Shown: positions 1-64,000 of the stretch, one piece after another
Layout: every line of letters starts with the position of its first letter
Numbering within the stretch: position 1 is the stretch's first letter
DNA from: Octopus sinensis
Taxonomy: Eukaryota
Direction of reading: 5' to 3'
Assembly (NCBI RefSeq): GCF_006345805.1
Contig: NC_043003.1
Span: forward strand, 81,344,001-81,408,000
Length of the DNA: 64,000 bases
Translations under genes and position numbers: made by a program
The notes under the pieces: generated by a model
The model's input: the letters and a program-made list of their open reading frames with translations, nothing else
Database searches by the model: none
What the model was told of the DNA's origin: nothing

Positions 1-165
1 GAGGTGGCTGGGCATAACAAAAGAGATAGGAGGAGCCGGGACAGATGGAATGGGGATGACTGAGTGTCATATATGACAAAGTTTGTGACGTGTGTACAAC
101 CAGCTCCGAAGAGCAAAAGCCATTATGTTATAGTAAAAATGGCAGGAGACGTGATACAGTATGCA
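1..165 (-). mobile_element. Decayed LINE (CR1/Jockey-like) 3' ORF fragment
   Basis: Minus strand reads ...HNGFCSSELV..., resembling the C-terminal FYRYYNGxCSSEL motif of CR1/Jockey-type ORF2; truncated by window edge. Confidence 0.35.
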
Positions 166-304
166 GAATGCATATGTACATATACCAGCGTGTGTCTGTG
201 TGCATGTGAATGTGTATGTGTGTGCGTGTTTCTGAATCTTCGGAAACTAGTCTTCTTAATAAATTGTTGCTAGTATGTATGGTTATCTTTTAATATTTTC
301 TGTA

Positions 305-690
305 ACTGGAATGCGGCAATGCTGGGGCACCACCTTGAAGTGCTTAGTCGAACAGATCTACCCCAGTAATTATTTTTTAAGTTTAATACTTATCCGATCA
401 GTCAACAACCGGTATTAGTTTATTTACGGTGATGTAAACAAACCAACACCGATTGTGAAGGTGTGGTGGGGACAAACACAGACACAAATGCACACACATG
501 AATATATATATATATATATAAACTATATACGACGGATTACTTTCAGTTTCTGTTTACCAAATCCACTTGCAAGGCTTTAATCAACCCAAGGCAATAGCGG
601 AAGACACTTGCTCAAAGTGTAACGCTGTGGGACTGAACCCGGAAGCATGTAGTTGAGAAAGAAACTTCTTACTATACAGTTACGCCTGCC
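305..690 (-). mobile_element. SINE family A copy (tRNA-like head GGAGTGGCTGTGTGGTAAGTAGCTTGCT type), diverged
   Basis: Reverse complement aligns by eye with the intact copy at 58098-58485. Confidence 0.8.
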
Positions 691-1249
691 CTCATTCTGG
701 TTCACAAGAACTTGAATTCTATCCGATTCTTTCAAACATCATCAATCAAAAGCTTGTTTTTGTTTGCGGCTCGCTATTTTTGTCCGTGTGTTTTAGTTTA
801 ACTTTATACTGCGTCATATGTATTGTGTCTAACATTAATCGTCTAAAGTTGAAGGAAGTTCTGTAAGTTACAGATGTACTATCCTATATTGTCTCTCCAC
901 CTGGTTCCGTTTCGTGCCTTGTTGCGTTGTAACTATCGTTGCTATAAGAGCAAAGGGAATCGGTGGAGAAGCACTATAACTACAACAATTAACTACAAAC
1001 TGAGATGACATATATCTATCGGTCAAAATCAAAATTACAGGCTAATGTTTACACCAATTCGTCACGTCAGCTCTTTCCACAGTAAAGTGACACTAACACA
1101 CGACATCCTCACATGAATCCATTCTGATGCTGATAAGATCTAGAAGCGTTGATTGTTGATTTTGGAACTTTATAGTTCCTACAGATTTGAACATACCTAA
1201 CGAAAGTGATAAATCTGCGACACAGTCGTCTTTTCAATGCAACACTTAC

Positions 1250-1560
<311 letters not shown>

Positions 1561-2304
1561 GGCTCGCATGCGCGTTAGTGTGCAAAGCAGGAAACAGTTG
1601 TTATTGAGACACTGTTGTTTGGCCCATTTGTACAAATAACGATCGATTCTCACCTTAATGCCAATTTGCCATAGAATAAACAAATTTTGATTATCTTTTT
1701 ATTTTCTGTTCTGTTTTTTTTTTTTTCGTTTCATTTTTAGACATAAATGCAAAGAAATATAGTTTGACAGATGATATTTGGCTGTCTGTCGACAACGTGC
1801 ATGGAATCAAATGAGAGATAGCTATAAAGAAAAGAAAAATAATGGGGGAAAAAAGCTAGCTAATGAGTGTCTGATATGGACAGATACAGAAATGAATGTA
1901 AGGAAGAGCAGAAAGTGAAATTTAAAATACAGATGGGGAAAAAAAAAGAGAGGGAGGAAAAAAAATCTATATGGAGGATTAAACATGTGAAGCAGGATAA
2001 AGAGTGCAGGAGAAATCAAAATAAGATACTCGGAGAATAGTAAAATATCAAGAAAGCTAGATGGTGATGTAAAAGAAAAAAATAATAAACAGAAAGGTAA
2101 TAAATACTGAAAAAAGCCGAAAGATCATATCGACAAATAATTTGAAATGAGATGAAATGAAGCGATCATTGCAAGATGATGTAACTTAGAAAAAAGCCGA
2201 AGAAAGTAAAAGATACATAAATTGCTTTTTTTGCTGAGTTGTTCATGTAGACACACTTATATATATATGTACATAAAAGAAGCACTGTGACCATGAGAAA
2301 TAAA

Positions 2305-2357
2305 ATAATAATAATGATAATAATAATAATAATAATAACAATAATAATGGTGAATAC

Positions 2358-2424
<67 letters not shown>

Positions 2425-2440
2425 ATTATTATTATTATTA
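2305..2440. repeat. (TAA)n/(TTA)n microsatellite
   Basis: Directly visible. Confidence 0.95.
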
Positions 2441-2915
2441 CTTTTAATCTGCATGTTTGTTGCAGTCACTAGCCGAGGCACACCCAGCGTCCTGGAGCGA
2501 GTGAAGGATAAGAGATGTTACAGTATGACTGAAAGCTTGGGGAGGGGGAAGTAGTGAAATATCTTCATGTAATACAACACAGACATTTAAATGGATAAGG
2601 TTTTTCTAAGGATGTAGGCAGTACTTGTCAGCACAATCCTTTGGATTTCTCTGAGACATGGTTCTCCTGGGATCTTATCTAGATGCTTCTGACATTTTTT
2701 ATCATACCCAGGGCACCTACAATAACAGGAACAGTTCTCGTTTTAAGATGCCTCATCTTTTATATTTCAATTTCCAGGTGCTTATATTTATTTTGTTAAA
2801 TTCCTTGAGAGATATTTTTATTAGTGGGAACAGTCACATGTATTAGTGTACAAGTCTTTTCTTCCCCGTCTTTAATAATTATGCCTGGTCGATTAGCCTG
2901 GATCGTTCAGTCAGT
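2441..2915 (-). mobile_element. R4/Dong-clade non-LTR retrotransposon 3' fragment (RLE domain), pseudogenised
   Basis: Minus strand: TIQANRPGIIIKD...TCTLIHVTVPTNKNI...RTVPVIVGALGMIK...IPGEPCLREIQRIVLTSTAYILRKTLS; 3' end runs into (TAA)n. Confidence 0.8.
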
Positions 2916-3019
2916 GTTGTTTTTTACCTTCAACGATTAGCTCAGGGTGATGTTTGTACCAGAAAATAGGAGTGCTGATTTTGTAGTGTTTACATATTTT
3001 CCATTTTAAATACTGTTTT

Positions 3020-3085
3020 GATGGATCATTCTTGCCACATTGTCATGGCATCTTTTGTATTCGCATTGTGCCAATTTCGGGCATC
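3020..3085 (-). mobile_element. Short R4/Dong fragment (CCHC-adjacent region)
   Basis: Minus strand CPKLAQCEYKRCHDNVARMIH; near-duplicate of 3655-3716. Confidence 0.75.
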
Positions 3086-3089
3086 ATCA

Positions 3090-3144
<55 letters not shown>

Positions 3145-3145
<1 letters not shown>

Positions 3146-3716
3146 CGAAAACTTGCAGCTTATTATTCTGGGTATGATGGAAAGTGTCAGCTGTCCACAA
3201 CCAGCACACTAAGGTGACACTTGTTTACTGTTCATGCTTTAAGAACCCTGCGAAGAATTCTTGCAATTCCATGCAATGTAATGTTGATTTTTGTAGGTGT
3301 TCTACCTTCAAACTTGCACCAATCTTTTTCAACCACGTCGGTAATTGAGTGCTAATACTTCCAAGTGCACCAAGTACTCTCTTTATTGAGCTTAACCTTC
3401 ACATTTCCCACTTCAAATCGTCATAGTTGTTTATTTTTTCTCGTTGTCACCTGGGCATAATATATCGATTACCATACATGTTCTTTTTTTTATTTACCAC
3501 AGCAGTGTCCGGTTTCCGATGTCTGGTTGGGTGATCACCTTGGATCATTGCAACCCTCAGGATTTTGCAATTCTCATTTTCAGTGACTCCTTCTGGGGTC
3601 TGCTCATACCACGTCTTTACTCATTGTAGGCCGTGATTTCCACAGAGCTCTCAACGGATCGTTCTTGCCACATTGTCATGGCATCTTTTATATTCGCGTT
3701 GTGCCAGTTTCGGGCA
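3145..3716 (-). mobile_element. R4/Dong-clade non-LTR retrotransposon 3' fragment (RHD motif plus PD-D restriction-like endonuclease), pseudogenised
   Basis: Minus strand: CPKLAQREYKRCHDNVART..ELC...WYEQTPEGVTENENCKIL...RHRKPDTAVVNKKRTCMVIDILCPGD...VLGALGSIS...LQKS...ARILRRVL; (TAA)n on both sides. Confidence 0.85.
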
Positions 3717-3725
3717 TTATTATTG

Positions 3726-3780
<55 letters not shown>

Positions 3781-3985
3781 CCTTTCTGCAATAGGCAAAA
3801 GACCTGAAATTCGTGGGGACAGGGATAATCGACCACAGTACTTGACTGGTACTTACTTCATAGACCCCAGAATGATGAAAGGCAAAGCTAATCTCAGTGG
3901 ATTTTCAGCTCAGACCGTATAGACGAACAGAATGCCGCTAAGCACTTTGCCCGGCGTAATAACGATTCCGTCAGCTCACCGTCTT
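3781..3985 (-). mobile_element. SINE family B copy (GGCGAGCTGGCAGAA...GCCTTTCATCCTTTCGGGGTCGAT type)
   Basis: Reverse complement matches 45456-45683 and 49130-49352. Confidence 0.8.
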
Positions 3986-4123
3986 TAATAATAATAATAA
4001 TAATTGCATTATAAGTTAACAAAAAAACCTCTCTTAAATTACCGGGGTTCAGTAATACTGAAATGTAGCACGTTATGTAAATAAATGTATATGGTCTGTC
4101 TATAAGTGTTAAACTAGTTCAAA

Positions 4124-4200
4124 TCAAAGGGTTCCCAAACCTTTGGTTTAGATATATTTTTTCTACAGCCACTTTTAACATGCTTATACTTGTGTATGTA

Positions 4201-4252
<52 letters not shown>

Positions 4253-4340
4253 AAAGGAAATTTTGAATTTAGTTCACGAACCCCCAGGACTACCTTTGCA
4301 GACCACCAGAGGTCCACTGACCCCAGGTTGGGAACCACCG
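4124..4340. mobile_element. hAT-type MITE with internal microsatellite
   Basis: Imperfect TIRs GGTTCCCAAACCT ... AGGTTGGGAACC. Confidence 0.55.
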
Positions 4341-4369
4341 AACTAGTTGTTCAATATCAATGCTCTGTA

Positions 4370-4760
4370 ACGTCGGTGTGTAGAGAAGACAAGGAAGGAA
4401 CATCCACATGACCGATCAGCTTGCTTGAAATAGCAGCCAAATCTCCTTTAAATCACACCCTGTCAACTTAAAAAGAAAAGAAGTATTCGTTGGACAAGGT
4501 AATTGTAGATGTATACTGAGTCTAAAATAAAGAGGGAATGGTCGCGTTTGGAACACTCTTGGGCATAATGTACTCATAATTGGCCTGAGGTTAAATCACA
4601 ACCGTGCAATCCCTCAAACTTCACAAAATAGCAATTAAATCTCAATAAAGCCATATTCAACGGTTTTTAATGAGTGAGGTTTACATATGATAATGTAGTT
4701 CTACATATACTATGACGGAAATAAAGAAGTGTTCATCATAACCGGAACACTATTGTTCAA
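4370..4760 (+). mobile_element. Dispersed repeat family C (GAAATAGCAGCCAAATCTCC..AAATCACACCCT), one copy plus a partial copy; related copies about 10455-10605 (+), 19085-19280 (-), 41270-41390 (+), 53095-53300 (-)
   Basis: Shared motifs visible among these loci. Confidence 0.6.
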
Positions 4761-6174
4761 ATGCTTTCTTCAATACTGAACTTTTGCTTTTCTTCTCCCA
4801 CTTAATTTTCTAATCTTCATGGTTACTCATCTGGGGGAAAAGTTGTTTAAATGTGAACTACAATAGTTGGAGTATCTCCTGAAGTACTGTTTACGCAAGA
4901 TGGAATGATTTCATAAAGCCATGCAGTACAGTTCTGCGTTTGTTCTTCAATTTATTTCATTCCTTTCCCTTGATAATAGCAAATATTTCGGAGTAAAACG
5001 TCGTTTAGCCAAAAGGGGAGCCATTAAAAAGAGAAAAGCGGAACAAAAAATGAAATTACTATTGCCATTCAGCCTCTGCATAGCTTCAAGGAGATTTTAA
5101 TAAAATTCTTTCTCCCGCTTTTTCTCTGTTTCCCTCTCTGCCAAGAAAGAATGTTGTATGCTACCATCTCATATTTGAAAAGAAAATCGGTTCATGATTT
5201 TTTTTCTTTTCATGAAAGTTTGCTGAATGAAGGTGACTAAGAGAGCAGTGCTAAAGCTTTAAACGACACAGCAAAATACGAAGAATGTTTGATGTCATGT
5301 AATATACAAAGCTACATCAGAGACTTTTCAAACCTGAATACTGGCAATTTATTATAGAAAGTGAATAAACTAAATTGTTTAACAAACACCATATTGTATA
5401 GCTTTATTAAGTTATTTATCTCGTATAAACAGTACTTTTAGAGATGATGTAACTATTTTAAGGTCACACTTACTCAGCGGTGTGTGAGTGTGTGTGTGAT
5501 AGCTTTCCACACATTTCCATCTCTTACATTCCACAAAAAAAAAAATGGATACAAAGAACATGAGTCTTTCTGAGGCTCGGCTAGAAATCACTCACATACT
5601 CGCAGTACGGCACAATGGGATTGAACTCAAAGTCATGCGGTTGCGAGGAGAATTAGCTAACCATTCATTCATGATAGAATTTTGGTTAATACTTACAGGT
5701 CGCATTCCAGTAAATGATAACGTTCTAGTCGTCAGTATTTCTGTATTTAATGAAAGGATCGTATTTCTATCGTTCAGGATTTAAAGTATGGTTCCATTTT
5801 ATTTTCGATCAGGGACTTTTTTTTTTTTTTTGTAATTTGAATATACTTGCTACGTTGAAGTTGTTCAATAACTACCTTGAAGATTCCTCGCAGGTGCAAA
5901 TATAATGAATTTTGCAGGTGCAAGTATAATGGATTTTCTTCAAACATTTTGATATCTTTACATCAAATTATATAGTTTTTTTTATTTATTAATAACTATC
6001 TATATAACAGATACATACAAACATACTTCCGTGTGTATGTGCTCATGCGCACGCACGCATGTATGTTTGTGTGCATACCTATGCATTCAAATGTGTATGT
6101 GCTTTATGCAATTGGACAAGTGAATTTTACATTGAATATTATAAATATTATGTTGTTGTTGTTGTTGTTGTTAA

Positions 6175-7535
6175 CGTGGCGAGCTGGTAGAACCGTTAGC
6201 ACGCTGGACGAAATGCTTAGCAGTAATAAGTACCAGTAAAAACTAGGGTCAATGTAATCGATCAGTCGCCTCCCATCATATTTGAGGCTTTGTGCCTCCA
6301 GTAGAAAGGAATATTATTATTATGAAAGCAGCGAGCTGGATGAGTGGTTAATACGCTGGACGGAATGCTTAGCGGCATTTCGCCCGTCGCTACGTTCTGA
6401 ATTCAAATTCCACCGAAGACGACTTTGCCTTTCATCCTTTTGTGATCGATAAATTAAGTACGAGTTGAGTGCTGAGATCGATATAATCGACTTACCTCTT
6501 CTCCAAATTTCAGGCCTTGTGTCTATAAAAGAAAGTATTATTATCATTATTATTATTATTATTAGTATGAAGGCGATGAGCTGGCAAAATCGTTAAAACA
6601 CCGGGCGAAATGCTTAGGTAGTATTTCGCTCTTCGATACGTTCGGAGTTAAAATCCCCCCGAGGTCGTCTTTGCCTTTCATCTTTTCGGGTTGATAAAAT
6701 AAGTACCAATTGAACACTGGAGTCGATGTAATCGACTCATCCCCTCTCCAGAATTGCTACCATTGTGGTAAAATTTGAAACCAGCACCACCTACACCATC
6801 ACCACCATCATCATTATAAAGGCAGCGAGATGGCAGAATCGTTAGCACACCAGTCGAAATACTTAGAGGCATTTTGTTTGTTTTTACGTTCTGAGTTCAA
6901 ATTCCGCCGAGTTCGAATTTGCCTATCATCCTTTCGGGTACCAGTTGCACACTGGAGTCAATGTAATCGACATAACCTCCGCCCCGGGGGTTGTACCAAA
7001 ATTCTGAATCATGATTATTATTATTTTAAAGTGAGCTAACTAAATCATTATAGCTTCGGCAAAAAGGATTTGTGGCATTTGTCCCGGCTTTTAACGTTCT
7101 CCACTTAAATCCAGTCGAAGTCAGCTTGCCTTCTTCTTTCCAGGGCCGATGAAATAAAGTACCAGTCAAGTACTTGAATCGATGGTAACGACTACCATAC
7201 TCCTCAAAATTTCTGGCCTAAATTAGGAACAGTAGTATTAGTCGTAATATCATTATTACTAGCAAACGCGTTGAGGTACCAGTCTAGGTGATAAGCTGGC
7301 AGAATCGTGAGAAAAGCAGGAAAAATGTTATTGTTTGTGGTACTTCTTCCGACTCTTTATGTTCTGAGTTCACATTTTATCTTTCATCCGTCTGGGACAC
7401 ATACAAAGAAGAATACAGTCAAATATGTCATCTTTATTCTATGCTAGAACTCATCATGATTTTTAGTGTAACTGAATAGCATCAACTAATCCTCTACCCT
7501 CAAAATTGCTGTCCTTGTGCAAATAGTAGAAATTA
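6175..7535 (+). mobile_element. Head-to-tail cluster of about 6 diverged SINE family B copies, several separated by (TTA)n or (CAT)n
   Basis: Repeated GAGCTGG(C/T)AGAA heads near 6180, 6332, 6577, 6826, 7032, 7293 and repeated GCCTTTCATC...GATAAA cores. Confidence 0.85.
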
Positions 7536-8036
7536 TTACCAGTAAAATGTTGGTAGATCACAAGACAAGAACAACACGCTACTTTTAGCTGCCTCGTATT
7601 CCATTCAGATAACTCAGCTGTTTGGTCACATATTTTTCCGCGTTTTCCGTCTTCTAGTTAAGACCACTACCTGATTGGCCATAGGGTGTAGTGCCCCACA
7701 ATTTGAGAACAACTATTTCGGAGAAAATATCGTGCAGTATTTGATGTAACCCTTTACATTCTGGGTTTAGTTTTGTTTTTCATTCTTTTGGGGATTGATA
7801 AAATGATGTTCCTGGTCAAGCACCGGCATCAATTTGATTGACGAAATCGTTCCTTAAATGTTTGGTCTTCTATTAGAAACATCTATTATGGTTGGATTGT
7901 AGCGTATGTCTAGCGGAGACAAGTATAAGGATAAACAACTCGTCTCTACATGATAAGATATTATATCCCCAAAACGCCATGTTGGACCGTTAGCCCCTAC
8001 ACGCAATTTTTTCTCTCCTTCTTTCTTTTCTGTGTA

Positions 8037-8074
8037 TCTTTCTGTCGAAGAGCGTAGGCTCGAAACGTACAAGA
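8037..8074 (+). ncRNA. Minimal hammerhead-like motif (variant core CUGUCGA) in a Penelope-type pLTR remnant (about 7960-8170) ending in (TA)n
   Basis: tcttt-CTGTCGA-A-GAGC(gtag)GCTC-GAAA-CG-TA-caaga. Confidence 0.55.
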
Positions 8075-8213
8075 CTTGTTTTATTTCTATTCCTGAGTGC
8101 CATACTAATACATTGTTTGTTTGTACTCCACCTTCCTTCGACTTTTGTTTATTTTCGTAAACCTTCCTGTTATATATATATATGTATATATATGTGTGTG
8201 TGTGGAGTAATTT

Positions 8214-8425
8214 AGGCGGTGAACAGGCAGAATCGTTACCGCGCTGGGATTAATGTTTAGCGGCATTTCGTCCACCTTTACGTTCAGAGTTCGAAATTTG
8301 TCGCTGTCGACTTTTCATCCTCTCGGGATCGACAAAAAAAACGTACCAGTCCAGAAATGGGGCTGGTGTAATCGACTCGCCCCCTCTTCCGAAAATGCTG
8401 GTTTTTGTGCCAAAATTTGAAATCA
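8214..8425 (+). mobile_element. SINE family B copy
   Basis: GGCGGTGAACAGGCAGAATCGTTA...TTTCATCCTCTCGGGATCGAC...GTGCCAAAATTTGAAA. Confidence 0.8.
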
Positions 8426-11400
8426 GTGTACATAGAAGTATTTAACGGGATTTATTTAAATGTTGTTATTATCACCGTAAAGAATTCATTATTCAGATTA
8501 TTTTTTGCAATGTCTTGATAGCGCGCGTAATCCTATATATCATAATACTTCTTTATTAATGTTGATATGTTGCCTCAAGGACGATATACTTCACATGACA
8601 AGTTCTCAAATTGTGTGCCCCGAAGGGTGTCTAAAAGCATCGCAGATAACTGAAAATATAATGTAAAGCCTTAGAAAACCTATATTAATATTTGTGTGTA
8701 TTAAAATTTTGAATAAACAAGATAAATTATTCGTATTTTCTTAAATTTTCAAAGATGTTTCTTTCACATAAAGTGCACCAATAATTTTGTATTTGATATG
8801 TACTGCACTAGAAAGTCAAAAGGAATAAGAACTACAGCTTTACATAGTGAAGTTTAGATCCATAACATACTGTAGCTTGCCGTACTGGTGATCCCCTCCT
8901 CATAATCAGATTGAATCCTTTAATGTTAAGTGCTTTTACTTCACTTGAAATTGAATGAAACACCCGAATGCTTTGTTATTTTCATTAATTCCTAAGAATT
9001 AATGAATAGATCAGTTGAAAAATATCATTTCGTAATGTTTAAGTTTCTAAAAGTCTAATAATGAATTGTTAGTACACACTTTAATAAAGACATCATTAAA
9101 TGTCATTATGCTGAATAATCATCTCAGCAATTAGAGTCGTGCATTCATTATAAATGCATTTTATAACATCTTACATTGTATCATTTCCTTAAAACCTATA
9201 AAATTGATCTTTAATGAGAAACCTTCCATTAATTTGTTTTACCACATTTGAAATATTTTACTTCTTCTATTCAGATTAAATCGTATTTTTCCTATCCGAT
9301 TCCATTTCACTCCTTTCATTTTGAATCTGTTGACATAGATTAACTGCATCTTTTCTTATACAGATTTTCTAATAATTATATTAAGAATTACTCATAGAAT
9401 TACTTTTAGTTATTCAAAACCCTCAACAAATTCTATGTGAATGAAAATCCTACCGTAAATATTATAAGGTTGTACAGAAAAAATTTGAGTACAGAGTGTT
9501 GATAAAATTCTATTAAGAAATAAGTTATATTTAATCAAATTATATTTAATAAAATGTTAATTAATACAGCCTTATCATATTGTACTTAACTCACTTACGT
9601 ATTCAAATGTAAATAATATCTCGCGATCCTGAGATAGGTGTTTCTCAGCTTCAGCAAGTGATCACATTGTTCATTTCTGACTCTTTCATGCATTTATTGC
9701 TTAGCTTCAACATTTCAATACTGTATATACTGTATTTCGTATTTTATAAGTCACTTTCATATATATAATATTGACTGTTCTTTAAACGTTACACAAGCTA
9801 AATCTGTCAAAAACATTTATATATAACAACCTCCAATATGTATTCATGTCAACGGAACAATATATCTGGTAGAAGCAACAACCAATCATGTATCTGAAAA
9901 ACTTATTGTTAATACAACCACAAAGACATAATGCTTAATTATGTTAGTAATGTAACGAGAATTTTATGTTAGATAAATTGTATTTCTCTACAATACCTAT
10001 GAGGTTGACAGAAGATATGAATAACAAGTGCAACTTTACATAACTTCAAACATTCTTGATTAGAAAATCAAGCAGCTTAGAAAAATAGTTAAAACAAAAT
10101 GGCTTTTGATTATTCCTAGCTTCAGCAAAATATCAAAGTGAATTAGTAATCATTTATCGAACCGGTTCCGATGTCCACAAAAATGCCATCTTCTCGTAAG
10201 CAATTACTAATATTGCACAGAAATTTTTTTTCTTTCGTTTATTGAAACGGTTTCTTCACTTAATATATCACCTTCTCTGATATCTTCTTTTGAAAGTCAC
10301 TTTAACGTGTTTTAAATTCTATTCCAGAATTTTTCAGTTATTCGTTAATCAAGCTTTCGCAATAAATACATTTTAGTGAAGAATTATTTGCTATTGTTGT
10401 AGTTGTCAATGATCTTCCTTTCGCACTTCATGACTCTTGCATGGATGAATCGACGAGGGAACCTCTGAATAGTCGTTCAACATGTTAAAAATATCCAAGT
10501 AAATCTCCTTCTGATCACATCCTATTCTCTTTAAAAAATGTAAAACAGATTGAATCGTCTCCAGAAAGCTGCTCGATCAGGGCTGACATGTGACTGAACA
10601 ACAATAGTAGTATCTCTTGCCAAGAAGACAATTTTAGCTAAACGCAATAAGGCAATAGTATCTCCACAGTTTTACTATCACTAAAAGCAGTCATCTGCGT
10701 TTATTTGTACTTTAGAACATTATATTAAAGACACATTCATTGTGTTGCTGCTGTAAACAATTAAGATGGCTTGAAGCATTCAACATACACACAACAAATA
10801 GGTTTCTTTTTCTATTTTGTGAATGTTCTAATAGGAAGACATACACACGAAAACCTTTTCCTCGCTTGTATTTAATTATCCATTGCTTTTGTTAAAAATT
10901 TAACCGTAGTAAATACATTTTAGTTTCTCTTTGTGATTTTATCTATCATCGCATTTCGAAATTAAAAAGAATTACATATTGGATAGAAACATTAACCGTT
11001 AAAAGCACACCGACACTACTATAGTCGCTCATCTTTAATTATTATTATGTAATAATAATGATATTAATATTCAAGTAAACGTAACTTGTTTATGAATTTA
11101 CCTATTTCTTTAATAAATGTCGTGTCTTTCTATTCTGCATAACACAATAAAACCGTTGATGATATTTTCCTGTAAAGTTCCTTGGTACACTCAATGATTA
11201 ATTAGTGCTTTATCAAAATATTTGTGCTACAGCAATACAAGAATCGTTCCCCAAATCCTATATTTACCATCAGGAATAAGGAAAAATTTCCAGGAATACA
11301 CTCTGCAAGAAAATCAAATACAATGGGTCAAATAATTTTAGTTATTTAATATCAGATTGAGCTTAGCTTTTTCTACTTTAGTCGCAAGACCTGAAATTTT

Positions 11401-11538
11401 GAGGGAAAAGGCTAGCTGATTTCATCGATCGGCTACGTAAGAATAAAGTCGACTGTGGTGAATTTTGAATTCATTTAAGCTTAATATTAAATTCTGATCG
11501 CGAAAGACAAGGAAAACCACCACGAAAGTTTCGTTATA

Positions 11539-12060
11539 TACTGAACAACAAAAGAAACGTTGCGTTGTAAAAGATTGTTTCACACACAATATTGAAATTA
11601 TATGGATTTTTATCACATTTCTACATAACTTGACATCAACATGATGTCACTGATCCACAATACCACTCTCTTTTGAAAGCACAAGGATTGCATGTAGGGT
11701 TCGAACTCGCTCACTTTTCGTGAACAGAGTAATGCTCGCGAACGCATCTTTATGAAGAGCATGATGTACGTGCACAACGTTAACTCATTGGGCATGAAAC
11801 GGCACACAAATTTACCAGCCTGTCATTTGCTTTCCGAACGCAGCAAGCATGCCAAGGCTGACACTAAATCAGAGTGAGTAAGCCATCGGATGTCTCAATG
11901 CTAGTCAAAGCCCATGGTTCATAGCTAATGACTTGAATAGCAGGATTCGGACAACTGAGCGGCTGAGGGAAAAAGACAATGCCACAAACAGCACAGATGA
12001 TCATCCACGCAGAGGCCGACTAGGGTTACAACAGCACGTCAAGATCGCCACCTGCACCAC
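11539..12060 (+). mobile_element. Tc1-type DNA transposon 5' end (TIR plus decayed transposase N-terminal HTH)
   Basis: TA + TACTGAACAACAAAAGAAACG TIR-like start; from ATG 11849: MPRLTLNQSE*AIGCLNASQSPWFIANDLNSRIRTTERLREKDNATNSTDDHPRRGR/RVTTARQDRHL, matching the Tc1 GRPR..TT.RQDR motif. Confidence 0.8.
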
Positions 12061-12129
12061 AGCTAACGTTTCTGCCAGTTCACCACCTTACATCGTCTTA
12101 TAATAATTCTGCTTCTCATTACGTTACTT

Positions 12130-12427
12130 GTGGAGGCGCAATGGCCCAGTGGTTAGGGCAGCGGACTCGCGGTCGTAGGATCGCGGTTTCGATTCCTAAA
12201 CCGGGCGTTGTGAGTGTTTATTGAGCGAAAACACCTAAAAAGTTCCACGAGGCTCCAGCAGGGGGTGGTGATCCCTGCTGTACTCTTTCACTACACTTTC
12301 TCTCACTCTTTCTTCTGTTGGCCTGCTCGCTTAGCCAGCGGGGTGGCGTCATTCGAAGGCTAAAACAATGCGAACGCATTGTGACCAGCGATGTGTAACA
12401 ACATCTGATGGTTTGGTCGGTCACGTG
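12130..12427 (+). mobile_element. tRNA-derived SINE family D, tail type 1, full length with 12-bp TSD
   Basis: A-box TGGCCCAGTGG, B-box GGTTTCGATTCC; TSD ATTACGTTACTT at 12118-12129 and 12428-12439. Confidence 0.9.
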
Positions 12428-12809
12428 ATTACGTTACTTAGCCCGTCAGCAACGCTTTCATGTGATTAAAGAAAAAGAGGGAAAAAGAAAAGAGGAAGAG
12501 AAGAAAAGTGGATAAGGGGAAGAGTGAGGCAGTGAGAGAAAGAAAAAGAGGGAGTGAGAAAAGACGGAGAGAGAAACGTCCATGGTATGTGGTAGGGACA
12601 ATGTAATATTTATTATGTGGTTAAAAAAGTTAGCTGAAGTTAGTCATGTAGAGTTCGGAACATAATTAGCAGAGAGCGATAGGAGAGAGAGAAATGTATG
12701 ATGGTGGTGGAGTGGCGGCGATGGTGAGTGCACAGTGAAAAGTATTTTTTTAAAATTAAACTAAGTTTTTTTATATTACCTATCACTTAACGCATGCGCA
12801 TCCCAAACT

Positions 12810-13050
12810 TGATATTCGCTTTAGAAAGAAACCAGTTTCCAGTTCACCTGTCAAGGGAAGACATTTCATAAAGTGGGGCTGTTTTTGCCTGGATCTGTAT
12901 CTTGCCATGGTCAGCTATATGTTGCATTGTCAAGGGCTCGCAAATTATCTGAGGTGAGAGTTAAAGTTATCAACATTGACAAACAAGGGAAGAGGGAGAA
13001 CTTACACGAAGAGCATAGTCGGCAAAGAACTATTGGATTGAAAGGTGTAC
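12810..13050 (+). mobile_element. Helitron PIF1-like helicase C-terminal fragment (decayed)
   Basis: ..QFPV../CQGKTFHKVGLFLPGSVSCHGQLYVALSRAR.../TYTKSIVGKELL matches the Helitron SQGQT..VGL.L...VFSHGQLYVALSR...T.NIVY.EVL terminus. Confidence 0.85.
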
Positions 13051-14673
13051 GCAAATTGAACTGTGTATTGGCTGTGACCCATCGCTTTTGCTTTTAAATT
13101 ACCAACGGTACGGTTTTCAGAGTATGCCATGTTGCATTAAAATTTTACCCCAGTGAAATTTTGACCCCTATATTTTACAAATAAAATAATTCTTTTTACA
13201 ATATTTTTTTTTGTTTTCTTCATATGAAATTGTGACCACGTATATTTTAAAATATTTTTTTTCTGTTTATGGAGAAAATAGAAAAGTATGAGTGAATATC
13301 TATTTTATGAGTGCTGTCTATTAAGTCTATAAAATTGTGCATAAAGTATATAAAATATATATATAAGTGCATTAAGTAATCATCGTATTCCAATTTCCTT
13401 CACTTTTCAATGAATAGCAGATGAGCGACTATCTTTTGATGCAGACACAACACAGGCTATGCTTTCAAGGCTTTTAGATAAAGTTATCAGAAATAACCCA
13501 ATAGGTTTAATATTAACTCTATGAAATATTCACAACTAGTCTATAATAATAAAAACTAGAGAATCTAGATAATCTCTATTCAAGAAAATATCTACAATAT
13601 ATAATTACTAATACAGACACAATCTTGACATTTATGGTTGAGGGTTCACTTGATGCTATTCCACTGCCAGACACAAGGCCTGAAACTTAAAGTGAGGGAA
13701 GTAACTGATGTCAATTTACAGCCCAAATATGTTTTATAGTTTTACCAAGATTGATTCCCTGCCTGTCCACCATCCTGATATTTACCGTTTTGCAGCTTGG
13801 TAGTATTTTCTTTTAGCTACTTTAGAAACTCGACGTGTAGAGAGTTTTTTACCCCCAAGAATCATCATATTCTTTAATTTCGCTTGTGCTAAGCATACTG
13901 TTTCATCTGTTGAAAGGTTATATATTTTAGAATTCATAAAAAAGCATTTGATATTACCATTTCAAATAATATTTATTTCATGATTATAACCAAAGAAAAT
14001 CAAGAAAAGAATAATAATAATCCTGCTTGCAAAAGAAAGAGATGTTTTGCTATTTAGGTAAAAAAATCGTGTACGTGTTCTTCAAAATAAGAAAGGTAAA
14101 AAAATCCACAGAAAGGCCAACTTTACAAAATATTTTTCCTGTGAGTTTTTTTTTTATTCACTGATACATAGAGCATTTTTTTTTTTTTTTTTTGTCAAAA
14201 TTTTCTAGAATGCTATGTTATCTACCGATTCTAATACTGCTTATAATGATTATGATGTTACATGTCATATAGTTCCTTCGTGTTGTTTTCTAAAATGGCA
14301 TAAAACTTAAAATTTAATGGAAAGCCAGTACTTGACAGCTATTTTATTTTATCAATTTCTAGCGTTGTTAAAGGTACAGTAGACCGTTACAAAATTTTAA
14401 TATAGAATGTAAAAAGGTCTAACAAAATGCTGCAAGATATTTTTTCGGCACTCAACTATTTCTACTAGTTCACAGCCTTTATTTTGTATATTGTTTACAA
14501 TGTACTGGTAGATTTAATCTGATGTAAGTGGTGTAAAAAGGTGGATTTGATCGAGGGGCAAATTTAAATTTAAAACCATAATTGAAGAGCATTGGCAATT
14601 TAAAATATCAGAGTCCGAGAAATTTAAGAGTGGTCTACGTCGATCAAAAGTATTTTAAAAAGTCACAAGTTTG

Positions 14674-14846
14674 GAGTCCGCTGCCCTAACCACTGGGCCA
14701 TTGCGCCTCCACAAGTAACGTAATGAGAAGCAGAATTATTATAAGACGATGTAAGGTGGTGAACTGGCAGAAACGTTAGCTGTGGTGCAGGTGGCGATCT
14801 TGACGTGCTGTTGTAACCCTAGTCGGCCTCTGCGTGGATGATCATC
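14674..14846 (-). repeat. Exact 173-bp inverted duplicate of 11996-12168
   Basis: Base-by-base reverse-complement identity by eye. Confidence 0.92.
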
Positions 14847-15756
14847 AATTCGTATGTTGATGTGAGTAGTGATGCTTAGAAAAGTTCTTTTTTGAAAGAA
14901 ACAATTTAGAGTTTTAGAATAGCTGTAAGCAAATTAATTTCATGAAGGTACAAGAGAGAGAGAGAGAGACAGACAGAGAGAGACAAATAGACAGACAGAC
15001 AGAGTAGATAAGAAGGAAGAATAAGAGTAACAACATAAAAAGGATGTCGCAATAAGTCTAGAGTGGTGAAACAAAAGGAAGTTCATGGAAAAGACAGTTA
15101 TTTGTTATAACAAAGACTAATATCTAATTTTAATGGGGTGGTATTAAAACATTGCAGCGGATTAAAGAGAGTGCAATTGGTATGTGTATATATGAAGTTT
15201 ATTTCGAAAATAATGTAGAAATGGGCATAATTCTTTAATTGAATGTCATAGGTCATTCAAATCGCATATGTAGGTAGAATAAATTTTACTCTATAAAAAG
15301 ATTCTTTTCTACATAGTTTCTTTCACATGTTATATGCTTTTGCTATGGTAGAACCCAACTATTAAACTTACTTTGTAAAATATTCAGATATGCACTATAT
15401 TAACCACTTTATTACAGACAATTTCCCTTTGTATTTTCAAATCGTTGTTCCGAAAAGTGTTCTACATTAGACAGAACCATGCAGAAGTCAGAGAATCCCA
15501 GATGCGGAGTGTACGGTGCATATGGGAACACTGACAGGCTCATTGCTTGATTTTTACCGAAGATGTGTTTGGCTTCACATAGTCATAGTGAATGCAGATC
15601 ATTTCTAATCCGTCTTCGTTCTCCTCTTCCTAATAGCTTCTCTAAGCAATTTTGGTGTCTTAGATTACTACTCACTGTTTACCGGCCTAGCGTGTTCAAG
15701 AGAATGAAAGAGAATACAATATTTTCATCCCAAAATAAGTCATCATCATTATCTGT

Positions 15757-16026
15757 ACTTTCCATAGACTGTGCCTCCGTTTCTGAATCATTGAGATACA
15801 GCCAAATTCCACCCCATGCCACCAGATTACAAAAAAAGAATAGCTTTTCTTTGGCCTGGAACGCTTCCGGTAAATCAGAGCATCATTCCACCCACTTCTC
15901 CTTCAATTTAAGTGCAAAATGATAATGGAACTCTGCACACACTTTCTGAAACTTAATATCTTCGACTAACTTTTGCAATATATTGTGACCACAGACTAGT
16001 AATACAGCGAACTCATGGATTGTCAT
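15757..16026 (-). mobile_element. Decayed mariner transposase fragment
   Basis: Minus strand MTIHEFAVLL...FQKVCAEF...KEKWVE*CSDLPEAF...NLVAWGGIWLYLNDSETEAQSME, resembling mariner RKVCARWVP...RIVTGDETW.....PETK.QS.EW. Confidence 0.7.
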
Positions 16027-16148
16027 TTTGTGTCTCAGCGGCGATTTGTGTCAATGATCGCATTTAATGACCTCCTACTACGTGTTTTGGTTTCGATGCC
16101 ATTTTGACTTTCCTTTAAATGCTTTATCTCCCTGTACACATTGCTCTG

Positions 16149-16150
<2 letters not shown>

Positions 16151-16229
<79 letters not shown>

Positions 16230-16230
16230 A
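16151..16230. repeat. (TA)n, left flank of fold-back element
   Basis: Directly visible. Confidence 0.95.
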
Positions 16231-16413
16231 TAAAAGGCTTAGTAAAATAAATTACTTTGCCGCATACTGAACTCATTAGAAATAGCAGCTAAAAAAACTT
16301 TTTTTAAAACTATTTCTAATACTTAAAGAAAACCTCTCTCATATAGTGTTTGCTCAATTCAACTCACGCAAATATGGGGGTAGAGACATTAAAAAATCAA
16401 GTGCAAAGGTTTT

Positions 16414-16466
16414 TGAGAACGTACGTTTCAAGATTAGTCAAAGTCGACATTTCTATCATCAGCTCA
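16414..16466 (-). ncRNA. Minimal type-I hammerhead ribozyme motif, copy 1
   Basis: Minus strand tgag-CTGATGA-tagaaatgtcgactttgactaatctt-GAAA-C(gtac)G-TT-ctca. Confidence 0.65.
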
Positions 16467-16971
16467 GAACTCCCTGGTTTGGATTTGAAAACACTGAAAG
16501 TGGGAGCATACCCTTTCGGCTTCCTCTCGCTTCTGAAGATCTGCTCGTAACTAACAGTGCCAACAAACTCAAAAATGCAAGCGAAGAATTTCTGCTCTCC
16601 CCTTTCCACCAGCGTGGGTTAAAATCAGTAAACACTATGCTTTTTTCGGTAAAATCCGCGGCATTATATAGAGAGAGATGAATTATAATTTCAACAATTG
16701 AGGGTAAAATTAATTAATTAATCAATTTCACCAAGTATTCAGTATGCAAAGGGACCATTTAAGGCGAATTCAAATTATTACATTATATAAAAGGGCTTAG
16801 TAAAATAAATTACTTTGCCGCATACTGAACTCATTAGAAATAGCAGCTAAAAAAACTTTTTTAAAACTATTTCTAATACTTAAAGAAAACCTCTCTCATA
16901 TAGTGTTTGCTCAATTCAACTCACGCAAATATGGGGGTAGAGACATTAAAAAATCAAGTGCAAAGGTTATT

Positions 16972-17024
16972 TGAGAACGTACGTTTCAAGATTAGTCAAA
17001 GTCGACATTTCTATCATCAGCTCA
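16972..17024 (-). ncRNA. Minimal type-I hammerhead ribozyme motif, copy 2 (overlaps the fold-back loop)
   Basis: Identical to copy 1. Confidence 0.65.
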
Positions 17025-17569
17025 GAACTCACGACTTTGACTAATCTTGAAACGTACGTTCTCAAATAACCTTTGCACTTGATTTTTTAATGTCTCTACC
17101 CCCATATTTGCGTGAGTTGAATTGAGCAAACACTATATGAGAGAGGTTTTCTTTAAGTATTAGAAATAGTTTTAAAAAAGTTTTTTTAGCTGCTATTTCT
17201 AATGAGTTCAGTATGCGGCAAAGTAATTTATTTTACTAAGCCCTTTTATATAATGTAATAATTTGAATTCGCCTTAAATGGTCCCTTTGCATACTGAATA
17301 CTTGGTGAAATTGATTAATTAATTAATTTTACCCTCAATTGTTGAAATTATAATTCATCTCTCTCTATATAATGCCGCGGATTTTACCGAAAAAAGCATA
17401 GTGTTTACTGATTTTAACCCACGCTGGTGGAAAGGGGAGAGCAGAAATTCTTCGCTTGCATTTTTGAGTTTGTTGGCACTGTTAGTTACGAGCAGATCTT
17501 CAGAAGCGAGAGGAAGCCGAAAGGGTATGCTCCCACTTTCAGTGTTTTCAAATCCAAACCAGGGAGTTC

Positions 17570-17622
17570 TGAGCTGATGATAGAAATGTCGACTTTGACT
17601 AATCTTGAAACGTACGTTCTCA
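17570..17622 (+). ncRNA. Minimal type-I hammerhead ribozyme motif, copy 3
   Basis: CTGATGA 17574-80; GAAA 17607-10; stem III C-G with palindromic GTAC loop; GUU triplet ending 17618; stem I TGAG/CTCA. Confidence 0.65.
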
Positions 17623-17906
17623 AATAACCTTTGCACTTGATTTTTTAATGTCTCTACCCCCATATTTGCGTGAGTTGAATTGAGCAAACACTATATGAGA
17701 GAGGTTTTCTTTAAGTATTAGAAATAGTTTTAAAAAAGTTTTTTTAGCTGCTATTTCTAATGAGTTCAGTATGCGGCAAAGTAATTTATTTTACTAAGCC
17801 CTTTTATATAATGTAATAATTTGAATTCGCCTTAAATGGTCCCTTTGCATACTGAATACTTGGTGAAATTGATTAATTAATTAATTTTACCCTCAATTGT
17901 TGAAAT

Positions 17907-17910
<4 letters not shown>

Positions 17911-17980
<70 letters not shown>
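17911..17980. repeat. (TA)n, right flank of fold-back element
   Basis: Directly visible. Confidence 0.95.
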
Positions 17981-18331
17981 CATCCGTAAGCAACCTGGGG
18001 TCTTCTGTAGACTTCGGAAAGCTTACACACCTACTTCGTCAAGAACTCACTGACGACAAGTTGCTTCTGCTTGAGACCCGTTATTCGCCAACAGCGAAAA
18101 ACAGGAAGATTACTATAGAGAACATGTTACTCTAGTAATATGTCCATACAGGCGTATGACCTGCATCGGTCAACGAAAAAGCTTTGTCCAACTTTCTCAT
18201 TACTACGTTCCAACCATTTATATATATATATTTATATTCCCTCAAATTATTATTATATATATATAATATATATATATATATATGTATGTAAGTGTGTTTG
18301 CGTCTATCTAGCTTTCTTTCTATCTCACTCA

Positions 18332-18391
<60 letters not shown>

Positions 18392-18429
18392 TTTGTGTGT
18401 ATATGTGTATGCATTGTGTATGTAGAAAC

Positions 18430-18880
18430 TAAAAATTATAAACCTACGAAATTTATGAAGCTACTTACCTTCCTGCTACACCCAAAGCAAAATTCTTTAA
18501 CCAGTAAAAACTGGATTACCTTACAAGCTTCAAATATAGAAGAAGCAATGCAATTTCTATGGACTACCTAAAATACATAACAAAATAATTAAGGAAACAA
18601 TGTAATGGAGCGCAAACCAATATAGTGATTATCCCACCACCATTCGATCTAAACCTGTGACCCATTGTTGCAGGTCCGTCGTGTGAAATGTGTTGCTTAA
18701 ATAATTTCCTAGACATTCTACTAAAGACTTCCTCAAGCACATAAAGAGCTTCATGCGTAATGATTTGGATACCATCAACAATCTACCAAACACTATAAAA
18801 TAAAACAACTATATTGTTACATTCGATGTCATGAAACTATAATATATATTGTCACATGTTCATGTCTGCAAGTAAGATCG
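18430..18880 (+). mobile_element. Penelope-like element reverse transcriptase fragment (decayed)
   Basis: LDYLTSF...FYGLPKIHN (from 18555)...DLNL*PIVAGPSCE...LNNFLDILLK/LKHIKSFMRNDLD...LP...IVTFDV matches the PLE RT FYGLPKIHK / LRPIV / FDV motifs. Confidence 0.85.
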
Positions 18881-21800
18881 TTCTAAACATTAGGATAAAA
18901 TCTTTTTTCTGTTGGATGTGACTGGATCCATGGTTTGTTCCAGCCACAGACATCACTAGCAGATTAATAGAGTGTAAGGACAAATTGAAATGACTGGCAA
19001 TGAAATTGTTACAGCTGACAAAGAGATCTTTTTTATACATAAAAAAGCATTGGGGAATATTATGCAGTGTAATATTATCATGTCGCGTTTGTTTAGCACT
19101 AGGTCAACCCTGAGTGATCATAGATATGACCAAATGCGTTATAGCCATGACCATAGCATGGCTCAGAGTACATTATCTAATGGTTGTTTCCGGTTTTGTA
19201 TGATTGGATATAAAATGATAGAGATTTTACTTCTATTTCTTAGCAGATTGGGTGATTTCATAGAGGTTCCTTCGTTGGTTGGCTAATTGGCTGGCAGACT
19301 GGCTGGTTTGCTGACTGGCTGACTGGTTGGTTGGTTGGTTCGTTCGTTCGTTAATTAGTTCATATACTATGCAGTATATGAGGTGATGGAGGAAGTGTTG
19401 AGCAACTAGGGTTGCTATTTCGCATTCTAATTCATGACGTAATAATAGTAGTTTTGTGACTAGAGTTAGGGGTGACTTTGTAACATTATCTTTTTCAAAA
19501 ATATAAAAGAAAGTTGTTTCCAAATAGAAGGCAAGTTAAATTTTCGACAAGCGTGTGCCACCAAATATTTATGTATAGATCTAGGTAACTATAGATGTGT
19601 AGAGCAGTTTTGCAATTTATCAAAACTTTTAGCTCTTCTGTGTAGTAACTATTCATGGGCTATCACACTTTTATTACTCGATCGACATGGCTGCCATATA
19701 CCCATTTATATTTCGCTAGAAAACTATTAATAATTCAAGTGTGTACCCAACAGTTCCAAGTTAAGTTTATCCACGTATCAAGACACTACGTCAATATTCC
19801 AGAATGCTTTTTGTTGTTGTTTTTATTATTTTTGCTATTTTTTTTATCGCACTTAAATCTCGCTGCCTTTGTGAGAGTCTTCCTACCTTGATCTTCTTTT
19901 CTCTAAAGGAATATATCCAAACCGGTTTCTATAACAACTGAAAGAAATATTAACCTCTTATGTTGTTCTCTACTTGACAAGATATAGCGAAATCAAATAC
20001 GGTATAAGCCACATCTCTCGGAGAATATCTGTCAGAATAGCCGTCCTGATATCAATAAATGAATAATGTCTCCATGAAAATAATAACAAATTACAGGATA
20101 TAGACATGAACAAGCAATTCATTGCCGTTGCTAAAAGAAGTAATCCTTCAATAGAGAGAAAGAGACAGAGACATTCATGAAGGTAGGGAGAAGAGATAGA
20201 GAAAGACAGGAAGTAAGAGACAGACAGAATCAGGCAATCAAATAAGAAGATATATTGAGGGAAACGAGGAAAGATAAAGTGGAAAATATTTCTGGAACAA
20301 CATATGTCATTCATACGACAAGTTATTTTATAAATAGATATTTAACGATATGAACGTGGCTCAACTATTGTAATAAAGTACATTAATGAATTACATTCGC
20401 TTGACTCGATCAGTCGACTTAAATAGATACAATTCCGAAATTGGCATGCTTGATAGAATGAAAATGGTTACATCGTGTCAAACTAACTTATATCGTTAGT
20501 GATTGACTCAATATTAATTGGCAACATTCCTATTTTGTTAAACTCAATGTCGCTTATAAATTCAGACACCATTACAAAATATTAAATTATGTAAACTTTT
20601 CTCACTCAATGAACTACTGGTAAGATAAGTATAGAAAGTTTAAAATAAATGGAGTTCTGCATATGCCATAGATCTTAGTTATTCCACATATCGCTCTGAA
20701 ACATTGCTGTTACGTTAACTTGCTTTAAAAAGAAATATATAATTGAAAATATTTCTAATAATATATGTCTGTGTGCATGCGTGTATATCGTTTTTTTTTT
20801 CTTTTTCTTAAGCCTACGTACTAAAGACTAGCATTTAGATTAAAGCAAAATTGGTATTTGTGTCTTTCATACATTTATCTACAGGCCATTGCTATACTTC
20901 TGACAGGAATTGAGAAAGCCAATGAGTACATTAGACACAGCTTGCAACAAGTTAACATCTTGTACAAAATCTGTGATAGACATGCTATTACGATATATTT
21001 ATAGTAGATGATGTAATAAAATATTGATAATCTCATACAGAAATATTTAGCTATGACTACAAAATGCTGCTTCTTTCACAGTGTAACTGCACTGAGTGAT
21101 TTTATTCATTAATTGCAGCCCTTTCATAAAATACTTGAAACTATAACTGAAGTATATAAACATCATAAACTCTTTCTTTCACTTCTTAAAACATGACGCT
21201 TCGTACCTTAGACAAGAAACATTTACTGTGAGAAAATACTTTTAATAAGAATCCAGTGGCGTCAATCGTTGATATCACATGCCTCGTGATTTCTAATATG
21301 TGTCTCAAAAGTTTCCTGTTTCATTTAGCAGAGAGGTGCAGTTATATGGTATGCTGTTTAATAAAGAAACCTTTGCCCATTTTGTGTAATTATGACTTCA
21401 CTTTATCGAATAAGAAATATGCTACAACACAATAACACGATCCAAAATTCATTTGAAGAGAATATTGCATATCTTTAAAAAATGCTACTCGTCATTATTA
21501 TTATATATACAATGTTATTTAATCTTGTAGCAATGTATTTCCCTTGATACATTGTGCAATATCTAAACGGTTGTTAGATTTTATGAGAATTCACATTAAC
21601 GTATCACAGAATTGCGTGTTAGTGCTCTTTCCTTTTTGATCATTGTATTCATGCTAGCCACTGTAGCGCAAAATCCCATACAGTGACCTCATTAATAAAC
21701 TCTTTAAACTTGTTTGAATTTCTTTTATAATGATTTGCTACAGATGCTAGACTACAGATCGATATTATGCAGAATTTACGTGATATTAAATAAATCAGAA

Positions 21801-22779
21801 GACATTTACAGTAAATACTTACACTGACATCAGTATTAATGGACCTGGGGTCAAACAGGTCCGAGCAAGCCGGATAAGTTTCTACTGAGTAAGATATAAA
21901 TGTTCTTTCTCAGCCATTTCTTTAAGACATTCTGCTATGTTTATGCACTATCTCTCACCATCGCATTAGTTACAATATTACAACTACTTGCCGTCTTCCT
22001 TAAAGGAGAAAATGGCCAACAAAACACTTCATCTGTATTTATAGATTTTTTTTTTACTCTGTATCAAAGCAGTTCTTCCAGTATTATTTCTTCAAACTCT
22101 TGTCAGTGTACACTTGGTTGTTGTATTTGAAAAGGTTTTTCTTTTTCAATTTCATTAAAAGAACGGCAGAGAGAATTTTACAATGAGATAATAACCTTGT
22201 AATTTCCTGATGATAGGCAGCCGATAATGGAAACCAGGAAAAATTTCAAACGAAAGAGAGTAAAACGAGGTGAAGAAAGAGAAAACGAAATAAAATACTT
22301 AAAAGTTACTATTTGGTTTCCTCTTTCAAATTAGCAGTTTGGTAACCATTCAATGCAAATGTGAATAAAACATGCCACTTCTTGAATTTCTATGTCAGTA
22401 CCTCTCCACCTGGAGACACTGGTCTATCCAACAAGCACTGAAGAAGAATTTCTTGAGAAAAATAAATTTTTTGATTAGAGGAAGAATTGCAGGAAAATTT
22501 GATTTTATATAAAAATAACTAAATTCTTCCATTAAAATAATTTGTTGGATTTGTTGAAAAGCATTTGAGTAATTGTCAGTACCTTAAATTCCTATGGGGA
22601 GTCGTTCTCTTTTAATAATACATGCATTATATACCTTATGTATTTTATGTTTCTTTTCCTTTCGTTTTCTCTTTTCCTTGATATAGTTCTTCCCACTCTA
22701 CTTTGTTCTCTCTTCGTTATGTCCCTCTCTCATTGCAATTATGGAAAATAAAAAAAGTTATTGAAGATTCACGAGGATA

Positions 22780-23160
22780 ACTGAAAACTTGTGGTATTTG
22801 TTCTGAATCTTCATGCTTTGAGTTGAATTACCTGTCTTTCAGCATTTCAGGGTCGATAAAATAAATATCAGTTAAGCTCTGTATCGATGTAATCAACTTA
22901 CCTCCTAAAATTTTACTAGCCTTGTGCCAAAAATTAAGATGAATTATAATTTAATTCTACCACTTGGCGGTGAGACGGTAGAACCGTTAGCAAGTCGGGC
23001 AAAATACTTAGCGGCATTTTGTCTGCTTTTATGTTCTGAGTTCAAATTCCGTCAGTCTTTTCGGTGACAATAAAATAGGTACCTGTTGAGCATTGGGGTC
23101 TATGTAATCGACTAGCTCCCACCCCCAAAATTTCAGGTGTTCTTCCGATAATATAAAGAA
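22780..23160 (+). mobile_element. Two diverged SINE family B copies
   Basis: GGGTCGATAAAATAAA core; GGCGGTGAGACGGTAGAACCGTTAGC head near 22966. Confidence 0.75.
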
Positions 23161-23679
23161 TTATAAACAATATAACTACGGTTTCGATATGCACATTATT
23201 CGAGTCCCTTTCTTTTTCTCTTTCTTCTTATGTTTAGTAGTTGAATCTTCTATAGATTCGTTAGACGCATAAGTCCTGCAGTTTTTATTATGCATTTTAA
23301 AGCATCCGTTTAATGATTTCCCAGGTACGTATCATTATTATGAGATTCATTCCATTTTCATTTCACTCATTCCGGTTATCTCCTATTTCTAATCGATTAT
23401 TATATTTTAAACAGTTTCTCATCTACTTCTGGAGAAATATTGTCGATTCTAAGACTTGCTTCCTCAATCAGGCACAATTTATTTTGCTGGTGATCTTTGA
23501 CAATACTGTCTGGTTGATGTTACATAATTACTCAGTTTGTGTGAACTGTTAGATTTCAGAGCAGAATCACGTTCTCATATTGTATGATCTTTTCTAGTGT
23601 TTATTTTTATCTTTATTCTGTAGTCTTTTCATAATATCAGTGTAATTCCATGTATATGACATCCCGCAACTCTGTCATA

Positions 23680-24022
<343 letters not shown>

Positions 24023-24228
24023 GTAGGTAGGTAGAGATACTCTTTGGCTAAGAAATAATGTCATTGAGATTTTTACCTCCGGACCGCCACACAGTTACTT
24101 ATATTGTTAATGTATTTACTTTTGGTATTGGTTTCTTTAAAAACTTTAGATGGTTTCTAACAGAATATTACTCTTAAATAATAGTCAGGATGGTAAATAG
24201 TGACAATAACATTTTGTAGGCTTCTAAT

Positions 24229-24363
24229 ATATTTGAAAAGGAGAAAGGAAGGTCTCTTCAAACTAGAGAATTTGTCTGACTGCTTGCAATTAGGCATATT
24301 TGAAAAGGAGAAAGGAAGGTCTCTTCAAACTAGAGAATTTGTCTGACTGCTTGCAATTAGGCA
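24229..24363. repeat. Perfect 67-bp tandem duplication
   Basis: ATATTTGAAAAGGAGAAAGG...GCAATTAGGC at 24229 and 24296. Confidence 0.95.
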
Positions 24364-24734
24364 GTCTCCATTAAAAGCACACGAGATGCTATGCAAATAA
24401 ATGCTTATAGTATTAAACCGAGCGATGGATTTGTCTACTTCCCCAGTCTGTCGAATAGCGTCGAAAGAAATACTGCAAAGTACCCGATTCCAAGTTCTCA
24501 TAGTTCCATTGAGCCATCCTCCTGTATTGGCACTTTTATTATTGCTCCATAAGAATAGAATGTGAAATTGATCCCGACAATATTTTGAATAACAAAACTC
24601 TAGAGCCAGGCGAAACACCACATTGTATTCTATTCGATGCTCTTACAAACCTATTAATTCACCGCCAAGTGCCAAGATCAATCATTTTGTTTTACCTTTA
24701 AGTCCTGCGTCTCTCAAAGTATACTGAGTTGTTG

Positions 24735-25239
24735 TTGTTGTTCTTCTTCTTCCTCTTCTTCTTCCAATCAAAACTTACACCATTAGCCACAAAGAATAAT
24801 CTCTAATTCGAGCCTACTCTAAGCTACTAAGAACGCGTGTGGTAACTTGAAGAACCACCAACCACACGCGATAGACTGGCGGTTGCACGGGCACAAAAGC
24901 TACGTTGTTATCCTCATTCTGTAAACGGTGGCTTTTAACGGGTGGAGACCTGAACCATCCTGGGGTACAGAGGATTCGCTAGACTAGGGTCTGAAAGTTT
25001 ACCACACCATAGTGAATTACACCATGGTTCCTCTGCTTTGTGGCAGAAGTAGGACGAAAGAGTGAGAGAAAGTTCTAGTGAAAGAGTACAGCGGAGTTCA
25101 CCACCCCTCCCCGTCGGAGCTTCGTGGAGCTTAGGTGTTTTTGCTCAATAAACACTCACAATGCCCGGCTTGGGAATCGAAACCGCGTTCTTACGACCGC
25201 GAGCCCGCTGTCTTAACCACAGGGCCATTGCGCCTACAC
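24735..25239 (-). mobile_element. tRNA-derived SINE family D, tail type 2 (long structured tail ending in (AAG)n/(AAC)n), with TSD
   Basis: Head homologous to 12130; TSD ACTGAGTTGTTG at 24723-24734 and 25240-25251. Confidence 0.85.
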
Positions 25240-25561
25240 ACTGAGTTGTTGCTGCTATTACCGCCGCTGGTGATGCTACTGCTAGTGTTACTACTGTTGC
25301 TGCTATTGTTGCTACTGCTGTTGTTGTTATGTTCTTTATCTACTTCTGCTTTGTTCAGAGCTGTCAACTATTGGATTATGTTGGAGCCTCTCTTATTATT
25401 GTTTTAGCCTGGCCCTCTGCAGACACATTTTCAACCTCTTCTTCAAATTCATTTCTATTGTTTCTTCTTTAGTCTAATAAAGCAGTCGCTGTTTTAACTT
25501 CTTTCACTCAAATAGACATATTTCTGTCTATATATTTGTTATTCGTTTTGATTCTTTAACT

Positions 25562-25768
25562 AGTGGAGGCGGGTGGCTTAGTGGTTAGGGTGTCCGCGTT
25601 GTGTTCTTGAACAAAACACTTCATTTCACGTTGCTCCAGTCCACCCAGCTGGCAAAAATGAGTAACGCTGCGATGGACTGGCGTCCCGTCCAGCTAGGGA
25701 ACACATACGCCATAGAGACCGGAAAACCGGGCCCATGAGCCTGGCTAGGCTTTAAAAGGGCGCATTTA
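25562..25768 (+). mobile_element. SINE with a different, internally deleted head but the same tail as 37471-37785, with TSD
   Basis: GAGTAACGCTGCGATGGACTGGCGTCCCGTCCAGCT...AAAAGGGCGCA; TSD TTTTGATTCT(T/G)TAACT at 25546-61 and 25769-84. Confidence 0.85.
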
Positions 25769-25789
25769 TTTTGATTCTGTAACTGCTTT

Positions 25790-26350
25790 GTTTCAGCCAT
25801 TGTAGTGCGGCCATGCTTGAGCATAGTCTTGTAGAGTTAGTAGAACGAATTCACCAATTTATATTTTGAATCTAGCATTTCTGCTATCGGCAGCTCTGCT
25901 GAACTATACTACGGAGAATGCGTGTGTGTGTGTATCTGGGGGAGGGAGGTAATCAAGCCAACCCCGATTGTCAAGACAAACAGAAATGTACACTCGCACG
26001 TGCACGCGCGCACATACTCACACGCGCACACACACACAAACAAACGCACAATGCATGTAGGCGTAGGAGTGGCTGCGTGCTAAGTAGCTTGCTCCAGCAT
26101 GGCCACAGTCAAATGACTGGAACAAGTAAAAGAGAAAAAAGAGCATACAAACAAACAAGTTTGTATGTAGGCATACAAACATACATATATACATATAAAC
26201 ACACACACACACACGATGAGCTTATACACTATTTCTCTCTACTAAATCCACTAATACAGTATTGGTTGGCCTGGGGCAAATTGTAAAAGACACTTGCCTG
26301 AAGTATCGCTCGGTGAGACTGAAGCCGAAACCACGTGGTTGTAAACCATG
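25790..26350 (-). mobile_element. Diverged SINE family A copy with a nested deleted family A fragment on +
   Basis: Similarity to 58098-58485; GGCGTAGGAGTGGCTGCGTGCTAAGTAGCTTGCTCCAGCATGG at about 26060. Confidence 0.65.
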
Positions 26351-26809
26351 CTAGCTTTGTTCATGCTTTGTATCTAATTCTATTATTTCTCTTCAGTTTA
26401 ACTAGAAATTTTTGTAGCTTTGCATTAGTTATTTATATAAGAATTTGATAGCTGCAAATGATCTCTCTTTCCATGGTGAAAAAATATAATCTTCCTCTGC
26501 CGAACTGTGGGGGGTGTATTCTAAATGCGCTCGTTAAATATTTTTGTATTCTGTCTATAATCTCAATGTATTTGTTGCTGTTATTGTAATTTCAATACAG
26601 AAGCGTTGCAATATCTGTAAAAATATATATGTTAGTCTAAAATCTCTCCCGGATATCTGAGTCACATCCGTTGTTACAATAGAAATGTGTTTCGGAAATT
26701 ACAAATTATTCTATATTTCTGTATAGAGCTAAAATTATGTACAGCATCTTTCACCCACATAGACAACAGTGAAACAACAGTGGCATTCGGCGGTAACACA
26801 TAATTATGA

Positions 26810-27390
26810 TTATTATGATGCCAACATTTAAAATAACGACCATGATGGTCATGATGATGATGATGATAATCATCATCGGCACCACCACCACCACCATCAC
26901 CATCATCATCAGCAGCAGCATGAACATCATCATCATCATCATCATCATCATCATTGTCGTAGTCATCATCATTGTCATTATTATCATCGCCATCATCAAT
27001 GACGGAATCTTTAAAGTTTGCTTTCCATTGCACATTGTAAACTTAATGGGAAGCCGATGAGAAGATGGTGATGAGCAAGTGGTAGAAGAAGAGGAGAAGG
27101 GGGGGAATGGAGTTGAAGGCATTATTATCTACTCAGTCGTTTACCATATTTGTTATAGCCATCAGAAAGTGTTTACTAAGAACACTATCCATGTACCAAT
27201 CATTAACAATATTCACCATAATCATCATCATGTCCAGCATTTTTATTGGTAATACATAAGAATCAAAATCATCACCATCATCATCGTCGTCATCATCATC
27301 ACCATAATCATCATAATCATCGTCATCATCATCATCATCGTCACCATCACCAGAAACAGCAGCAATCATGCGTCCACTGTCATTACCAAT
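26810..27390. repeat. Degenerate (CAT/CAC)n trinucleotide low-complexity region
   Basis: Directly visible; source of the poly-D/H/M ORFs. Confidence 0.9.
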
Positions 27391-28134
27391 TCCATTCAAC
27401 TATTATTGTCAATTCTCTTTATTTAGCAATTTATCTGTTTTACCAAAAACAATATGCCGTTAGCTGTAGTCTAGAATATTGAATTGGGAATGGTAAATAA
27501 TAATTTCCCCCAAAGGCTGAAGGCAAGTTTGGAAAGTAAAGAATATTGCTTTAAATAAACGGAGCAAGCTTTGTACATTAGTTGGCATTATGCGTTGTAA
27601 ATTCCAGTTGAATTTTTCTATTAATCTAGATCAGCGTCTGCGTAGATAATGATCCGAGATTAACTTGCCTATGTACACACTGAAGGTCCCTTTCTACTTC
27701 CCCTTTTCTTTTACCTCTGTAATTTCAAATTCATTTTGAGTCTATTTGTTGTTGTTACCTCTTAATTTCAAACAGTATATCTATAACTACATTATTCAGT
27801 TTTAAGACAGCTTCGTTTGATTTAATGTTGATTTGACAAATCTCGATAACATGTCCAGGCTTAACCGTTGGTGTAATTCCGATCGAAAGGATCGATTAAA
27901 CTGAGTCAGGTTCTTAGTAGTTCCAATTACGGTCCACGTCCTTCAGAAGATTTGAATTCAACATTATCTTAATGAACAATTCTACATCGTCAGCAAACCT
28001 AAAACCTCACACAGCATTTACGCAATGCTCTTACTAGCAAAACCCCGCAGCTTAACACTGCATAACACGAACTTGTCCATGTGTAGCAATAGTTGTTTCG
28101 TACTTGCTTGTCCTTAGAAAGTACGAGAAAAGAT

Positions 28135-28500
28135 TGATATTCCTTTCAAACATTGCCGTTGTTACATTTATTCAAACACTAAAGAATCCCTCTCAATAAA
28201 AGTTTAAGATGTTCCCTCACTACTCCTGCTCATGATCACAGACGTACTTATTGTCAGCTACTAAGGGACATGTTCAAGTGATTACGGTCAAGCAACTGAC
28301 TACCAATCTGTGGCATTGAGCAGAATATTTGTTCTAATGATATTTCTGTTTCAGCAACTCAGTACTGAATCTGTCTAAAATGTAATGGAAAATATGTCAT
28401 CTTCAAAGCATTGATGTCCAGGTTACAAAAGCAAAGTTTGAAGGGGATAGTAGTAATTTCCTTTGATTTCTAGATAGAAGCAAATAGAAAATAACTTACT
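28135..28500 (+). repeat. Dispersed repeat, homologous to 53395-53740 and (reverse complement, partial) to 31140-31210
   Basis: Shared GTTACATTTATT..AAAGAAT..CACTACTC..TCAGCAACT.AGT.CTGA..TGTAATGGAAAA..CAAAAGCAAAGTTTGAAG. Confidence 0.8.
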
Positions 28501-29659
28501 AAACAAAGACACCAAAACATAAATACACAATCTCAGCAGAATTCAGTTGTAGTTGTTTTTTGCCCCCGACCAACTCTATGATCGAAAGCATTTAAGCCAT
28601 AACATTCCGTATGTTTGTACATCAAAGTTAAAATTTCTCCAGCGGTTCCTTCTTTTTTTTACGACATAAGGTTGCAATTTGGGTGAGATTTTTTGGCTAG
28701 TAGCTCCTGTTTGTTGAAGCTTCATCATTAGTTTAAGTAGAAATAAGTAATTGACTGTGATATAAGGCGAACCGACGACACATCTGTCAAAAGAGTAACA
28801 ATGTATCACTCCAGTTAAAATGAAATCACGGTTTCATTACAATTTCAAGAAAATAGAAGGGCCGTATATCTTGTAGAGTGACAATGAAATATCACTTATG
28901 CTCACAGGAGATAATTGACTCAGCTATATGAATCAGATTTCTATGCATGCTGAGTGTCCATATGCAGTCTTTGTGTATGAACAAAGATTACATCCTGTAT
29001 ATATAGAGAAAGATAATAAAGAGGCAAGTGGTGAGAGAGAGAGAGGTTAATATTCGGTATATATGCAATATGCCATATATGAAAAGAAAAAGAGAGCTCG
29101 GAGAGCAGAACAAATGAAATGTGTGTGTATGTATGTATGTACGTATATATATGCACGTATATATATATATGTACGTATGTATGTATCTGTGTGTGTCTTT
29201 GTGCGTGTTTGTGTGTGTGTGTAGATAGTGTAAACGTACACGTACAATGTTCGGGAAATCATGAGAGATACTCAAATACGACTCTACGATGCTTTCAGTA
29301 CAAGTGGATTATCGTGAGGTTGTAGCTAGATCAACAATATCCTACTTGGCTGATACTGAACTTAAGATGGATAAATAAAAAAAATGCAGTGATTCGCGAA
29401 CTGGTGAAAGAAGAAACATTTCATACATAGTATAGAGTGTAATTATATCTAAGACATGTGAGAGGAAGACCAATGCTCAAAGCAAAGTGCAAACTCTCAG
29501 TAAGTAGTAAATCCAATAGTTTCTGCATGGTTTGAGTGATTACAACTGCACCCAGCTTGGTGTGATGGCTGCATAAATAACAGAGGAAGGTAGCGTACTG
29601 CATTGTGGATCATAGGAAATAAGTTACTAACTGTACTAAGTGATAATATAAGAAGGAGC

Positions 29660-30085
29660 ACAAGGTTGCGAGCTAGCAGAGACGTTAAGGACGCTGGCCG
29701 AAATGCTTAGCGACATTTCGTCCGTTTCTACGTTCTGAGTTCAAATTCCACCGAGGTCGACTTTGTCTTTCGTCTTTTCGGGGTCGATGGAATGAATATC
29801 GTTGAGTAATGGGCTCCATATGATAACTTATTCCCTTCCCTGAACTTGCTGGCCTTGTGCCAAAATTTGAAATCAATATTAGAAGGAGCACAAGAGCGGC
29901 GAGATGGAGCAGGTATTTCGTCCGTCTTTACGTTTGAAGTCAAATTCCACCAGCATTGACATCACCTTTCATCTTTTCGGAAATCGATAGAATAAGTACT
30001 TTTGAGCCCCGGGACAATGTAATTGCCTTACTCCTTCCCCGAAATTGCTGGCCTTGTGCCAAAATGTGAAGCCAATATTAGAAAG
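29660..30085 (+). mobile_element. Tandem SINE family B copies
   Basis: Repeated GCTGGCCTTGTGCCAAAAT ends; GTCGACTTTGTCTTTCGTCTTTTCGGGGTCGAT core. Confidence 0.8.
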
Positions 30086-31024
30086 AGCAGAGAATATTTT
30101 AATCACCGGGCGAAACCAACTGTATGAAACACTGTATTGGTCTAAACGATGTCTTAGTCAGAACAGTGATATGTATTAGATATATATGTTATACGCTAGT
30201 ACAGAACAGCTATTCGTCTCTCACAAGCGAACATAGCTGAGTGAAACGTATTATGTTTCCTATAACTGTTTTAGGTACCTATATTATCGAGAGCTCTTTC
30301 TCAGATCCTTTACTCTATAGAGAGCGTAACATCTAGAAATGATCAACTGGACGAGAGTGGTCTGCCCCAGGACCTGGCTGGCACTCATTACAACCGTTGC
30401 ATATTGATGCAATGTGAAATGAACTGCTTAGTCAAGGACACAAGACACAATCTAGCAAGCGAACTCATGATCATGATCTAAGCACACTGACCACAATTAT
30501 ACGTACTTTCCCTTATATTGATAATTATACTAATTTATGTATGGTTTGAAGATTTAAGTAAAGATGATCACACCACATCGATGAAACAACCAATGCGGTA
30601 TTGGTTGCTTAATGGACTCTGGAACAGGGGGTGCAGTGGGTGCAAGTGCACCTCCTAAAACTTTTTGACAGGGCGAAGTCAAAATTTGCACCCCTACTTA
30701 TATTTTTCAGGTTTAGAAAACAGTGCATAAAAAGTGAGCAGTAAAAAGAAGCTTGAGGTTAGGTTTCTTCTCAAAAACAAAGAACAAAAATAAATATAAA
30801 AACAAACATTAATAATTCCTTGTTTGTAAAGATTTTGAACCTGGCTTTACACATCCTAAGCAAATTTCACCCTCGAACCAGCACCAGTATCTAATACACA
30901 TATTAGCCTATGGTTTGCGTAAATAATAATGGTATTGAATTTTGGCACAAGGCCAGCAGTCTCAGGGGAGGAAATGAGTCGATGAATACACTGATTCTAG
31001 TACTCAACTGGTACTTATTTTGTA

Positions 31025-31076
31025 AATAATAATAACAACAACAGCAATAATAATAATAATGATAATAATAATAATG

Positions 31077-31138
<62 letters not shown>

Positions 31139-31140
31139 CA
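31025..31140. repeat. (TAA)n microsatellite
   Basis: Directly visible. Confidence 0.95.
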
Positions 31141-31474
31141 CGAGTAGAAGTAGTGGGGGAGCATCATAACCATGTGTTGAGAGGGATTCTTTGGAGTTTG
31201 AATAATTCACCTCTGGAAATATGAGTGTTTCGTTCAACCCTTATTCAGGGACCTTTTGAGCTGGATGGGTTACTCGAGCAGAAGAAAATTCGAACTGGGC
31301 CCCACATGCAATGTCATGTGCTGTTTATCTTGATATGAGATCACCATGTTGCGCACATATGGTTGTGATGCATGTGCCAAGTGTATCCTTATCAGATGCG
31401 TAGTTATGACGGGTGTACTGGGCTTCGTATATTTTACCCCAGTGTCTCTTTGCTCTGCTCACTCTATAATAATA

Positions 31475-31935
31475 ATATTTCTACTAGGACAGCAATTTTG
31501 GGAGAAGAGAGCTATGCAATTTACACCGAACCCAATGTTCAACAGGTACTTATTTTATCGACCGCGAAAGGATGAAAGGCAAAAATTCGACCTCGGTGGA
31601 ATTTGAACTCAGAACGTAGCGACTGGCAAAATACCGCTAAGCATGTCGTCCAGCATTCTAACGATTCTACTAGCTCACTGCCTTAGTAATAATAATAAGA
31701 AGAAGAAGAAGAAGAATCCCTTCTAATACAGGCACTAGGCCTGAAATTTTGCCGGAGAGGGCTAGCCAGTTGTAGTTACATCGACCCTAGTGCTCAACTG
31801 GTGCTTATCTTACCAACCCCGAAAGCATAAAAGACAAATCAACCTCGGTAATATTTGAATTCAGAGCATAATGAGTCGGAAGAAATACTAAGTACTTTGT
31901 CCGACGTACTTACGATTCAGCTAGTTCTCTGCCTT
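31475..31935 (-). mobile_element. Two SINE family B copies
   Basis: CGAAAGGATGAAAGGCAAAA..GAATTTGAACTCAGAACG. Confidence 0.8.
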
Positions 31936-32949
31936 AACAACAACAACAAGAAAAATGATAAATCTATTGTAAATTCACAAATCCGAAATAAAAAGTTATG
32001 CAACCGAAATAATGCATTAAATATTAAAATTTAAAAATACAAATATATTTTATTTCATTCACAGCAAAATTGCTGTGAATGAAATATATCCTGAAAATGA
32101 CAAATACAGTCATTATCTGAACATTTCAATTAGTAACGGAGAAATAAAAGTAAACGGTATGTTGAGTAATGCCGTTTTCACTTGGCAGAAAAACAAAATA
32201 TGAATATCATAGAGTTACTGTTTGACGGTTGATTGACCATTTGATTAAATATATATTTAATAAAAATAAAAAAGCTGCAGGAAAGACTGAAATTTCTTCC
32301 TCTCTTTCTCTCTCGCTCTCTCTTCTTTTCTCTAGCACTCAACCTAACCCACTCTCTCATGAGGCTTAACTTCTTTGACAATCCACATCTTTGCGTATTA
32401 TGAAGATTATTTTCCTTCCCATTAGCAGACAGTAGTACATTAGTCAATATTCTCCAATCCATAATTGAAGATTGTCACCATTCTTTACAATATTGTTATA
32501 AAGCAATTGTTTCTCAACATACATTCTCTCAATCTTTCTCTTTCTTCTCTTTCTTCATTTCTCTCCCTCCCTGCTTCTCTCACTCTCTCTCGTATACAAA
32601 AAGGAATTGGCTGTCTGACGTACGAATGCTATTTTCGTATTGTTTATTGTTTACAATCTATGTCTTCTTTGAACTGGTTTTATTAGTTGTGCTAGTCTGT
32701 GTACAGGCGCCATTGTTGGCGGTGCTAGTGAGGGTGTTATCCTTTGTGTTTGTACAATGAATCGTTGGTGAATGGTCGGCAACTCTAGAGATTCTGTAAC
32801 ATTTTGAGTGAAAGAATTCTCTTGTTTTATAAAATCTTTCGAGAGATGATAAACACAGGTTAGCTAGCCAACAGTTTGAGCTCGAAAGAGTTGATAAAAT
32901 GAAGGTGTCTATAATAATAATTTACCTGGATGGTATAGATTTTCATTTT

Positions 32950-33345
32950 TAGCTGCATGCTTAAGAAGTTAGCTTCAAAACCATACAGTTTCGGATTTAG
33001 GTTCCGTGCTTGGCACCTTCACCAAGAATATTCTACTATAGTCTCAAGCAGACGAAGACCTTTGCTAGTGAGTTTTACTGAAGGAAACTCTGCTGAAGTT
33101 TGACGTTTATCTATAGGTGTGTCTGTGTGTGTATGTGTATGGGTATTTGTGGTGATCTCTCACCGCTTGACAACAAATGCTAGCTTGTTTACGTCCACGT
33201 AACTTAGAGGCTTGGCATAAGGCGAATGATAAAATAACCACCAGACTTGAAATGAAACGAAGGTCGATTAGATCGACTAAACTCTTCGAGGCTGTTCCTC
33301 GGTATGACCATAGTTAAATCAAGGAAACAAGTAAAAGAATGAAAG
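32950..33345 (+). mobile_element. Diverged SINE family A copy
   Basis: GGCACCTT..TTCTACTATAG..CCGCTTGACAAC..GAAACAAGTAAAAGA. Confidence 0.7.
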
Positions 33346-34099
33346 AGAAGGAAACAGACAATCGATTCTGTTAATGTCATCGCTGCTTTATCAGTTCAAC
33401 CATCCAGGAGCGGAAATAAAAGTAAAAGAGAATCAGAGAAGAAATTTCACTGAGAATCATAATAAAAGACCAGAGATGATACTGTAAAAACTTGTGTTTC
33501 AACCGCTGCGAATTGCACCAAGACACCAATATTTTGCATCTTACTTATCTCGAAAGCAAAATAGCATACCATAATCATTGCAAAAGAGTAGATTCATTCC
33601 TAATCAACTTATATAATAGACATGATAAAACTTGCAGCCTGATATCGGTAATTTTGAAATATTTTATTGGTTCAAGAAAATATTCAACTTCGTCTATAAA
33701 TGGTATCTTATCAGCTTCTATTATTGGTGCTACAGTTCTGTACTAACAGGAGTTCAACTATAGACCTCAAAGTATTGAGCATTCAATTCACAGAATATTT
33801 TCTCCAATAAGCACTCTGTGTTGTTCATCAATATCAGGAATTTGGTTCGTAAAATACATTTTCTTCTTCTGATTCAAAGATTATTAATCTGCAGTATCTT
33901 TTAGCCTCCTTTCCACCACCTTTACTTCATCAATTAACAGCTATTCAGATATCTATGTAGAAAGGTATACTTACTTCTTTCTGACTTTCTGATATATGGT
34001 GTTGTAGCAGGAGAATCATATTGTATTATGAATACGTAGCCATATGAGCATAAACATATATACATATAAATACATACATACACACCCACACATACAATC

Positions 34100-34142
<43 letters not shown>

Positions 34143-36715
34143 TACATAAATGGGTGCGAGAGCTTATCTTTATATATGGGAATGTATGTACTGAGGTATT
34201 CATAGAGTTGTAACACACACACACATGTATATAATAGTTTTATATCTCTCTCGGTATGGATACATACACAGACGTACACGTCACTTCACCTGTATCAGAT
34301 GCCATCGCTGTAGCAGATCAAGTGCAGGCCTTGTAGAGGTGATTTCTGAACAGAACAGTGAATGTCTTCGAACGGCTGACAGACGCCGTCGACCGCACAC
34401 ACACACATTTTGTCTATAATGAACAAGAGGAAATTGTGTAATTGCAAATTATTCGGCTTAAGCCGTGTGTTGTTACTTAAATGTCATTTCAAAGAAAGAA
34501 AACATCATGTTGCTGTTTTAAATGATTATATAAAATGGAAGCTTAATTCATCGTCCACGGCTTCAGTTAAAGGTATGCGCGCACTCACACACACACACAC
34601 ACACACATAAGCATATAATAGAAATATAGAAATATATAGACACACGCATGTATATAAGCGCGTTTGGAAACTAAGTGAATCGTTTACTTCTTCCCTCCTC
34701 TTCCTTCTCCTACTACTACTACTCCCCCTCCACCTACTACTACTAGAATAGTACGTGGTGGTGATTAGCCAGTATCTGTTCAGTGGAATTTGTTAGAAAG
34801 AAACTGCATAGATGCCCGTCGTGTGTATATTTGTGTGTGTCTGTCTGTGTGTGTGTGTGTGTGTGTTGTTTGTGGTTTTACGGACTAAAATTGGTGTAGT
34901 CTATGTTAATCTATTTCTATATCCCTTCACTTAGTGGTCCGACAAATATTTCTCGATAAAATAAGTAATAGGCCCGAACAAGTTCTATATAAGTTAATAT
35001 AGTTTGTTTTAAGCTTTTATTATGCAATGCCTAAGCATGACCTCAGTCCAATGACTGAAACCAGTAAATGAACAATAGAACAAATACTTTTCTTTTATCA
35101 GACTATGAATTGAAAGAAATATATTTGATTGATTCACAATAGCATATTTAACTTGTGTGTTTCAATCTAGTTTTAATTCGTGTGTCTGTACTTACACGTG
35201 TCTGTTTACATGAGCGTATGCAATTTCTTCATTTTCCTGTTAGTTTAGAAAGGAATGCAGATATTTCAATTAAATGTCATTCGTTGTTGATCAACGTTCT
35301 GAATAATCCGGTAGAATATTAAATTATTTATTATTTTTGGACTTCTATTTACAGTAAATCTGACTATTACAGCTGACGCCTTTTTATCCACTTAGCTAGC
35401 ATAGCTTGACCCTGTTGTAATAGTTTGCAACTGGCTTTTAAACGATCGCTTACTATGCAAAGTAGGGTGCTGAAACAATGCCAATATTACTCATTGTTCA
35501 TTCACCTTTATTGTCGAAGCTGGACATAATTCTTCTGATGACAAAGAAGTAGAAGAGCTATAAGCGGTGAATATCAATCTTGGGTGTAAGATATTAGAGA
35601 AACATGGTAAAATATTCAATAAATCCAATATGGGATTTTCTTTTCAATCGATTATATTAATAGGTTCTCAGATATGAACTTTTAAACTACATATGGCCGT
35701 ACATCTATTGAATGTCTTCAGTTTAACATTAGAAACACTTCTGTCATAATTTTGGCTTCTAAAAAAAAATATATTATGTTCTCACCATAATAATTTGATA
35801 AGCTTTCAGCATTAAGGAGAATACATTCGATGCGGCATTTGCAAAGGTCGCCTTCTGGTATTTTCTTTTCTAATGAATAAAAACCATTCAAAAGGTAGCC
35901 TAATAGCTGACCTGAAAGAATGGTTTAACGACAATCCATAGAGATATGAAAGGAATTATAACAACAGATGTATCTGAAACCACAAACTAATATATATTTC
36001 TCTATTTTTATTTTATTTTTTTTAGCCAAGTGCAATTTTGGGGATTTGTTTTTATTAATTAGTCAGAAATGAAAGGTGGGGAAACCACTATTAAATTTTT
36101 TTTATATTTTAGATCACGCCAGACAGGTGGAAAGATGTTTTTAATTGAAACATTTTTGGGTCGGCATCTGCTGGAAACACGTGAGTGAATATGTATTGAT
36201 AATGGGCTACAAAATATAGGAAGAAGAATACAAAAAAAAAAAAGGATAGATGACCGACGGAATGAAGTAGAGAATTTGAGAGGAGGAAAGATAGCTACAT
36301 CAAGCAGAGAGATAATATAATTGCAAGAATAATTGACACACACACGCGCGCGCGCACACATATACATATGTATGCATATATGCGTGTGCTTGTGCGTATA
36401 TCTGTATATAAGGCATTTCTTTACTTTCTCCAACGAAGAGGCGAATAAATTTTAATTCATTGACAATATTTTAGAAATATCATTGAATCGCATCACTAAT
36501 TTTCGCCATTATCTAAATTCATGTCTTTTTCCACTTGAATTATTTCGTCAAACCGTCCCCATCAAAGTCCCAACATCCTTTTTTTAATATGCAACTTATA
36601 ACTCGTTAAAATTGTTCGTGACTTTTACCATTTCCGAAAATTTGGCAAGGTACTGAGTGGGCTCGAAATGATTAGGCTTTTCTGCTGAAGCTTAGTAAAA
36701 TTATATTATGTGCCC

Positions 36716-36890
36716 GTGCAAAAAAGATAGTGGTAGCCAAATTCAACAGAGCTCAATATTTTGTTCGATTTCCTCTTATCCATATTATAAATGATGAATT
36801 TCTTCTACTACTACTACTACTAGCACCAGCACCACCGCTGCTGCTACAGCCACTACCACCACCACCACCACCACTACTACTTCTACTACT
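36716..36890 (+). repeat. Direct duplicate of 38304-about 38480 (offset 1588 bp), including (CTA/CCA)n tract
   Basis: GTGCAAAAAAGATAG.GGTAGCCAAA.TCAACAGAGCTC...CTAGCACCAGCACCACCGCT at both sites. Confidence 0.9.
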
Positions 36891-37470
36891 TGTTCGCTAA
36901 CGAAGATCAGGTTTATCTCCCTAAACAAGAACCTTAAGTTCTCTGTGAAATTCTTAAATTCTTGCACAGGTACTGCTTAATTGTATGTATGTATATTCAT
37001 AGATACACAGATATACATACATTCATGTATATGCATATGTTTAAATATATATATATATATATATACACGCATGCATACATGCATACATACATGTTGAAAT
37101 CAGGTGCACAGCAGATGTTAACTATAGGCCAAAGATCAGCGAAGAAAAAAATATCTACGCTTAACTATTGAGAAATCTACAGTTACACAACCCATGACAC
37201 AAGTTCAGGTTTATACCTGTAATTATTGGAGCGCTGATAATATGTAGCATACTGTCTAAGTGCCAATCTTGAGAAATTAAGCTTTTGAAAACCGGAAAGA
37301 TGAAAGTTGATTCGAAGACTACAGAGCTAAGCCATCACTAGAACTGTATAAATTTATAAAACTGTGCAGAAATTTATCCTTTAAATAAATATACGCATGT
37401 CTAGACATGCAACAAGATACATGAGATAAATAAAACAAAACATAAAAATCTGTACATGCACTGATTACAA

Positions 37471-37785
37471 TTTTTTTTTCTGCGCCCTTTTCAAGCCTAG
37501 CCAGGCTCATGGGCCTGGTTTCCTGGTTTCTATGGCGTATGTGTTCCCCCCAGCTGGACGGAACGCCAGTCCATCGCAGCGTTACTCGAGAAACAGGAAG
37601 AAAGAGTGAGAGAAAGTTGAGGCGAAAGAGTACAAGAGGGGTCGTCACCACCCCCTGCCGGAGCCTCGTGGAGCTTTAGGTGTTTTCGCTCAGTAAACAC
37701 ACACAACGCCCGGTCTGGGAATCGAAACCGCGATCCTCCAATCGCGAGTCCGCTGCGCTAATCACTGGTCCATTGCACCTCCACA
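37471..37785 (-). mobile_element. tRNA-derived SINE family D, tail type 3 (GATGGACTGGCG..CGTCCAG domain, poly-A end), with TSD
   Basis: Head homologous to 12130; TSD TGATTACAA at 37462-70 and 37787-95. Confidence 0.88.
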
Positions 37786-37824
37786 TTGATTACAAATACT
37801 GCACATATACACACATACACGCGA

Positions 37825-37935
37825 AAATACTTTGTTGATGTTTCTGAAATTTCAGTGAAGCGGCCTTGTATCTTGATTAGAAACCGGCTCTTTCTCTATT
37901 GGCAAGAGATCTCGAAATAAAACTAAATAATAGCA
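37825..37935 (+). repeat. About 110-bp dispersed repeat abutting (ATAC)n; reverse-complement copy at about 52310-52420
   Basis: TTAGAAACCGGCTCTTTCTCTATTGG.AAGA.ATC shared. Confidence 0.75.
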
Positions 37936-40900
37936 TACATACATACCTGCGTACATACGTACATACTCACACATAGCTATTATATAATCGATAGGGGCAG
38001 GTAAATGCATTACTAGCTGCGTAAGTGAAAGACCATTTTCTGCGATGCTATATAGACCTTATAAGTATTATCAAAGAGAGAAGCTGACAGGCTTAATGTA
38101 TGGGAACATGACACTGATAGATGGAATCTCATTATTCAGGAAACAATTGCAATTGAACTTTAATTGTGTTTTCTATTTTAAGCTTTCGATTCGGACATGT
38201 AATTTCTTAAATAAATATCCAACCGTGACAGAAAGCGGAACCATACTTGTCTGTTTTGTAACATATAATGGATTAAGACCGGAAGCTTCGATAAAGTGTT
38301 AAGGTGCAAAAAAGATAGCGGTAGCCAAACTCAACAGAGCTCAATATTTTGTTCGATTTCCTCTTATCCATATTATAAATGATGAATTTCTTCTACTACT
38401 ACTACTACTACTACTACTAGCACCAGCACCACCGCTGCTACTACAGCCACTACCACCACTACTACTACTACCACTACTACTGATACTACTACTAGCACCA
38501 GCACCACCGCTACTACTACAGCCATCACTACTTCTAGTGCCGCCGCCGCCACCAATACTACTACTATTTTTACATGGCTCGTGAGAAACCCTAATTTACT
38601 ATAGATTTTTATTTTATTTTGAGTTTAGTGGAGTGTTTTTTGGCATAAATATACTGCCACTAAATACTCGGTATGATTATTTTTTTTGTCTTTTTTATTC
38701 GATTTCTTTTATTCATTATTATTTTTTTTATATCTTCCTAAGTATCTGAAAGCAATACATCTAAACGTTCACTTGTCTGTCAACACGCAAGCAGATAAAA
38801 AAAATGCAGTATGCAATTCATAAAAGCTTACAATTCAAACAATAGTTTTTTTGTTTTTTTTTTGTTCCCATAGCTGGCTTCTTTTGTAATTCTCTGCACA
38901 ACAAATATTATTTTAGAATTATACATGATTTAGAATTAAGTTGTGATATTTCCTTTTTGGCATTTAACATTTGTAAATATCTCCCTTTCAGTGCCGGCAA
39001 CAGATGACATTTACTTTTTGTTTTCATTCTTTATTTGTTTATTTGTAGAAATATTGCAAACACATAACCATTTCCAATTTCTAATATCATTATCTACCAC
39101 ATCTAAAACTCAAAATATCAAATCTCGCATACCTGTAATTTTCTGTGAATAGAAACACAAGTGACCTAAAATACAATTATTTGTACTGGAATCGGATTAC
39201 AGCTTACAGTGTGACAATATTTAAAGATGGCGGAAATGGCTGAGAGGATAAGGAAACGGTTCAAATGCTTTACGCTATTTCATTCAGTACCTTAACATCC
39301 ATTGCTTTATTGTTCTATACCAGCTTTCATCCTTGCCGCAGTTGATTAAATTAGTTACAGTAAGATCTTAGAGTTGATTCAATAGGTTTATAACTTATAC
39401 CTTTGTAAAACAAAAAAGAAAAAAATAGTCCGATTACCTGAGGTAAATAAATCACTACTTTGTCCTCGTGTAGTATTATTAACTTACTGGAGAGATGTGA
39501 TGCGGTAGTTGCAGTAGAAGATTGGTCAAAATAACTTGTGGTATTTGATCACACTTCTTATAGTAGAAAGTTCAAATCTTTCCGAGGTAGGTCATTTTCT
39601 TTTTTTTTTTTTTTTTTTGCCTTTCATCCTCCCGGATTTGATAAAATAAATACGAACAGTTAAATACTGGGATCGGTAAAATCAAGTGTTCTATACCAGA
39701 ATATGTATGACCAGTATTAAGAATCAATATTATTTTACTGGAGTGTGATGTTGCGCTAGAATTTGGAGAAAACAAGTTACAATGACTTCAGATAATTGAG
39801 TTACATCTAATATCGTATATCGCTGAAGTTGACTTGGCATTTCACCTCTCAGTCTTCGGTAAAAATAAGTACAAGTCTTGTACATTAATCTGTTTAATAT
39901 ACTTTATTTACCACCCACCCTAGAATTTATAGCATTATGTCAATGCAAGAAATTATCGTTAATATTAATTTGCAAAATTAATATTCATATGCATGAATGA
40001 GGTTGATGAGTAGAATTAATAACCAAGGGATCCAAATTTTCTATCATGTTTGGATTCTTTGATGGTAGTCTTAATTTTGTCACTCGGTTTAACTCCATCA
40101 TTTGATCCCAGTAGACCTTTAGAAGAGTTTACTCTATTGCAAGCATTTAAGGCCAGGTGTCTGATCCGAGTGTAATTTCCACTTTTCCTCTTATCTGAAC
40201 TATATGCTGCGAAAAATGTCATGGATGCTGTCCCGCCTACTCTGACAAACTCATTAAACATAAAACAAACTGGAAATCGCCATTCTTAACATAGATCGCT
40301 AGAATTCAGTGGTGGCCGTGTACACACGTTAAAAATTAATACTGAATGTATATAGTTACAATTAACTCGAGTCATTGTTATACATTGCTGTGTTTCATCG
40401 AGCATAGACAGATAAAACGTGAAGTTGGTACTGGTAGGATTTGAAATTAGAATGTAAGAGGTTACAACTGAATGCAGAAAGCGCATTTACTCTCATGATT
40501 GGCCATTGTATTTTTGCAAATGTATTTTAGTATCTTATTGAAGCACACATTTGTAAATTACAATAGAAGAGCGAGATTGTTTCGTGTCCTTATCATTTTT
40601 GTTAATCCTATTCGTATACTTATAATAACGTAATCCTAGATGCATTGTCTCAGATGCAGTGATAGCGAATGAAATATCCTTGAACTTAGGCCCACTTAAT
40701 CAGTAAAATGACAGAACAAACAACATCGTATATGCATATGAAATATTTATTTTCCAAGTGAGGATAGAAGCCAAGTTCGATATTTTACTCGACAAACATA
40801 TATTTCTATTTGTTTCAGCAACTAGAAAGCTAAAGAAATCTGTATGGTTTTCTGGTGGTCATACGTAACATTATTTAAAAATTATTTTTCGTTTGTGAAT

Positions 40901-41444
40901 CGAAAGAATTGTAAGTTCGATTCAGAAGCGTTATCTTTACAGTAAAAATCATATCATCTTTACCACAACCGCCACAATCATGAGACAACATATAGACGAG
41001 GCTATCACATCCACATGGTAATTGATCCATCCAAATTTCGGACCACACGCAGTATTTATAGTTACAGGAGAAAAAGATACGTTGCATAATGTTCTGTAAA
41101 CCAACTAAAATAAAGGAGCGGTCACTAATGGAATCTGAAGACAGGTTTGCTCAAATAGGATTGATATGGGTCTAGCGACAAAGCTACCACCGTAACCTAC
41201 AACAGCAAGTCAACGGGTCAGTAACTTAGGGATCTTCGACGTGTCATCAAATCATATACATCTGTAAAGAAAGGTAATATACGTTGGCTAGTTTACTCTT
41301 ATACATACAACTGAAGTGTCTTCGATCATATGTCTGCTCAACAAGGGATAGTTCATGGCTAAAAAGACAACAGTAGTAACAAGAACAACAAATATTACTC
41401 TAACATCATGGGAAAAACAATATGAGTGACGAACAGATTTAAGA

Positions 41445-41489
<45 letters not shown>

Positions 41490-41945
41490 CGTCTAGATGA
41501 TTCTATAAAATCATTTATTGCATATCGATATCTATGTGTAGCCGATATTGTAAGGATTGCTTTCTTGATTATATTACTGGATGAAAAGTGAAAATTGAAT
41601 CAGTTTCCCAATAATTGATAAAATTCATTAGAAACTCATGAAGTTTATTATATTGGATTATATTGACTGAATGCTGAATAAATATACTCGAGACAGCGAC
41701 TGTTCAACTAACGGAAACTGACAGTGTCCACTTCAAAAGAGAAATTCGAGAATTCACATCCTGTTGTTGACCAAGTGTAGAAAAAGTAAACTTAGCCACG
41801 ATTGCATACGTGTACATGTACAAGCATTCATACAAAGAAAGAAAGTCACATACACAAGTACACATACACACACATGCACATAATGTGAGTATATTCGCAA
41901 ACAGATATCCAGTAAAACATGTATACTTAGACTTATATATTTGTG

Positions 41946-41996
<51 letters not shown>

Positions 41997-42183
41997 GAAT
42001 ATATATATGTATATTTGTATGTGTGCATGTATATGTTCTCTCATACTAACATTTGCATAAAGATACACGCGAACATACTACTCTAGTACAAATACAAACA
42101 CGCATAAACGAATATATATATATATATACACACACACAGAGATATACGAATATATATATATACACACACACACAGATATACGA

Positions 42184-42214
<31 letters not shown>

Positions 42215-42522
42215 CAGAGAGAGATAAAGTGAAACAGACAAGGGAGAGAGAGACAGTTCGTATCATTATGCATATACATGTATATGCATGCACTCATCAC
42301 AAGCGAACATTTTTGGGGGGCTCAGTTCAACAAACCAACTCGAAAAATAATCCCACGGCGGATCAAACATTTAAGCTTTTTATTAAAGAATCTTGATCTC
42401 AGTAAAGATGCCTCCTTTATGTTTATGAACAACTTGCAATGATCTAAGTAGTAACCTTTCTGGGGGGGTTTTTTGCAGTACGTTTGTATGATGCAATATA
42501 GCTTGCCGTAGACCAAATATGA

Positions 42523-42911
42523 GTGGAAGCACTCCGTCGGTACGAGGATGAGGGTTCCGGTTGATCCGAATCAACGGAACAGCCTGCTCGTGAACTTAAC
42601 GTGTTTGTGGCTGAGCACTCCACAGACACGTGCACCCTTAACGTAGTTCTCGGGGATATTCAGCGTGACACAGAGAGTGACTAGGCCGGCCCCTTGAAAT
42701 ACAAGTACAACAGAAACAGGAAGTAAGAGTGAGAGAAAGTTGTGGTGAAAGAGTACATCAGGGATCACCACCATCCCCTGCCGGAGCCTCGTGGAGCTTT
42801 TTTAGGTGTTTTCGCTCAATAAACACTCACAACGCCCGGTCTGGGAATCGAAACCGCGATCCTATGACCGCGAGTCCGCTGCCCTAACCACTGGGCCATT
42901 GCGCCTCCACA
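42523..42911 (-). mobile_element. tRNA-derived SINE family D, tail type 4, with 11-bp TSD
   Basis: Head homologous to 12130; TSD ACCAAATATGA at 42512-22 and 42912-22. Confidence 0.9.
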
Positions 42912-43377
42912 ACCAAATATGAACACACCATTCAAGCTGAAGAGGGCCAATGCTTCAAACTTCACGATTATCTGAAAAGTAAAACACACGTCTGAGTAAC
43001 AGCCGAAGAACTCATTAACTAACCCATGCACAAGTGTGTGCGTTTGTGTGTGGATGTATGAGTGTGTGTGTATGTGTGTATGACTGTGTATGCGTTTATG
43101 ACTGTGTATGTGCCCGCGCTTACGTATTACGACATATATATGTTGGTAGTAACATATACTGACAGCTTTATTTTGAGATATATAATCGCATATTCGCATT
43201 CCTAAATTAGTAATTCTACGAAATATCAATAAAGTAAATAACAGGCTCAAATAATTTCCAGGTTCGATATTTGCAATTAAATCCTCGTCGTTGGTGTCCA
43301 ATAACTAAAACTAATTAAAGAAAATGTATGCATACAAAATGCATGTATGCTATTGTTTAAAATATGTATCTATATGG

Positions 43378-43536
43378 ACGCTGGCGTGACTGTGTGGCAA
43401 GAAGCTTGCTTCACAGACACATGGTTCCGGCTTTAGTCCCGCTGCGTGGCACCATGGGCAAGTGTCTTCTACTATAGCCTCGGATCAACAAAAGGCTTTG
43501 TGAGTGGATCTGGTAGACGGTAACTGAAAGAAGCCC

Positions 43537-43570
<34 letters not shown>

Positions 43571-43742
43571 CGCAGGGGTGGCTGTGTGGTAAGTAGCTTG
43601 CTTACTAACCACATGGTTCTAGGTTCAGTCCCACTGCGTGGCACCTTGGGCGATTGCCTTCTACTATATCTTCGGACCGACCAAAGCCTTGTGACTGGAT
43701 TTGGTAGATGGAAACTGAAAGAAGACCGTCGTATATATATAT

Positions 43743-43801
<59 letters not shown>

Positions 43802-44140
43802 GTGTGTATGGATATGTTTGTGTGTCTGTGTTTGTCCCCCATCATCGCTTGCTGGTGTGTTTACGTCGCCGTAACTTAGCGGTTCGGCAAAAGAGACCGA
43901 TAGAATAAGTACTAGGCTTACAAAGAATAAATCCTGCGGTCGGTTTGCTCGACTAAATGTGGTGCTCCAGTGTGGCCGCAGTCAAATGACTGCAACAAAT
44001 AAAAGAATGAAAGAATATGTGTGTGTGTGTGTGTGTGTGTGTTTCTGTCTGTGTTTGTTCCCCCACCACCATTGCTAGAAAACCGATGAGGTGCTCCAGC
44101 ATGGCTGCAGGCAAATGACTAAAACAAGTAAAAAAAATTA
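43378..44140 (+). mobile_element. Nested/tandem SINE family A copies with internal (TA)n
   Basis: Two heads (about 43380 and 43568) and two GGTGCTCCAG.ATGG..GCAG..AAATGACT tails. Confidence 0.85.
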
Positions 44141-45251
44141 AAATATACATATGTGTGACTGTTTACCTGTATATATGCATGTATATATGTATATATGCAT
44201 GTGTGTATGTATGCATGTATGTTTGCATGCATGTATATGTGTGTGTATGTATGTACGTATATCGAGATTGGTATCGGAGAATCCAAGTATGAAATATTAT
44301 TAATGATATAAGAAAATTTAGGATGTAATATTCGATAACATAATTAATTTAGCACAAAATATCCATATAATAATTGATTAAATCAAGCTTGTTCCTATAT
44401 TATTACATACTCAATATTATTATATAATTATTACTTCATGCACGTTTTTAAACTTCTGTTTTTATCGAAATCCTCTCTGGATATCATAATCAGCTTATAG
44501 TATATTGATTTTTCTGATTGGCACAAGGACAGAAATTTGTAGAGGAGGTGTATTATAAATCAAATTGATTTCATTAGATGCTTGATATTTATTTTATCAC
44601 CGTTAGACTTATGTAATTTATATTGAACTCATGACATCAAGTAAAAATGCTGAATTTGCACCCTTATTAAAATAGTTTCGTACATTAGCGAAGTGGGGAT
44701 TATAGTTGATAATATTGTCTCACTATTTTTCCACTGGTAAGGTTTAATAAGATTGAAAGATACCCAGTTTCCCAAGAATCATCCTCATTCTTCATCAAAT
44801 TCTCCTTTTAAATTCAAATTCAAGAGTTATCACCCTTACTCTTCTTGACCTGGGCTTGTCATTAAGATTATGCCTTTCTCCTTTCTTCTATACAAGAGTA
44901 ATTTTTTAAATTAAACTCTTTTTTACTGACTGCATTCAATGTTTTAATGCACAATTTATCACTTATTTTATGGAATTGGAAAGCTGGAAAGCAAGACTAG
45001 AAGGCAAGGTTGTATCACACAGGTGTGTGTGTGTGTTCTATGTCACTGTCTGTGCGCAGGTGTGTGTACGTGTGAGTGTTTATGCACGCGTGCATCTGTA
45101 CAAATGTGTAATCTATATTACAAAAATTGAAGTACATTAGGTACTGATGTGATTTAGCTATTACTTTCAAAACCATTACGAGGCATTTTTGTGTTATGAG
45201 ATTTGTATTTATCAACTAATAAACTACGGCATTACCGATTACACTATTGAT

Positions 45252-45755
45252 CAGCGGTCTTCAACTGGAATCCATATGGCTTTTGGTGATCCGTATCCGA
45301 TTTTGTTGTTAAAATTTATTTTGAATAAATTGGTTATTCTTCTACAATGCACAAAATATATTAACAATTTTTTAAATACAATTCCTAATAATATAGAATC
45401 ATAAAAACATAAAAGGATTCTTTAAATATTGAATCGTTAGGAAGGTCTACCCGAAGGCGGCGAGCTAACAGAAATGCTAGCACGCCGGACGAAATGCTTT
45501 GCGGTATTTCGTCCATCGCTGCGTTCTGAGTTCAAATTCCGCGAGGTCCACTTTGCCTTTCATCCTTTCGGGGTCGATTAAATAAGTACTAGTTACGCAC
45601 TGGGGTTGATATAATCGACTTAATCTATTTGTCTGTCCTTGTTTGTCCTCTCTGTGTTTAGCCCCTTGTGGGTAGTAAAGTAATAGGAAGATCCACCCAA
45701 ATAAAGCAGGGATCAAAGAAGCCAATAGGTACAAAAGAGGAGTTGAGAAACACTG
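45252..45755. mobile_element. hAT-type MITE with 8-bp TSD, interrupted by a SINE family B copy (45456-45683)
   Basis: TIR CAGCGGTCTTCAAC / GTTGAGAAACACTG; TSD CTATTGAT / CTATAGAT; SINE TSD TAGGAAGGTCTACCCGAA / TAGGAAGATCCACCCAAA. Confidence 0.8.
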
Positions 45756-46267
45756 CTATAGATTGATGTAGCCAAAAAATATTATGAGAGCCAGTAAGAA
45801 TGTCAACAAGTGTCGTTTATTCATATATATTTTTGCGTAGTCCAAAGTCTATCATGATCAAAGCAGAAAGAATTACTATCAAAAGTGTGCAAATTCTGCC
45901 AAACACAGCCATTTATTCCACCATAGAGTGTTTAGTACTGAATATATTTCCTGTATTTTTAAGACGGTAAAGTTTCTTTTGATGGCAATACACCTACGAA
46001 TTCTCGTCTGTGTGAGCGACCAGGTAGAGTCGCATTTGTAGGATCAGAGAAAGGATAGGCGTACAAGCAGAATTGATAATCATTAATATGTAAGCAGAAG
46101 TGAGCTTTTAGCTTCACAATATAGATCATTTCAGTTTGTCTCGATTTGCGTCAACGATTTCCTTTCTAGCTTAGATGTTAGATCTAGCGCAAGTTCATAA
46201 CATAGCCGATCGTTTGAAGAATGATGCTAAAACTCGTGCAAGCAATTATTAAGTAAGAAATGCAACA

Positions 46268-46307
<40 letters not shown>

Positions 46308-46559
46308 CAATGAATATATTATTGTTGCTGTATAGATACTTTATGTACATGAACGGATTTAAGACATGTACTACTCTTTGTCCTCGAACTATATACAAAA
46401 GTCGTTAATCACTTGTGAATCACCCGTATTTAATGTCATTAAAAGGAAAATAACATATTATTTTAATCTAATTATACTTTCCAACAAAAATTGAATAAAA
46501 ATAAAATTTTAAACAGAACGATATTTAAGGCTTAATAACATATAATTCTATGTGTAATA

Positions 46560-46585
46560 TATATGTGGCTACGTCTATACGTATA

Positions 46586-46618
<33 letters not shown>

Positions 46619-46682
46619 GTACGTACATACATACATAAACGCATATATATATATATATAGTATATGTGTATGTACGTGTGAG

Positions 46683-46713
<31 letters not shown>

Positions 46714-46717
46714 ATAT

Positions 46718-46761
<44 letters not shown>

Positions 46762-47049
46762 CCATATACATGTGTGTGTATGTATGTATGTATAAATGTA
46801 TGTACATACATGTATGTACATGTCTATTTATATATACAGACATATATAGCTCTTTCTATATGTGTGTATGAGTGTGTATGTGCCTGTGAGTCTCTGTGTG
46901 TGTTTGTAGTGCGAATTCTATATAATACACAATATTTTTGGTACGTAAATTTTATGCATGTATATATGAATTGTACATTGTAAACTATACTCGTTGCATT
47001 CTGCATATGTATCTACATATTAATGTATATAGATACACACACACACACA

Positions 47050-47121
<72 letters not shown>

Positions 47122-47462
47122 TAGATAGATAGATATACACACATCCATCCATACATACATATATATATACGTATTTATATACAAATATATGTATGTCCAT
47201 ATGTAAGAATCTATTATATATGCATGCATACATGCATACATGAATGCATAGATATGTATGGATATTTGCATGGATATAAGCATGTACAAATATATGTATG
47301 CATGCATGTACATGTGTGCGTGCGTGTAAATATATATATATACATATATCATACATATATACATACATATATATATGTATATATGTATATATATGTATAT
47401 ATATATATATATATTATGTATATATATATATATATATGTGTATATATATATATATAATAATA

Positions 47463-47533
<71 letters not shown>

Positions 47534-48032
47534 TATATTATATATATATATATATATTGGTGCTTATTTCTGTGTTTATATAATTGCAATAATTGTAGCC
47601 TGTCTCGACGGAATATGTGAACATTGCTGCTATACAGAAATACATTATATTCATAATTGATTTTATTACGCTCAAGCTGTTAGCTACATAGCACGGCAAG
47701 TATGTCAGATGTTCATTAAAAATAAAGGAACGCCTTTGATGATGTGTAAATTGAATGTTTCACCTCTAATTGGGATATTTTCTACTAGAAGAAAAAAAAT
47801 AAAGTATCATTTATAGTAAAATGAAATTTAATGATATATAACGTACACACATTTGCACACACGTACATATAAATACAGTTATAAATATACAACTCACACA
47901 CATATATATATACACACATACACATATCCATATATGTGCATACATATATTTGAGTTTGCGCGTATGTATGAATATGTGTGTGCGTATATATGTATAAATG
48001 TAGGTATATATATATATAAACACACATATATA

Positions 48033-48065
<33 letters not shown>

Positions 48066-48124
48066 ATATTCGTACCTTTATATACATGTGTTTATGTATG
48101 TGAATGTGGGTTTAGATGCAGATC

Positions 48125-48212
<88 letters not shown>

Positions 48213-48330
48213 TATATATGTGTGTCTGTTTATGTATGTACGTTTGTATATATGAATGGATGGATGATATTGTATGTATGCATATATATATTATATATAC
48301 GCATACATATATATATACATATATATGTAA
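46560..48330. repeat. Very long compound (TA)n/(TAGA)n/(TATG)n microsatellite field
   Basis: Directly visible. Confidence 0.95.
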
Positions 48331-48934
48331 ATTGTAGGCAATCTGTGTTTTGTTTTGTTTTTTAACTCACCTAATTTCCATCTAAAAAGCTTCCTTCTTT
48401 TAAAATCAGGAAACATGACTTGTTAGTAATTAACATTTTAATACTAACTTGGGTTGTAAATTAGAAGATATATTACCTGCCATTGACTACAGGTTTTGTT
48501 TTTTTCTTTTATTTTTTGTTTCATGTCGAACAGATAGAAATAAATTTGTTGAAAAATAATATCAATTATGTTTTAATTTTTCTCTTAATTTCTTTATTTT
48601 ATAATGCAGTAAAATATTTTCAACAATATCAGTATCTTTTTTTATTGCTATACAATTCTAAATTACGTACATTTAACTCTGATTTCAATTAAATATGTGG
48701 GAAGTTATTAGTCTACCTAATACATAAAACTGATTGATTTTAAATATATTCAAGTTTGTCAAACAACTTACAATTTCTATTACTCTAAAAAAAACACCCA
48801 CTAAATTTATAATGTTTTATAATGTTTCTCTACAAAGGAGTAAACAGTACTTGTCGGCTTGTTAATACTAACGAAGGACAGTATATACTGAAAGTCAATT
48901 TTATTTCTTGTAATTTATTCTCTGCAGATAGATT

Positions 48935-49352
48935 GTGAGCTGGCAGAATCCGTAATATGCCAGAGAAAAATGCAGAGCGGCAGTTTTTTTTTTTAACCTT
49001 CTTTTTAGGATTTATATTCTGTGTTCAAATTTCGCCCTATTCGACTTAGCCTTTTATCCTTTTACGGTCGATTGAATATAATGGCCGTTGCGGTTTGGAG
49101 TCATTGTAATCGACTAATCTCTCCACCCACGAGCTGGCAGAAACGTTAGCACGCCGGGCGAAATGCGTAGCCGTATTTCGTCTGTCGTTACGTTGTGAGT
49201 TCAAATTCCGCCGAGGTCGACTTTGCCTTTCATCCTTTCGGGGTCTATAAATAAAGTACCAGTTACGCACTGGCGTTGATGTAATCGACTTAATCCCTTT
49301 GTCTGTCCTTGTTTGTCCCCTCTATGTTTAGCCCCTTGTGGGCAATAAAAAA
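48935..49352 (+). mobile_element. Old SINE family B copy followed by a young copy (49130-49352)
   Basis: GAGCTGGCAGAAACGTTAGCACGCCGGGCGAAATG...TTTAGCCCCTTGTGGG. Confidence 0.85.
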
Positions 49353-52240
49353 AATATCCCTTCACCCACACCCCTTCAAGTGCTCTACCTAATGTACGAA
49401 GAACTGCTTGAATTTATACTTCCTGTTTTTTTCAAGTCAGTCTCAATTTAGTCAGATCTGGAAACTATTTAATGACAATGCAAACGGTTACTTGCTCAAG
49501 CTTTCCAGGCTTGAAGTAAATTCCCTGGGTGATATTAGAAAAAAAAAATGCTTCCATCTTTTTTTTTTCCTTTTGTAAAAATATTAAATAAATATCTGGG
49601 GTTTTTTTTCAAGTATATTGTAATGCTTCGGAAAACGGGCCTACATGTTTGCAACTAGTCGAACTCCGTTAAATGCCCCCAAAGGGTATTAAGCCGGGTA
49701 ATGTTCACTCTGAATGACATACTCACAGTTTCCATCTGCTAAGTACTCACAAGGTTTTCATTAACTAAACATATAGTGAGATATGACGACAGTTTCCTAC
49801 GATGTGGTACTGTGGGATGGAACCAAAAATTACTTAGTTTCAAAGGGCACCTCTTAACCACACAATCATACTTGCGCTTCTTTTTCTATCTTTAAAAATA
49901 AGAAACTTCTGGATCTTGTCAAATAAATCCAGCTTCAAGAATCCACGGACTTTGAAGGAAATAGTTTTGTGCTCCGGTCACATTATGCTCTATTCATTTT
50001 TCTAAAATCGAAGAATCGAAGTGAGCTTTGATATCATTGTCAAATCATTGTGACATGAAAGACAAAGTTACTCACGATTACCTTTGAGGTTGACATAAAG
50101 ATGTTTATTTTACTTGGTTTCTATAAATTTAGTCAGAAGGCAAAACCACTTTAAACATAATAGTACATTTTGAAGTCGTATACGCTGTCTACATCAACTT
50201 TAGTTTCAAGACAATGTCTGAAGTTTATTTGTAGTGCAAGTTAAAGAAGGCAATAAAAATATTAAAATTCAAAGAATTCATTTATTTTTTCTTCTTCTTC
50301 AAGATTGTCATCGAGCCAAGTATCCTATAGAGTGCTATTGTTATAAATTGTTGCTTTTCACGATGTAACTTACGAAGTGCGGCTGATAGAAATACGCTCT
50401 CTCTCTTTCCAATGCTGTCGTTTTAAAAAGAAAGGATTATTTTGAGGCCAATACTTAATTTGACTTGTAATGAAAAAATTCAAAAAGCATCAATAAACTT
50501 GACACAAATTGTTAGGGAGTCAATCATAATATCATTGTGACAATTCACAATAAACACGAACCTTTATCTTAAATGTTAGCAGAGCATACAACGTTGGTAT
50601 TTCCAACAATATACTCATCTCGTTCACTCTCGAAGCAAACTTTAGATGCTTTTCTTTTCATTATCAATAAATAAATAAATTATATGAAATATTGAAAATA
50701 AGCAAAATTATATATTAAGATATGAAAATTTTTACATGTTTTATAAACAGGAATAAAATCAGCTTTCTTGCAGCAATTTTTGATGTTTTTATGTATTTGT
50801 AGTTTTAATTTCCTTTATATATATATATTTTTTTTTGTATCAAGCTGTGAAAACATGTGTTCAAACAAAACACAGCAGGAAGAAAGGAAACTGAACGAGA
50901 AATGCATTTCTTAAATTTTCTCCGCTGTTTACTAATTTATTCTTTGCTTTCGATATAGTTTCTGCTATTTAATCATAAAATGACAGGTACGAATTGTTTG
51001 AAGCTGAAGTATTGAACATATACGTCAAACACTTACCCAATATATTTTGATATAGGACAGTAAACACAATTATATAATGTGGCTATGCATATAGTATGCA
51101 TGTTGTGTGTGTAAGTGCGTTCATATGTCTATGTATAATGCATGTATATTTATACAGATATACATGCTTATATATATATATATATGTGTGTGTGTATACA
51201 TTTATATACATGTATGTATATACATATTCACATAGATGTACACATATATGTGGGCGTGTAGTAATAACCAAAAATAAATCTTGTATAGAATTTACAAATA
51301 TTATAATGCCCCGCTACGCGCTTTTCTGCAAGCTCCATGTTTCTTAAGTTCATAGTCCGTATTCCTAGGATGAATACAGTGCAGTCCATAGTATTCATGG
51401 GCATCGGGTAGATCATGTTCATGCATTCATTTCTTCGGCCGAAATAGCATCAATAAATGTTTAGCTGAAGACTGTTTACCAATTTCGACCATTTGTTTAC
51501 CAGTTTTGCTCGGGGTATGTAGGCATTTCTGCGTGTGTATATTTGGTGGGAAGGTGATAGAAAGAAAGGAAGGAATGCTAGTTATAATGAGGTGGAGGTG
51601 TGTATGATGATGTTGGACTTATTTTGCTATTTGAGTATGCAGATGTCAGGATGGGTAGCATGGTTCCTTTGTTTGATCTTATTCCCAGCAGGCCCCCATC
51701 TCAATGAATACAAAGTAGTCGAATCAGTAAATATACCCATTACAGCAACCCAGTTGTTGTTCATTATCTGAGTTGACATATGTTACTTTGTTAAAATGAC
51801 CTTTTAATTCCTTTTGTTGGTATAATGGTATAGCATATATCATATGAAAATTGTGGGTTTTTTTTATTATTTAGTTGCTTGTGCTCTTCCCTTGTTCTGT
51901 TATATGTTAAAGGTGGTTAGTGTTTTTCTACTTCAAAATGTGTTTGCTTTTTTTTTTTTTTTGGCTTCGAATTCTAGGAACGCTGCCTTGTTTTTATGCT
52001 TACATGATATGATAACTTTGAAATGTCTATTAATTATGTTTTCTCTTGATGTGATGATCTCCCGCGTTTTGTCTTGACATAAGCTGTACACCTACGATGT
52101 TCTGCTGTAAGGTTGGATATTGATGAAGAGTGCGAATGTAAACAAAAATGATTGGGATAATTTCACTATGACTAGAATTTTCACTATGACTCCCTTCGTG
52201 GCAAACGGAATCTATAAATACTCAACTGCATTTATTATAA

Positions 52241-52271
<31 letters not shown>

Positions 52272-53394
52272 GTCATGTATGTATATATGTGTGTGTACGT
52301 ATGTATGTCCTTGTTCAGTTTCATTTCCAGATTTCTTACCAATAGAGAAAGAGCCGGTTTCTAATCTGGATCCAAGGCTCCTTTATTGGAATTTCAACAT
52401 CAACAACAGGGTATTTTTGTTTGTTTGTATGTAAATATGTATGCGTGTATGTATAGGCATATGTGCGTATATGTATGCGTTTGCTTACATATATATTGCA
52501 TATAAGCATAAATATAAAGTATGTCTAGTTTATATAGTTATACAAATATATATGTAACATGATATATATATTTATACTCGTACACACACAAACACATAAA
52601 CACAAATACACACACATACATATATACATATATACACACACATACGCATATATATATATACACATACATACACATATATAATAGTATAATAGTGCATGTC
52701 GATGGCTGGTTTCTGATCATTTAAGTATCTGTGGTGGTCGTCTTTTTTTAGTTACAGTTTGTGTATTTAATCATGCAGCAAGTGTTGTTCTGTATAAAAT
52801 ATTGAATTTATTGATTTGTTTGTTCAGTGCAGTCTGGAGATTTTACAATTGTGTCAGTATTTATAGACAACAAAGGGAGATTTGGCACTGACCAGGTCAA
52901 TATGTTTGAGAAGGTGTTTGATTCTAATGGCCCAAGTTTCATCCGGCAGACTTATGATCAAAGACTTTTTTATTTTTTTCATTTTCCAGTTTTAGAATCG
53001 TACCACATGGTGTGTTTTAATGAGAATGGCTGCTATTTCCAGCAATTCAAGTGTCTTTATTAACTTCATTTATTTGTTCCTGCTGTTGTTGTAGTTATCG
53101 TTGTTGTCTAACTCCAAATCAATCTTAATTAGATATTCCCATACTCAAAAACATTCTATGTCCATCCTATCTTTTCACAAACTAATTTATCTCTAATGTG
53201 TAATTTCCCTTTTTTTAAGACGGTTCAATATCATTTGAGAGATAATTTATTTGCTATTTCTAGCAAAGAGAACGACTATGTAGAAGCTTCCTCATTGCCA
53301 TGACCGTCTCATTACACAGTAACACGATTTTTGTCCCTGGGTAGCAACTGATAGTTCCTATTTGCTTATCCCTAGAAAGTGTGAAAAATGGCTA

Positions 53395-53740
53395 ATATTT
53401 CCTTTAAACTTTGCTTTTGTTACATTTATTAAAATCTCAAAGAATGCCTCCCAACATATGGCTATGATATTTCTCCACTACTCATGCTCAGAGATACACA
53501 CATTGACAGCCATTAAGTGGCTAAGGTGTAGCAACTGACAAGAAAATCTGTGGTGTGGAACAGAATATTTGCTATAATTATATTTCTGCGTCAGCAACTA
53601 AGTGCTGAGTCTGTCTGAAGTGTAATGGAAAACAGGTTAGTTTCAAAACAGTGATGTCTAAGATCACAAAAGCAAAGTTTGAAGAGAATAGTAGTCCTTT
53701 CCTTTTATTTCTGGTTAAAAGTAAATAGGAAATAACACTT
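53395..53740 (+). repeat. Dispersed repeat homologous to 28135-28500
   Basis: See 28135. Confidence 0.8.
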
Positions 53741-54244
53741 GCTTACCAAAAACTCTTAATAGAAGCCATGAATATTACATTTGTATTTTTTGGTGAATTT
53801 AAATTCTCTACAGAAACTGAAATAGAAATCAGCGTCGAATGTATCCATATTTTCATAAAATGACCTGCAGTTTAGAAGAACTTAGAGCAATGACATGGCT
53901 AAGTCCTCCTAGGCTATTCCCATCAATCCAACTGGCGTCCAGCTAAAAAATTTGTACTTCAATGGTTGTAAGGAAAGACTAAGTAGAGATGAGGATACCA
54001 GAAGGCTTGCAAACCCGCCCGGGGATATATATATATATATAAGTGGTACAACAAGGCACCAATATTTACTGGAAAATAGCAATCGATACAAATACGACAC
54101 TATTGTATAGCTTCACTGTGTATTTACTAGCAAAGACGCGTGTGTGTGTGCAACAAACATGAAAAATTTGTCTTACCTCCAGGAAGAACATTCGATAAAT
54201 GGACAACCTAGAATCGGATAATGCAGGACCGGTTCCTGACTCTT

Positions 54245-54290
54245 CAAATACGTTTGACAACGTAAATTTGATCAGTCTTCATCAGCTGCA
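54245..54290 (-). ncRNA. Degenerate hammerhead-like motif
   Basis: Minus strand cag-CTGATGA-A-GAC(16 nt)GTC-AAAC-GTA; G of GAAA missing. Confidence 0.35.
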
Positions 54291-55175
54291 TTTACCTAGA
54301 CAATATTTCAAATGTTGCCACACAAATTACTATAAATGCTTCTTTTAGAGGAAGGGGTAAATCTAGTAATCCAACTCCAGAACTCAACTGGTACTTGTTT
54401 TAATCTAACTCGGGAGGATGAAAGCAATGTCGTTCTCGATTGCATTTCAGCTCACTGCGTGAAGAGCCCTTCATACTGTAATACGAAAGGAATTTTTAAA
54501 GATCTAAAGAAGCTGCCTGCTTTCAAGTCCAAAACGTTTTAAAGCATTTTTTTTTTTTTTTTTTTTGCGGAGTGGAGTGGGGACTTGTTTAACCAATATT
54601 TTGCACGCCATTATTTATAGTTTTATCTGCTTCGAATTTCACAGTTTAAAATGTTTTATTGTTTTGTAAATTTAATGATAAAATGGTATAAATCAATGAT
54701 ACAAATTGTAAATTAAAGCTATCTATGTACTCAGATGTCCACTAAAGAAATCTTGATGAATTAAATGACTATCTCTTGGCAATAAGTTCAGTAGTTTCTC
54801 AAATAAATTTCACTTTCTGAAAGTGAAAGTTCATTCTTCATATGATTATTTAATTTTAACTTTACTGGTTTATTGTTTGAATTCGTCTCACACATACATG
54901 CTATCTCTTCCCCTCTCTATTTCCTCTCATTTCCTTCTCTCTCTCTCTCTCTATTTCTTTCTCCCTCTTTCTGGCTCTCATTCACTGTCTCTCTCTTCTC
55001 GACCTTTTCTTTCTCTTGCCACAAGTCCCTCCCTACCCTCACCTCTCTCTCATTTGCTGCTATCTTTCTTACAAAGACGTCATCTTTTTTAGTGCTTAGA
55101 CATCACTAAATGCAGATAAATGCTTCAGCATTCTTCTGACATAGATACAATCAGCTTCATTTAGACAAGTTCCAC

Positions 55176-55177
<2 letters not shown>

Positions 55178-55249
<72 letters not shown>

Positions 55250-55281
55250 ATATACATATATTTATACTTACACACACACAC

Positions 55282-55327
<46 letters not shown>

Positions 55328-55480
55328 AATATATATATACACATATACATATATTTATACTTACACACACACACACATATATATATATATACATACGTAT
55401 ATACATATATGTAAACACATATACAAATATATATATACATATATATACATTGATACATACAAGCATATATATATGCATAT
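55178..55480. repeat. (TA)n/(CA)n compound microsatellite
   Basis: Directly visible. Confidence 0.95.
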
Positions 55481-55924
55481 GTGAGCGCGTGTCTTTATAT
55501 GTATACTGTGAAAATCTATTGGATTCCAGACAACCTTCCCAAAGTAATTTTAATTACTTAGCATGATTGAAAGTGACATTACTCGTTACACTTACTCTCA
55601 GACTTCTAAAATTAATATAGACTAGCGGGACCTGTAGAAATTCCACGGAAGTAAGAAAATTAAGAAGTGGTATTTAAGAAAGAAAGCATGATTCACACGT
55701 TTGTTGTATATAAACCTTAGCATTGCCAGTGCAATAAATCATACAAAAATGTACAATAACAATCTATACAAGACTTAATGCACATATCATTCATTAGTGT
55801 TTAATTCCAATGAATCTGCAAAATTATTATACAATTACATATTCCTTATTACGCAATATTTTATCATCATTACGTTACATTATATACAATTAATATAGAA
55901 TAAATGCCGAACCAGTAATGCTAC

Positions 55925-55982
55925 GTGGACGCAACAACACCAACACTGGTTGTCAAGTAGTGATGGGGTACAAACACACTCA

Positions 55983-56021
<39 letters not shown>

Positions 56022-56146
56022 ACACATATATATATATTTCAGCTTCCGTTGACCAAATCCAAGACCAAGGTTTTGGTCGGCCTGACGCTGTAGTGGAAGA
56101 CACTTTCTTAACGTACCACGCAGCGGGACTGAACCCGGAATCACGT
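55925..56146 (-). mobile_element. SINE family A copy truncating the adjacent Penelope fragment
   Basis: GACCAAGGTTTTGGTCGGCCTGA..GAAGACACTT..GGGACTGAACCCGGAA. Confidence 0.75.
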
Positions 56147-56330
56147 TGTTTGCGATGTTCCTCTACCCTTATTTTGAGGGGGCGGCATGTTTCGTCTTTG
56201 TATAACCTACCACAGCTGCTTGGGATGAAGTACACGTAGTTCTTAGTTATATTCTCTTATATTGGTGGTTTTACTCGGAGATATTTGCGAAGTGTTGTAT
56301 TACTTTTGAATACCGTCCTGATGTCATAAT
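56147..56330 (-). mobile_element. Penelope-like element linker plus GIY-YIG endonuclease fragment
   Basis: One frame: YDIRTVFKSNTTLRKYLRVKPPI*ENITKNYVYFIPSSCGRLYKDETCRPLKIRVEEHRK, matching PLE VY.IPC.CG..YIGET.R.L..R..EH. Confidence 0.85.
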
Positions 56331-56381
56331 AACATCGAAAAATACCTTGAGAATGATAACCCAGTTTCAAAATTTCCCCAA

Positions 56382-56427
56382 GACACCTGATGAAGGCTGG
56401 AGGGTATATCAACCGAAACGTTGTGTT
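56382..56427 (+). ncRNA. Minimal type-I hammerhead ribozyme in an inverted Penelope pLTR (about 56335-56520)
   Basis: gacac-CTGATGA-A-GGCTG(gagggtatat)CAACC-GAAA-CG-TT-gtgtt. Confidence 0.75.
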
Positions 56428-56592
56428 AACAACAAACAAGATGAGGACAAATATCAGTCAATAGTGAATAATGTAAATAACATATATAATTCCTCATCTC
56501 TTAAATATAGAACTGTATTAAGGAAAAAAGATTTTCTCCAATACATACACTTCACTTTGACGTGCTCCAGATATTCAAACTGAGGCGTTAGA

Positions 56593-57589
56593 ATAATGTA
56601 GAAGTAAGAATCAAATTTAGGTAAGTCAAAATCACATGGACAGTAATCCCTTGCCATATCGCAGTTCACCTATCGCACACTCAGTACATCGCGGTTCCCC
56701 TATCGCACATTCAATGCATCGCGGATTTGTCTGGCTAATGTATGTAAATTTATATCGCGGACTCCTCAGTATATTCAGATTTCTGCGGCCGATAGGTATT
56801 TATATTTTCTTTAGAATTTAATTATTTCTGTGGGAAGTTTTGGAACGTAACACCTGCGATGGACGAGAGATTGCTGTACATTTATATTAAACAAGATGCA
56901 TGAATTTCTCCAAAAGTATATTCAATACAACAAACATATTAAAAGTATATAGATATATAAAAATATATACAGTAATCAATACATGAAAAATATACATATA
57001 AAAATATATAAATAGATAGATATATGTATTAAAAATCTATTGAAAAAATAAATAATTATACAAGCCGCCTTGCAGATTATAAAACGAAGTCACAAAAAGA
57101 GTTAAGAGTCTATAAGATAAAAAGTTCGATTGTAACTAATCTAGTCAATAATCCTACGGCCATATCTGGGGGTCCGGTTGTGCAGTCATAAAAGATATGT
57201 TTACATCCATTTTTGGACACCATCTCCTTCATCAGGGAAAAAAATTCTAAAAAGGTTCACATGTATTAACTGGATTAGTAATACCCAATCTTTTTATCGT
57301 ATAGACTCTTAACTCTTATTATAACTTCGTTTTATAATCTGCAAGTCGACCTATCTATCTAATTTTTTTTTCAATATTTTTTTAATGTATATACCTATAT
57401 ATTTTTATATGTATATTTTTAACGTATTGATTACTCTATATATTTTTATATATGTAAATATTTTTAATACGTTTGATGTACTGAATATACTTTTGGAGAA
57501 ATTCCTGCTTGTTGGATCTAAGCATGAATAAATATAAATGTGTATGTGAATTTTATTTGACTAAATTTTATTCTTACTTCTACGTTATA
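56593..57589. repeat. Old diverged fold-back (arms about 56593-57150 and 57264-57589) with a decayed hammerhead in the spacer
   Basis: For example TTGCAGATTATAAAACGAAG / CTTCGTTTTATAATCTGCAA; GAATTTCTCCAAAAGTATATTCA / TGAATATACTTTTGGAGAAATTC; TAGAAGTAAGAAT / ATTCTTACTTCTA. Confidence 0.85.
56641..56876. mobile_element. Tigger/pogo-type MITE inserted in the left arm of the fold-back
   Basis: TIRs CAGTAATCCCTTGCCATATCGC / GCGATGGACGAGAGATTGCTG followed by TA; absent from the right arm. Confidence 0.8.
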
Positions 57590-57591
57590 CA

Positions 57592-57633
<42 letters not shown>

Positions 57634-57800
57634 TATATAAACATAGTTGGATATTTTTCTACACTAAGCACCTGAAGTGATACAGCGTGCATTGATTGAT
57701 GCAATGCAACCAGATGCACAGTATCTTACCATTATGGAATGGATGCAAGATGGGTCGAAACGAAAGATTAGTACAAAATCCATCTTCCGTTTCCTTTATC

Positions 57801-57843
<43 letters not shown>

Positions 57844-58097
57844 CACATTTCATATAGCAGCAGCAACAGAAAGAAAACTATCAGCAGTCATATCCGAAGC
57901 CTTTGTTGCCCCTCTTTTCAAAACCTACATTTACCGTTTGTAGTATATCCTATTTTCTTTTTAAAAAAATCCGAGACTACCTTTTGAAAGGAGATCGTGT
58001 CGTCAATTAGATCAATACAATGATAACACAGAAATAAAACAAACTGATCAGAAAAGAAAATGGACTCAGAATGTAAAAGGGTTGAAAATAACTAAAT

Positions 58098-58485
58098 AGA
58101 CGTAGGAGTGGCTGTGTGGTAAGTAGCTTGCTTACGAACTACATGGTTCCGGATTCAGTCCCACTGCGTGGCACCTTGGGCAAGTGTCTTCTACTATAGC
58201 CTCGGGCCGACCAAAGCCTTGTGAGTGGATTTGGTAGACGGAAACTGAAAGAAGCCCGTCGTATATATGGATATATATGTGTCTGTGTTTGTCCCCCGCC
58301 AACATCGCTTGACAACCGATGCTGGTGTATTTATGTTACCGTAACTTAGCGGTTCGGCAAAAGAGACCGATAGAATAAGTACTAGGCTTCCAAAGACTAA
58401 GTCCTGGGGTCGATTTGCTCGGCTAAAGGCGGTGCTCCAGCATGGCCGCAGTCAAATGACTGAAACAAGTAAAAGAGTAAAAGAG
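58098..58485 (+). mobile_element. Near-intact SINE family A copy
   Basis: GTAGGAGTGGCTGTGTGGTAAGTAGCTTGCTT..GGCACCTTGGGCAAGTGTCTTCTACTATAGCC..CAAATGACTGAAACAAGTAAAAGAG. Confidence 0.9.
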
Positions 58486-59644
58486 TGGATTCTCCGTTTG
58501 TATCGACAATTAACATTCAGTTGCTTGACCAATTCGTGAACTTGTAGTTTTAGAGGCTGAATATTAGATACAGGTATGCTGAACATAACTTTCAAGCCGA
58601 ATCTGGGACAATCCAGAAGTGGGAAGATATCAACCCCCTTGTGTGATATTTTATTTACTGATCGCAAAAACGATGAAAGGACTTGAACGCAGAAAGCCTG
58701 AACGAATTTCACATAGCCTTCTATCTGACTCTCTAACGGTTCCGCTAATTTATTGCCTTGAAACTATATACAGTGAGAGCAATTAACCCGATCGTTTCTG
58801 CCAACTCATCGATCTTATTTTAATTGAATATTGATAAAGAGGTGGTACGACGATGTAATGATATAATTATACACCTTTGTCAAGATCATTTCTCTTCGGT
58901 TAGGTCGAAAATGCCTTTGGGAAGGGCATGAACGTTAGACTCTCTTAGTAAAGGACTTAGTCAAGAAGAAACCAATACGCAGTGCTGCGTGATAATTCCT
59001 TCAAAGAAATTTGGCCTTTAGAATAATGGTAAATTGCGGGGAAGAAACTGTCAGAGTGCCAGTGAATTCATGTGTGGTGGGTGGCGCACAATTTAACATT
59101 GTGGAAACGACCCCTTTCTCCAACATTCATTTGAATGACATCCATATTAGACAACTGACTTGGCAACAGACATTGGAATCACCATAAGTATAACATCATT
59201 AAGATTATATACAAACTTAATAACGAACAACAATTCCGATTCAAATTGTTTTCTTCTTTCTTTTCAATATTAAATTTTACTTTACTGTCAAACTTATTCT
59301 GTTTTAATATTACTCGAAATCTAGGATCAGCCGTCGGAGTTTTAAAAAATCGAACTCGCAGCAAAATTCAATATTAAGAGAAAATTTTTTTTAACTAATT
59401 CCTATTTCAAAACTTTATTAAATTTTAGTTAAATTCAAAATTTTATTTACTCTTTTAACAAAAATATTCATTTGTGAAGATAAAAGGTAAGGGTATAAAA
59501 ACACTCTTCACCTTTCTTCTTGATACGATAATTTCTATAGTCCACGTTGCTCTGACGCTGGTCAACTCCTACCGAGCAAACAATTGATCAAAATCATTCT
59601 AGTCAATCCATTTTAATATATTCTTTTATTATTTCTGACTTATA

Positions 59645-60016
59645 AGGCGGCGAGCTGGCAGAATCCTTGCACGCCAGACAAAATGCTTATCGGCATTTCG
59701 TCCGTCTTAATATTCTGAGTTTGAATTCCGACGAGTCGACTTACACTTCCATTTGAACTCAGTACGTAACGGCAGACGAAATACCTATTTCTTTACTACC
59801 CACAAGGGGCTAAACACAGAGGGGACAAACAAGGACAGACAAACGGATTAAGTCGATTACATCGACCACTGTGCGTAACTGGTACTTAATTTATCGACCC
59901 CGAAAGGATGAAAGGCAAAGTCGACCTTGGCGGAATATGAACTCAGAACGTAACGACAGACGAAATACGGCTACGCATTTCATCCCGCGTGCTAACGTTT
60001 CTGCCAGCTCGCCGCC
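59645..60016. mobile_element. Inverted pair of SINE family B copies (+ truncated 59645-59750; - about 59785-60016)
   Basis: AAGGCGGCGAGCTGGCAGAA ... TTCTGCCAGCTCGCCGCCTT. Confidence 0.85.
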
Positions 60017-60195
60017 TTTTCTCACCAGAAGCTTTCCATTAATGACCATCCTATCCTTTTAAAAGGACAACATTATTTACTGCATCCTGTATTTTCATGG
60101 GATTGTGATTTGTAGCAGATGTGCTTGTTATTGGTGGTGTTGTAATGTTGTTCTCACTGGTAGTTTTCTTTTATGATGGAAATATTTGTTATACA

Positions 60196-60376
60196 CAGCC
60201 ATACCCACGTTACGGAAACGTTGCGTTCATGAAGATTCTACTGTAACGCAGAGTTACGTGTAATATGCTTTCCCATTGACTTCCAAATACCGTAGACGTC
60301 AGTAAGATAACAAAGCCGGTTTCGTGTTACGGAACCCCAAATTACGGCATAATTTTCGCAACACGAGAACACCTGT
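60196..60376. mobile_element. Probable Tigger-type MITE
   Basis: Weak TIRs CAG....CCCACGTTACG / CGCAACACGAGAACACCTG-TA; internal TTCCCATTGACTT motif. Confidence 0.45.
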
Positions 60377-61854
60377 ATTTCACTGAATTAAATATCATAG
60401 TGATACCCATGACATTCTGAGCAATAGAAAATTTATTTCAGCGAAAAAAAAACAAATTAATAAGAAAAGTAGGGAAGAAAACATTTTCTATTTACAACAT
60501 GGTTAAATTCTTCGAGAATTTTCGTAACATTATCGTTCGGTGATGTAGTCCATGTGAAATTATTTTTGATTCTGAATGGTAACAACACGCTTAGATCGCA
60601 GTCTTGTCCATTACAAAAGCATTGTACGAACATCATTTACTAACAAGAACCTACTCTAGCGGAAATTCAATCTAGATTCTCTAACAATATACTCAAAACA
60701 CATTCACAGCTCCGTTGCTGACTGTCTAGTAGTAGTAATATGATAGCTAAAAACCCATGGTAATAAATAGCTTCAAAAGTATAATGAAATGGCGAGGATT
60801 TCAAGTATGTTGCATTATTGATATATCTACGAGGTTACATGAACGTATAAATAACATTTCTCTTTGGGCTTTGATACCTGTGTGAGTTCAGATCATATCT
60901 GACTACAATGTTAATTTTTTTTTTTTTTGCCTATTATGTAAACTTTTTTTTATATATTTGCTGCCAGCATCTAAAGTCTTGTTTACTGGCCTCCTATAAA
61001 CGGCTTCTTCTTCTTCTTGCTTGTTCTTCTTCTTCTCCTTCTCCTTCTTCTCCACCTCCTCCTCCTCCTCCTTTCCCACTGCAGGCGTGTTTATAGAATA
61101 AATAACTCGTGTATGCTTGAATTTTATATGTGAATAAAGGTTGATAGAAAGAATAAGTCAGTAAATGCTTGTGTAAGCATAAACGAATTCAGGGAGGAAA
61201 AAGAAATTTTTACTGTAAAAAAAGCACAATAAAATCCGTCAATAAACAAGTGATTTAAGGTTTTATTTTTGGTTCATTGTTTTACACAAGATATTGAATA
61301 AAACATGATATTTTTTCAACATTAGTGTAATGCCATTACATAAACTAGGAGAAATACTTTCCTCCAGGCAATTTTCTCACACTTTATGTAATATGCGTGT
61401 TATCACATCTGTTTCTTTATAATTATTATTATAAATATAAGACTATACTGTTCAATGTAACTATTATTAAGATATCATTGAAAAGGAACTTCAACTTCTA
61501 TAAATAAATAAATAAATAAATAAATAAATGAGGAAATACAACTAATTAGAAAGAGAATTAATTTAGATGTAATTCAAGATTGGGCTAAGACTGGGCGTCA
61601 CTAATATCCTGTCATCGCACAAGCATCTGTAAATAAAATCTCATCTTCATCATTTATTGTATGTTTTCCATGCTGACATGATTGGACGTTTTTACAGGAT
61701 CCGGTGAGTTACAGGGCTGCATCACGCACCATATCAACTTTGTCATGGTTTCTACTGCTGGATGCCTTCCTAATGCCAGTCACTTTAAAGTGGGTATTGA
61801 GTACTTTTCTTTGTGTCACAAGCATTAGTGGGGTTGCCATGTAACTTACATATA

Positions 61855-62013
61855 TACGATGGGCTTCTTTCAGTTTCCATCTACCAAATACACTCACAAG
61901 GCTTTGGTCAGCCCGAGGCTATAGTAGAAGACACTTGCCCAAGGTGCCACACAGTGGGAATGAACCCAGAACCATGTGGTTGGTAAACAAGCTACTTACC
62001 ACACAGCCACTCC
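61855..62013 (-). mobile_element. SINE family A head
   Basis: Reverse complement of 58102-58262. Confidence 0.88.
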
Positions 62014-62279
62014 ATATGTATGTATAAATATATGTATGTATGTATGTATATATAAAGGAAAGAATAAATAAAGTTAAAAGGAAGAGGGATACACACACAC
62101 ACACACACACACACACATTCATATGGATGAATGATTGAATGGCATCATTCCCTTAGCTGAGGATCACTATCTTTGGACAAAACCAATACTTTCCTATCAG
62201 ATATTGCACTCATCCGCTGTGCTCATACATTTCACAAGGAACTACTTTGCTCAATCTTTGATATCAATGCTGTTTCATT

Positions 62280-62485
62280 GTGGAAAAACTACAAGACATG
62301 TTTTTATCTCAGAACATTCCATTTTACCTAGCATTTGTAAATCTGGAGAAACACTTTGATAAGGTGTCATAATCTGTAGTGTTGTGAAAGATAAAAAAAA
62401 TACTAAGTTAAGAAAGATAATGAGATTCATTAAAGCCATGTAATAAGATATAGTCAGTGAAAGCCAATTAGCGGAAACTACAAAT
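62280..62485 (+). mobile_element. RTE-clade LINE RT fragment (decayed)
   Basis: LQDMFLSQNIPFYLAFVNLEKHFDKV...RFIKAM, resembling LQEK...PLYLAFVDLEKAFDRV...V.AMY. Confidence 0.7.
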
Positions 62486-62544
62486 TTCCAAACATGTTGA
62501 GGCACCTGTTTCGTCAGTCAACAAATATTCTTTGAACACGCTCT

Positions 62545-62925
62545 CACGCACGCACACACACAATGCTCGGTCACGCACACATACACTCACACACACAAAC
62601 ACACACACATATACGTACACACATATGTATGTACACGCACACACACACACATACACACAAGCACACGCATAGGCACACATGCACACATACAAATATGCAT
62701 ATACATACACACACAATGCTCGGGCATGCACACATACACTCACACACAAACACACACATATATACGTACACACACATATACGTACACACATATGTATGTA
62801 CGCACACACACACATATATGTACACACACACACACATAAATGCGTGCACACACACACACACACACAAGCACATACATAGGCACACATGCACACATACAAA
62901 TATGCATATACATACACACACACTA
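62545..62925. repeat. Duplicated compound (CA)-rich microsatellite block
   Basis: CACACAATGCTCGG..CATAGGCACACATGCACACATACAAATATGCATATACATAC occurs twice. Confidence 0.9.
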
Positions 62926-63602
62926 ATATATACATTTCAGTTTTGTATGATATAATCGATATGGGGAAGTATGCATGGTGCCACTAAAACATCCAAGGCT
63001 AATGAGATCAACACAGTTGATGTTCAGATTCAGCATCTGTAGACAGCAGGCAAAATCACGAGCAGTTAAGAAAATCAAAGGAAATGGAAAAGGCCTTTGG
63101 GAAGTGCCTACAGGATGAGACTCAGTAAGGATGGCAAAACAAGGAGAAATGTATTTGTGTGCCAAAAGTATGCAACAGGCTTGTCCAGAAGACCAAGGTC
63201 ATTGTACATGTGATAGGAATCAAAAGAAAGAAAAAAGAAAAGAGATCTTAAGTTTTGCCCAGAGTTCAAAATGTATGGGTGAGTGAGAATTTACCAGTTA
63301 GTCTTCACAATGTAGCTTAGAACATTTGAGTCAGAAGCCCCTTTGCAAGTACTACATTTTAGGTCGTAGTTTAGCTTTGCAAAAGTTCAGTAAATGATCG
63401 GAACAGAAAAACGTCTTTGGTCATAGCAGTAGGTTACCACTAGGATGCTAGTTTATTGATGTTAGCCTTACATGGTCAACAAGGAAGATCACCAGGTAAG
63501 GTAAGGCTTGATATTTCAGTTGAATTAAAACTGTGTGTTTGTCCAAGATAAAAGTGAGGATCTATGTATACAGATTGCATATTAATATACAAGTATGTTA
63601 AG

Positions 63603-63810
63603 ATGGTGAGCTGGCAGTATAAGTAGCACTCTGGGGGAAATGCTTTGTAGCATTTTGTCTGCCTTTACATTCTGAGTTCAAATTCTACTGAAGTCAACTT
63701 TGCTTTACATCCTTTTGTGGCCAATAAAATAAGTACTAGTTGAACACCAGGGTTAACATAATTAACTAACCCCCTCCCCCGAAATTGCTGACCTTATGCC
63801 AAAATTGGCA
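63603..63810 (+). mobile_element. SINE family B copy
   Basis: GGTGAGCTGGCAG..TTCTGAGTTCAAATTC..CCGAAATTGCTGACCTTATGCCAAAATT. Confidence 0.8.
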
Positions 63811-63819
63811 TATGTATAT

Positions 63820-63851
<32 letters not shown>

Positions 63852-64000
63852 TCTTGAGAACACATTCTTCATGGAAAATGGCAACTTGACATCTATATCT
63901 AACATACACGCTGTCCACTTTTAGTGGTCAGTCCTCTAAATTTTGTATATATATATATGTGTGTGTGTGTGACTGCGTGTATATTGTTGGCGATTTTCTT

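What the first reader, a model, noticed from the sequence alone, without database searches (positions are those of the whole stretch)
16231..17910. Candidate cephalopod retrozyme: 558-bp hammerhead-bearing monomer in more-than-unit-length, head-to-head arms inside (TA)n
Seen: a 558-bp unit with no recognisable coding capacity is present as about 1.4 copies (16231-17030) and then about 1.6 inverted copies (17032-17910). The copies are identical apart from three single-base indels in the leftmost one, and (TA)n flanks both ends. Each unit has tgag-CTGATGA-[26 nt]-GAAA-C(GTAC)G-TT-ctca. Relative to the hammerhead strand both 3' ends point outward and stop at different TA-containing positions of the unit. 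Established: Penelope-like elements (PLEs) carry minimal type-I hammerheads with tiny palindromic stem III that act as dimers, often form inverted structures and favour TA-rich targets. Metazoan non-LTR retrozymes are tandem non-coding hammerhead repeats that give circular RNAs. Inference: this is a young non-autonomous, PLE-mobilised element. Circularly permuted, more-than-unit-length arms are what reverse transcription round a 558-nt circular or concatemeric RNA, primed from both sides of a (TA)n break, would produce. The monomer is larger than typical animal retrozymes.
Basis: partly seen in the sequence, partly recalled or inferred. Interest (0 to 1): 0.9.

Follow-up and report, generated by a model that had tools for sequence, protein, structure and literature searches.

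The report
Hammerhead repeat with two paired ends
This is one copy of a young, abundant non-coding jumping repeat that carries a self-cutting RNA motif, and its mirror-image insertions almost always start their two halves from two different fixed spots on the RNA, which gives a testable clue to how Penelope-type retrotransposons insert.

Summary
The locus is one member of a young, dispersed family: 2,096 exact hammerhead copies, within a superfamily of about 15,000 related motifs. It works like a non-autonomous passenger of Penelope-like elements (an animal non-LTR retrozyme), a known kind.

What is new is the insertion rule. 130 of 134 arms end at one of two sites, A (unit 192-209) or B (288-292), running into (TA)n. 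Two-armed loci pair one A with one B in 48 of 49 scorable cases. A coordinate-only check adds 16 of 17. A/A was never seen. Arm lengths are independent, 5' ends are uniform, and both arms share one haplotype. Each site lies 10-20 nt behind a conserved, covarying hairpin shared by distant families.

Best model: a dimeric Penelope-type enzyme primes both strands of a (TA)n break, one subunit per site, on one RNA, giving an unusually long tail of about 98 nt. A circular monomer template is favoured but not shown. Self-cleavage, expression and the partner element were not demonstrated.

The parts
16150..16229 (.). (TA)n target, left part
16231..17030 (-). Left arm, 1.43 units; 3' end at site A, 5' end at unit position 504
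17031..17031 (.). Head-to-head junction, one extra base
17032..17910 (+). Right arm, 1.58 units; 5' end at unit position 530, 3' end at site B (unit 292)
17907..17980 (.). (TA)n target, right part
17061..17618 (+). One 558-nt monomer, numbered from the predicted cleavage site (unit position 1 = 17061)
17570..17622 (+). Type I hammerhead motif: 4-bp stem I, CUGAUGA, interrupted stem II, GAAA, palindromic helix III, GUU; predicted cut after 17618
16972..17024 (-). Hammerhead motif, left arm, first copy (predicted cut 16976|16975)
16414..16466 (-). Hammerhead motif, left arm, second copy (predicted cut 16418|16417); with the first it brackets one full monomer
17159..17203 (+). Module hairpin H1
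17207..17298 (+). Module long-range stem P2 (17207-17216 with 17289-17298), enclosing hairpin H2 and the loop that holds site A
17217..17242 (+). Hairpin H2 (GGY...RCC base, compensatory changes), 10-12 nt before the modal site A
17252..17269 (+). Site A (unit 192-209, mode 194): inferred reverse-transcription start 1
17304..17333 (+). Hairpin H3 (GGU...ACC base), 15-19 nt before site B
17348..17352 (+). Site B (unit 288-292): inferred reverse-transcription start 2; the A-to-B stretch is a tail of about 98 nt
17715..17910 (+). Terminal module copy of the right arm, ending at site B
16681..16879 (-). Internal module copy of the left arm

Best explanation
A non-autonomous, hammerhead-bearing retroelement (retrozyme) mobilised in trans by an endonuclease-bearing Penelope-like element (PLE). 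Inferred steps: (1) a tandem copy is transcribed; (2) a dimeric PLE protein binds a structured module of about 175 nt that lies 100-275 nt downstream of the hammerhead and has two similar hairpins; (3) it nicks both strands of a (TA)n tract; (4) one subunit starts reverse transcription at site A and the other at site B of the same RNA; (5) each copies toward the 5' end for an independent random distance, straight through hammerhead junctions; (6) the two cDNA ends are joined with 0-7 nt of overlap or a short filler, giving head-to-head arms with the tail on one side only. If one arm aborts, a single-armed copy with TA on both sides results. The template passes through a one-unit bottleneck at each round, most simply a circular monomer made by dimeric hammerhead cleavage and ligation. 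Shown here: anatomy, A+B pairing, arm independence, shared haplotypes, structure conservation. Inferred: the protein, its dimer, cleavage, circularity. The confidence value refers to steps 1-6; circularity alone is about 0.5.
For: 130 of 134 arms end at A (64) or B (66), and 129 of those 130 run into (TA)4 or more. Of 78 loci, 52 are multi-armed, all with 3' ends outward and none tail-to-tail. A+B pairing holds in 27 of 27 best-hit loci and 22 of 25 position-ordered loci (1 B/B, 2 unscorable). That is 48 of 49 after dropping one duplicate, p=9e-14, while single-armed loci split 13 A and 13 B. A coordinate-only test gave 20 A/B, 1 B/B and 0 A/A of 21; 4 of these overlap the earlier set. The A arm is longer in 21 and the B arm in 24 of 45 loci, with uncorrelated lengths. 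5' ends are uniform around the unit (KS p=0.29) and 205 of 209 hammerhead junctions are intact. Opposite arms differ no more than units within an arm (0.0106 vs 0.0109; between loci 0.053). Lineage markers are fixed in 376 of 407 locus-marker cases, with 47 haplotypes among 75 loci. The module folds at z=-5.8; 96.4% of cells pair, 5 pairs change on both sides, and slid controls pair at most 51%. It is depleted of lineage markers (7/132 vs 47/330, p=0.006). Hammerhead stem I, the stem II base and the helix III palindrome change together across families. Helix III forms only as a duplex (0.0 vs -11.6 kcal/mol). Published: a PLE protein extends both target strands, starts at two internal RNA sites whose spacer is the tail, and is predicted to be a dimer (PMC11167929).
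Against: No autonomous element carrying the unit or the module at its own end was found among 44 GIY-YIG loci, 5 further loci and 18 module loci. The only physical link is one locus, L212, where a related unit follows PLE-like N-terminal coding sequence. Two B/B loci exist (L149; C1:154881562). 31 marker cases and 45 partial variants are mixed within loci, some nested along long arms (L044, L061), which one pass round a single circle does not produce. The hammerhead is atypical: U.U where G10.1-C11.1 is usual (PMC4209133), a GUU cut site (weaker than GUC, recalled), no Rfam match, and it is not the minimum-energy fold (z=0.65). In vitro, a PLE used uncleaved RNA and showed no strand difference in start site, and only 1 of 9 frog retrozyme dimers cleaved.
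Confidence: 0.75

Rival explanations
1. The same two-site, two-strand priming by a PLE, but the template is a linear, uncleaved multimeric transcript of a donor array. Long arms are renewed by DNA-level tandem expansion, and the hammerhead is only weakly active or acts at another step.
For: Uncleaved RNA was the dominant substrate for a PLE in vitro. Nested private variants in long arms suggest DNA-level duplication. The hammerhead core is atypical. A+B pairing does not by itself require a circle.
Against: 47 haplotypes among 75 loci, each nearly homogeneous across both arms, need repeated one-unit bottlenecks. No inherited pattern of unit-specific variants between loci, and no private variant mirrored at the same unit index of both arms, was seen on inspection. 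Hammerhead stems are kept with compensatory change across families.
Confidence: 0.35
2. These are only truncated terminal repeats (pLTRs) of a coding PLE that I did not find, not a self-propagating non-coding family.
For: The anatomy is that of PLE ends. The partner search was partial: 150 of 5,029 GIY-YIG candidates were scored. L212 joins a related unit to PLE-like coding sequence.
Against: In the 78 loci of the family the sequence upstream of a unit is another unit, an inverted arm or flank, up to 10 units in a row. 40 of 65 position-ordered arms exceed one unit. No RT or endonuclease match lies upstream of the module in 18 further loci.
Confidence: 0.1
3. The inverted arm is made by fold-back (self-priming) on the first cDNA, or by L1-type twin priming, rather than by a second independent start.
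For: Self-priming was proposed for head-to-head PLE structures (PMC3846280). Junctions show short overlaps.
Against: Fold-back needs one arm type to be always the shorter; A is longer in 21 and B in 24 of 45 loci. Twin priming needs one 5' end near the partner's start; this was seen in 9 of 98 cases against 7.2 expected. A-only and B-only loci are equally common.
Confidence: 0.05
4. A satellite spread by DNA-level mechanisms, or an assembly artefact.
For: Tandem units, assembly noise (210 singleton variants in set 1), AT-rich flanks.
Against: Fixed 3' ends with random 5' ends, a strand-specific structure with G.U and compensatory pairs, and the family present in contigs of four independent public runs.
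Confidence: 0.02

Closest known systems
Animal non-LTR retrozymes (PMC7229834, passages and Discussion read; bioRxiv 10.64898/2026.07.22.740005, parts 1-3 of 5 read, through the Discussion)
   Same: Non-coding tandem units, one type I hammerhead per unit, size within the published range, co-occurrence with PLEs, proposed PLE mobilisation and circular template.
   Different: Dispersed, two-armed inverted insertions with fixed ends in (TA)n. The word 'inverted' does not occur in PMC7229834 and only in a reference of the preprint. The hammerhead is of the PLE type with a palindromic helix III, not the canonical type. Circular RNA is not shown here.
Insertion architecture of endonuclease-bearing PLEs: partial tandem, inverted 5'-truncated copy, 30-40 bp tail (PMC8557442 and PMC3846280, passages read)
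   Same: Head-to-head inversion, random 5' truncation, tail at one end only, microsatellite targets.
   Different: No ORF; the tail is about 98 nt; arms reach 10 units. The one-end rule, stated there as 'often' or 'optionally', is here 64 of 66 scorable loci.
Poseidon element PAc of Anolis, in vitro (PMC11167929, parts 1-2 of 4 and passages read; three supplementary files searched, no hits)
   Same: Two internal start sites downstream of a hammerhead, AT-rich targets, both strands extended, predicted dimer.
   Different: PAc sites lie in the ORF start, 30-40 nt apart, in an AC-rich stem-loop. The coupling of the two sites within one event was not reported in the text I read. Here the sites are AU-rich and could pair with the (TA)n primer.
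Minimal and small-palindrome hammerheads of PLE pLTRs (PMC4209133, parts 1-2 of 4 read)
   Same: Palindromic helix III implying dimer action, short stem I, long stem II, an extra base after A9; that paper already proposed circles as templates for more-than-unit copying.
   Different: This family lacks the G10.1-C11.1 pair, although some sister families keep it.
MRC1 and other non-autonomous Chlamys PLEs (PMC8557442 and PMC9940879, passages read)
   Same: Non-autonomous PLE passengers with multicopy head-to-tail insertions.
   Different: Green-algal; that clade lacks canonical hammerheads; they share 3' sequence with a known partner.

Membership tests
Animal non-LTR retrozyme | Tandem units each with a type I hammerhead motif | tested here: met
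   (205 of 209 junctions intact)
Animal non-LTR retrozyme | No protein coding | tested here: met
   The longest stop-to-stop frame is 131 aa on the opposite strand, with no Pfam family at cut-off
Animal non-LTR retrozyme | Monomer within the known size range | tested here: met
   558 nt against 51-972 bp and 150 to >1000 nt
Animal non-LTR retrozyme | Canonical hammerhead with usual helix sizes and loop contacts | tested here: inconclusive
   Core and stems covary, but the motif is of the PLE type, has U.U at 10.1/11.1 and no Rfam match
Animal non-LTR retrozyme | Self-cleavage of the transcript | not testable with these tools
   Needs an in vitro assay
Animal non-LTR retrozyme | Circular RNA accumulates in tissue | not testable with these tools
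   Only contigs were available; they cannot show ends, strand or circularity
Autonomous PLE | ORF with RT and GIY-YIG endonuclease | tested here: not met
   No ORF within the arms of 78 loci; the PLE fragments nearby that were inspected are separate insertions
Non-autonomous PLE passenger | Inverted, head-to-head, 5'-truncated arrangement | tested here: met
   52 of 78 loci, none tail-to-tail; 5' ends uniform
Non-autonomous PLE passenger | Tail present at one end only | tested here: met
   48 of 49 and 16 of 17 further loci; about 98 nt rather than 30-40
Non-autonomous PLE passenger | AT-rich or microsatellite target | tested here: met
   129 of 130 3' ends and 24 of 26 single-arm 5' flanks
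Non-autonomous PLE passenger | Shared terminal sequence with a coding PLE in the same genome | tested here: inconclusive
   Not found in a partial search; one suggestive locus, L212
Non-autonomous PLE passenger | Intact PLE frames present in the genome | tested here: met
   781-aa and 775-aa RT+GIY-YIG frames and a 1,120-aa frame with PLE-type look-alikes

The most novel reading that the evidence does not exclude
Each insertion is a record of double-barrelled rolling-circle reverse transcription. One PLE dimer holds one 558-nt ribozyme-made RNA circle by two matching hairpins, and both active sites run round the same circle from sites A and B, each primed by one strand of a cut (TA)n tract. 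The module would be a portable loading signal shared by a whole superfamily of ribozyme circles, between which the enzyme can jump in mid-synthesis (L125).
Probability: 0.35. Interest if true: 0.85.

Novelty: new variant of a known kind. Interest (0 to 1): 0.62.

Why it matters
How PLEs make partial tandems, inverted repeats and a one-sided tail is stated as unresolved (PMC8557442), and retrozyme mobilisation by PLEs rests on co-occurrence and phylogeny. This family gives thousands of young events with a short non-coding template, a near-strict rule that the two arms start at two different sites, and a defined, covarying RNA structure beside each site. That turns 'dimer, one RNA, two starts' and 'circle or linear multimer' into direct experiments. 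It also marks a candidate minimal RNA signal for two-strand insertion at (TA)n.

Tried and rejected
Rfam scans of the locus and of seven sister loci gave no hammerhead family, only hairpin and microsatellite noise. The minimum-energy fold of the motif alone does not give the hammerhead. Partner search: the 781-aa family has a different, U3-A8-type motif and no similarity to the unit. The 775-aa family has its own hammerhead and 3' end. The N-rich family reached through L212 has neither the unit nor the module in the stretches fetched. The apparent links L084 and L091 are separate insertions into TA tracts; the model hit in L110 lies about 2.5 kb outside that element's frame. Sequencing runs: no RNA holder listed; contigs of four runs, two of them guessed to be RNA, cover the unit but cannot show expression. 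Run-off at the cleavage site, as a linear cleaved monomer would give, was not seen: 5' ends are uniform, the four ends listed at position 1 run on past it or are rearranged, and one locus outside the sets, L113, does stop there. Fold-back and L1-type twin priming were rejected. The repeat finder output was dominated by microsatellites. Earlier findings held nothing for this sequence. Paper searches listed no paper describing this family or the coupling of the two ends. Subscription journals, Repbase/Dfam entries and the preprint's supplements were not visible, so the family may already be catalogued as an unnamed repeat.

Full report
Observation. The structure is as described. A 558-bp period runs exactly from 17032 to 17910, and the minus-strand arm 17030-16231 matches the same unit except for three one-base indels in its outer partial copy. 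(TA)n flanks both sides. Numbering the unit from the predicted cut (position 1 = 17061 or 17619), the left arm runs from 504 to about 190 (1.43 units) and the right arm from 530 to 292 (1.58 units). Three hammerhead motifs are complete, two of them in tandem on the left arm. The unit has no coding capacity worth the name.

Family. The unit is young and dispersed: a DNA search gave 1,332 candidates, of which 39 were scored, at 95-100% identity for the listed matches. An exact hammerhead pattern occurs 2,096 times and a complementary pattern for sister subfamilies 1,068 times; two sister units are 86% and 90% identical. A motif from the conserved region occurs 15,327 times. Controls read backwards gave 0 each time. 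I studied 78 loci. Set 1 is the 39 best-hit clusters including the window. Set 2 is 39 further loci taken in coordinate order from the first 100 pattern hits on contig C1; it is free of selection for identity but requires one exact hammerhead.

Ends. Of 134 arms, 64 end at site A (window 180-212, mode 194) and 66 at site B (276-293, modes 288 and 292). The other four are one cut by my fetch, two internal rearrangements and one 35-nt stub. 129 of the 130 run into (TA)n, and 24 of 26 single-armed loci have TA at the 5' side too, so the tract is a pre-existing target. All 52 multi-armed loci have 3' ends outward. The key result is pairing: 27 of 27 in set 1 and 22 of 25 in set 2 have one A and one B end; one is B/B (L149, confirmed by eye) and two cannot be scored. 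Dropping L056, which duplicates L045, this is 48 of 49 (p=9e-14 against 0.5; set 2 alone 22 of 23, p=3e-6). Single-armed loci split 13 A and 13 B, so neither site dominates. A test on coordinates alone, using the listed hits of patterns for the commonest A and B ends (819 and 713 genome-wide; 100 and 89 used), gave 20 A/B, 1 B/B and 0 A/A; four of these are set 2 loci. In total 64 of 66. Sister subfamilies follow the rule: by my reading, 10 of 13 two-armed loci are A/B, two pair B with an off-site end, and one is unresolved. Short insertions of distant families show the same arrangement (L205, L209, L214, L216, L218).

Two independent starts on one template. The A arm is longer in 21 and the B arm in 24 of 45 simple loci, with no correlation, which excludes fold-back copying of one arm. 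5' ends are uniform around the unit (KS p=0.29) and are not drawn to the partner's start (9 of 98 against 7.2 expected), which excludes L1-type twin priming. Copying passes the hammerhead without scars in 205 of 209 junctions, so the template was not a cleaved linear monomer copied by run-off and jumping. Units in opposite arms are as alike as units in one arm (0.0106 against 0.0109; between loci 0.053). Among 75 loci (three compound or duplicate loci left out, three indel-rich stretches masked) 58 lineage markers are fixed in 376 and mixed in 31 locus-marker cases, defining 47 haplotypes. So both arms come from one template lineage, and new variants repeatedly become fixed across whole arrays, as a one-unit bottleneck would cause. 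Against a pure circle: 45 partly shared variants in set 1, some nested along long arms. These point to later DNA-level duplication, gene conversion or polishing cross-talk, or to a mixed multimeric donor. The assembly is noisy, so this test is suggestive only.

RNA structure. Unit 99-273 folds with z=-5.8 into hairpin H1, a long-range stem P2 enclosing hairpin H2 and the loop holding site A, then hairpin H3 followed by site B. Across 12 sequences from the family, its sisters and two distant families, 96.4% of cells pair and 5 of 35 pairs change on both sides; slid controls pair 37-51%. The sequences are related and the structure was derived from one of them, so this is a handful of independent events, not a p-value; the pair-count measure was reached by 110 of 500 shuffles. 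The module carries fewer lineage markers than the rest of the unit (7/132 against 47/330, p=0.006). H2 and H3 share a GGY...RCC base followed by CU, and the modal ends lie 10-12 nt after H2 and 15-19 nt after H3. Two similar hairpins, each followed by a start site, fit one subunit per site; this step is inference.

Hammerhead. Upstream of the module, 114-137 nt away, lie hammerhead cores with differing stems. Stem I varies (UGAG/CUCA, UGUG/CACA, UGUA/UACA, CAUG/CAUG), as do the stem II base (AGA/UCU, GGA/UCC, GAG/CUC, GAA/UUC) and the helix III palindrome (CGUACG, CGGCCG, CGCGCG, CGCG), while the core stays (which required stem I). Without that filter, 381 of 391 cores keep stem I and 385 the palindrome; overlapping loci are counted more than once. 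Helix III does not fold alone but forms a duplex, as in dimer-acting PLE hammerheads (PMC4209133). Against: no Rfam match, U.U at 10.1/11.1, a GUU cut site, and low activity reported for such motifs. Selection on the motif is well supported; cleavage is not shown.

Partner. The genome holds intact PLE frames. None examined carries the unit or the module at its own end, and 18 module loci chosen for diversity have no RT or endonuclease match upstream. The search covered a small part of the candidates. Two loci bear on the enzyme. In L125 one arm passes, without a TA tract, from a sister unit into tandem units of a distant family of about 600 nt that shares the module, as a template switch would give. 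In L212 a related unit follows PLE-like N-terminal coding sequence, about 63% identical in DNA to the 5' part of an N-rich PLE family. Each is a single locus.

Comparison. Retrozymes as non-autonomous PLE derivatives, circles as templates, inverted arms and a one-sided tail are all in print, and a PLE has been shown to extend both strands and to start at two sites that bound the tail. The element works like these. It meets the sequence criteria for a retrozyme and for a PLE passenger, while cleavage, circular RNA and a shared end with a coding element are untested or inconclusive. Not found in the seven paper searches: this family, the near-strict A+B coupling within single events, a tail of about 98 nt, and a twin-hairpin module shared across families. 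The host taxon was not tested. The window's short interspersed repeats look like octopus SINEs from recall only.

Verdict. A real feature and a new variant of a known kind, with a sharp, testable mechanistic signal. Interest 0.62. The PLE-driven two-site model is about 75% likely, a circular template about 50%, and the full double rolling-circle reading about 35%.

Noticed in passing
L125:1653-3043 (G000:C1:18218821-18221863): One arm switches from a sister unit into tandem units of a distant family of about 600 nt that has a GUC hammerhead with a long stem II and the same module; a likely template switch between two families.
   Followed up: partly
L212:130-1860 (G000:C1:361200-363400, minus strand): A module-bearing hammerhead unit lies directly downstream of an N/T-rich spacer and a PLE-like N-terminal coding fragment; the upstream partial unit lacks the module.
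   Followed up: partly
L230:656-3040 and L231:1064-4423: A PLE-type family with a long asparagine-rich insert near the N-terminus (frames up to 1,120 aa), in tandem with period 3,902 in L230. Pfam gave no hit; atlas look-alikes carry HTH_animal, DUF8422 and GIY-YIG.
   Followed up: partly
L099-L105, L112: A young PLE family with 781-aa RT+GIY-YIG frames, an upstream 479-aa frame in two copies, a hammerhead-like motif with the U3-A8 core variant and a tail of about 35 nt, also in (TA)n.
   Followed up: partly
L106:2900-4260 and L111:4634-5340: A second PLE family (775 aa) whose 3' hammerhead also has U bases flanking stem II, like the family studied here.
   Followed up: partly
L077:943-976, L105:544, L106:7520, L186: Further unrelated hammerhead motifs with palindromic helix III; the genome is rich in such families.
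   Followed up: no
G000:C2:27922025-27935941 and C1:132517356-132526185: Very long sister-family arrays (16 or more listed hammerheads in one arm, and about 13 plus 3) still bounded in the inverted arrangement.
   Followed up: no
L045 and L056: Two loci on different contigs with the same junction and nearly the same variants; a segmental duplication or an assembly duplicate.
   Followed up: partly
window 18514-18839: A decayed PLE reverse-transcriptase fragment ending at a short TA run, 600 bp right of the element.
   Followed up: partly
window 11996-12168 and 14674-14846: A 173-nt perfect inverted pair 2.5 kb apart, partly SINE-like; a recent duplication or transposon ends.
   Followed up: no
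window 56892-57514: An AT-rich imperfect inverted repeat of about 600 bp, MITE-like.
   Followed up: no
window 6332-6444, 29670-29782, 49130-49353, 59788-60011 and others: Abundant short interspersed repeats of at least two SINE-like families.
   Followed up: no
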